In this document: positions 1 to 32,000 of the stretch, piece by piece | How positions within the stretch are numbered: position 1 is the stretch's first letter | How the letters are laid out: every line of letters starts with the position of its first letter | Assembly: GCF_000012805.1 (NCBI RefSeq) | Contig: NC_007484.1 | Coordinates: 2,880,001-2,912,000, forward strand | DNA length: 32,000 nt | Source of the DNA: Nitrosococcus oceani ATCC 19707 | GTDB taxonomy: Bacteria; Pseudomonadota; Gammaproteobacteria; Nitrosococcales; Nitrosococcaceae | Direction of reading: 5' to 3' | The notes under the pieces: generated by a model | Seen by the model: the letters and a program-made list of their open reading frames with translations, nothing else | Databases searched by the model: none | Told to the model about the DNA's origin: nothing | Program-made: the position numbers and the translations under genes

Positions 1-1
1 G

Positions 2-961
2 TTAGTACCCTTTAAATATCATTGGGCCTGGGAGAAATATCTCAGCGGCTGCGCCAATCACTGGATGCCGCAAGAAATTAACATGAACGCGGATATCGCC
101 CTATGGAAAAGCGCCGATGGACTGACCGAAGATGAACGCACTATTATTAAGCGCAATCTTGGCTTTTTCGTCACCGCTGACTCCCTGGTAGCTAACAATT
201 TGGTGCTGGCCGTTTACCGACATATTACTAATCCTGAATGTCGCCAATACTTGCTCCGTCAGGCTTTCGAGGAAGCGGTGCATACCCATGCTTACCAGTA
301 CTGTGTAGAGTCCCTGGGGCTGGATGAAGGCGAGATTTTCAACATGTACCGGGAAGTGCCGGCGGTCGCCCGCAAGGCCGAATGGGCCCTGCCTTTTACC
401 CAGCACTTGGCCGATCCTCAATTTCATACCGGCACTGCGGAAAACGATCAAAAACTACTGCGGGAACTCATCGCCTTTTACGTCATCTTTGAAGGAATCT
501 TTTTTTACGTAGGCTTTGTCCAGATTCTCTCCATGGGCCGCCGCAACAAGATGACCGGCACGGCTGAGCAGTTCCAGTACATTATGCGCGATGAGTCCAT
601 GCACATGAACTTCGGTATTGATGTCATCAATCAGATTAAGCTTGAAAATCCCCATCTATGGTCAGACTCATTCAAACAAGAAACCCTCCGGATGATCCAG
701 GAAGCGGTAAGTCTGGAAACCCAATACGCCCATGACACCATGCCCCGGGGCGTACTGGGCCTCAACGCGCCCATGTTTGAAGAATATCTTAAGTTCATTG
801 CCAACCGCCGCTGCGCCCAAATCGGGCTGCCGGAACAGTATCCTGGCGCCAGCAACCCCTTCCCCTGGATGTCTGAGGTTTTAGATCTGAAAAAAGAAAA
901 AAATTTCTTTGAAACACGGGTCACGGAATACCAAACTGGGGGCGCTTTGAGCTGGGATTAA
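2..961 (+). CDS. nrdB: Ribonucleoside-diphosphate reductase beta subunit (class I), 5'-truncated by window edge
   Basis: The frame stays open to base 2 ([25 protein letters not shown]...). Di-iron ligand motifs EEAVHTHAY and [10 protein letters not shown] are present. The C-terminal tail ...[14 protein letters not shown] is typical of R2 proteins. Confidence 0.93.
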
Positions 962-981
962 ACGAATCATCAATCAACAAT

Positions 982-1010
982 AGCGGGCACTCAGCCCGCT
1001 ATCTCATTTA
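982..1010 (+). terminator. Weak candidate intrinsic terminator after nrdB
   Basis: Hairpin AGCGGGC-actca-GCCCGCT (982-1000) is followed by a poor T tract (atctcattt). Confidence 0.35.
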
Positions 1011-1030
1011 CAATTCCTGGGGGGGGCCAA

Positions 1031-1200
1031 ATGACTTCTGGCTTAGTTGCGCCAAAAAAAAATATAGGGTCATCTATTCCGATCCACCTTGGACATTTAA
1101 AACCTATTCAAAAAAAGGCATTTACAGGAAGAAGAACTGTAAAGACCTAGGCCAGCTACCTGATCCTCTCACCGGAAATAGCCGCCCTCCTAGTTGAACC
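1031..1200 (+). pseudogene. Remnant of an MT-A70-family (DPPW) adenine methyltransferase, frameshifted and 3'-truncated
   Basis: ATG 1031 gives MTSGLVAPKK, then an A9 run at 1054-1062. One frame over it reads YRVIYSDPPWTFKTYSKKG, the N-terminal catalytic DPPW motif of MT-A70-like methylases. Only about 55 codons remain before the converging gene at 1210. Confidence 0.5.
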
Positions 1201-1209
1201 CAATAAATA

Positions 1210-1581
1210 CTAATGGCCTGTTCCGTAAGTGGTATCCCGATAAAAATCCTCAAAGACATAGGTAGGGTGAATAATTTTAGCTGTCGGCACGAAAAAAGTC
1301 GCCAATTCCCCTACTCCCACGAGCGTACGGCCAAGGGTTTGACCAATCCCTTTAAGCAACCCCCAGCTTACCCCAATGCCTACATTACTATCCTTGCTAG
1401 TATTTATTATATTTTTAGGAATTTCTACCCAACCAGTCGCTACATTGGCTAATCCACGTCCCAATTTTTCACCCACTTCCGAGCCATAGCCTTCTCCTGC
1501 CAGGGCTGATGAAGTAAAACCCAATAATAATAACGCCAATAAAGCCATGGTCCCTATTGATCTAGTCATTTTATTACCCAC
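1210..1581 (-). CDS. Small secreted protein resembling the exosortase-system-associated TIGR04073 family
   Basis: Signal peptide (MALLALLLLGFTSSALA). The motif GRGLANVATGWVEIPKNI matches my recollection of TIGR04073-type proteins. GTG start at 1581, with an alternative ATG at 1569. Confidence 0.6.
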   Translation of the reverse strand: MGNKMTRSIGTMALLALLLLGFTSSALAGEGYGSEVGEKLGRGLANVATGWVEIPKNIINTSKDSNVGIGVSWGLLKGIGQTLGRTLVGVGELATFFVPTAKIIHPTYVFEDFYRDTTYGTGH

Positions 1582-1610
1582 TATCCTTACCCTTTTCCTT
1601 GTAAAACCTT

Positions 1611-1690
1611 GGAATTAAACATGGATGTTTAATGACCCCCCAGCGAGAGTGCGAAACAAAGTGGCACATCGAGCGCGAGGGCCACATAAA
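1611..1690 (+). repeat. Copy A of an approx. 58-80 nt module shared with the region upstream of tnpB (copy B at 13647-13724, opposite strand)
   Basis: Core 1634-1690 (gaccccccagcgagagtgcgaaacaaagtggcacatcgagcgcgagggccacataaa) differs from the reverse complement of 13647-13704 by 5 substitutions and 1 indel. Weaker similarity extends to 1611. It contains the imperfect hairpin CGA-ga-GTGC...GCAC-a-TCG. Confidence 0.8.
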
Positions 1691-1694
1691 AATA

Positions 1695-2000
1695 GGTCCC
1701 CGGTGTTTGACCCCACCGGGGAAGGGTTGGCTTTCGCCGCAGCCCGAAGGCTGTAAAGGTTCCCTCGCTCAGTTATCTCGCGGTTTCTCCCACCCTTGCG
1801 GGTCAATCCATCGAGGGAGCACTGCCCGTTATCCCGGCCCGTGCTGTTTAACCCCCTGGCGCAGTGTTCGGAGCTGGGAATGCACCCCGAAGTGCCTATC
1901 TTTACCGGCTGAGGTAACACAAGCCCGTCAGCCAGAATTCGCGAGTAACCTCTCCTACCGGAGTAGGGAGCTGGTTGAGTCAATAACTGATCATTTAAAT
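1695..2000 (+). ncRNA. Candidate large structured RNA of unknown class (strand uncertain)
   Basis: There is no credible protein; both overlapping ORFs give Cys/Pro/Arg/Gly-rich junk. Many perfect GC-rich stems are present: 1697-1705/1714-1722, 1740-1744/1749-1753, 1761-1767/1812-1818, 1792-1795/1800-1803, 1819-1822/1841-1844, 1907-1912/1928-1933, 1952-1958/1963-1970, 1946-1950/1973-1977, and long-range 1724-1728/1850-1854. G-U extensions (1739-1754, 1946-1977) are possible only on the + strand. Confidence 0.45.
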
Positions 2001-2117
2001 ACATGGAAGTATGCAAATTTTAGTTAAACCGGGGACTCAACAACCATAGTTGACACTATTAAAACTTGCTAGAGGCGTTGATAATATACGCAAAAAAATA
2101 GAGCTAAAAGCAGTCAA

Positions 2118-3986
2118 ATGAAAAAATGGTTTCTCTACAACAGTATCGCATTAGTACTATTCGGGCTATCCATGGGGAGCTATGGACGCGAAATCCAAGT
2201 GCCTATACAACTCAATAATGAGCTGCTTCGCCATATTCTCATTAGGGAAGTTTATGTCGGTCCCCATCATACGGCCCAGGTCTGGAATGATGATAGCGGC
2301 TGCAATTCTTTAGTGCTTTCCAATCCCCGGGTCGGTAATGCCGGCCAGCAGCTTCGCATTCTCAGTGACGGAATAGCCAAGCTCGGAACGCCCATTGGCA
2401 ATCGCTGTATTCCACTCCTAGACTGGACAGGAACGATTGAAGTATTCCAAAAGCCCATGCTTGGACCCGAACTGACTACCCTCTACTTCCAAACTGTACA
2501 ATCCAATATTTATAACGCCGAAGGGCATAAGGAAGCTGCCACGGGTCAGCTCTGGGATAGGATCAAAGAATATGTACACCCCAGGCTCTCGCAGGTCCGG
2601 ATTGACCTCCAGCCCCAGTTAGCGGAACTGCGAAATCTACTGCCCTTGGTATTATCTCCCCGGGACCGCTCACGGATTCAGACCGCCATTGATTCCCTAA
2701 CCCTGACCGAAGCACAAACGACCCCGGACGGGATTAAGGTCGCCTTGCGTTTTACACTCCCGGATCTCAACACTCCCCCTCCTTCTCCGGAACCGCCCCT
2801 CTCACCTGAGGAAATGCAGCGCTGGGAAGCAGCGTGGCAGCAAGGAGATGCGTTTCTAACCTTTATTATCAAGCAGGCAGCAGCTGAAAATGAGTTAGCA
2901 GAATTACGCCCGCTTTTGTTGGAAATTCTTTTAGACGCCCGTCACGATATAGACAAGGCCCTCACTGCTTCAACGCCTGGAACGGCCGATCCCATCCGCA
3001 CGCTGTTTCTAAAAACCTGGGAACGCCTGGCACCGGTATTGCGCCATTTAAGCCTGAGCATGCCCCATGAAACGGCCCTGCACTACCTGAGCTTTATTGC
3101 CGCCAGTGATGTCCTAAAAACCATTGACCAGCTTGGCCCGGCGTCTGGCCTCGATATCTCCACCGATGGGTTACGCCGGCTAGCCCGGATCATTGCTCCC
3201 CAAGCGGGGCACCATCCCTTGTTTTACAACTTTAAGGTCGATCCTGAGTTGCGGCGCTTATTGGGATTTAGCGTGGCTCCATCCCCTTCTCGGAAAAACT
3301 CGCAACTCAACCTGAACGAGGGGTTATGGCGAAATGCCTGGGCTGCTGATAGCGTTGATCGACCCCTGATTTCACGGCTCAACCAGTGGGTTCCCACGAC
3401 AAAGGATATGGGAACCTACTTACCAATGGTCCACCAGCTCCTGGATCAAACCGTCAGCCATTTACTCCAAACTCATCCCTTGGAAAGCCAATACCACTCA
3501 CTGTACCGCTGGCTCCTGCTGGCTACCGCTTGGCAAGAAAGCTGTTGGCGTCAATTCACCAAGAAGGGAGACAAGATCCGACCGTTCCACTCTGGTGGAG
3601 GCTCGGTAGGTCTCATGCAGATCAATCAAAACGTCTGGCGAGGTTTTTACGATGTGCATGACTTGAACTGGGACATTGCCTACAATGCGCAAGCGGGGGG
3701 AGAAATCTTGTTGCGCTATCTGGTAGATTACGCCATCAAAAAAGGCGAGCATAAAAAAACAGGTGATCTCGATAATCTAGCTCGCGCCACCTATGCCGCT
3801 TATAATGGAGGACCAGGACACTTGAGGCGTTACCGTAAGGCAGGTACGCCAGAGTCCTTGCGTAAGATAGATGCTTCTTTTTGGGACAAATACCGAACCA
3901 TCAAACAGGGTAACGAACTGGCTGTCGCCCAATGCTTTGGTATAGAAGCCTCGTCTTTATCGCTTCCGCCAGGAAACAGAAGATAA
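2118..3986 (+). CDS. Secreted lytic transglycosylase-domain protein with a large uncharacterised N-terminal region
   Basis: Signal peptide MKKWFLYNSIALVLFGLSMGSYG. The C-terminal SLT-type motifs are AWQESCWRQF (catalytic Glu), GLMQINQ and AAYNGGPG. A Pro-rich linker (PPPSPEPPLSPEE) is also present. Confidence 0.85.
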   Translation: MKKWFLYNSIALVLFGLSMGSYGREIQVPIQLNNELLRHILIREVYVGPHHTAQVWNDDSGCNSLVLSNPRVGNAGQQLRILSDGIAKLGTPIGNRCIPLLDWTGTIEVFQKPMLGPELTTLYFQTVQSNIYNAEGHKEAATGQLWDRIKEYVHPRLSQVRIDLQPQLAELRNLLPLVLSPRDRSRIQTAIDSLTLTEAQTTPDGIKVALRFTLPDLNTPPPSPEPPLSPEEMQRWEAAWQQGDAFLTFIIKQAAAENELAELRPLLLEILLDARHDIDKALTASTPGTADPIRTLFLKTWERLAPVLRHLSLSMPHETALHYLSFIAASDVLKTIDQLGPASGLDISTDGLRRLARIIAPQAGHHPLFYNFKVDPELRRLLGFSVAPSPSRKNSQLNLNEGLWRNAWAADSVDRPLISRLNQWVPTTKDMGTYLPMVHQLLDQTVSHLLQTHPLESQYHSLYRWLLLATAWQESCWRQFTKKGDKIRPFHSGGGSVGLMQINQNVWRGFYDVHDLNWDIAYNAQAGGEILLRYLVDYAIKKGEHKKTGDLDNLARATYAAYNGGPGHLRRYRKAGTPESLRKIDASFWDKYRTIKQGNELAVAQCFGIEASSLSLPPGNRR

Positions 3987-4121
3987 GGAGACTAAGCCTT
4001 TCCTCAAAATAAAAACAGGCCAATACTCAGCAAGCCTATGAAAAAGAAGATAAAAGGCACATTCTCCCTCTAATAAATATAAAAAGCGCCCGCACCTGCG
4101 TCAATTGGAAACGGAGAAATC

Positions 4122-4505
4122 GTGGATATTCTTATCGGAGTTCTTATTGGTGGCCTGATTGCAAGCATTGCGCCGCTCACCACCATTATCGCTGATCATC
4201 TACGATGGCGGCGTGAAACCAAGCTAATGCACTTAAAAACTGAGCGGGATAAACTCGAGCAGCGCTTCAGGGAAACCCTGGAGCAGCTATCGAAATCAAT
4301 GGCACGGAATAGCTATCCCGCTGAAATGACATCGGACATCATGATTATGCTGCCAAAGGAAATTTCCGATCCCTACCTGGCTTTTCTAGAAGAAAAGGAT
4401 AAATCAACACCCCAATGCCGCCAAGCTTACCTCCTCATAGCCACCGCCATGAAAGAGTATTTAGGCAGGTTCGATCGGCAAATAGAAGCCCTAATAGCGG
4501 ACTGA
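4122..4505 (+). CDS. Hypothetical protein with an N-terminal transmembrane anchor and a helical/coiled C-terminal part
   Basis: GTG-start ORF with a hydrophobic N-terminus (ILIGVLIGGLIASIAPLTTII). I recognise no family. Confidence 0.5.
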   Translation: MDILIGVLIGGLIASIAPLTTIIADHLRWRRETKLMHLKTERDKLEQRFRETLEQLSKSMARNSYPAEMTSDIMIMLPKEISDPYLAFLEEKDKSTPQCRQAYLLIATAMKEYLGRFDRQIEALIAD

Positions 4506-4667
4506 TATTTATATACTTTTCCAATATGTTTTTTACCCCCCATTAAGCAAAAAGTGGTTTTTATTAAAATAAATAGTATATCTCCACTATTTAAACTAGA
4601 CTATGATTTAGAAAACGGGTTAAAACTTATGACTTTTAGAGATAAAGTCCAAGTTAGGGAGGAAGAT

Positions 4668-5588
4668 ATGAAGAATAAAAAAACCATGGCAATCATGGCA
4701 ATATTTACGCCATTATTGCTAGCTGTTTATACATCCGCGCTAGCGGAGGACGATCATCCCCTGTATGCGCCCTATAAGGGCTGGCCGCCATGCGCTGTTA
4801 TGACGGGGGAAGGAGATATGGCACCTGATGGCAGATCAGTCACGGGAGTCATTTGCCGTTCGACTCTCTTTATTCCAGATAGCGATAAAGACGGAGTCCC
4901 GGACGATAAGGATCAATGCCCTAATACACCTCCAGGCGTTGAAGTGGACGAAGTCGGCTGCCCCCTGGACAGTGACAACGATGGCGTGCCGGACTACCTT
5001 GATCAATGCCCCGATACGCCTATGGGAGTAGAGGTAGGAGAAGATGGCTGCCCCCTGGATAGCGACGGCGATGGCGTGCCGGATTATCTCGATCAATGTC
5101 CCGATACACCCATGGGAGTAGAGGTAAACAGCCAAGGCTGCCCCCTAAGCGTGGACAGTGATGGCGACGGAGTGCCCGATGATATCGATGAGTGCCCCGA
5201 TACAGCGTATGGGGTTGACGTGGACGAGGTGGGTTGTCCCAAGCCTGTCGTGCTTGAAGACGGTGTTCATTTTGGATTTGATTCCGCCAAGCTGTCTCCC
5301 AATGCCCATACCATCCTAGATAAGGTCGTGGAAAATATGCGCACTTATCCTGATTTAGAAATCACCATTGCTGGTCATACAGATAGCACCGGTAACGCGG
5401 ATTACAACCAACGCCTTTCCCAGCTTCGCGCCGAGGCGGCCATGAACTATCTGGCCTCCAAGGGTATTGATCCATCGAGGATGGAAGCAATAGGCTATGG
5501 AGAAGAACGCCCGATTGCCTCCAATTCCACCAAGGAAGGCCGGGCCAAAAATCGCCGGGTTGAACTTCAAACCCACGACGAGGATTAA
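4668..5588 (+). CDS. OmpA-family outer-membrane/peptidoglycan-associated protein with thrombospondin type-3 (calcium-binding) repeats
   Basis: ATG 4668 is preceded by agggagg. Signal peptide MKNKKTMAIMAIFTPLLLAVYTSALA. Four DxDxDGVPDxxDxCPxTPxGVxVxxxGCP repeats are present. The C-terminal OmpA domain carries GHTDSTGNADYNQRLSQLRA and NRRVEL. Confidence 0.9.
   Translation: MKNKKTMAIMAIFTPLLLAVYTSALAEDDHPLYAPYKGWPPCAVMTGEGDMAPDGRSVTGVICRSTLFIPDSDKDGVPDDKDQCPNTPPGVEVDEVGCPLDSDNDGVPDYLDQCPDTPMGVEVGEDGCPLDSDGDGVPDYLDQCPDTPMGVEVNSQGCPLSVDSDGDGVPDDIDECPDTAYGVDVDEVGCPKPVVLEDGVHFGFDSAKLSPNAHTILDKVVENMRTYPDLEITIAGHTDSTGNADYNQRLSQLRAEAAMNYLASKGIDPSRMEAIGYGEERPIASNSTKEGRAKNRRVELQTHDED
4878..5243 (+). repeat. 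Tandem coding repeats (4 x approx. 93-99 bp) encoding TSP type-3 units
   Basis: The repeated peptide is DSDxDGVPDYLDQCPDTPMGVEV...GCPL. The two central units are near-identical at DNA level. Confidence 0.85.
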
Positions 5589-5603
5589 ATCATCCAACCA
5601 TCC

Positions 5604-5634
5604 GATGAGGGCCGCCAGGCCCTCATCCTTTTCC
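5604..5634 (+). terminator. Rho-independent terminator after the OmpA-family gene
   Basis: A 10-bp stem GATGAGGGCC (5604-5613) / GGCCCTCATC (5618-5627) with loop gcca is followed by cttttcc. Confidence 0.75.
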
Positions 5635-5727
5635 GAGGCACCCTATTGGTGCTTAAATAAAAACCGGATAAGGTTATTTCTCTTTACCAATAGCCACTCT
5701 CCCTAACGACGATCAGCAACCCTGGCG

Positions 5728-7071
5728 ATGGCAAAGCACAAGCGCCAAGCGCCGCAGCCGCCGCTTCCTCCCCTTGGCCTGAAGCCGCTCCTGGCGCTTG
5801 CTATTCCCAGCGCTGTTTTCACTTTGCTCACCAACGGTTTTCGGATCGTTGATCAATATTTTATTCAAGATGTGTCCGTCGAAGCGCAAGCCGCCATTGG
5901 CTCGTCCGTCTTCGTGGTTATTTTTATCTATGCCACTTTTGAATTGCTGGCAGCAGGGGCGGGGCCCCTTATCGCCCGGGCAACTGGCGCCCACGATCCG
6001 ATAGCCCGCCGGGCGCTGCTTGGCGAAGCTCTCTTCGGCGCTCTCCTCCTGACCATGCTGCTAATGGTCATTGGCACCCTGGGAGCACCGCTGTTTACCC
6101 GCGCCTTGGGTCTTGAAGGCCAAGCGGCCAGTGAGTCCAATCGTTATTTGTGCACCCTTTTTTTAACCGTGCTGCCCTTGGTGCTGACGCCCTTAATCGA
6201 TCAGGCGTTTATCAATATGGGTTCGGCCCGGCCGCCGTTAATTCTCCATGCCCTCTCCCTGAGCCTGAATATTATTTTGACCCCCCTCCTCATCCATAGC
6301 GCGGGGCTTGGCATTGTAGGAGCTGCCTTGGCCTCTAATCTCGCCCGTGGTATTAGCGTTGGCTTGGGACTCCTGCTGCTCAAAAGGATAACAGGATTAA
6401 CCCTAAAAGACCTCAAGCCCCGCGGGCAACTGCGCCGGATTTTACGGATCGGCGCCCCCATGGCTTTAGGAACGGCCTTTTTCGCCATGGTCTATTGGGC
6501 ACTGCTGAAAACCTCCGTTTCACCCCTGGGGGCCCATGCCAACGCCGCCCTGGGAATTGGATTTTCCGCCCTTGAAGGATGCACCTGGCCACTCTTCCAC
6601 GGACTCTCTCTTGGCGCCGCTTCTCTTGCTGGCCGCTACCTGGGAGCCCAGCGGCCCGATTTGGCCCGCCAAACCTTTTACATGGCCCTACCCTTCGCGA
6701 CCCTTCTGGGCCTCGCGGCATCCCTAACATTTTTCTTTGCTGGCGAAGCGCTCACTGGCCTTTTTACCGATGACCGGGCTGTCCATCAGGCGGCAACGGA
6801 ATATGCGGTAATTCTCGCCGCCTCTCAGCTTTTTCTCGCCTGGGAAGCCTTAAGTACCGGCATTTTGGCCGGCGCCGGTGATACCCGGACGGTATTTTGG
6901 TACAGCACCCCTTTCAACCTCCTCCGGATTCCCCTCGCCTGGTTACTCGCTTTCCCCCTGGGTTTTGGCGCCCCTGGGATTTGGTGGGCGATTAATCTCA
7001 CCACCTATGCCAAAGCGATTTGCAAGGGGTGGGCGGTATGGCGAGGACGCTGGGCCACTATCGAGCCTTGA
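5728..7071 (+). CDS. MATE-family efflux transporter
   Basis: 447-aa polytopic membrane protein of roughly 12 TM segments. The N-terminal LLALAIPSAVFTLLTNGFRIVDQYFI and overall architecture are typical of MATE/NorM-like exporters. Confidence 0.88.
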   Translation: MAKHKRQAPQPPLPPLGLKPLLALAIPSAVFTLLTNGFRIVDQYFIQDVSVEAQAAIGSSVFVVIFIYATFELLAAGAGPLIARATGAHDPIARRALLGEALFGALLLTMLLMVIGTLGAPLFTRALGLEGQAASESNRYLCTLFLTVLPLVLTPLIDQAFINMGSARPPLILHALSLSLNIILTPLLIHSAGLGIVGAALASNLARGISVGLGLLLLKRITGLTLKDLKPRGQLRRILRIGAPMALGTAFFAMVYWALLKTSVSPLGAHANAALGIGFSALEGCTWPLFHGLSLGAASLAGRYLGAQRPDLARQTFYMALPFATLLGLAASLTFFFAGEALTGLFTDDRAVHQAATEYAVILAASQLFLAWEALSTGILAGAGDTRTVFWYSTPFNLLRIPLAWLLAFPLGFGAPGIWWAINLTTYAKAICKGWAVWRGRWATIEP

Positions 7072-7080
7072 ACTCATTAT

Positions 7081-7509
7081 TTAACCCACCACATTCCATA
7101 ATGCCGCGTAACGGGCACCTTTACCCACGGCCATAAAGAACAGCCCTAAAAACACATTCAAACGCAACCAGCCAGCAACAAAGCACAAGGGATCGCCAAT
7201 AACCGGCATCCAAGCCCCAAGTAAACCAACAGCACCATATCGACGGAGCCATCGATAAGCCCGCTGATGGGAAGGCCGTGCCAGCGTCCGCAAGGGATAG
7301 CGCCGCGCCACTAGCCAGCCCATCCCCAGGCTCACCATGCCTCCCAGCGTATTGCCGAGGGTCGCAACCCCAATCAGCACCGAAGGAGAATAGACATCCT
7401 GGGACGCCAATAAGGCAAACACCACTTCCGATCCTCCTGGCAGCAAGGTTGCCGCCAGAAAACTACTGCCAAAGAGAGTCCAAAGATCTGAATTAGCTGG
7501 AAAATTCAA
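7081..7509 (-). CDS. YqaA/DedA-family small membrane protein
   Basis: 142 aa and hydrophobic. The motifs SFLAATLLPGGSEVVF and IGDPLCFVAGWLR are characteristic of YqaA-like (SNARE-associated/DedA superfamily) proteins. Confidence 0.82.
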   Translation of the reverse strand: MNFPANSDLWTLFGSSFLAATLLPGGSEVVFALLASQDVYSPSVLIGVATLGNTLGGMVSLGMGWLVARRYPLRTLARPSHQRAYRWLRRYGAVGLLGAWMPVIGDPLCFVAGWLRLNVFLGLFFMAVGKGARYAALWNVVG

Positions 7510-7643
7510 TATTAGATCCTCGCCGCCTCAACTTTTACAATTAGAGGGGCCACCAAATCGCTCCTGATGCAGCGAATCAACGCAAAGGAAGCACTAAAAA
7601 CTCAGGCAATACTTCATGAAACCAATTTAGCTGACTAACCTAG

Positions 7644-7891
7644 CTAATCACAAACACTGCCGAGTTTCTCGCCATCATTCAAGTCAATATACACGAAGCG
7701 AAGGCCCATCTCCCAAAGCTGCTCCAAAAGGTTTTGGAAGGGGAAGAAATTATCATTGCCAAAGATAATCGACCTATCCCTAAGCTCGTCTTGCTCGAAG
7801 AACAAAAATCCAAACACCGCCTGGAAAGTACGCCATTAGTATCCATCCTAATTTCGATGCGCCCATGGAGGATTTCGAGGAATACAGGTAG
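7644..7891 (+). pseudogene. Phd/YefM-type antitoxin remnant (no ATG, internal frameshift)
   Basis: It reads ...QVNIHEAKAHLPKLLQKVLEGEEIIIAKDNRPIPKLVLLEEQKSKHRL. The expected C-terminus GKYAISIHPNFDAPMEDFEEYR* is found only one frame over. The codon where the start is expected is ATT (7677). Confidence 0.55.
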
Positions 7892-7944
7892 TGCAAATTC
7901 TGCTAGATACCCATGCCTTTAAAATTAAAGTGCATGGAATATAA
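7891..7944 (+). pseudogene. 17-codon N-terminal stub of a PIN-domain VapC toxin
   Basis: GTG 7891 overlaps the antitoxin TAG, an arrangement typical of TA gene pairs. It reads VQILLDTHAF (the first PIN acidic-residue motif), then diverges and stops at 7942-7944. Confidence 0.5.
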
Positions 7945-7956
7945 ACTTTACCCCTG

Positions 7957-8307
7957 ATGAATACAAAACCTTTAAACTCTACCCACAATGGCAATAAAGA
8001 TCCCCTGAAAAAAGCCCCCCAATGGGACATCGCGGAAGCCCAGCGAATCGTGCGAGAAAAACTAGAGGCGATAAAAGCAGATATCTACTTATTTGGTTCT
8101 AGGGCAGATGGAACCATGGGCCGTTATTCGGATATCGACATTGGCATAGATCCCCATGAGCCATTACCCACGGGGCTGCTTGCGGAAATTCGGGAGGCAC
8201 TTGAGGAAAGCCAAATCATTTATCATGTGGACTTGGTCGATCTGTCACAGGTATCCAAAACATTCCGCCGGCGTGTCCTTGAAAAAGGTGTTCAGTGGAA
8301 AGATTAA
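7957..8307 (+). CDS. Minimal nucleotidyltransferase (MNT) antitoxin of an MNT-HEPN pair
   Basis: Pol-beta-type NTase motif LFGSRADGT...YSDIDIGI. It overlaps the downstream HEPN gene by 13 nt. Confidence 0.85.
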   Translation: MNTKPLNSTHNGNKDPLKKAPQWDIAEAQRIVREKLEAIKADIYLFGSRADGTMGRYSDIDIGIDPHEPLPTGLLAEIREALEESQIIYHVDLVDLSQVSKTFRRRVLEKGVQWKD

Positions 8308-8711
8308 GGCAAAGAATCGGTACCGCTCGCAAAGCGCTTTCACAGTTTGAAAAACTGGCTAATTTATCTCAGCCTAACAATATTGAGCGCGATGCCGGTA
8401 TACAAAGCTTTGAATTCAGCTTCGAAGCCGTCTGGAAGACCGCTCAGCGACATCTCCAGATTATAGAGGGAATAGACGCGGCGTCCCCAAAAACCGTCAT
8501 TAGGGCTTCCTCGCAAACAAATCTTTTCGATGAGGACGAATCACGTCTCGCGCTGCAAATGGCGGACGACCGTAATCTCACCTCTCCTACTTATAACGAA
8601 GCGCTTGCCAAGAAGATCTTCTCCCGCTTAGGCGCCTATCATAAGTTCATGGGCAACTGGCTAAACCGCATGGAAGAAAAACTCGGAAAAAGTAGCGTTT
8701 CCCGCGCATGA
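8295..8711 (+). CDS. HEPN-domain protein (HI0074-like 'nucleotidyltransferase substrate-binding' family) with a variant active-site motif
   Basis: RDAGIQSFEFSFEAVWK and DDRNLTSPTYNE match the HI0074/HepT family signature. The expected His of R-x4-H is Pro (CCT, 8586-8588). Confidence 0.82.
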   Translation: MERLRQRIGTARKALSQFEKLANLSQPNNIERDAGIQSFEFSFEAVWKTAQRHLQIIEGIDAASPKTVIRASSQTNLFDEDESRLALQMADDRNLTSPTYNEALAKKIFSRLGAYHKFMGNWLNRMEEKLGKSSVSRA

Positions 8712-8770
8712 TCGCTAAATAAAGGCATGACTATCTTAAAATAACGCCCTGCTGCTACCACTATTATGCT

Positions 8771-8943
8771 ATGCGCGCGATAGATCAAAATCCAAACATC
8801 ATTCCAGGCTATGGAATCCCTCGGGGTTATGTGGAATTACGCAGTTGAAATCCAATCATGTGGTCATACCACATCCGCGCAAGGATATCCCTATTGGTAC
8901 GCTACACAATATCTACCGGCAAGCTGGATGGAAGTGGAGGTAA
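8771..8943 (+). pseudogene. hicA: HicA toxin pseudogene (frameshifted)
   Basis: The C-terminal part NHVVIPHPRKDIPIGTLHNIYRQAGWKWR* (8833-8943 frame) matches the HicA consensus. The upstream part (ATG 8771 ...RGYVELRS*) is in another frame and stops at 8846-8848. Its stop lies 3 nt before the hicB ATG. Confidence 0.55.
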
Positions 8944-8946
8944 GAC

Positions 8947-9345
8947 ATGTTGTATCCGGTCTATATTCATCCAGGTGATAATAAGCATGCTCACGGAGTA
9001 ACCTTTCCTGATTTCCCCGGATGTTTCTCCGCGGCTGATTCCTGGGAGGAACTGCCCACCAAAATTCAGGAGGCAGTAGAGCTGTATTTCGAGGGAGAGA
9101 CAATGGAGATCCCACCTCCCACACCGCTGGAGGAATTAGCTCAGCGCCCAGAATTCGAGGACGGTGCGTGGATGATGGTGGATATTAATTGCTCCCGCAT
9201 ACGTCCCAAGGCGACGCGCATCAATATCTCTCTGCCCGAAGCCTTGGTGCGCCGCATCGATGAATACGCAAAGGCACACCAGATGAGTCGTTCCGGGTTT
9301 CTGGCAAAGGTCGCCGAAGAGGCAATGCGTAAGAAGCACAACTAA
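8947..9345 (+). CDS. hicB: HicB-family antitoxin with C-terminal ribbon-helix-helix
   Basis: The N-terminal HicB fold signature is MLYPVYIHPGDNKHAHGVTFPDFPGCFSAADSWEE. The C-terminal RHH is INISLPEALVRRIDEYAKAHQMSRSGFLA. Confidence 0.85.
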   Translation: MLYPVYIHPGDNKHAHGVTFPDFPGCFSAADSWEELPTKIQEAVELYFEGETMEIPPPTPLEELAQRPEFEDGAWMMVDINCSRIRPKATRINISLPEALVRRIDEYAKAHQMSRSGFLAKVAEEAMRKKHN

Positions 9346-9458
9346 ACCGGCGGTATTCTGCACTTCTTTCAGCTTTCACAGAAAAATGGTCAAACTCCTG
9401 TATCCTAACTTCCCGGATTTCGATGCAAATAGCCTCGTGGAACATTTCAAAAAGCGCC

Positions 9459-9500
9459 GTAGGCCGGATTAAGCATAGCGTATCCGGCAAAATCCGGATA
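9459..9500. repeat. REP-like palindromic unit cluster
   Basis: In gtagGCCGGATtaagcatagcgtATCCGGCaaaaTCCGGATa, three CCGGAT-type arms can form alternative hairpins. A related unit lies at 11783-11817. Confidence 0.4.
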
Positions 9501-9506
9501 CTCACT

Positions 9507-9590
9507 TCAGTTCGACATAGCCCTGTGAACAAATCTATCCTATGCCCGGCCCAACACAATGGAAATAACCCTTCGCTTATGTCGAACTGA
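9507..9590. repeat. Perfect 13-bp inverted repeat flanking a 58-nt spacer
   Basis: tcagttcgacata (9507-9519) and tatgtcgaactga (9578-9590) are exact reverse complements in an otherwise non-coding stretch. Confidence 0.6.
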
Positions 9591-9674
9591 CATTTGGGCC
9601 AAGACCATCAATTGCCGGGTAACCTTGTGGGTATTACACTATTTTAATCAAAAAATACGTTGTGAAAATTTGCC

Positions 9675-9944
9675 ATGGCAACGACTCTTACCAGTAAAGG
9701 CCAAGTTACGGTGCCGAAGAAGATTCGCGATTATCTCGGCTTGCGCCCAGGATCAGCGGTTGATTTTTCCCTTGGACCCCACGGCGAAGTGATCCTGCGT
9801 CCGGCGGAAGATACCCCACCAGAACGCCGCAAGGATCGTTTCGGCAAGCTGAGAGGTACGCTCGATACCGGCAGGACTACCGATGAATGGATGCATTTAC
9901 TGCGTGGCTACGATGCTGACGCAAGTGATCCTGGCCTGAAATGA
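9675..9944 (+). CDS. vapB: AbrB/MazE/SpoVT-fold antitoxin (VapB-type)
   Basis: MATTLTSKGQVTVPKKIRDYLGLRPGSAVDF is a classic SpoVT/AbrB swapped-hairpin motif. It overlaps the downstream PIN ORF by 4 nt (ATGA). Confidence 0.85.
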   Translation: MATTLTSKGQVTVPKKIRDYLGLRPGSAVDFSLGPHGEVILRPAEDTPPERRKDRFGKLRGTLDTGRTTDEWMHLLRGYDADASDPGLK

Positions 9945-10260
9945 TCCTGGTCGATACCTGCGTGCTGCTGGATGTGGTGCAAGGCGATCCACACTGGGCG
10001 GACGGGTCGCTGACACGGCTAGAATGGGCTGCGGAACACGGCAAACGGGTGATTAACCCGATCGTGTATGCCGAATTCTCGGTGTGGTATGACGTTAGGA
10101 AAGAGTTAGCACAAACCCTTGCCGGAATTTTAAATAGCGTGTGCCCGTAGGAGGGAAGGGAATCCATCCACTCTCCATTTAGGCGAAGAAACCCTGGAAA
10201 GGCTTACTTGACAAGCAGAAAAACGAGGAACGGGAGTCATGATTTGGACGGGAAAATAGA
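9941..10260 (+). pseudogene. vapC: PIN-domain VapC toxin, interrupted by an in-frame TAG (10148-10150) and C-terminally degraded
   Basis: MILVDTCVLLDV and INPIVYAEFS are PIN motifs, but the ORF is only 69 aa. After the TAG the same frame still reads ...PGKAYLTSRKTRNGS, then loses the C-terminal PIN acidic motif. Confidence 0.65.
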
Positions 10261-10280
10261 GAAATTCGTGCATGTTTTAT

Positions 10281-10309
10281 AAAAAAAGCGGGACCTGAAA
10301 GGGTCCCGC
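10281..10309 (-). terminator. Rho-independent terminator of the pilin gene
   Basis: The minus strand reads GCGGGACC-ctttca-GGTCCCGC followed by TTTTTTT, about 30 nt after the pilin stop. Confidence 0.8.
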
Positions 10310-10338
10310 CTCTTAACCTCTGTTAATAAAGAGATAAT

Positions 10339-10782
10339 TTAAGAAGTTGTGGTAGCGGTACGACATGAGGCCGGTACGTGCTTCAACTCCCCAGCAGACG
10401 TTGTACAAACCCAGGTAATTGGATCTTCTGAGTTTGTTTGCGTTGGTTTTAGAACAAATACAGGCTGGGTAGAAGCACCCGTCGCTTTCGTAGTAACAGT
10501 AATGACACCATCATCTGCAATTATAATACTATCTACATAATCAGTCTTATTAGAAAGCTCATAACCGGAGTTGGCTGCAGTAACGTTCGTTAACCCCCCC
10601 AGTGATGCTGCAGTTTCAGCAACCGCCGTTTTAGCTTCAGAAGCAAGTGTTACCGCTTCAGATACCTTTGCCCGAATGGTGTAGTCCTGATAGGCGGGGA
10701 TGGCCACAGAAGCCAAAATACCAATGATCGCCACCACGATCATCAATTCAATCAAGGTAAAACCCTGTTGTACTTTTCTCAT
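10339..10782 (-). CDS. pilA: Type IVa major pilin
   Basis: Prepilin leader and cleavage/methylation motif [36 protein letters not shown]-terminal disulfide loop is present (C...VPASC). A GGAG RBS lies upstream. Confidence 0.93.
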
Positions 10783-10870
10783 TACGCATTACTCCAAAAT
10801 GAATGTAATAGAATCCAAACTTTGTACGGTTGACAGTTCCATGTTTTCTCTGCCTGCACCCTTAAATAAG

Positions 10871-10885
10871 GCAATCCATATGCCA
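10871..10885 (-). promoter_or_regulatory. Sigma-54 (-24/-12) promoter candidate for pilA
   Basis: The minus strand reads TGGCAT-ATGGA-TTGC, matching the consensus TGGCAC-N5-TTGC, about 90 nt upstream of the pilA ATG. Type IV pilin genes are commonly RpoN/PilR dependent. Confidence 0.6.
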
Positions 10886-11197
10886 TGCTTCTGTTTCGGC
10901 CAAAGACGCCGCAGCTTTATGGGAAGGGGTTCACACAATCAGGAGATAACGACCCAGTGAAAGATGGGGGGCGGCTATTCGGGCGTGGGAAATCAACGGG
11001 AAGAGGCGCTTTATGTGCCCAGGGAAGGCCAAAAGTGACGTTCTGGGTCACTCTAGCCGGCCGTCATTCAAAAATGGCAGCACATAGGACAGAAAAGCGG
11101 GCGTTTTTTACTTGCGATCCCCAGATTCCCTTAATTGTGGTGCAATAATGGTGTAAAAATGAACCACTAATACTATTTAGGAGAAGGAGAATATGCC

Positions 11198-11437
11198 ATG
11201 GCCAGACAAAGTATTTCTTTTACCCCACCCAATGATGCCTGGCTCAAAGCCCAGGTAGACAGTCAGGAATTTACTAGCAAGAGCGAAGTGGTGAATGATC
11301 TTATCCGCAAGGCCCGCAAGATTGAATTAATTCGCGCCAAACTGATTGCCGCTGAGCAGAGTGGGTTTTCCAACCAATCACCGGAGGAAAGGCTGGCGGG
11401 CTTCCACCAGAAAGCCCGGCAAGATGGGAAGTTATAG
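11198..11437 (+). CDS. parD: ParD-family (COG3609, RHH) antitoxin
   Basis: MARQSISFTPPNDAWLKAQVDSQEFTSKSEVVNDLIRKAR is the typical ParD/CC2985-type N-terminus. Its stop overlaps the start of the parE remnant. Confidence 0.85.
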   Translation: MARQSISFTPPNDAWLKAQVDSQEFTSKSEVVNDLIRKARKIELIRAKLIAAEQSGFSNQSPEERLAGFHQKARQDGKL

Positions 11438-11713
11438 GCTTTACTGAAAACGCCGAAGCGGATCTCTATCGCATTTGGTTATAGGGCCTTGAACATTGGG
11501 GCCTGGAGCAGGCAGACGCCTATTACGATGCGTTCATGCAGCATTTTGCGGCACTGGCAGAGAATCCCTTTTTAATACCCCGCCGTGGATGAACTCCGCG
11601 CAGGATACCGGCGCAGCGTGTGCGGCTCAGACAGTGTATATTACCGCATTGTGGGCGAAACGGTTGAAATCATGGCGATTATAGGCCGTCAGGATTTAGA
11701 GGCGTGGTTGTAA
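11424..11713 (+). pseudogene. parE: ParE toxin pseudogene (two frameshifts plus one nonsense codon)
   Basis: The conceptual repair reads MGSYRL/TENAEADLYRIWL*GLEHWGLEQADAYYDAFMQHFAALAENPFLIP/VDELRAGYRRSVCGSDSVYYRIVGETVEIMAIIGRQDLEAWL*. The lesions lie near 11440-11442, at TAG 11482-11484, and near 11578-11584. Confidence 0.8.
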
Positions 11714-11782
11714 GGCTGGGTATTGACCAGCCTTGGCGCCGGGGCCTTGCTGATGGGCGTGCTTACTTTTGTGGGACAGCTC

Positions 11783-11817
11783 GTAGGGCAGGAAAGCGTA
11801 GCGCATCCCGCTCTGCC
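11783..11817. repeat. REP-like palindromic unit related to 9459-9488
   Basis: gtagGGCAGgaaagcgtagcgcatcccgctCTGCC is roughly 70% similar to the 9459 unit. A T7 run follows at 11836-11842. Confidence 0.35.
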
Positions 11818-11871
11818 TTAATAACCTGCCGTGGGTTTTTTTATTGAGTCGTCTCGTGCCAAGATCTCTCT

Positions 11872-12270
11872 CTACACAACATCCTGATCGCGGGTATCTA
11901 CAAGATCATCGATATCCACTCCAAGCACCTTGGCGATCTGCTTGAGCGCTTTGACGGTCCCCTCCCTTTCTCCTTTTTCTATCATCGCTAGGTAGGATTG
12001 GCTTAATTCTGCCTGTTCCGCCAGATTGTGCTGAGTCAGGCCACGATAGATTCGCCATACTTTGATGGGGTTCTCGCCTTCCACCAGCCTCTTAACGACC
12101 TCGTGCGGCATCGCTTCCCCGCCAACAACCATTGCCTGATCAAAGGCGGCGACATCCTCCAGCATTTCTGCCTTTTCCTTTAGCGCCAAATATTCCTCGT
12201 AGGGCAAAACAGCCCATTCCGGCTTATCTCCACGCTTAATTAACGGCTTGATATCCAAATCCGATTGCAT
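11872..12270 (-). CDS. HTH (XRE-family) antitoxin-like protein with a Phd-like N-terminal segment
   Basis: From Met at 12270: MQSDLDIKPLIKRGDKPEWAVLPYEEYLALKEKAEMLEDVAAFDQA, followed by the HTH motif IYRGLTQHNLAEQAELSQSYLAMIEKGEREGTVKALKQIAKVLGV. The ORF stays open 33 codons further upstream to ATG 12369; see findings. Confidence 0.8.
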   Translation of the reverse strand: MQSDLDIKPLIKRGDKPEWAVLPYEEYLALKEKAEMLEDVAAFDQAMVVGGEAMPHEVVKRLVEGENPIKVWRIYRGLTQHNLAEQAELSQSYLAMIEKGEREGTVKALKQIAKVLGVDIDDLVDTRDQDVV

Positions 12271-12274
12271 GGGA

Positions 12275-12440
12275 TCTTGGAGTTTGCGGCTAAGTCTCGC
12301 TTGGCTGTTCCCGACAGCCGCGCTCGCCTTGCTGCAATTCGCGTTTCGCAGGCGTCCTTTGGCGGTCATAGGACCACCTCCAGTGGGTATACGCCTCCAC
12401 GCGCATCACTTCCGGTCCTCCCAACCGTAGCTAACCTTAA
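12275..12440 (-). ncRNA. Candidate TnpB omega-RNA (reRNA) scaffold spanning the tnpB 3' end and right end
   Basis: The position follows the known architecture of TnpB guide RNAs. Visible stems are 12370-12375/12414-12419 (AGGACC/GGTCCT, bracketing the stop codon), 12374-12377/12383-12386 and 12303-12308/12314-12319. Boundaries are not determined. Confidence 0.4.
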
Positions 12441-13538
12441 AATATTTTTAGCCGCGTTAATATCGCGGTCATGGACTGACTTACAGTCCGAGCAGGTCCA
12501 CTGCCGCACTTTGAGCGGCATGGCTTTTTGCACTGCGCCACACGCCGAGCACGTTTTACTGGTCGGCGCCCACCTATCCACTTGCCTAAACGCCCGGCCA
12601 TACCACGGGGCTTTGTATTCCAGTTGCCGCTTGAGTTCGTGCATGCCTACATCGCCCAAGGCTTTAGCGATGCGCCGGTTGGCCATCATGCCCCTGACGT
12701 TGAGCGTTTCCATGGCAATGAACCCCGCCTGGCGAATCAGTGCCGTGGTGAGTTTGTGCAACCAGTCCTGACGGGTGTTGCTCACCCTGGCGTGGGCCTT
12801 GGCGACCCTTACTCGCTGACGATGCCAGCGAACGCTTCCCTTGCGCTTGCGGGATAGCCTGCGCTGGGTTTTGGTGAGTAGACGCCGATAAGTGCGTAGG
12901 TGCCGTGGGTTGCCTGACTTCCAGCCCTCGGAGGTCACCACCACATCGCTTATACCCACATCAATACCGATACCGTTTGGCTTTCGCGGTAGGGGTTGGA
13001 GGGTTTCCTCGCACATGAACGAAACACAATAACAACCCGCGCAGTCCTGGGTGACCGAGACCATTTTGGGTATACCCTGGGGCTTACGAGACCATTTTAA
13101 ACTGAGTGCCCCAAGCTTGGGGAGTTTAAGCAACTTGCCCGCTCGATACCTTCCCGCTACCTGGCGTTGGTCAAGTTGATAGCGGATGCTTTGAGCGTGG
13201 GCTCTTTTTTTGAAACGGGGATACTTCGCTCGCCCTGCAAAGAAGTTTTTAAACGCGGTGTCCTGGTCTCTAAGCTTTTGATTGAGTGTGGTCGCGCTGG
13301 CCTCTTTTAACCAACCATAGGCCGCCGTCTTTTTTAGCTTGGTGAGGTGCCCGCTAAAGTCAACGCCGCTAACATGCTTGTCGTGCAGCCGGTATTGACG
13401 GCCACGCCAGGTCAGACAGGTGTTCCAGACCCACCGGGCATGGCCAAACTCCATCGCGAGTTGCTGGCGCTGGACGCTCGTGGGGTAAAAGCGGAATGTA
13501 TAGGACCGCTGAAGGGTGGTAGAATCGCATTGGGTCAT
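12366..13538 (-). CDS. tnpB: IS200/IS605-family accessory protein TnpB (RNA-guided RuvC nuclease), apparently intact
   Basis: Starts MTQCDSTTLQRSYTFRFYPT. RuvC residues are GIDVGISD (D), IAMETLNV (E) and HDRDINAAKNI (D). The zinc finger is CSACG...CSDCK. I place the start at Met 13538 rather than at the 454-aa ORF start. Confidence 0.92.
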   Translation of the reverse strand: MTQCDSTTLQRSYTFRFYPTSVQRQQLAMEFGHARWVWNTCLTWRGRQYRLHDKHVSGVDFSGHLTKLKKTAAYGWLKEASATTLNQKLRDQDTAFKNFFAGRAKYPRFKKRAHAQSIRYQLDQRQVAGRYRAGKLLKLPKLGALSLKWSRKPQGIPKMVSVTQDCAGCYCVSFMCEETLQPLPRKPNGIGIDVGISDVVVTSEGWKSGNPRHLRTYRRLLTKTQRRLSRKRKGSVRWHRQRVRVAKAHARVSNTRQDWLHKLTTALIRQAGFIAMETLNVRGMMANRRIAKALGDVGMHELKRQLEYKAPWYGRAFRQVDRWAPTSKTCSACGAVQKAMPLKVRQWTCSDCKSVHDRDINAAKNILRLATVGRTGSDARGGVYPLEVVL

Positions 13539-13646
13539 GGCCTCAATACTCGTCCTATTGGGTCGGTGGCAAGTGGCTAGGGGGTACTGATAATACTGCC
13601 TAGCCGCGCTTATTCTACCGCCAATTTTGCCCGCCGCAGACATCAC

Positions 13647-13724
13647 TTTATGCGGCCCTCGCGATCGATGCGCCACTTCGTTTCGCACGCTCGCTGGGGG
13701 GGGTCGTCGTACATCCCTGTATTC
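13647..13724 (-). repeat. Copy B of the module shared with 1611-1690, located 110-190 nt upstream of the tnpB start
   Basis: The reverse complement of 13647-13704 is gacccccccagcgagcgtgcgaaacgaagtggcgcatcgatcgcgagggccgcataaa, about 90% identical to 1634-1690. Confidence 0.8.
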
Positions 13725-13772
13725 CTTCATGCCACTCCCTTCTTCAACTTGGATTAAGCAGCGTGGCAGGGT

Positions 13773-13791
13773 GCTCTCTTGATCAAGCAGA
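13773..13791. promoter_or_regulatory. Near-perfect 19-bp palindrome, a possible operator
   Basis: CTCT-CTTGATCAAG-c-AGAG has a central perfect 10-bp palindrome (13777-13786). It lies just outside the inferred left end of the tnpB element and is followed on the minus strand by nothing but that element and the HTH gene. Confidence 0.35.
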
Positions 13792-13877
13792 GTTATCTTT
13801 TTTTGAAAAACAACAAATTTAATATGCGGGGTAGAAAAGCAGCAAGATGGAGGCGGCGTTCCTCTCCTACCTACTCT

Positions 13878-14288
13878 CTATTCCTTAGCTGGACCTGCTT
13901 CCGCCACGGGTATGACAGGATAGCCGTGGGCGCGCGCACTCCGGGAAAATTTCCCGTCAAAAGTATAAAATACGCTAGCAGCCCCGGCGCTTGCAAGATG
14001 CATGGCATCCGCAAAATCTAGCCCTTTCTCGTAGAGATTCAATGCAAGGGAAACCTCGCCCGACGCTTCAACTCGCACATTCGGTAAACCCAGAATATGG
14101 CGCATAGCTCTTAATACCACTTCAGACGGTAGATCATAAACGGCTTCTAAAACCCACCCTAACTCTAGCAGCACTGTTTTAGTCACCAAAATCTCATTGG
14201 AGCCTAGCAGCGCCATTGCCTGCTGCGCCTGAATCTCATCGTCATTGGTCACATAACGTACCCATACGTTGGTATCTACAGCGATCAT
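13878..14288 (-). CDS. vapC: PIN-domain VapC toxin (full length)
   Basis: MIAVDTNVWV, LLELGWVL, DFADAMHLA and TFD are the four PIN acidic positions. It overlaps the upstream antitoxin by 4 nt. Confidence 0.9.
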   Translation of the reverse strand: MIAVDTNVWVRYVTNDDEIQAQQAMALLGSNEILVTKTVLLELGWVLEAVYDLPSEVVLRAMRHILGLPNVRVEASGEVSLALNLYEKGLDFADAMHLASAGAASVFYTFDGKFSRSARAHGYPVIPVAEAGPAKE

Positions 14289-14554
14289 CTTTTTTTATTT
14301 TTGGACCAACATTGGCGTAGGCTTTCGGCAATGCCTTTATCCATTTCCTCCAGGGATTTCGGGCTGCCTTGGTAACCCGTACAACCTAGTCCTTTTTCCA
14401 GACGGGTGACAGGAAAGGGTTTTAGAGGCCGGAGAATAAGATTCCCGTCTCTCTCTTCAACAATAAATTCCATTCCAGCATCCCAATGATGCGCTGCCCG
14501 GATAGTCTTAGGAATAATAATTTGTCCTTTACTGGAAAGGCGAGTGATTTCCAC
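14285..14554 (-). CDS. vapB: AbrB/SpoVT-fold VapB antitoxin
   Basis: MEITRLSSKGQIIIPKTIRAAHHWDAGMEFIV is a SpoVT/AbrB motif. Confidence 0.88.
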   Translation of the reverse strand: MEITRLSSKGQIIIPKTIRAAHHWDAGMEFIVEERDGNLILRPLKPFPVTRLEKGLGCTGYQGSPKSLEEMDKGIAESLRQCWSKNKKR

Positions 14555-14663
14555 AATATTTCCCTAGGTAAGATTTAGTAAGACGAAATACTACCATTCT
14601 TCTTCCAGGGAAACAATAAACACGTAGGACTTACCTAAAGGGAGGGCCAAACGCTGCTCATTG

Positions 14664-15230
14664 CTAAAAAACCTCTGTAAGCGCAAGGCGCAATCCCGGC
14701 AACAAGGGCGATCGCAAAACCTCCCTCTCGCCATAGCACGCCACCCTTTCAAATCCCCGCGGCCCTAGAGTAAGCAGTTCAATAACGCGAGACTCAGGGT
14801 CCACTAGCCAATATTCCTTAACCCCATAGCGGGCATAGAGGGTGCTTTTGTAAGTCCGGTCACGGCGAGCGGTTGCTGGGGAAAGAATTTCGACAATCAA
14901 ATCAGGCGCTCCTCGGATTTCGGTTTCCGCAATCATCGAAGCGCGCGCCTTGGCAATAAAAAAGATATCGGGCTGAACGATTTCCCTGCCACTGCCCTGG
15001 CCCAACACCACATCCAGGGGAGCACTATAAATCTGGCCTAGATCGCGCTCTTGTACATATTCCCACAGCAGAAACCCCAGATTGCGGGAGAGGCGCTGAT
15101 GATACTCGCTGGGTGAGGGCACCATCACCAGTTCCCCGTCCAGAAGTTCGTAGCGCCGTATTTCCGACTCGGGTAGACTTTTGTAATCTTCATAACGGAA
15201 CTTGATCCGGGAATCGGCTCCCAGGCCCAT
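14664..15230 (-). CDS. Uma2-family (DUF820) restriction-endonuclease-fold protein
   Basis: YELLDGELVMVPSPSEYHQ, QPDIFFI, PDLIVEILSP and EYWLVDP are typical Uma2 motifs. The start is placed at Met 15230 (MGLGADSRIKF...). Confidence 0.85.
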   Translation of the reverse strand: MGLGADSRIKFRYEDYKSLPESEIRRYELLDGELVMVPSPSEYHQRLSRNLGFLLWEYVQERDLGQIYSAPLDVVLGQGSGREIVQPDIFFIAKARASMIAETEIRGAPDLIVEILSPATARRDRTYKSTLYARYGVKEYWLVDPESRVIELLTLGPRGFERVACYGEREVLRSPLLPGLRLALTEVF

Positions 15231-15432
15231 GGCGTTTATCCTCCCTGGCGCTCGTTTGGCAGTACGTGTTTGAATTATAGCAGCGGGCAATATTTCCCAG
15301 CGAGAAAAGCGCACCGGTAGAGTATCGGCGCCAAGACTGGCATAATTTGTCCTTGTCTTATAATCTTTGCGCAGATAAAAGAATCTTATTTCTCAATTTT
15401 AACCCTTAGATTTTACTGGACTTTAACTGGCT

Positions 15433-16893
15433 ATGCTGATTTTTGAATCCTCACGTCCCGGCCGTCAGGCTCGCGCTCAAGCGCCTAAGCCGACAGCGGC
15501 CACTAACGATTTACCGGAACGATTTCTGCGGCAACAGCCGCCGGCCTTGCCCGAGGTCTCGGAAATGGATGTGGTGCGCCACTACACGGGCCTGTCCCAG
15601 AAAAACTTTTCCATTGACACCCACTTCTATCCCCTTGGCTCCTGCACCATGAAATATAACCCGCGGGCCTGCCACACCCTGGCCAGCTTGCCGGGTTTTC
15701 TGGAGCGCCATCCCGCGACACCAGAAGCCATGAGTCAAGGCTTTCTGGCTTGCCTTTATGAACTGCAAGACATTCTCGCCAAAATGACGGGGATGCAGAC
15801 CATGAGCCTAGCCCCCATGGCAGGCGCCCAAGGAGAGTTTACTGGGGTCGCCATGATCCGCGCTTACCACGAGGCCAGAGGTGATAAAGAGCGGTGCGAG
15901 ATGCTGGTGCCGGATGCGGCCCATGGAACCAATCCCGCCACGGCCACCATGTGCGGTTTCCGAGTCCGGGAAATTCCCACCAACCCGGAAGGGGATGTGG
16001 ATCTAGAAGCACTGCATAAAGCCCTGGGTCCCCAAACGGCAGGCATTATGCTCACCAACCCCTCCACCCTTGGAATATTTGATCGCAACATTCAAGTCAT
16101 TGCCCAAAGCGTCCATAAGGCGGGCGGGTTACTTTATTACGATGGGGCTAATTTAAACGCTATTCTCGGCAAGGTGAAACCTGGCGACATGGGGTTTGAT
16201 GTCATCCATCTCAACCTTCATAAAACCTTTTCCACGCCCCATGGCGGTGGTGGCCCTGGGTCTGGTCCAGTGGGAGTGGGCGAAAAATTGCTGCCCTTCC
16301 TCCCGGTTCCCCGGGTGGCGCGTGCCGAAGGCGGCAGCTACCGTTGGTTGACGGCGGAGGACTGTCCCCAAACCATCGGCCCCCTCTCAGCCTGGATGGG
16401 GAACGCCGGGGTGCTGCTCCGGGCTTATATTTATGTGCGCCTACTCGGTCTTGAAGGTATGAAACGGGTAGCGGACTTCTCCGCCCTTAACGCCAATTAC
16501 TTGGCCCAACGCATGGCCGAAGCCGGTTTTGATTTGGCCTACCCCATGCGCCGCGCTGGCCACGAATTCGTGGTCACCCTGAAACGCCAGGCAAAAGAGC
16601 TGGGAGTCACCGCCACGGATTTCGCTAAACGACTGCTTGACTTGGGCTTTCATGCGCCAACGATTTACTTTCCGCTCCTAGTTCCCGAATGTTTACTCAT
16701 CGAACCGGCGGAAACGGAAAGCAAGCAAACCCTGGATGCTTTTGTGGCCGCGATGGAACAGATCGCCAAAGAAGCCCAGGAAAATCCAGAATTACTCAAA
16801 CAGGCCCCCCATACCCTACCGGCACGCCGCCTGGATGAGGTAAAGGCGGCCAAAGAACTGGATCTAGCCTGGAAACCAACTCCCCATGAGTAG
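15433..16893 (+). CDS. gcvPB: Glycine dehydrogenase (aminomethyl-transferring) subunit 2
   Basis: 486 aa with [13 protein letters not shown] and the PLP-lysine motif [16 protein letters not shown]. Confidence 0.95.
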
Positions 16894-17016
16894 ACCTATG
16901 CTTCTGAAGCAGAAAACTCTCTGCTGTTTATTGCTGACGGAGAAAAACACCTTCGGATATATTCCCTATTCCATTGGGCCACCCTTTAAAATAAACGAAA
17001 CTCTTAACAAAATAAG

Positions 17017-17949
17017 ATGACAGCCTTAATTTGCGGCTCCTTTGCCTACGATACCATCATGGTGTTCAATGATCGGTTTAAAAACCATATCCTTCCCGAT
17101 AAGGTACATATCCTTAATGTTTCCTTTCTAGTACCCCAGTTACGGCGGGAGTTCGGAGGTTGCGCGGGCAACATCGCCTACAATTTACAACTGCTCAAAG
17201 GCGATCCCCTGCCCATGGGCACGGTTGGCAGCGACTTTGGCCCTTATCAACAATGGCTGGAGCAAACGGGCATCTCCCGCCGCCATATCCGCCTGATCGA
17301 TGATACTTACACGGCCCAGGCGTTTATCACCACGGATATGGATGCCAACCAAATCACCGCCTTTCATCCCGGCGCCATGAATTTTGCCCATGAGAATCAG
17401 GTCGAGGACGCCAAAGGGGTGGAGCGGGGGATCGTCGCCCCCGATGGGCGGGAGGGAATGATTGCCCACGGGCAACAATTCCAGGCGGCTGGAATCCCTT
17501 TTATCTTTGATCCGGGGCAAGGGCTACCCATGTTCACCGGCGAGGAGCTGCTCAAATTTAGCGAGCAAGCCACCTGGATTACCCTTAACGATTACGAAGC
17601 CCAGTTGCTTCAGAAACGGACGGGACTCTCTACCCGACAGCTCGCCGAGCGAGTAGACGCCTTGATCATTACCCGAGGGGCGGAGGGCTCCACCATTTAT
17701 ACTCCTGGCTACCGCTTTGAAATTCCCGCCGCCAAAACTACCGCGCCGACCGATCCCACCGGCTGTGGCGACGCCTACCGGGCAGGCATACTCTACGGCC
17801 TTGCCCACGCTATGGATTGGGAGACCACGGGCCGCATCGCCTCCCTCCTAGGCGCTATTAAAATCGAGTATCACGGCACCCAAAATCATTCTTTTGAGCT
17901 AGCGGAATTTTGGGATCGTTTTAAGGAAAACTTCCACTACCGGCCCTGA
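17017..17949 (+). CDS. PfkB-family carbohydrate/nucleoside kinase (adenosine-kinase-like)
   Basis: [11 protein letters not shown] (PfkB signature 1) and [12 protein letters not shown] (signature 2). Confidence 0.88.
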
Positions 17950-20021
17950 GTTGCTAAATGTTCCTTCAAAGCCTCTCTCCGGGTGAGGGGGGCTGAGCAA
18001 GTATGGCCACTACAGACATAGGCGGTCACTGCGGTTCCTTGTGGCCGGTATTCCCCTAATATCCCTGGTAAATCCTGGGCCTCAAGGGGAATAGCCAAAG
18101 CGACCCGCCGTGGCGCATACTCCGCTGCAGCCACTGCCCGCCAGGTCTCCAACTCTTCCCCACCCCCCCGCAGAATGACTATTTGCGGAGGAATGAGCCA
18201 TTCTTCTAAGGTTTTGAGTAGGCTACAGTGGGCATGGGGCGTTTGTTGAATGCTCTTCCAGGCTGCCTTGAGCGTGCTTTCCGCAGCCTTCAGATAACGC
18301 ACTTCACCCAAAAGATGTCCCAGCCGGAGCAAACTCCAGGCCAATACCCCGTTTCCCGCGGGGGTAGCATCATCCATGAGGGGCACCGGCCGATGGATAA
18401 GGATTTCATGATCGTCGGCGGTAAAATAAAATCCCCCTTGCGCCTTATCCTCGAAGCGCTCCAGCACAGCTTCGGCCAGATCAACGGCAAAGGACAAATC
18501 CCCATCGCGCCAACGGACTTGAAGCAACTCCAGCAGGGCATCCAGCAGAAAAGCATAATCATCCAGGTAACCCCGGTGCTGTGCCCGCCCATCCTTATAA
18601 CTGACCAGCAAACGGCCCTTTTGCCACAGGTGTGCCCGCACAAAATCCACGGCCCTTTCAGCGGAAGCGATAAAAACAGGCTGCGCCAGCGCCTGTCCGG
18701 CAGCCGCCATCCCTTTGATCATGAGGCCATTCCAGGCAGTAAGAATTTTATCATCCCGCCCCGGGCGGATACGCGCTTCCCGGGCAGCAAACAATTTTTG
18801 CTTGGCGGCGGTCAATTGCTCTTGCAGACCCGGAGCCGGTACCTTCATCTCCTGGGCCAAAGCCTCGGGGACCGTTGCTGCATATAAGTGCCAATAGCCT
18901 TCAAAATTCGCTGGCTGATCAAGGCCAAAGTAGCGTGCCGCTAAAGCGTATTCTTCCTCGCCTAGCAGGGCGCGTACTTGCTCCCGGGTCCAAACGTAAA
19001 ACTTTCCCTCATGACCCTCGGAATCCGCATCCAGGGAAGAATAATATCCCCCTTCGGGGGACTGCATTTCCCGTACCGCCCAGTGTCCGGTCTCCTCCAA
19101 TATTCTCCGGAAAAGCCCGCTGCCCCAGAGACGATAGGCGTCCCTATAGAGCACCAGCAATTGGCCGTTGTCGTACAGCATTTTTTCAAAATGGGGGATT
19201 CTCCACTCTTCATCCACGGAATAACGGCAGAACCCGCCTCCCAACTGATCATAAATTCCCCCCTGGGCCATTTGCTCCAGGGTCAGCCGGGCCATGGTAA
19301 GCGCCTGTTGTTTCTCATCTTCCGTCAAATGCTCCCCTCGGGCATCCCGTAAGCAGCGTTCGATACTGCTTGGATTGGGAAATTTAGGGGCGCCCCTGAA
19401 ACCGCCATGGCGGGAATCAAAAGCCTGGGCCAATTGTCGATGGGCCGCCTGCAAAGGCGCTCTATTCAACCCTTCCACCTCTGCCGCTGGAAGCCGTGCG
19501 TCCAGATCTCCAAAGGCATCAAGCAAACGCTCGTTCTGGGATTGGATAGCCTCCCGGCGAGTATGAAAATACTCTGCCACCCGTTGGAGCAAATCTTTAA
19601 AGCCAGGCAAACCATGGCGCTCCTCGGGAGGAAAATAAGTCCCCCCAAAAAAGGGGGCTTGCTTAATCGGTTCTAGAAACATGGTGAGGGGCCAGCCGCC
19701 GGGGCGTCCCGTCAGCATCTGCTGGGCTAGCTGGTAAATCTGATCCAGATCCGGACGTTCCTCCCGGTCAACCTTGATATTGATGAAATATTGGTTCATC
19801 ACGGCCGCAGTTTCCGAATCCTCAAAAGACTCATGGGCCATCACGTGGCACCAATGGCAAGCGGAATAACCAATAGAAAGCAAAATGGGTTTATCCTCCT
19901 CCTGGGCCCGTGCTAGCGCCTCTTCATCCCAGGGGTACCAATCAACTGGATTATCCACATGTTGCAGCAAATAGGGGCTAGTCTGCCCCTGCAAGTGGTT
20001 TTTTACTGATGGATTTGGCAT
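17937..20021 (-). CDS. Thioredoxin-domain protein of the DUF255/YyaL (SSP411-like) family
   Basis: N-terminal [22 protein letters not shown]...[13 protein letters not shown], followed by a long six-hairpin-glycosidase-like region. 694 aa. Confidence 0.9.
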
Positions 20022-20258
20022 AGAAAATTTCCGAATAAATCCTGAGTCATGTCCTCAACTATAGGCCATTCATAATTTTTTCGCGAGAAGCTCTCATTAT
20101 GCTTACAGAGCGGGTTCAATATCTATGAATAGGGAATAGGAGGGCTTTCCCACCGATTCACTGGAAGCGAATCGGGGCATCCAAAGAATGTCCCCGCCAG
20201 GGAAGAGGCCAAAAATGGTAAAATTTGCGTCCCAGTAAACTCTTTAATAGCGAACCCT

Positions 20259-21218
20259 GTGCGGGAAACCATAGAACTAAGTATCACCCTTCCTTCTGAG
20301 CTGGCGGGAAAACGTTTAGATCAAGCCCTGGCGCAGGTTTTCCCCGCCTATTCCCGTAGCCGCTTGCAGCAATGGATCAAGCATGGGCAGGTCAAAGTAA
20401 ATGATGCCCCTGCCCGCCCCCGGGATACCGTTCAAGGGGGTGAATGGATTGTCGTTATGGCGGAAGCGGAAGCGGAAGTTATCTGGAAATCTCAGCCTCT
20501 CCCCTTGGAGATTAGGTACGAAGATGAAGCGATCATTGTAGTCAACAAACCCGCTGGCCTAGTGGTACATCCGGCCGCAGGTAACCGGGATGGCACCCTG
20601 GTCAATGCACTCTTGCACCATGCGCCGGAGCTGGAGAGAATCCCGCGGGCTGGAATCGTCCATCGCCTTGATAAAGATACCAGTGGCCTGCTGGTGGTAG
20701 CGCGGAATCTTGTCGCCCATCATGGCCTCGTCCGGCAGTTACAGGCACGCCAAATCACCCGGGAGTACCAAGCGATTACCGTTGGTGTCATGACCGGTGG
20801 GGGAAGGATCGAAGCGCCTATCCAGCGCCATCCGGTACATCGTAAGCGAATGGCGGTAATTTCCACGGGAAAGCCTGCTCTCACTCACTATCGGGTATTG
20901 AACCGCTTTCGGGTCCATACCCATGTTTCATGCCGCCTGGAAACAGGCCGGACTCACCAAATTCGAGTCCACTTGGCCCATATTGGCTACTCCCTACTAG
21001 GAGACCCCACTTATGGGAAACGTCTGCATATTCCTAGGGAAAGTAGCGAAAAACTGAGCACTGCCTTGCGCCATTTCAAGCGCCAAGCCTTACATGCCGC
21101 CCGCTTAGGTTTGGTTCATCCGGAAAAGAAGCGGGAAATGCGCTGGGAATCGCCGCTTCCAGAAGATATGGCCACGCTTCTGGTCTTGCTTGAACAGGAT
21201 CGACAACGCCATAGATAA
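20259..21218 (+). CDS. rluD: 23S rRNA pseudouridine synthase, RluA family (RluD-like)
   Basis: GTG start, an N-terminal S4 domain (GKRLDQALAQVFPAYSRSRLQQWIKHGQVKVN), the catalytic HRLDKDTSGLLVVA, and THQIRVHLAHIG. Confidence 0.9.
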   Translation: MRETIELSITLPSELAGKRLDQALAQVFPAYSRSRLQQWIKHGQVKVNDAPARPRDTVQGGEWIVVMAEAEAEVIWKSQPLPLEIRYEDEAIIVVNKPAGLVVHPAAGNRDGTLVNALLHHAPELERIPRAGIVHRLDKDTSGLLVVARNLVAHHGLVRQLQARQITREYQAITVGVMTGGGRIEAPIQRHPVHRKRMAVISTGKPALTHYRVLNRFRVHTHVSCRLETGRTHQIRVHLAHIGYSLLGDPTYGKRLHIPRESSEKLSTALRHFKRQALHAARLGLVHPEKKREMRWESPLPEDMATLLVLLEQDRQRHR

Positions 21219-21255
21219 AGCCCGTCCCTCTAGATAAGACTACCTTCGGGGCAAG

Positions 21256-22254
21256 CTAACCCATCTCAAGGGCTAATTTACCCATCATTCCTCCCCGTTC
21301 CAGCAAACGGTGGGCAGCCGCTGCTTCCGCTAGGGGAAAGGTTTGCTGGAAGTGAAGCCGAAGACGCTCGGAGTCGAATAATTCAGCGCAGCAATGCAGA
21401 ATATCTGCTTGATGTTCTAAGGCAGAGATAAGGCCCCGGTGCATAGGAGTCAGCATCAATTCCAGACTAAAGCGGAGATTACGCGCACGCGCCGTATTCC
21501 AATTTATGTTGGCACTCGGCTGTAAGAGGGTGACTAAATCTCCATACATGGCGACGGCTCCACAGCTCTTTTCAAAAATTTCTCCCCCCACCGTATCAAA
21601 TACCACGTCCACCCCTTTACCGCTGGTCCATTCCATAATGGCTTCAACGAAATCGGTTTGGCGATAGTTGATGATATGGTCTGCTCCCAAGGAGCAGGCA
21701 AGTTCCTCTTTTTCTTCGCAGCTCACGGTGACGCAGACCCGAGCACCGGTCTGTTTGGCTAATTGAATGGCTACATGGCCTACACCGCCTGCGCCGCCAT
21801 GAATCAATACTGTATCCTCTGGCTGGATTCGCGCCCGATCATGCAGTGCTTCCCAAGCGGTTATCAAAACCAGGGGGGCAGCGCTAGCTTCGGCAAAGGA
21901 GAGCGTTCTTGGTTTTTTAGCGATAAAGCGATGGTCTACTACCGCATATTCCCCATAGTTCCCTTCCGGACCTCCAATTCCCCCGAAGCAGAAATAAACC
22001 TCATCTCCCTTCTGGAAATTTTTAACCTCTCTGCCCACAGCATCCACAACGCCCGCCCCATCGCAACCGAGGATTGTCGGGGAGCGGTCTGGGTAGAAAG
22101 TACCTCGAGTTCGCAATTTGGTGTCCACCGGGTTAATTCCAGCCCCTTTGAGCTGAACCAGAACTTCCCCGGGTTGACGGATTGTAGGCTTCGGCAACTC
22201 TTGCAGTTGCAAGACGTCGGGGCCTCCCGTTGCTGTCATGATTATGGCTTTCAT
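21256..22254 (-). CDS. Zinc-type alcohol dehydrogenase / NADPH:quinone oxidoreductase (MDR superfamily)
   Basis: MKAIIMTATGGPDVLQLQELPKP... and the Rossmann motif HGGAGGVGHVAIQLAK. The start is placed at Met 22254 so that it does not overlap nuoN. Confidence 0.87.
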   Translation of the reverse strand: MKAIIMTATGGPDVLQLQELPKPTIRQPGEVLVQLKGAGINPVDTKLRTRGTFYPDRSPTILGCDGAGVVDAVGREVKNFQKGDEVYFCFGGIGGPEGNYGEYAVVDHRFIAKKPRTLSFAEASAAPLVLITAWEALHDRARIQPEDTVLIHGGAGGVGHVAIQLAKQTGARVCVTVSCEEKEELACSLGADHIINYRQTDFVEAIMEWTSGKGVDVVFDTVGGEIFEKSCGAVAMYGDLVTLLQPSANINWNTARARNLRFSLELMLTPMHRGLISALEHQADILHCCAELFDSERLRLHFQQTFPLAEAAAAHRLLERGGMMGKLALEMG

Positions 22255-22268
22255 CGCTAAATTATTTG

Positions 22269-23705
22269 TTAACCTAACACTGCTACGCACAGCCCCATCA
22301 AAGCACCAGGGAAGATACCCAATCCCAACATGGCAAGGCCATTAGCGCTCATGCACCAACGAAAATCAGCACGCTTACTCAGGGAAATCTCTTCTGTGGG
22401 ACTATCAAAATACATAAATTTAATCACCCGTAGGTAATAAAAGGCCCCAATAACGGAAAATAATACTGCAACGACCGCTAGCCAGAGCAATTCCTTATCG
22501 ATAATCGCCATGATCACAGCCCATTTAGCATAAAATCCTACGGTAGGCGGTACCCCTGCTAGAGAGAACATCAAAATAAGCATCATAAAGGCAAACCAAG
22601 GACTACGCTCATTCAGTCCCTTAAAATCTTCCAACCGATCGGCTTCAAAATTGGATCGGGAAAGAAAAATAATCATGCCAAAGCTCCCCAGGCTCATCAA
22701 GGCGTAAACAATGACATAAAACATGGCAGCAGCGTAGCCCACGCCAGTGCCCGTCAGAATTCCCAATAGCAGAAAACCTACATGGGCTATCGTGGAATAG
22801 GCCAGCATTCGCTTAAGATTGGTCTGGGCAATAGCGACAACGTTACCGATAGCCATGGAAAGAACGGAAAGGATGATCAGCATATCCTGCCAGTGAGCCT
22901 GCACATCTCCTAGCGCTTCCACCAACAGACGCATGAGTAAAGCAAATGCCGCGATTTTAGGCGCTGTACCAATATACAGGGTCACCGCCGTAGGCGCGCC
23001 ATGATATACATCAGGCAACCACATGTGGAAAGGCACGGCACCAAACTTAAACGCCAGCCCCACTACGATAAATACCACCCCGAATACCAAAACCTGACTA
23101 CTGCCGCTTCCCCCTATTCCTTCCGCTACCGCGGCAACGTGAAGGTCGCCGGTTGCCCCATAGATCATGGACATGCCGTATAACAACATACCGGAAGCCA
23201 AAGCGCCCAGCACAAAATATTTCATGGCCGCTTCGGAAGCCCAACGATTATTTCGCAGCAAGGCCACCATGGCATACTGACTAAGAGAAAGCAGTTCAAG
23301 CCCTAAATAGAGAGTCAGAAAATGGTGGGCCGAAGCAATCACCATCATACCCAACACTCCAAACAGGCCTAATACATAGAATTCACCTTTATCTAAAGCT
23401 CTCGCTTGCAGGTAGTCACGGGAATAGAGAAACACCGCAAAAACGATTATATAGATAAACAACTTTAAGGTATCGCTCAGCGAATCTTTAATATAGCTAC
23501 CATTAAAAGTGACGCTCTGGGACGAATAGTCCAGAAAATAAAAGGTGAGCAGTGCTGCTATAACTAGCGTTAATTGGGTAATCCAATAAGCAATTTTGCC
23601 GCTTTGTCCGCCGCCGTAAGCAACCGCTAACAAGAGCACACAGCCCATCCCAAGGACGGCTATTTCCGGTAATGCAGGCAAAAATTCAGGTATATCGAAA
23701 TTCAT
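22269..23705 (-). CDS. nuoN: NADH-quinone oxidoreductase subunit N
   Basis: 478-aa antiporter-like membrane subunit, the last gene of the collinear nuoG-N block. Confidence 0.93.
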
Positions 23706-23759
23706 CGTGTCACTTCTTTCAAACCCAAAAGGAGGCGGAATTCACGCCAATAAGACAGC

Positions 23760-25274
23760 CTAGACCAATTTTGATGCTGCCATCTGAGATAGCAGATTCT
23801 CCAGGGAAGTATGCATCACTTCCAGCAGGGGCTGCGGCCACACACCAAGCAGCAGCACCGCCGCCGCCAGGGTTCCCAGTACCAGAAACTCTCGTGAGTT
23901 AAGATCCTCCATGGTGGCGACCTTATCGTTAGCGATATCCCCAAAAACTACCCGCTTGACCATCCAAAGGGTATAAGTAGCCCCCAGAATCAATGTCATC
24001 GAAGCGAAAAAAGCGTACCAAAAATCTGCCTGGAAAGCGCCCAGAATTACTAAAAATTCACCAACAAATCCCGAGGTGCCCGGCAAACCCACATTGGCCA
24101 TAGCAAATAGGACCATAAAAGAGGCGAATATCGGCATCTTGTTCACAACACCGCCATAATCCTTGATGAGCCTCGTATGCAGCCGGTCATATAAAACTCC
24201 GACACATAAAAACATGGCTGCGGAAACCAGACCATGGGAGATCATTTGCACTAACGCCCCTTCCAAACCCAGCAAGGCACCATCACCTTCAACGCCCTGG
24301 GAAAAAATAGCAAAGGCGATAAACAGCCCGAGAGTCACAAAGCCCATATGAGCGATACTGGAATAGGCAATTAGTTTCTTGAGATCTTCCTGCACTATCG
24401 CCACTAAACCGATATACACTACGGCAATGAGCGATAAGGTAATAATAAGCCAATTCAACGCCATACTAGCATCAGGCGTAATGGGCAAACTAAACCGCAT
24501 AAAACCATAAGCGCCTATTTTGAGGGTGATTGCCGCCAAAATTACCGATCCCCCTGTGGGGGCTTCCACATGGGCGTCCGGTAACCAAGTATGAACAGGC
24601 CACATGGGCACTTTCACCGCAAAGGCAAGCAAAAAGGCCAAAAATATTCCTATCTGGGCCTGCATATCCAGGGGTACTTGATGAAATTCCAATATGGAGA
24701 AACCGCCGGTAACACTGCGTAAATAGAGCAGCGCAAGAAGAAAAAAGACAGAACCCAAGAAGGTATAAAGAAAAAATTTAAGCGTGGCGTAGATCCGGTT
24801 TGGACCCCCCCAAATCCCGATTATTAAAAATAAGGGGATTAACATGCCCTCGAAGAAAAAATAGAACAAAACCGCATCTAAGGCCGCAAAAACACCGTTC
24901 ATTAGCCCTTCCATAATCAGGAAGCTGGCCATGTATTGTGCTAATTTGTGTTCGATAACCCGCCAACCTGCAATAACAACCAGCACCGTGGAAAATGTGG
25001 TGAGGATGATGAGTGGCATAGAGATACCATCGATCCCTAAATGATAATAAACGTCGAAGGCTTCAACCCAAGAAAGCTTTTCTTGAAATTGCATGGTGGC
25101 CGTGCTGATATCAAAGCCCGTATACAACGACCAGCTCACCACAAAGGTTAACCCCGAAACTCCCAATGAAAGCCAACGAACACGCTCCACATGATTGCCG
25201 ACGGCCAGTACCAGGAAACCTCCCAGAATAGGCAGCCAAATAACCAAGGAGAGGAGCGGCAATCCAGTTAACAT
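23760..25274 (-). CDS. nuoM: NADH-quinone oxidoreductase subunit M
   Basis: 504-aa antiporter-like subunit (WLPDAHVEAPTGGSVILA), placed between nuoL and nuoN. Confidence 0.94.
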   Translation of the reverse strand: MLTGLPLLSLVIWLPILGGFLVLAVGNHVERVRWLSLGVSGLTFVVSWSLYTGFDISTATMQFQEKLSWVEAFDVYYHLGIDGISMPLIILTTFSTVLVVIAGWRVIEHKLAQYMASFLIMEGLMNGVFAALDAVLFYFFFEGMLIPLFLIIGIWGGPNRIYATLKFFLYTFLGSVFFLLALLYLRSVTGGFSILEFHQVPLDMQAQIGIFLAFLLAFAVKVPMWPVHTWLPDAHVEAPTGGSVILAAITLKIGAYGFMRFSLPITPDASMALNWLIITLSLIAVVYIGLVAIVQEDLKKLIAYSSIAHMGFVTLGLFIAFAIFSQGVEGDGALLGLEGALVQMISHGLVSAAMFLCVGVLYDRLHTRLIKDYGGVVNKMPIFASFMVLFAMANVGLPGTSGFVGEFLVILGAFQADFWYAFFASMTLILGATYTLWMVKRVVFGDIANDKVATMEDLNSREFLVLGTLAAAVLLLGVWPQPLLEVMHTSLENLLSQMAASKLV

Positions 25275-25280
25275 GCCTTT

Positions 25281-27233
25281 TTAGCCCCCGTAAATGACGA
25301 AACTGCCGATAAGAAAAAGCAGCCCTAAAATCATGGCAAAGGCATAATGAAAAAGATAACCGGACTGCAAATAACGGGTGATTTGAGCGATTACGCCGAC
25401 TACCCGTGCCGTTCCATTGACGAAAAAACCGTCAATCAGCATTCGATCCCCAAGCTGTGAAAGCAACCTGCCTGCCTGGCGCGCTCCACCCGCAAAGAAA
25501 ATTTCATTGAAACGATCAAACCCATATTTGTTACTCAAGGCCCAATAAAGCAAGCCAAAACGGCTCCGCAATTGCTTTGGCAGCTGAGGACGCTTGAGAT
25601 ATAAATACCAAGCTGCTACGACCCCCACCATAGCCAGTATGAAAGGAAGCCCCTGAAAGCCATGCAAGGCAAAAGCCATCGCTCCATGAAAATCAGCGCT
25701 TACCGCTGCCAGCACATTATGAGCTGGAGAAACCATAACTGCCTCGCCAAAAAAACCACCAAACAAAATTGGTTCAATAAAAATACCAGCCACTACCGAA
25801 GGGATAGCCAATAACACCAAAGGCACGGTCACTACCGCTGGAGACTCTTTTAAGTGTGCGCGGGTATGCTGATCCATCCGTTCCTCCCCGTGAAATGTGA
25901 GAAACAACATTCGAAAGGTATAAAAGGCTGTAACAAATACGCCGGAAACAACCATCGCGTAAGCAAAGCCCGCACCGGGAAGTTGAGAAGCGTGAACAGC
26001 TTCGATAATGGAGTCTTTGGAAAAAAATCCAGAAAACCCAGGAAAACCAATTAGCGCTAACGCACCTATTATTGCAGTCCAGTAGGTGACAGGCATATAT
26101 TTTTTTAGCCCACCCATCTTACGCATATCTTGCTCGTGGTGCATCGCGATAATCACTGATCCCGCCCCCAGGAAAAGCAACGCCTTGAAAAAGGCGTGAG
26201 TCATGAGATGAAAGATTCCCGCCGCATAGGCGGAAACCCCAAGCGCCACCGTCATATATCCTAACTGTGACAAGGTGGAATAGGCGATTACTCGCTTGAT
26301 GTCATTCTGGACAATACCTATCAGCCCCATAAAGAAAGCGGTAATTGCGCCAATGACTAAAATAACGCTCAGAGCAATTTCGGACAGCTCATAGATCGGC
26401 GACATCCGGGCGACCATAAAAATACCTGCAGTCACCATGGTTGCCGCGTGAATAAGAGCGGAAATCGGGGTCGGGCCTTCCATGGAATCCGGCAACCACA
26501 CATGCAAGGGTGCTTGCGCCGATTTACCCATAGCACCAATGAAGAGTAAAATTCCTATCACCGTAAGCACCGACCAAGCGGTTCCTGGCCAAACAGAAAG
26601 TGTTTCCTCCGTCAGCGTAGGCACCACTGTAAATACCTCTACATAATCCAGGCTCCCCGTATACATTAATACGCAGGCGATCCCCAGCAAAAAACCTATA
26701 TCACCAATCCGGTTAACTAAAAAGGCTTTAAGACTGGCATAAATGGCGGATTCCCGCTTATACCAAAAACCTATCAATAGGTAGGACACCAAGCCCACGG
26801 CTTCCCATCCAAAAAACAATTGGAGGAAATTATTTGCCATGACCAACATCAGCATGGAAAAAGTGAAAAGAGCGATATAGCTAAAAAAACGCTGATAGCC
26901 AGGATCATCCGCCATATAGCCGATGGTATAAATATGTACCATTAGGGAAACAAAGGTCACCACTACCATCATTAGCGCGCTTAAACGATCAATAAGAAAA
27001 CCGATTTCCACGCGTAAATCGCCAACAGCGACCCAAGTGTAGACGGCCTCATTATAGATGACTCCATCCACCACCACTTGCTTAAACACCATGAGAGATA
27101 ACAAAAATGCAATGCTTACCCCGGCAATAGCAGCTCGATGGGACCAGAGGCGCCCAATCTTCTTTCCAAACAAGCCAGCAATGAGGCTGCCGATCAGGGG
27201 CGCAAACACAATTCCAAGAGTCTGGACTTCCAT
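25281..27233 (-). CDS. nuoL: NADH-quinone oxidoreductase subunit L
   Basis: 650 aa with WLPDSMEGPTPISALIHAATMVTAG and a long C-terminal extension typical of NuoL. Confidence 0.94.
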   Translation of the reverse strand: MEVQTLGIVFAPLIGSLIAGLFGKKIGRLWSHRAAIAGVSIAFLLSLMVFKQVVVDGVIYNEAVYTWVAVGDLRVEIGFLIDRLSALMMVVVTFVSLMVHIYTIGYMADDPGYQRFFSYIALFTFSMLMLVMANNFLQLFFGWEAVGLVSYLLIGFWYKRESAIYASLKAFLVNRIGDIGFLLGIACVLMYTGSLDYVEVFTVVPTLTEETLSVWPGTAWSVLTVIGILLFIGAMGKSAQAPLHVWLPDSMEGPTPISALIHAATMVTAGIFMVARMSPIYELSEIALSVILVIGAITAFFMGLIGIVQNDIKRVIAYSTLSQLGYMTVALGVSAYAAGIFHLMTHAFFKALLFLGAGSVIIAMHHEQDMRKMGGLKKYMPVTYWTAIIGALALIGFPGFSGFFSKDSIIEAVHASQLPGAGFAYAMVVSGVFVTAFYTFRMLFLTFHGEERMDQHTRAHLKESPAVVTVPLVLLAIPSVVAGIFIEPILFGGFFGEAVMVSPAHNVLAAVSADFHGAMAFALHGFQGLPFILAMVGVVAAWYLYLKRPQLPKQLRSRFGLLYWALSNKYGFDRFNEIFFAGGARQAGRLLSQLGDRMLIDGFFVNGTARVVGVIAQITRYLQSGYLFHYAFAMILGLLFLIGSFVIYGG

Positions 27234-27238
27234 CGTAC

Positions 27239-27544
27239 CTAGCCCTTCAAATTATCCAAATCACCCACATTAATGGTCCGCCTATTCCGGAATAAAACCA
27301 CCAGAATTGCCAAACCAATAGCGCTTTCCGCTGCGGCTACCGTGAGAATAAAAAAAACAAAAACTTGTCCTGCCATATCTTCCAGAAAGTGGGAAAAAGC
27401 CACGAAATTCATATTAACGGCCAATAGCATAAGCTCAATGGACATTAATAGAATGATGATATTTTTTCGGTTAAGAAAAATTCCAGCAACGGAGAGGCAA
27501 AACAATAGCGCCCCCAGGATTAAAAAATCGGATAATGCAATCAT
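27239..27544 (-). CDS. nuoK: NADH-quinone oxidoreductase subunit K
   Basis: 101-aa protein with 3 TM segments ([15 protein letters not shown]...[13 protein letters not shown]). Confidence 0.93.
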
Positions 27545-27552
27545 GGTTGGGT

Positions 27553-28158
27553 TTAGTTTGTTTTTTGGGACTTCTCGGCGGCCATCTTAACCAATCTAAC
27601 CCGATCTTGAGGCCGTACCCGCACCTGTTGCGCAGGATCTTGAGCTTTACTGGGGCGACGCCGCAATGCTAAAGCAATGGCCGCGACAATAGCGACTAGA
27701 AGAATGACTGAAGCTAATTCGAAAGGATAAACGTAAACGGTATAGAGTAAATTTCCCAACTCTTTTGTGTTGCTGTAATCAGCCCCGCGGGAAGCAGGGG
27801 CAGTGAATTGGTCAAGACCAAAGTTTTTGCTTCCTAGCACAATTATCATTTCAATGGCAATGAGCACTGCTACCAGGAACCCAACGGGCAAGTATCGAGC
27901 AAATCCTTCCTGCAGTGGCGCCAGATTCATATCCAACATCATTACCACAAACAGGAACAACACCATGACCGCACCGATATAAACCAATACCAGAACAATC
28001 GCTAGAAACTCAGCTTCCAGCAAAAGCCAGATAGCAGCGCTGGTAAAAAAAGCCAAAACCAAAAATAAGGCTGCCCGCACAGGGTTACGTACAGTAACCA
28101 CCATAGTTGCCGCAAACAGCAAGATGGCAGCAAAGATATAAAAGAGAGTCTTTTCCAT
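27553..28158 (-). CDS. nuoJ: NADH-quinone oxidoreductase subunit J
   Basis: 201-aa membrane subunit in the conserved position between nuoI and nuoK. Confidence 0.9.
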
Positions 28159-28182
28159 GAAGCAGCAGCCTATAAAGCCTAG

Positions 28183-28671
28183 TTAACGATAAGGTGCATC
28201 AGCGGCCCTATCGGCAGCAATTTGGGCTTCATATTTGTCACCCAGCGCCAATAATTGTTCTTTGTGGAGAATATGCTCGCCTCGCTCTTCAAAATGATAA
28301 TCAAGGATCCGAGTCTCCACGATAGAATCGACCGGGCAGGACTCCTCACAAAAACCGCAGTAAATACACTTAAAAAGATCGATATCATAACGAGTCGTAC
28401 GACGGGTTCCGTCTTCCCGTTGTTCGGAATCGATGGTAATCGCTAACGCTGGACAAACCGCTTCACAGAGTTTGCAAGCGATGCAACGTTCTTCACCGTT
28501 GGGATAGCGGCGTAAAGCATGGAGACCGCGAAACCGGGGTGATTGAGGCGTCCGCTCTTCGGGGAACTGGACTGTAACCTTTTTTGTGAACAAATAACGG
28601 CCAGTCAATTTAAGACCCAGCAGTAATTCCCACAGTAAAAAACTCTTAATGTACGAACGCAGGGTATTCAT
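28183..28671 (-). CDS. nuoI: NADH-quinone oxidoreductase subunit I (2x[4Fe-4S] ferredoxin)
   Basis: Two CxxCxxCxxxCP motifs: [12 protein letters not shown] and [12 protein letters not shown]. Confidence 0.95.
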
Positions 28672-28683
28672 AATGATTACTCC

Positions 28684-29718
28684 TTACGTGAACCAAGGGC
28701 CTAGCTGGGCAACCCGTGCGCCCCCCACTACCAACAACCAAACGATGGTGATAGGAATGAATACCTTCCAACCAAGGCGCATGATTTGATCGTATCGATA
28801 ACGAGGAAAGGTAGCCCGAAACCAAAGATAAAAGAATAAAAATATAGCCGTCTTTATCAGGAGCCAAACGATGCCAGGAACCCATTCAAATATAGCCTCT
28901 AGTACCGTTCCCTGAAACGGGGATAACCATCCACCCAAAAACATCAAAGCCGCTAGAGTGGATACTAGGATCATCTCAATGTATTCAGCGAGGAAAAAGA
29001 GAGCAAAAGCCATACCAGAATATTCCACATGAAAACCGGCAACAATCTCAGATTCTCCTTCGGCCACATCGAAAGGCAAACGGTTAGTCTCTGCCACCCC
29101 AGAGATAAAATAAATTAGGAATAAGGGAAATAAAGGCAGCCAAAACCAGTGCCAAAATCCTCCTTCCTGGGCTTGCACGATCTCGCCAAGATTAAGGCTA
29201 CCACCCGCAATCAACACGCCCACCAGCGCAAAGCCCATGGCGATTTCATAAGACACGACCTGAGCAGCAGAACGCATGGCCCCCAGAAAGGCATATTTGG
29301 AGTTAGAAGCCCAACCCGCCAGGATAATGCCATATACGCTCATGGAGCCAATGGCGAGAATGTACAGTAAAGCAGCGTTGATATCCGCGAGAACTAAATG
29401 GGCATCGAAGGGGATCACCGCCCAAACAGCAAGGGCCGGAGCAATAGCAAGCACCGGCGCTAGCAAAAACAGGATTCGGTTGGCGCTAGCCGGGATAATA
29501 ATTTCCTTGAGAAGGAGTTTGACAGTATCCGCAATAGGCTGCAGCCAACCCCTGGGTCCAACACGATTTGGACCTATCCGGCCCTGCATATAACCAATGA
29601 TCTTCCGCTCGGCAAAAGTCAACCAGGCGACTATCAATATCAGCGGCAACACGATAGCTACGATCTTAAAGAGAATCGGCAGCGTCACCTGAAGCGATGA
29701 AGGTAGAAAATCAAACAT
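28684..29718 (-). CDS. nuoH: NADH-quinone oxidoreductase subunit H
   Basis: [33 protein letters not shown] is the NuoH signature. The start is placed at Met 29718 (MFDFLPSS...), 7 nt after the nuoG stop. Confidence 0.93.
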
Positions 29719-29725
29719 ATAAACC

Positions 29726-31999
29726 TTACTCCGCTGCAGTAACCTTAATAGGCATAAAAGGAGCGCCCAAGGCCCCCGCCTCTTCAAAGGCAGCAGCCAG
29801 CCGTAAACACCCTTCCGCTACAGAGTCATCAACCGCAAAAGGTAAAATGACTTGTCCATTTCCTTGGTCCACCGCAATTCGTTCGGCATTGCTTAGACCT
29901 AGACGGGTCGCATCAGCGCTATTCATATAAGCTTGGCGAGCAGCTTGGCCATCGGGACTTTCCTGCAGCGGGCGACTACGCCGAACCAATCCATCCGTCC
30001 CATAGATAAACGTGTCCGCAATACGCACCAAAGAACTATCGTCATTCGTGCTTCCAAGAGTTTCTGGACGCCATGGAGTTAATGCCTGAGGCTTAGCAAG
30101 ATTCTCTATTTGATGGCGCAGCTCATCATGGATCTCTTGAGAAGAAAGATAATTGAAATCAGGAATTTGAAGCAGATTGGCAAGCACTCGCAGCACCTTC
30201 CAGGCCGGACGCGCCTCCCCCGGAGGAGGGACAGCTCCTGTAAAACTCTGCCAACGGCCTTCGGCATTTACGAAAGTCCCCGAGGTCTCAACATAGGTGG
30301 CGATAGGTAACAGCACATTAGCGTAGTCCAGCATAGCCTGACTGCGAAATGCCGTTAATGAAACGACAAAGTCTGCATTCCGAAGAGCCTTCTGAGCCGA
30401 CAGAGGATCGGCACAGTCAAACTCAGGTTCAACTGCCAGCAACAAATAGCCCCGAAGTTCTGCTTCGAGCATTGCCTGCCCATTGAGGCCCCGTACTGGC
30501 GCACGGCCGCCGCCAGGCCCCCGATGGGGAAGAACACCGGCTAAGGCTGCACCCACGGCATTGCCTCCCGAAGGGAAAAAACCTAGCTGGCAACCACCCA
30601 ACTGGCACGCCAAATCTGCTAAAGCACGTAATACCGAAAAATGAGGATGTCCCTCAGCTATCCCGCCTAATAATATCCTCCCGTGCAAGGCATTAGCCAG
30701 TTGATCCGCCATTGCCCGCTCTGTCTCGGTAGGCTGAATATCGGCTAATAGAGAGGTCCATCCGGCATCCAAGGACTTGCCCTTGCTTGCTGCTAAACAC
30801 TTAGTTACACCAGCCAAGGCTCGGAGCATACCCTGAGGCCCCGCAATTATCTTCTCTGCAACGGGGAAGCGGACTAGATAATCCACAGGGTTAATATACA
30901 TAAGGGCTGCGCCCCGAAGCGCCGCTTTGCGCAGGCGCAACCCAAACAAGGGTTGCTCTTTATGTATATTCGCCCCCACCACTAAAATGCAATCCGACTG
31001 CTCCAGCTCTTCAATGGTACAGCCTAGGGGCACTGTCTCTGGCTCAAATTCCTGATCGCGAAAATCTTGCCGCCGCAGGCGATGGTCAATGTTGTTACTA
31101 TGCAGACCTCGCAATAGCTTCTGAAATAAGGAGAGTTCCTCAACAGTCGCATAGGGTGAGGCAAGCCCGCCTAGTTGGGTGCTCCCGGCCTCTTCAGCAA
31201 CCCATTGCAGGCCCTTAGCAGCAGTTTCCAACGCCTCCTCCCAATCGGTTTCACGCCAAACGCCCTCTTGCTTAACCATAGGCCGATGTAACCGTTCTTC
31301 ATGGGTTAAGCCAAGCCAGCCATAACGGTCACGATCAGCAATCCAGGTTTCATTCACCGCTTCGTTATCCCGGGGAACAGCCCGCATCACCTCATTTCGC
31401 CGTATATGCAATTCAATGTTGGCACCTACACTATCGTGGGGAGAAATAGTAGGATGTCCCGCCATTTCCCAAGCCCGAGCACGGTAGCGGAAAGGTTTAT
31501 CTGTCAACGCGCCTACCGGGCAGAGATCAATTACATTTCCTGCTAATTCCGACGCTAAACTCTGTTCAATATAGGTACCAATCTCCATGTGCTCACCGCG
31601 CCCGGTCGCCCCTAATTCCTTTATGCCAGCGATCTCCTGGCCAAAGCGAACACAACGTGTGCAGTGGATACAGCGGGTCAGATCGGTTTTAATCAAAGGC
31701 CCGATATTCTTGTCCTTCACTACCCGTTTACGCTCGGTAAAGCGGGAAATATCATTACCATAACCCATGGCCAGATCCTGTAGCTCGCACTCACCCCCTT
31801 GATCACAGATAGGGCAATCCAACGGGTGGTTAATGAGCAAAAACTCCATCACCCCCTTTTGGGCCGCAATAGCGCGGGGCGAACTGGTAAATATCTTCAT
31901 GCCATCCGCCACGGGGGTGGCGCAAGCAGGCAGAGGCTTTCTGGATTTTTCCACCTCCACCAAACACATCCGACAGTTGGCAGCAATCGATAGGTGTTT
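29726..31999 (-). CDS. nuoG: NADH-quinone oxidoreductase subunit G, 5'-truncated by window edge
   Basis: The frame is open to the window end ([26 protein letters not shown]...). It has Fe-S motifs [10 protein letters not shown] and [10 protein letters not shown], followed by a molybdopterin-oxidoreductase-like domain. Confidence 0.94.
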
Positions 32000-32000
32000 A

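Follow-up and report, generated by a model that had tools for sequence, protein, structure and literature searches.

What occupies the gap of 540 bp between two genes of Nitrosococcus oceani, a gap that is noncoding and rich in stems? It lies in a stretch of 32 kb that was analysed as a whole and is called the window here, and its neighbours are the following:

1210–1569, minus strand: TIGR04073-family gene (NCBIfam TIGR04073, 96 bits; a gene call in strain AFC27)
2118–3986, antisense to the RNA discussed below: gene with an SLT (transglycosylase) domain, recognised by profile match

A first-pass annotation had described positions 1611–2030 as a stem-dense noncoding locus, a candidate structured RNA of unknown class with a weak preference for the plus strand. 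In our analysis the 420-nt segment folds better than its dinucleotide shuffles on either strand, with a z of −2.84 on the plus strand (−150.6 kcal/mol) and a stronger one of −3.91 on the minus strand (−161.3 kcal/mol). Seven of the nine helices listed at that time are perfectly complementary, and those of 1952–1958/1963–1970 and 1946–1950/1973–1977 turned out to be imperfect. The structured RNA is thus borne out, both by its folding and by a match to the Rfam family HEARO that is described below. Its strand had to be reversed. Read on the minus strand, the four tetraloops of the window copy all belong to the UNCG or GNRA type (UUCG, GAAA, UCCG and GCAA), whereas none does on the plus strand, and in two paralogous copies, again read on the minus strand, the UCCG loop has become UUCG while one hairpin has been replaced by two with GUAA loops. 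Because these tetraloops, the loops of the paralogues, the Rfam match and the fold energies all point the same way, we place the RNA on the minus strand.

The limits of the unit could be read from comparisons within the species and with its relatives. The window locus is identical to scaffold DS995302.1 of N. oceani AFC27, and N. oceani holds at least three copies of the sequence (in AFC27 the window locus and two others, L008 and L009) at unrelated loci with different flanks. The two paralogues were reached via a spurious 38-aa ORF called within the sequence. Draft assemblies of other strains break off inside it, as is typical of a repeat. All three copies are alike up to window position 2041 and diverge beyond it, and the left part, from CCTT/GGAATT onward, is common to the window copy and L009. 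The L008 copy is truncated and has neither the terminator-like hairpin described below nor the left end. In N. watsonii C-113 the orthologous intergenic region is an empty site, in which GTAAAACCTT is joined directly to AACCATAGTTG. Compared with this site the window carries a clean insertion of 431 bp between CCTT and AACC without any target duplication, so that the edges of the insertion are exact and the real unit, a protein-less mini-transposon, extends to 2041 and not merely to 2030:

1611–2041, minus strand (RNA sense): whole mini-element, an ISC-derived, PATE-like insertion of the IS200/IS605 superfamily, delimited by the empty site and the paralogues
1607–1610, plus strand: CCTT, the target-site motif that precedes the left end, still present in the empty site and found at both full-length copies

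The element has no terminal inverted repeats and is inserted 3' of CCTT, which precedes both full-length copies (window and L009). Single-strand transposition of the IS200/IS605 type characteristically leaves neither a target duplication nor terminal inverted repeats and places the element beside a 4-bp motif (Kapitonov et al.). On the RNA-sense strand CCTT (1607–1610) reads AAGG, which is a candidate TAM and may act as such.

Such an insertion bears directly on the possibility that the sequence is a cis-regulatory leader or riboswitch-like element, either of the transglycosylase gene at 2118, for which an unusually long leader had been considered at first pass, or of the TIGR04073 gene (1569). 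Its place would suit this role: it is intergenic between both genes, and it sits 41 nt upstream of the ATG of the TIGR04073 gene with its RNA in the same orientation as that gene. However, the same 0.4-kb sequence recurs at two further loci beside unrelated genes, neither N. watsonii nor N. halophilus has it in the orthologous intergenic region, it is antisense to the 2118 gene, and it matches a transposon RNA family (HEARO). A leader is already contradicted by the empty site and we regard it as very improbable, and the proposal of a leader for the 2118 gene is given up.

To a small protein gene we give next to no credence. Two long ORFs (131 or 133 aa; 1615–2016 and 1632–2027) do span the region, and the one on the minus strand is open in all three copies. 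But neither has a Pfam match, the AFC27 annotation calls neither of them, the plus-strand ORF is split into three frames in L009, and a 13-nt indel shifts the frame of the minus-strand ORF, the C-terminal third of which is unrelated between copies. A coding signature, for which a search had been suggested, did not appear: we found no synonymous bias, nearly all substitutions in the minus-strand ORF being non-synonymous. The earlier judgement that the gap encodes no credible protein was correct.

Which RNA, then, does the mini-element carry? From 2041 to 1753 on the minus strand it matches HEARO (RF02033) over all 211 of the 211 model positions, in a match that is not truncated and scores 62.9 bits (in the local search E is 2.6e-12; over the whole window, with both strands of 32 kb searched against 4227 Rfam families, it is 1.2e-10). 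Model position 1 falls on the transposon boundary at 2041, which had been determined independently and is exactly the point at which the three copies start to diverge. The paralogues match HEARO as well, at 54.4 and 38.1 bits. The score of the window RNA misses the Rfam gathering score of 83 bits, and the Rfam scan that had been recommended at first pass gave nothing in the window at the curated gathering thresholds; HEARO was seen only in E-value mode. Later work identified HEARO as the guide RNA, or omega RNA, that IscB nucleases use (Meers et al.; review PMC13565253). The class is therefore a known one, an IscB-type omega RNA from a family present in Rfam:

1753–2041, minus strand: core omega-RNA scaffold, RF02033 model positions 1–211, by covariance model and family alignment

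Since the match lies below the threshold, it was tested independently with a family alignment and with metagenome loci. In an alignment with 16 HEAROs that pass the threshold, the window RNA forms 23 of the 28 core family pairs, and in seven of these 23 both bases depart from the commonest pair, which makes them compensatory; four of the five pairs that do not form are artefacts of alignment gaps. RNAalifold predicted 42 pairs for the 16 HEAROs plus the window RNA, 28 of them with compensatory variation. The covariation sought by the first-pass annotation is thus present, and the paralogues add one compensatory pair of their own (A-U in the window, G-C in L009, A.C in L008).

For the metagenome search, 20 conserved positions of HEARO were combined into a degenerate pattern, which returned at least 120 loci, whereas by our estimate chance would have given only a few. 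Twenty IscB-less metagenome loci from this search were rescanned, and 18 of them hold HEAROs above threshold (88–166 bits). Loci coding for proteins 89% and 57% identical to OgeuIscB, an IscB that has been used in experiments, gave no RF02033 match at all. The threshold of Rfam HEARO thus misses much of the real family, and because loci so near to OgeuIscB give no RF02033 match, a score short of the threshold is weak evidence against membership. Nor is a downstream IscB ORF obligatory for HEARO, as the 18 above-threshold loci among the 20 IscB-less ones demonstrate. An IscB-like ORF is missing from 33 of the 57 pattern loci that have at least 1.65 kb downstream; of ten large ORFs found downstream in IscB-less loci, nine belong to ordinary cellular families other than IscB and one has no Pfam match.

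Compared with HEARO, the N. oceani RNA has the same P1 helix, pseudoknot strands, long-range helix and UUAAACAG and CGAGG..AC motifs, the same 5' GU terminus at the transposon end and the same multi-copy, mobile character. It differs in its score, in two lineage-specific hairpins of about 40 and 21 nt that are inserted into the core relative to the model, in a 3' extension of about 60 nt that ends in a terminator-like hairpin, and in the lack of an IscB ORF downstream. If the resemblance were due to chance, the RNA would belong to a truly new class, and the score under the gathering threshold, the two large insertions and the 3' extension outside the model could be read in this way. An E-value of 1e-10 with all 211 model positions aligned, compensatory agreement with the family helices and a 5' end on the transposon boundary, as in all ISC elements, argue to the contrary, and we find a new class scarcely credible. 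Our reading is that 1611–2041 is very probably a mini-element of the IS200/IS605 superfamily, non-autonomous and without a protein of its own, that originated from an ISC transposon and kept only the HEARO gene and its two ends.

In the RNA sense, the core of this ISC-derived element is flanked by these parts:

2042–2057, minus strand: candidate guide 5'-AGUGUCAACUAUGGUU-3', the flanking DNA directly 5' of the scaffold
1723–1752, minus strand: 3' scaffold extension with a UUCG-loop hairpin (1740–1753) and a GAAA-loop hairpin (1729–1738), from a reading of the alignment
1687–1722, minus strand: terminator-like hairpin with a GC-rich 9-bp stem (1697–1722), followed by ACCUAUUUUU (U run)
1690–1611, minus strand: left-end module, the 3' terminus in RNA sense

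The UUCG-loop hairpin at 1740–1753 is the one that has been swapped for two GUAA-loop hairpins in the paralogues; the RF02033 model itself is without downstream structural elements (Meers et al.). The terminator on the minus strand had already been spotted at first pass, and the hairpin is kept in L009 with one loop change; the terminator scan gave one match, which taken alone equals the chance expectation. At the opposite end the scaffold begins at the transposon end 2041, where the insertion stops and the three copies have their last base in common, and therefore the flank 2042–2057 would supply the guide. The flanks of the three copies differ from 2042 onward. The 16-mer (2057–2042) occurs once in the window and is followed by AAGG in the empty site of N. 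watsonii. From the IscB model we infer that it may serve as the guide. A scan of the minus strand from 2042 to 2117 found no sigma-70-like promoter at its threshold. A promoter read by hand, TATATT at 2088–2083 with a 23-nt spacer to TTGACT, was too weak to claim.

The left end ties the mini-element to a second transposon in the window:

1611–1690, plus (top) strand: transposon left end, made up of a 55-bp module (1636–1690) and a palindrome (1614–1633)
12277–13729, minus strand: co-resident IS605B (tnpB-only) element of 1453 bp, the left end of which carries the module in common with 1611–2041

A module common to the 5' edge of the locus and the tnpB element had been noted before, and it proved to be real: 1636–1690 and 13701–13647 are 91% identical over 55 bp (E 5e-16). 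The tnpB product (12366–13538) has TnpB domains and matches NCBIfam guided_TnpB, a second copy of the tnpB element at L008 11723–13174 is 98.5% identical over 1455 aligned bp, and two PATEs of the tnpB family (about 130–155 bp) lie at L009 3907–4033 and L008 10663–10817. The left ends of the mini-element, the two tnpB copies and the two PATEs align, and all of them start GGAAT.../...GGATG...CCCCCCAGCGAG. Elements of this superfamily have imperfect subterminal hairpins at their two ends, which Y1 TnpA recognises; here folding of the DNA predicts hairpins at 1614–1633 and 1661–1685 in the left end (z −3.8), and in the right end the P1-type helix alone (z −0.8). The common end lies upstream of tnpB but 3' of the HEARO RNA, which makes the iscB sense opposite to the tnpB sense. 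ISC and IS605B elements are known to occur as pairs with one terminus in common and with tnpB antisense to the ISC sense (Kapitonov et al.), and an omega-RNA scaffold that comes from the right end, with the guide outside the element, is the model of Meers et al.

It might be argued from the 55 bp in common with the left end of the tnpB element, and from the true PATEs of the tnpB family in the genome, that the RNA is a TnpB-type omega RNA or the whole an ordinary PATE of that family. The similarity to the tnpB element does not, however, extend beyond the left end, the RNA is antisense to tnpB and matches an IscB-associated family, and the PATEs of the tnpB family are only about 130–155 bp long and carry the tnpB right end. 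We consider a TnpB-type origin highly unlikely. Among the first hypotheses for this locus had been that the family of the tnpB element gave rise to it as a PATE-like form reduced to RNA: a protein-less IS200/IS605-superfamily element with an end in common it is, but its omega RNA is of the IscB and not of the TnpB type.

The ISC-derived mini-element can now be set beside the systems that it resembles. A full-length ISC2 element, ISC2-1_NH, is known from the sister species Nitrosococcus halophilus (Kapitonov et al. 2016). Its description gives the likeness to our element, which has the same 5'-GT terminus, a terminus in common with a co-resident IS605B (antisense tnpB), a 4-bp motif and no duplication, and which, in contrast to ISC2, is entirely without iscB. 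PATEs of IS200/IS605 elements are likewise protein-less, with IS200/IS605-type ends, no target duplication and TnpA supplied in trans, as would also be the case here. The N. oceani element differs from those of the tnpB family by its right end, which is of the ISC type, and by its length of 431 bp, being larger because a complete omega RNA gene was kept. Elements of this PATE-like form that carry omega RNA were noted by Meers et al. The omega RNA of TnpB (reRNA) would be comparable as a guide RNA with a scaffold from the right end, a guide from the flank and a motif next to the left end as TAM, whereas it lies at or after the 3' end of tnpB, overlaps the right end of the tnpB element and has a 3' guide, and the N. 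oceani RNA belongs to another family, would have a 5' guide and runs on the opposite strand relative to the common left end.

The closest parallel is given by standalone, effector-less, mobilised omega RNAs that act in trans, which have already been described (Altae-Tran et al. 2021, as summarised in PMC10691335 and PMC9581776), and orphans of this kind are frequent in our metagenome sample. The N. oceani element is likewise mobilised, has neither effector nor transposase, and would likewise act in trans. In the described cases an effector-containing locus exists in the same genome and the activity in trans was shown. The neighbours of the copies had been marked for inspection when the locus was first annotated. 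In profile searches neither the 32-kb window nor the 8 kb around each of the three AFC27 copies contained an iscB, HNH or RRXRR gene, and a protein query with OgeuIscB, the sequence of which was checked against PDB 7XHT/7UTN, gave no IscB from Nitrosococcus and only gut-metagenome relatives among the best 120 matches. As iscB is missing from these surroundings, the locus is a PATE-like mini-element with an omega RNA that stands alone.

How might such an element work? A Y1 TnpA encoded elsewhere in the genome would move it in trans as single-stranded DNA and insert it 3' of CCTT without target duplication; several IS200/IS605 Y1 TnpA copies are reported from N. oceani C-107, NS58, AFC27 and AFC132 (PMC7285500), and WP_002810279.1 is a TnpA of the species. 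Transcription would read in from the flank, and its likely source here would be the promoter of the TIGR04073 gene, which would give guide plus scaffold because the element, 41 nt ahead of the ATG, is oriented like the gene. The RNA would then carry about 16 nt of flank (2057–2042) as its 5' guide. Its predicted length is about 370 nt, with a start between 2117 and 2058 and an end near 1690 on the minus strand, and it may lower read-through into the TIGR04073 gene as compared with N. watsonii. Together with an IscB or IsrB provided in trans, it would lead to cleavage at the empty site (AGTGTCAACTATGGTT then AAGG), and cleavage there would help the element to be retained or to home. For systems of this kind a role in retention or homing has been shown, according to Meers et al. 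and to PMC10691335 and PMC9581776.

Identity and architecture of the element are well supported; that it is active today, and not a decaying relic, is a possibility that we hold only tentatively. If its identity is as proposed and it is dead, the copies would be fossils of an extinct ISC lineage, with no effector and with an RNA that has no present function, a reading to which we give somewhat less than an even chance. The lack of iscB near any copy (within 8 kb) and of a promoter in the scan would agree with it. So would the state of the copies, which are only 91–95% identical to each other: L008 has at least four helix-breaking substitutions besides its truncation, L009 an A.A mismatch in P1 and the window copy one A.C pair, and these broken pairs, like the truncation, would fit decay. 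On the other side, almost every helix is intact in the two full-length copies, as are their terminator hairpin and left end. The A-U/G-C compensatory pair between paralogues and several substitutions that lead to wobble pairs, with pairing retained, may be taken as signs of constraint. Moreover, the species has TnpA genes (PMC7285500), and standalone omega RNAs work in trans elsewhere, as PMC10691335 and PMC9581776 report.

A relic would also agree with the failure to find close relatives in genome, metagenome and viral collections. No close relative outside N. oceani was found, the best metagenome match among those listed being 77% identical over 150 nt. A 19-mer of the core that is present in all three AFC27 copies had one match in a collection of species-representative genomes (without N. 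oceani), inside a 906-aa ORF with no HEARO, and this single match looks like chance. A translated-ORF search of the same collection gave no relatives, exact core 20-mers had no match in the metagenome or viral collections, plasmid and phage collections showed no similarity to the element, and the segment of left end and terminator had no similarity in the 120 metagenome loci. As these strings of 19 and 20 nt from the core had no true match, the element does not stem recently from any relative that has been sequenced.

Finally, N. oceani might be without any IscB or IsrB and yet keep its omega-RNA mini-elements at fixed loci in all sequenced strains, with helices, terminator and left end largely intact, which would point to a role independent of an effector. 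We think this unlikely. Were it so, the element could be a mobile cassette of structured RNA plus terminator that rewires the gene downstream, here TIGR04073, or a guide-only parasite awaiting an IscB that arrives horizontally.

In conclusion, an unannotated RNA of 0.4 kb has become a delimited element with ends, strand, target motif and candidate guide. Standalone omega RNAs and their PATE-like carriers were known before; what is new is this divergent member of HEARO below the Rfam threshold, by which a lineage from a marine ammonia oxidiser is added to the family. The locus also shows cleanly how, in nature, an IscB-type and a TnpB-type element can share an end as a module, and the analysis illustrates that real omega RNAs escape the threshold and model of Rfam for HEARO. 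If N. oceani does have an IscB, the locus would be an ordinary instance of a phenomenon already described. If the species has none at all, its copies would be useful for asking why guide RNAs without an effector persist.

The 431-bp protein-less mini-transposon at window 1611-2041, which carries HEARO (RF02033, the IscB omega RNA) on its minus strand, is probably under-annotated in draft genomes. In L002-L006, contigs of four draft or Logan assemblies of N. oceani all stop within it, at window 1898-1931, and from these contig ends we conclude that the repeat breaks short-read assemblies. At window position 1950 of the same locus the N. oceani assemblies show a single-base polymorphism: the window has C, and L002 and L006 carry G. 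This second allele, read as C on the RNA strand, agrees with the HEARO consensus ACGUU and with both paralogues.

HEARO without an adjoining IscB gene was frequent in metagenomes. Among the 57 loci fetched by a degenerate HEARO pattern (L015-L134) that had enough downstream sequence, 33 (∼58%) lacked an IscB-like ORF. Many of these IscB-less loci lie directly upstream of ordinary cellular genes in the same orientation, including those for Mur ligase, LarC, hydrogenase and RNase R, and one metagenome locus (L062) holds two HEARO copies ∼600 bp apart.

N. oceani holds complete tnpB elements and two short elements that match parts of them, and small accessory genes surround the copy in the window:

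Window 12277-13729, minus strand: complete IS605B (tnpB-only) element, 98.5% identical to a second copy in strain AFC27
L009 (AFC27) 3907-4033: short protein-less element of ∼127 bp, matching the tips of the tnpB element's left and right ends
L008 (AFC27) 10663-10817: short protein-less element of ∼155 bp, with matches to part of the tnpB element's left end and to a stretch inside the element close to its 3' end
Window 8295-9345 and 13878-15314: small accessory genes on either side of the tnpB element (nucleotidyltransferase substrate-binding protein, HicB-like antitoxin, PIN-domain protein, Uma2-family endonuclease)

Judged by these sequence matches, the two short elements look like PATEs of the tnpB element family. 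The accessory-gene cluster suggests a mobile or toxin-antitoxin-rich island. An HTH_3 gene (ORF 11872-12369, listed as 165 aa) adjoins the right end of the IS605B element; ∼100 of its N-terminal residues extend into the element, and its reading frame may have been fused or extended through the insertion.

Upstream of the window's left edge lies the class I ribonucleotide reductase (RNR) large-subunit gene, with LAGLIDADG and intein-type domains in the Nitrosococcus species (L001 1-526; N. watsonii, L010 1-1410; N. halophilus, L011 1-922). The N. halophilus protein appears to hold two such insertions (1702 aa versus 1336 aa). Between the RNR small-subunit and TIGR04073 genes, an MT-A70 methyltransferase gene is present at its full length of 213 aa in N. 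halophilus (L011 2337-2978) and has shrunk to a 72-aa fragment in N. watsonii (L010 3219-3437). It has no call in the AFC27 annotation, and window 1040-1140 reads like its remnant.

A weak, sub-threshold Rfam match to ctRNA_p42d at window 8007-8041 (minus strand; 26.6 bits, E 0.07) is probably due to chance. Upstream of the IscB genes at two gut-metagenome loci (L012 and L014, whose products share 89% and 57% identity with OgeuIscB), RF02033 gave no match at E ≤ 0.01. Since OgeuIscB has a validated omega RNA, this argues that the Rfam HEARO model covers only part of IscB omega-RNA diversity.

Follow-up and report, generated by a model that had tools for sequence, protein, structure and literature searches.

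The closest described counterpart of the locus analysed here is the TnpB/reRNA system of ISDra2 from Deinococcus radiodurans (PDB 8H1J, 8BF8; PMC8612924, PMC10097598), which displays the same domain order, the same triad and a CCCC zinc finger, with catalytic residues D191/E278/D361 and zinc ligands C331/334/351/354 (PMC10097598). The two systems are also alike in a scaffold that overlaps the 3' end of the gene, predicted in our case, in a flank-derived guide and in the absence of a target duplication. In Geobacillus stearothermophilus, the ISGst families and the PATE-like elements likewise comprise numerous copies that lack tnpA but have their ends in common; one set of ends serves several TnpB subfamilies, and minimal elements without a gene occur as well (Meers et al., PMC10055086). 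About 75% of tnpB genes are found without a nearby tnpA, and gene-less PATE-like derivatives are known (PMC10055086). IS605 of Halanaerobium hydrogeniformans has been described in stages of decay, with a PATE-like element and with traces of recombination among its tnpB copies, features that recur here (PMC7290912). A literature search retrieved no paper on a Nitrosococcus TnpB.

The window, that is the whole 32-kb stretch of DNA analysed, comprises C1:2880001-2912000 of Nitrosococcus oceani ATCC 19707, with C1 being the main contig; coordinates are window positions unless marked C1, and the genome searched consists of contigs of 3,481,691 and 40,420 bases. In surroundings of small toxin-antitoxin genes and a pilin gene, the minus strand carries at 12277-13728 an insertion of 1452 bp that begins with GAAGG and ends with CTCCAA. 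A tnpB gene whose product has HTH, RuvC and zinc-finger domains, the absence of tnpA from the element and, at the level of the family, insertion 3' of a retained short motif without duplication characterise the locus, with a probability of roughly 0.88, as a whole non-autonomous IS200/IS605 (IS1341-type) insertion sequence and a member of a multicopy mobile family. Assignment to IS607 was rejected; both resolvases of the genome are located far from any tnpB match, which argues against this class, and profile NF038280 reaches 177 bits versus a cut-off of 350. An Rfam search returned no relevant family, and a scan for promoters and terminators gave results at chance level only.

The limits of the element emerge from copy comparison and empty sites. 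Similarity to other copies ceases at 12277 and 13728, and the close copies are all alike from the left junction through the terminal CTCCAA. In a sister species (G002), the empty orthologous site of the copy at C1:1454848 shows the host bases through the TT that precedes GAAGG, followed directly by the right flank, and the empty site of the copy at C1:537613 has the identical register. From this register it follows that the element spans 12277-13728 without target duplication, so that the ends at 12275 and 13724 proposed in a previous sequence-only reading had to be corrected. Placing the left boundary at 13729, which would go with a TTGAA-like motif, was considered and rejected, as the empty sites retain only two bases before GAAGG. 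A further empty site is present in this genome at C1:1539255; another strain is occupied there by an element of a second subfamily with a divergent 55-aa ORF (L120:1808-1975), and this difference is movement or loss within the species. Comparison with empty sites, which the earlier reading had proposed, thus fixed the ends and the motif by way of sister copies and yielded none for the locus itself, neither in three sister species nor among the N. oceani assemblies reaching the junction, all of which are occupied.

The non-coding left end (13539-13728, minus strand, 190 nt; DNA fold z -1.9) contains a short hairpin at +8 to +19 (13721-13710) and a longer imperfect hairpin at around 13694-13662. 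Across 44 left ends, bases +10, +11 and +13 to +15 never change, a constancy favoured by the search pattern itself, and the first nine bases otherwise vary. Subterminal hairpins occur at both ends, on the left with compensatory variants and on the right in the form of helices 5-6 of the predicted RNA scaffold. As separate observations, a left-end stretch at about 13645-13630 is complementary to the final right-end bases 12277-12292, a pattern seen across family copies with 9-12 nt in several, 19 nt in one and 7 nt as the longest exact match here, and a palindromic unit of about 28 nt is found within the end hairpins of several copies at either end (C1:1685157, C1:1513532, C1:942317, C1:1739353, C1:3097774 and L022).

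The tnpB gene (12366-13538, minus strand; ATG at 13538, stop at 12366) encodes a protein of 390 aa with the Pfam domains PF12323, PF01385 and PF07282 (HTH_OrfB_IS605, OrfB_IS605, TNB). Profile NF040570 recognises the protein with 318 bits (cut-off 100), while the best profile match, NF038281 with 355 bits, yet remains below its own cut-off of 425. RuvC motifs begin at residues 191, 275 and 356, and CxxC pairs at 330 and 349. The protein aligns with ISDra2 TnpB (PDB 8H1J) at E 1e-70, whereby D191/E278/D361 correspond to D193/E277/D359 and the zinc ligands C331/334/351/354 to C330/C333/C349/C352, which confirms the RuvC D-E-D residues and both CxxC pairs that had been read from the sequence. The triad that distinguishes a TnpB OMEGA nuclease is hence present, and the alignment with ISDra2 TnpB leaves the catalytic residues intact. 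The start at 13538 is in line with close homologues of 390-396 aa and with the ATG context at which two retrieved loci equally begin. Upstream, the frame continues without a stop as far as an ATG at 13730 created by the junction, a continuation interrupted by a stop in 5 and open in 8 of 13 related copies; on account of the broken copies, 13538 is taken as the start. This upstream ATG, composed of host flank and the first element base, has a purine-rich stretch ahead, and the left end (13539-13730) is stop-free in its frame. Between tnpB subtypes, 86-93 synonymous codon changes face 52-53 non-synonymous ones, an excess as would be expected of a tnpB gene under selection. The protein looks intact as an RNA-guided nuclease and is predicted to be able to supply the family with TnpB.

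The element is not alone in its genome. A BLAST search over the 1452 bp identified copies at 98.3% and 96.2% identity and five further copies at 76-84%, and a census of end motifs counted 34 paired left and right ends, approximately 14 of them belonging to long elements (1.2-1.5 kb) and 20 to gene-less elements (109-333 bp). The latter, for example at C1:1457180-1457477, C1:430632-430929 and C1:3097649-3097774, have the same left-end hairpins and the same right end. In many of them the 3' scaffold is still present, and these could furnish TnpB with guides in trans. With some 34 two-ended elements in the genome and tnpB without tnpA being the commonest form, the solo arrangement to which the sequence-only reading had drawn attention is nothing special. 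Another left end of the family, with no right end to match, lies in the window at around 1611-1690 on the plus strand. The family also extends to three sister species and a sister genus. Beyond these, the left-end pattern gave five matches in the genome contig collection, none near a tnpB, and the right-end pattern in 400 genomes of the class stayed near the control level, with all six loci checked devoid of tnpB. A metagenome scan with a 19-mer of the right flank produced chance matches only; viral contigs contained no relatives, and plasmids only proteins of <60% identity with no family member at the DNA level. Independent insertions of the family have hit the same pilin/toxin-antitoxin region elsewhere, inside the Uma2 gene in a sister species (L031; G002:C1:597197-600663) and inside a homologous antitoxin gene in a metagenomic relative (L118), which suggests a hot spot.

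The family inserts directly 3' of the motif C-N-T-Y without duplicating its target. Among 50 left ends of this genome, which include a few false matches, C is found at -4 in 43, T at -2 in 44 and a pyrimidine at -1 in 46, and in four relatives the respective numbers are 26, 24 and 25 of 28; the motif occurs about once per 30 bases of this genome. The copy under study deviates: its target-motif position (13729-13732, minus strand) reads GCAT, off consensus and lacking one base relative to CATT or CATC. In another strain, the same one-base-short junction precedes a family member, and the empty form of that site here is CATT, so that one-base loss at the junction happens, although the junction lies in a draft sequence and could be a sequencing slip. 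That the TnpB protein itself uses C-N-T-Y would be in keeping with the pattern of ISDra2 and ISGst. From the residues Y52, S56, K76, F77, Q80, T123 and N124, which contact the motif in ISDra2, only S56 is kept, with G58, A82, T83, N86, D123 and Q124 aligned to the other six positions; such replacements would fit a motif other than that of ISDra2.

The right end harbours a predicted omega-RNA (reRNA) scaffold of six helices (12277-12427, minus strand) overlapping the last approximately 20 codons of tnpB. The sequence-only reading had placed clean stems at about 12275-12440. As a single sequence, however, the region folds no better than its shuffles (z -1.0), and such stems are therefore weak evidence; what stands is their conservation across 12 distinct copies. 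The stop codon is enclosed by one helix (12378-12361), falling within the loop and the 3' arm, as the sequence-only reading had it. In these copies 99.5% of cells pair and 9 of 36 pairs are changed on both sides (reached by 1 in 500 shuffles) versus 32-46% pairing in slid controls, with figures inflated by the relatedness of the copies and a structure derived from the same alignment. A pseudoknot is predicted between 12399-12395 and 12282-12278, where the bases are complementary and invariant in 13 sequences, matching the terminal pseudoknot arrangement of the ISDra2 RNA (PMC10097598). The claim of a scaffold that extends from the 3' end of tnpB to the right end is thus supported by covariation, and conservation of the last approximately 150 nt is as would be expected of an omega-RNA scaffold, although part of the constraint may act on the DNA end. 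At the sequence level, the structured right end that accompanies a TnpB OMEGA nuclease is present. By analogy with ISDra2 (PMC8612924), the predicted guide comprises the first 16-20 nt of the right flank (12257-12276, minus strand). No second target for this guide was found in the genome, as the best match after CNTY, 10 nt, is at chance level, and a search for self-targeting guides among 50 right ends gave a longest match of 12 nt, no more than chance predicts with 233,678 motif sites.

The host DNA that would provide the guide has a history of its own. The 33 nt next to the element (12244-12276, minus strand) are an internal remnant of a RelE/ParE-family toxin gene (PF05016), which aligns with the middle of the toxin gene of a sister species at a score reached by 0 of 1000 and 0 of 2000 shuffles. 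In the sister species, the homologous antitoxin is preceded by an 85-aa ParE/RelE toxin; here the remnant is joined by a deletion to approximately the fifth codon of an HTH (XRE-type) antitoxin body (11872-12243, minus strand; 70% identical to the antitoxin of the sister species) that has lost its own start codon. The fusion renders the predicted guide toxin-derived, so that the proposed origin from adjacent host DNA is retained by analogy, while its source is the toxin remnant and not the 5' region of the antitoxin gene. Deprived of its own start, the antitoxin can be read in an open frame both from 12270 and from the ATG at 12369, which overlaps the stop of tnpB. The latter gives a frame of 165 aa (11872-12369, minus strand), which crosses the right end and the toxin remnant before entering the antitoxin and is identical in other N. 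oceani assemblies; putatively, the element could supply a coupled start for the antitoxin. On the other side, the left flank is not significantly similar to the 5' half of a toxin gene (436 of 1000 and 690 of 1000 shuffles) and has no Pfam match. A 19-bp palindrome near 13773-13791, previously read as a possible operator, is not borne out, since outside the element only a core of 10 bp is perfect (13778-13787) and 27 such palindromes occur in the window versus about 31 expected by chance. Further along, a toxin-like gene after a ParD-type antitoxin (11424-11713, plus strand) is broken by stops and frame shifts, and 11777-11820 is occupied by a short REP-like repeat of which the genome contains more than ten copies.

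The copy itself is a mosaic. Compared with the copy at C1:1454848, nt 1-1335 are without differences and all 24 differences reside in the last 117 nt, leaving a right end about 20% different that is nearer to other subtypes (88-91%). In strain GCA_000740735.1, an element stands behind the same left junction with a flank identity of 97.8%, whereas its first 564 bases are only 87.7% identical, a comparison that relies on the end of a draft contig and is backed by a second assembly for only the first approximately 30 element bases. The same junction with a diverged body indicates that the insertion predates the split of the lineages and that the body has since been exchanged, and, together with the identical 1335 nt beside a divergent right end, that copies recombine. 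With its off-consensus motif and its presence in two diverged strains, the copy looks older and less mobile than had been assumed. As the copies exchange bodies while keeping right end and guide, near-identity need not mean recent transposition. The same strain (L169) has an AbrB/PIN pair followed by glycosylation genes in place of the pilin/antitoxin block, the region being rearranged between strains.

Gene conversion in place and a deletion hybrid both fit the body exchange. In the second case, a variant history within the best explanation, the copy would have arisen by deletion between two neighbouring copies and its flanks would never have formed one site. Such a deletion would at the same time have taken away the 5' half of the toxin gene; in its favour are a right flank that begins inside this gene, a left flank without toxin similarity, different closest relatives of the 5' part and the last 117 nt, and another family copy in the same region of a sister species. 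On the other hand, the different body behind the same left junction in GCA_000740735.1 requires body replacement anyway, and one base added at the junction gives G-I-D-P versus A-L-D-P and A-V-D-P of the toxins, which makes decay in place possible. The deletion hybrid is a candidate to which we assign clearly less than even odds.

For the mobile family to which we assign the element, one would by default expect the mobiliser to be a Y1 enzyme acting in trans. The absence of a Y1 or serine transposase gene from the window, stated in the earlier reading, was confirmed, with genome-wide searches placing all matches elsewhere. The genome encodes five clear Y1 transposases, two of them in genes free of stops, with intact proteins at C1:427806 and C1:1664405, and the three inspected tnpA-tnpB elements have other ends. 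No Y1 locus was found within the ends of this family in five genomes, no tnpA was seen at 28 left-end loci, at 29 tnpB loci or beside six metagenomic or draft homologues, and one genome with family copies (G004) has no Y1 above the cut-off. If work on ISDra2 and ISGst can be transferred, the tnpB transcript would yield an omega-RNA of approximately 150 nt plus about 16 nt of flank, a Y1 transposase acting in trans would excise the element with rejoining of the empty site, and TnpB would cut the rejoined site for recombination to restore the element. The present copy is, on our reading, an older insertion common to two strain lineages and located next to a toxin-antitoxin operon in decay. With the consensus motif lost from its left junction, it has probably become less capable of excision or renewed cutting, and its body has been swapped with other copies by recombination; its TnpB could still be supplied to the family. 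The combined proposition that TnpB recognises the degenerate C-N-T-Y as a relaxed-motif nuclease of 390 aa and that the family is moved by a transposase never located within the element appears unlikely. Slightly less credit still is given to the idea that the family is moved not by a standard IS200-type Y1 TnpA but by a different enzyme, such as a REP-associated HUH transposase or an uncharacterised one. The consistent lack of tnpA at the 28 and 29 loci, the other ends of the tnpA elements of the genome and a target motif more degenerate than TTAC or TTGAT speak in its favour; however, asymmetric ends, the retained 5' motif, hairpins and the missing duplication are typical traits of Y1 peel-and-paste, most tnpB genes have no linked tnpA, and an autonomous partner may be lost or rare, with five genomes searched whole. 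Several copies of the REP-like repeat of 11777-11820 cluster round C1:836417, where a weak Y1-like ORF might encode a REP-associated transposase.

Domestication as a TldR-like regulator that would control the antitoxin or some other host gene under RNA guidance is highly improbable, since, although guide and antitoxin frame overlap at the 5' end of the latter and the N. oceani assemblies seen share the insertion, none of the three catalytic residues is altered, near-identical copies reside at unrelated sites, sister species show no synteny and the genome contains no guide target elsewhere, so that the inactivated RuvC, fixed gene context and guide matching a host promoter of such regulators are not encountered. 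A mobile rather than domesticated element, as the sequence-only reading had it, is upheld by copies at many unrelated sites and by empty sites in a sister species and this genome.

What has been gained are exact ends, the C-N-T-Y motif from approximately 75 junctions and three empty sites, and a scaffold supported by covariation, which is enough for trying this TnpB as a compact nuclease, possibly with a relaxed motif. Differences to the described systems accompany the likenesses. Unlike ISDra2, the element is without tnpA and follows C-N-T-Y instead of TTGAT. The cognate tnpA of the ISGst families has been found and is active, while none was found in five genomes here. Elements of Halanaerobium hydrogeniformans keep remnants of tnpA, and the swap is seen here at one locus in two strains. 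Among these systems, the element is real but ordinary, with tnpB alone being the commonest IS200/IS605 form, and its degenerate motif, missing mobiliser and body swap are modest points of interest.

Follow-up and report, generated by a model that had tools for sequence, protein, structure and literature searches.

The stretch of DNA analysed here (the window: 32,000 nucleotides of Nitrosococcus oceani ATCC 19707, contig NC_007484.1, positions 2,880,001 to 2,912,000) carries on its minus strand a tnpB gene (12366..13538) whose 390-amino-acid product appears intact, both from its Pfam matches to HTH_OrfB_IS605 (PF12323), OrfB_IS605 (PF01385) and Cas12f1-like_TNB (PF07282) and from an alignment with 11 relatives in which D193, E277 and D359, which we take to be the RuvC acidic residues, are invariant. 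The closest named relatives of this protein are from Nitrosococcus oceani. One copy of a repeated sequence module (copy B) precedes the likely tnpB start at 13538 by about 110 nt, and a longer ORF of 454 amino acids in the ORF list is a read-through of this module; the other copy (copy A) lies some 12 kb away, beside a segment described in the initial annotation as structured. We found neither a tnpA nor an iscB gene within the 32-kb window. Around the tnpB element lies a toxin-antitoxin island (7957-15314), made up of a nucleotidyltransferase and substrate-binding pair (7957-8711), HicB (8947-9345), AbrB/MazE (9675-9944), a VapC-PIN gene with AbrB/MazE (13878-14554) and Uma2 (14664-15314). 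A weak match to ctRNA_p42d inside the nucleotidyltransferase gene (8007-8041, minus strand; 26.6 bits, E 0.07) is probably due to chance, and four tandem 90-nt repeats at 4878-5243, which are 66-71% identical to one another, encode thrombospondin type-3 repeats in an OmpA-family protein (4554-5588).

The initial annotation had reported that the two copies match over about 57 nt with five substitutions and a single-C indel. The match is real and aligns 55 nt of copy A (1636-1690, plus strand) with copy B (13701-13647, minus strand), and five bases are substituted (window positions 1648, 1658, 1666, 1673 and 1684); the C-run just upstream of this core contains six Cs in copy A and eight in copy B, so that the indel comprises two Cs rather than one. 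The weaker similarity that had been noted outside the core also holds and reaches slightly further than previously described, since a global alignment carries it out to 1609-1703 (plus strand) and 13729-13634 (minus strand), with identity falling from about 90% in the core to about 79% of alignment columns end to end. The outermost 25 nt are the most diverged part of copy A, and past 1703 and 13634 the two loci are unrelated in sequence. According to a repeat finder, no inverted repeat in the window is longer than this pair (68 nt, 84%), and a degenerate pattern that covers both copies occurs at only two sites in the 32 kb and at none in 100 dinucleotide-preserving shuffles. The repeat is thus far beyond chance. 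We further built a covariance model of the outer 49 nt of the module from relatives (R1), which scores copy B at 48.1 bits and copy A at 43.9 bits (E 2e-9) and detects exactly these two copies, and none further, in the window. Rfam gave no family for the module, either as it occurs in the window or in its relatives, and scans with exact patterns gave no matches in collections of genome and metagenome contigs to which the source genome does not belong. In a scan of viral sequences, GACGACCCCCYAGCGAG had one match (in L095), which lies inside a coding region and which we discarded as a chance occurrence.

The folding of the module is conserved at two levels, the outer of which the initial annotation had missed. 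This terminal hairpin sits in the region that had been called weakly similar and begins about 6-8 nt inside the outer boundary of the module. In copy A (1614..1633, plus strand) it was identified by DNA folding and covariation and takes the form ATTAAACA-TGGA-TGTTTAAT with the core AAACATGGATGTTT, in which an AAACA/TGTTT stem can be extended to 8 bp (ATTAAACA/TGTTTAAT); in copy B (13710..13721, minus strand), assigned from the covariation set, it is TACA-GGGA-TGTA, with a TACA/TGTA stem. Across 11 left ends, 90.7% of cells are paired and three of the five pairs have changed on both sides, a covariation score that was reached by 0 of 500 column shuffles and that collapses when the register is slid. 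Because the terminal stems of both copies stay paired, the outer weak similarity reflects a compensated stem and not decay. The second level is a long imperfect hairpin of copy A (1639..1681, plus strand; CCC..GCG..GUGCG ... CACAU..CGC..GGG in the RNAalifold consensus), closed by CCC/GGG and GCG/CGC, for which RNAalifold on five left ends of the short type predicts 13 pairs, four of them with compensatory changes; in L027 an extra hairpin is inserted in its apical loop. The hairpin originally described can be drawn, and it lies within this longer structure as an alternative register of its middle part, but the relatives favour a register shifted by one, as illustrated by L093, in which pair 53-104 changes from U-A to C-G. 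The A/G difference between the copies, which had been read as U-A versus U-G pairing, becomes C.A versus C-G in the favoured register. The terminal hairpin is better supported than the one first described and is the more likely of the two to be functional.

To place the module in context we turned to relatives of the tnpB gene. Besides the window's gene, three 90%-identity clusters contain at least six other tnpB accessions from N. oceani ATCC 19707, all distinct, as well as members from AFC27, C-27 and N. watsonii, and so this tnpB is one of a multi-copy IS family. The relatives on genome contigs are at most 57% identical to the window's TnpB, and those from metagenomes reach 53-56% at best among the matches listed. 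TnpB relatives of 53-56% identity (metagenomes, IMG/VR) share a fixed left terminus, GAAGGAG, followed by the hairpin GCGCA yGGA TGCGC and then CGACGACCCC. Between GAAGGAG and ...GGATTCCAA, tnpB included, three loci (L022, L023 and L092) are 100% identical, and they lie in three unrelated flanks, which shows that the module moves with tnpB as part of a discrete mobile unit, defines both boundaries of that unit and makes the module its left end; for the window's own subfamily the support for a discrete unit is indirect and comes from two metagenomic loci with a 78%-identical TnpB (L093 and L094), together with a change of flank in the N. oceani tnpB annotation P0131. The left end of L093 and L094, TGAAGGAGTACAGGATGTACGACGACCCCCTAGCGAGG...GCGCGAGGGCAACATAAC, is clearly the window's module. 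In the N. oceani tnpB annotations P0140, P0143 and P0131, the N-terminal extension is translated module sequence (MYDDP..ARVR..AHRARG.HK): P0140 starts MYDDPLARVRSGTAHRARGSHKVM and P0143 starts MYDDPPASVRSETLLRARGQGKVT, in-frame translations that align with those of both window copies, and P0131 carries the translation of the window's left end with a different sequence immediately before KEYRDV. This flank change places the left boundary at or just before GAAGGAA (13728, to within 1 nt), so that copy B (13634..13729, minus strand), as judged from R1, from homology with L022, L023, L092 and L093 and from P0131, is the left end of the tnpB element.

R1 detected 14 left-end sites in 13 loci, three of which (L023, L028 and L094) duplicate an element or insertion locus that is already in the count; 12 of the 14 sites lie upstream of tnpB. 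REP and BIME repeats are palindromes of 20-40 nt that are dense in intergenic regions and are not tied to one cargo. The module is by comparison about 95 nt long, is present in two copies in 32 kb and is systematically linked to tnpB; it is not a generic REP-type repeat, whereas a repeat of that type would, according to the initial annotation, have broken the proposed link. Two left-end-like modules with no tnpB within reach were also seen (L016 3836-3884, plus strand, and L091 853-901, minus strand; 51-57 bits with R1), one of them followed by an H-NS-like ORF and the other in an IMG/VR provirus with a terminator upstream and a long ORF downstream. Such modules may stand alone or may belong to elements with a different cargo. 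Other variations were noted in the space between the left end and tnpB: among more distant relatives, six loci (L014, L016, L021, L022, L023 and L092) have a small antisense ORF there that looks ribbon-helix-helix-like by eye and L029 has an XRE-like gene, and the window's subfamily has neither insert. On one metagenomic contig (L021) three tnpB genes stand in tandem (128-1420, 1916-3208 and 3639-5319), two of them identical and without the left-end module. With regard to annotation, several public gene models of N. oceani tnpB start 25-100 codons too early, inside the left end, and their MYDDP... N-termini are translations of a transposon end. We considered a conserved small peptide (MYDDP...) and rejected it, since the module copies are mutually frame-shifted and the ATG is not conserved.

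On the minus strand the tnpB element runs for 1453 bp, from 13729 to 12277, in the order left end, tnpB, omega RNA and right end. Its predicted omega RNA scaffold and right end (12277..12440, minus strand) end homologously to L093 and to L022-type elements; the right terminus of L093 is GCGAAACTCCAA and that of the window element is ...GCCGCAAACTCCAA, the flanks diverge beyond it, and this homology sets the end of the window element at 12277. The right boundary is likewise fixed across the loci L013 to L022. Twenty-six nucleotides from this end lies a subterminal hairpin, GGCTGT-CGGGA-ACAGCC (12319-12303, minus strand). TnpB biology predicts that the guide is the sequence adjoining the right end on its outer side, GAUCCCAUGCAAUCGGAUUU (12257..12276, minus strand). 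An XRE/HTH_3 ORF listed at 11872-12369 (minus strand) starts inside the tnpB omega RNA, and its gene model has probably been over-extended into that RNA, the true start being the ATG at 12270, 6 nt past the right end of the element. Given this likely start, the predicted guide (12276-12257) would overlap the start codon of the downstream XRE-type gene.

The structured segment beside copy A corresponds to HEARO (RF02033). Rfam assigned it to no family at gathering thresholds; a search by E-value returned a match to HEARO from 2041 to 1753 on the minus strand that covers all 211 model positions, with the helices and the pseudoknot region aligned, with an E-value of 3e-12 when computed for the region and of 1.2e-10 for the 32 kb as a whole. 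The window sequence differs from the model by large insertions and by a 3' extension with a terminator-like hairpin, and its score of 62.9 bits lies below the gathering score of 83. The terminator-like hairpin occupies 1722-1697 and is followed by a T-run to about 1688 that abuts the module, which delimits the predicted RNA to 1688..2041; its fold z-score is -2.8. From this match we conclude that the segment is a HEARO, or IscB-type omega RNA, scaffold encoded on the minus strand. As a result, copy A would belong to a protein-less, IscB-derived element whose cargo is antisense to the module. The initial annotation had placed the module on the 5' side of its cargo in both copies, which is correct in DNA order; in copy A, however, module and cargo lie on opposite strands. 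The tnpB 3' end and the 1695-2000 segment share no similarity.

No iscB follows the HEARO match on the minus strand; there is no ORF with HNH or RuvC domains directly downstream, and the next ORF encodes a secreted-type protein of 123 amino acids (1210-1581) with no Pfam match. The gap between the HEARO match and the left end is only about 50 nt, and we found no promoter-like site upstream of HEARO. ORF-less HEARO copies have reportedly been known since the work of Weinberg et al. in 2010. The element bounded by copy A and the HEARO 5' end (1609-2041, 433 bp; hereafter the mini-element) contains only spurious ORFs without homologues, among them ORF 1632-2027, for which a homology search returned nothing, and copy A (1609..1703, plus strand), from its alignment with copy B and its R1 score, is its left end, with an outer boundary good to about 3 nt on either side. 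Short, devoid of protein genes and with left and right ends like those of a resident IS, the mini-element looks like a PATE-like, omega-RNA-only element. Searches of plasmid, viral, genome and metagenome collections, to which the source genome does not belong, gave no other copy of it, blastn of the HEARO and tnpB elements against plasmids gave nothing relevant, and a single HEARO-linked copy of the module was seen in all. The mini-element starts about 28 nt upstream of the small secreted-type gene at 1210-1581 (minus strand; gap 1582-1608), and this short gap means that the promoter of that gene must lie inside or beyond the mini-element.

We next compared the right ends of the two elements. 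Just inside the HEARO 5' end at 2041 stand, in this one copy, a hairpin like that of the left end and a terminus similar to the one that closes the tnpB element on the right. The hairpin, ATACATGGAAGTAT (1999..2012, plus strand), was found as a pattern match, with a weak R1 match at 1999-2013, and lies 29 nt from the HEARO 5' end; it and the left-end hairpin AAACATGGATGTTT (1617-1630), which lies on the same strand, are identical in 12 of 14 positions, and one A-T stem pair is exchanged for T-A. The pattern AWACATGGAWGTWT occurs in the window only at these two sites, both on the plus strand, a statistic that is only indicative because the pattern was chosen after both sites had been seen. Hairpins with a GGA loop also stand at the right ends of relatives, for example CCGG-ATGGA-CCGG in L016 and CCGCC-TGGATAG-GGCGG in L022; by eye they are present in the window, L016, L022, L014 and L018, and across the family a loop with GGA recurs at both ends. 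The right termini read ...AAACTCCAA in the tnpB element, a terminus shared with L093 and L094, ...GGATTCCAA in the relatives and ...GGGGACTCAA(C) at HEARO, so that the terminal bases of the two window elements are alike (ACTCCAA and ACTCAA(C), respectively). The similarity between the tnpB and HEARO right ends is limited to the loop motif and about seven terminal bases, and we regard the right-end evidence for the two elements as suggestive, not strong. In both elements the end at which a guide would be specified (the HEARO 5' end and the tnpB omega RNA) is the one far from the module, and a candidate guide flank for the HEARO RNA, by analogy with the architecture described by Meers 2023, is UAAUAGUGUCAACUAUGGUU (2042..2061, minus strand), just outside its 5' end. 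Elements of the IS200/IS605 superfamily insert 3' of a specific target of 4-5 nt (the TAM) and do not duplicate it. To the left of GAAGGAG the flanks show no clear target or TAM consensus and no duplication, the 4-mers there including CGTT, CGAT, CATT, GCAT, CAAG and CATC.

These observations probably reflect a single arrangement, in which the module is the left end of a non-autonomous IS200/IS605 family represented in the window by a tnpB-only element (copy B) and by a protein-less HEARO element (copy A). Copy B's element encodes TnpB, with its RuvC-like OrfB_IS605 domain and zinc ribbon, as expected of a tnpB-only element of the IS1341-like or IS605B kind, and terminal inverted repeats are absent, with subterminal hairpins on the same strand instead. 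Similar same-strand hairpins at both ends, bound by TnpA, are a hallmark of IS200/IS605 ends (PMC10055086). The first option of the initial annotation, in which both copies are an IS200/IS605-type left end carrying a subterminal hairpin, is supported, in that the module lies at the outer boundary of the tnpB elements of relatives. Under the published mechanism, from which we infer recognition by TnpA, the activity of either element and the guides, a Y1 (HUH) TnpA encoded elsewhere in the genome would recognise, on one strand, the hairpins with GGA loops close to the two ends, excise the bound strand as a circle and insert it beside a short target sequence. The emptied sites would then be re-cut by TnpB and its omega RNA, which would lead to the element being copied back, and TnpB and IscB would each take their guide from the sequence that flanks the right end on the outside. 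The HEARO mini-element, plausibly a PATE-like offshoot of an ISC (IscB) element, would depend on TnpA and IscB both being supplied in trans; failing that, it would be a relic.

Other readings of the repeat account for parts of these data. Were the module a shared promoter or 5' leader driving the downstream sequence on the same strand at both loci, an option that the initial annotation had kept alongside the left end, its position upstream of tnpB on the tnpB coding strand would be expected, as would the occurrence of GAAGGAR with an ATG about 7 nt further on in most copies and the 39-amino-acid ORF called in L093. However, HEARO is encoded on the opposite strand and would be transcribed towards the module, neither copy contains a sigma-70-like promoter, the TAGAAT / TATAAT box upstream of tnpB (13608-13622) falls beyond the end of the similarity between the copies, and the short ORF is frame-shifted between them and has no ATG in L024, all of which makes this reading highly improbable. 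We also think it improbable that the module existed as a dispersed repeat in its own right (REP-like, or a preferred insertion target) and that the tnpB and HEARO elements each inserted beside it. IS200/IS605 elements do insert beside specific short motifs and REP-like hairpins, left-end-like copies without tnpB exist (L016:3836 and L091), and the loci are unrelated beyond 1703 and 13634, but the identical units of module and tnpB in three flanks have no common sequence to their left, the module stands ahead of several different tnpB paralogues of N. oceani, it has only two copies in the 32 kb, and the right-end hairpin of the mini-element mirrors the module's terminal hairpin, as would be expected if the module were the left end of that element.

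Of the copy A locus in particular, it could be said that it is a dead fragment, a scar joining the decayed left end of a tnpB element to a decayed IscB element, with no mobility or RNA function. The missing iscB, the lack of a promoter-like site upstream of HEARO, the single copy seen, the sub-threshold HEARO score and the divergence of the outermost 25 nt of copy A all speak for such an origin, and although we hold it to be unlikely on balance, it has some credit. It sits poorly with the terminal stem of copy A, which is fully paired through compensatory changes and, at 8 bp, is longer than that of copy B, with the agreement between the left-end and right-end hairpins of the mini-element and with a HEARO match that spans the full length of the model. 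At the other extreme, copy A might mark an active, autonomous-looking transposon consisting of a guide RNA only, with a left end of the tnpB family and an omega RNA and right end of the IscB type, in a genome that may have no iscB. We give this reading very little weight. If it were true, it would imply either that a nuclease other than the cognate one uses the RNA in trans or that the RNA has been domesticated for regulation, and also that left and right ends have been swapped as modules between TnpB and IscB elements.

The interpretation that we favour, namely a left end shared by a tnpB-only element and a protein-less HEARO element, can be set against several known systems. IS608 has hairpin-to-end spacings of about 19 and about 10 nt and a right terminus that reads TCAA. 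Like IS608 and ISDra2, the window elements have no terminal inverted repeats, carry end hairpins on the same strand and place tnpB before an omega RNA at the right end, and their right terminus, which ends in CAA, resembles the TCAA of IS608. They differ from IS608 in their hairpin spacing (6-8 nt at the left end and 26-29 nt at the right), and from both IS608 and ISDra2 in the second long hairpin of the left end and in having no adjacent tnpA. The closest precedents pair elements with different cargo. Within one genome, the termini of ISC (IscB) transposons recur in TnpB-only IS605B elements, and in these pairs TnpB is encoded "in their antisense strands" (Kapitonov 2016, PMC4810608), as exemplified by ISC2-1_KR and IS605B-1_KR (Kapitonov, Makarova and Koonin 2016, PMC4810608); a member of this group, ISC2-1_NH, is present in four copies in Nitrosococcus halophilus (PMC4810608). 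The window resembles these pairs in that elements with different cargo share hairpin-bearing termini, in that tnpB is antisense to the IscB-type component (here HEARO) and in the presumed mobilisation in trans by a Y1 TnpA. It differs in that its IscB-type partner has lost iscB or never had it, and in that only one end shows strong similarity, whereas the other has just a loop motif and a few terminal bases in common.

Similarly, the TnpB and IscB families of Geobacillus stearothermophilus have highly similar left and right ends (Meers 2023, PMC10055086), and the same study describes HEARO as bounded by the right end and PATE-like protein-less elements that "often encode omega RNAs" and need a nuclease in trans (PMC10055086). 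Left and right ends common to TnpB and IscB families, a HEARO bounded by the right end and protein-less elements are thus features that ISGst1-5 and the PATE-like elements (PMC10055086) have in common with the window, where the right-end boundary of HEARO is a probable one; the window for its part comes from another phylum, has unrelated end sequences and represents a family known from sequence alone. A search of the literature for Nitrosococcus together with HEARO or IS200 yielded nothing specific.

What is new here is thus the host and the sequences of the ends; the arrangement itself has already been published, and the understanding of these systems is unchanged. The boundaries of the tnpB element (13729-12277) and of the mini-element (1609-2041) are useful for annotation. 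Two features of this region that had gone unannotated are explained together, the structured locus as an orphan guide RNA of the IscB type and the other, the repeat, as a transposon end that links this RNA to the resident tnpB family. In this way, the locus adds a gammaproteobacterial example to the published sharing of ends and transposase by IscB- and TnpB-type elements.
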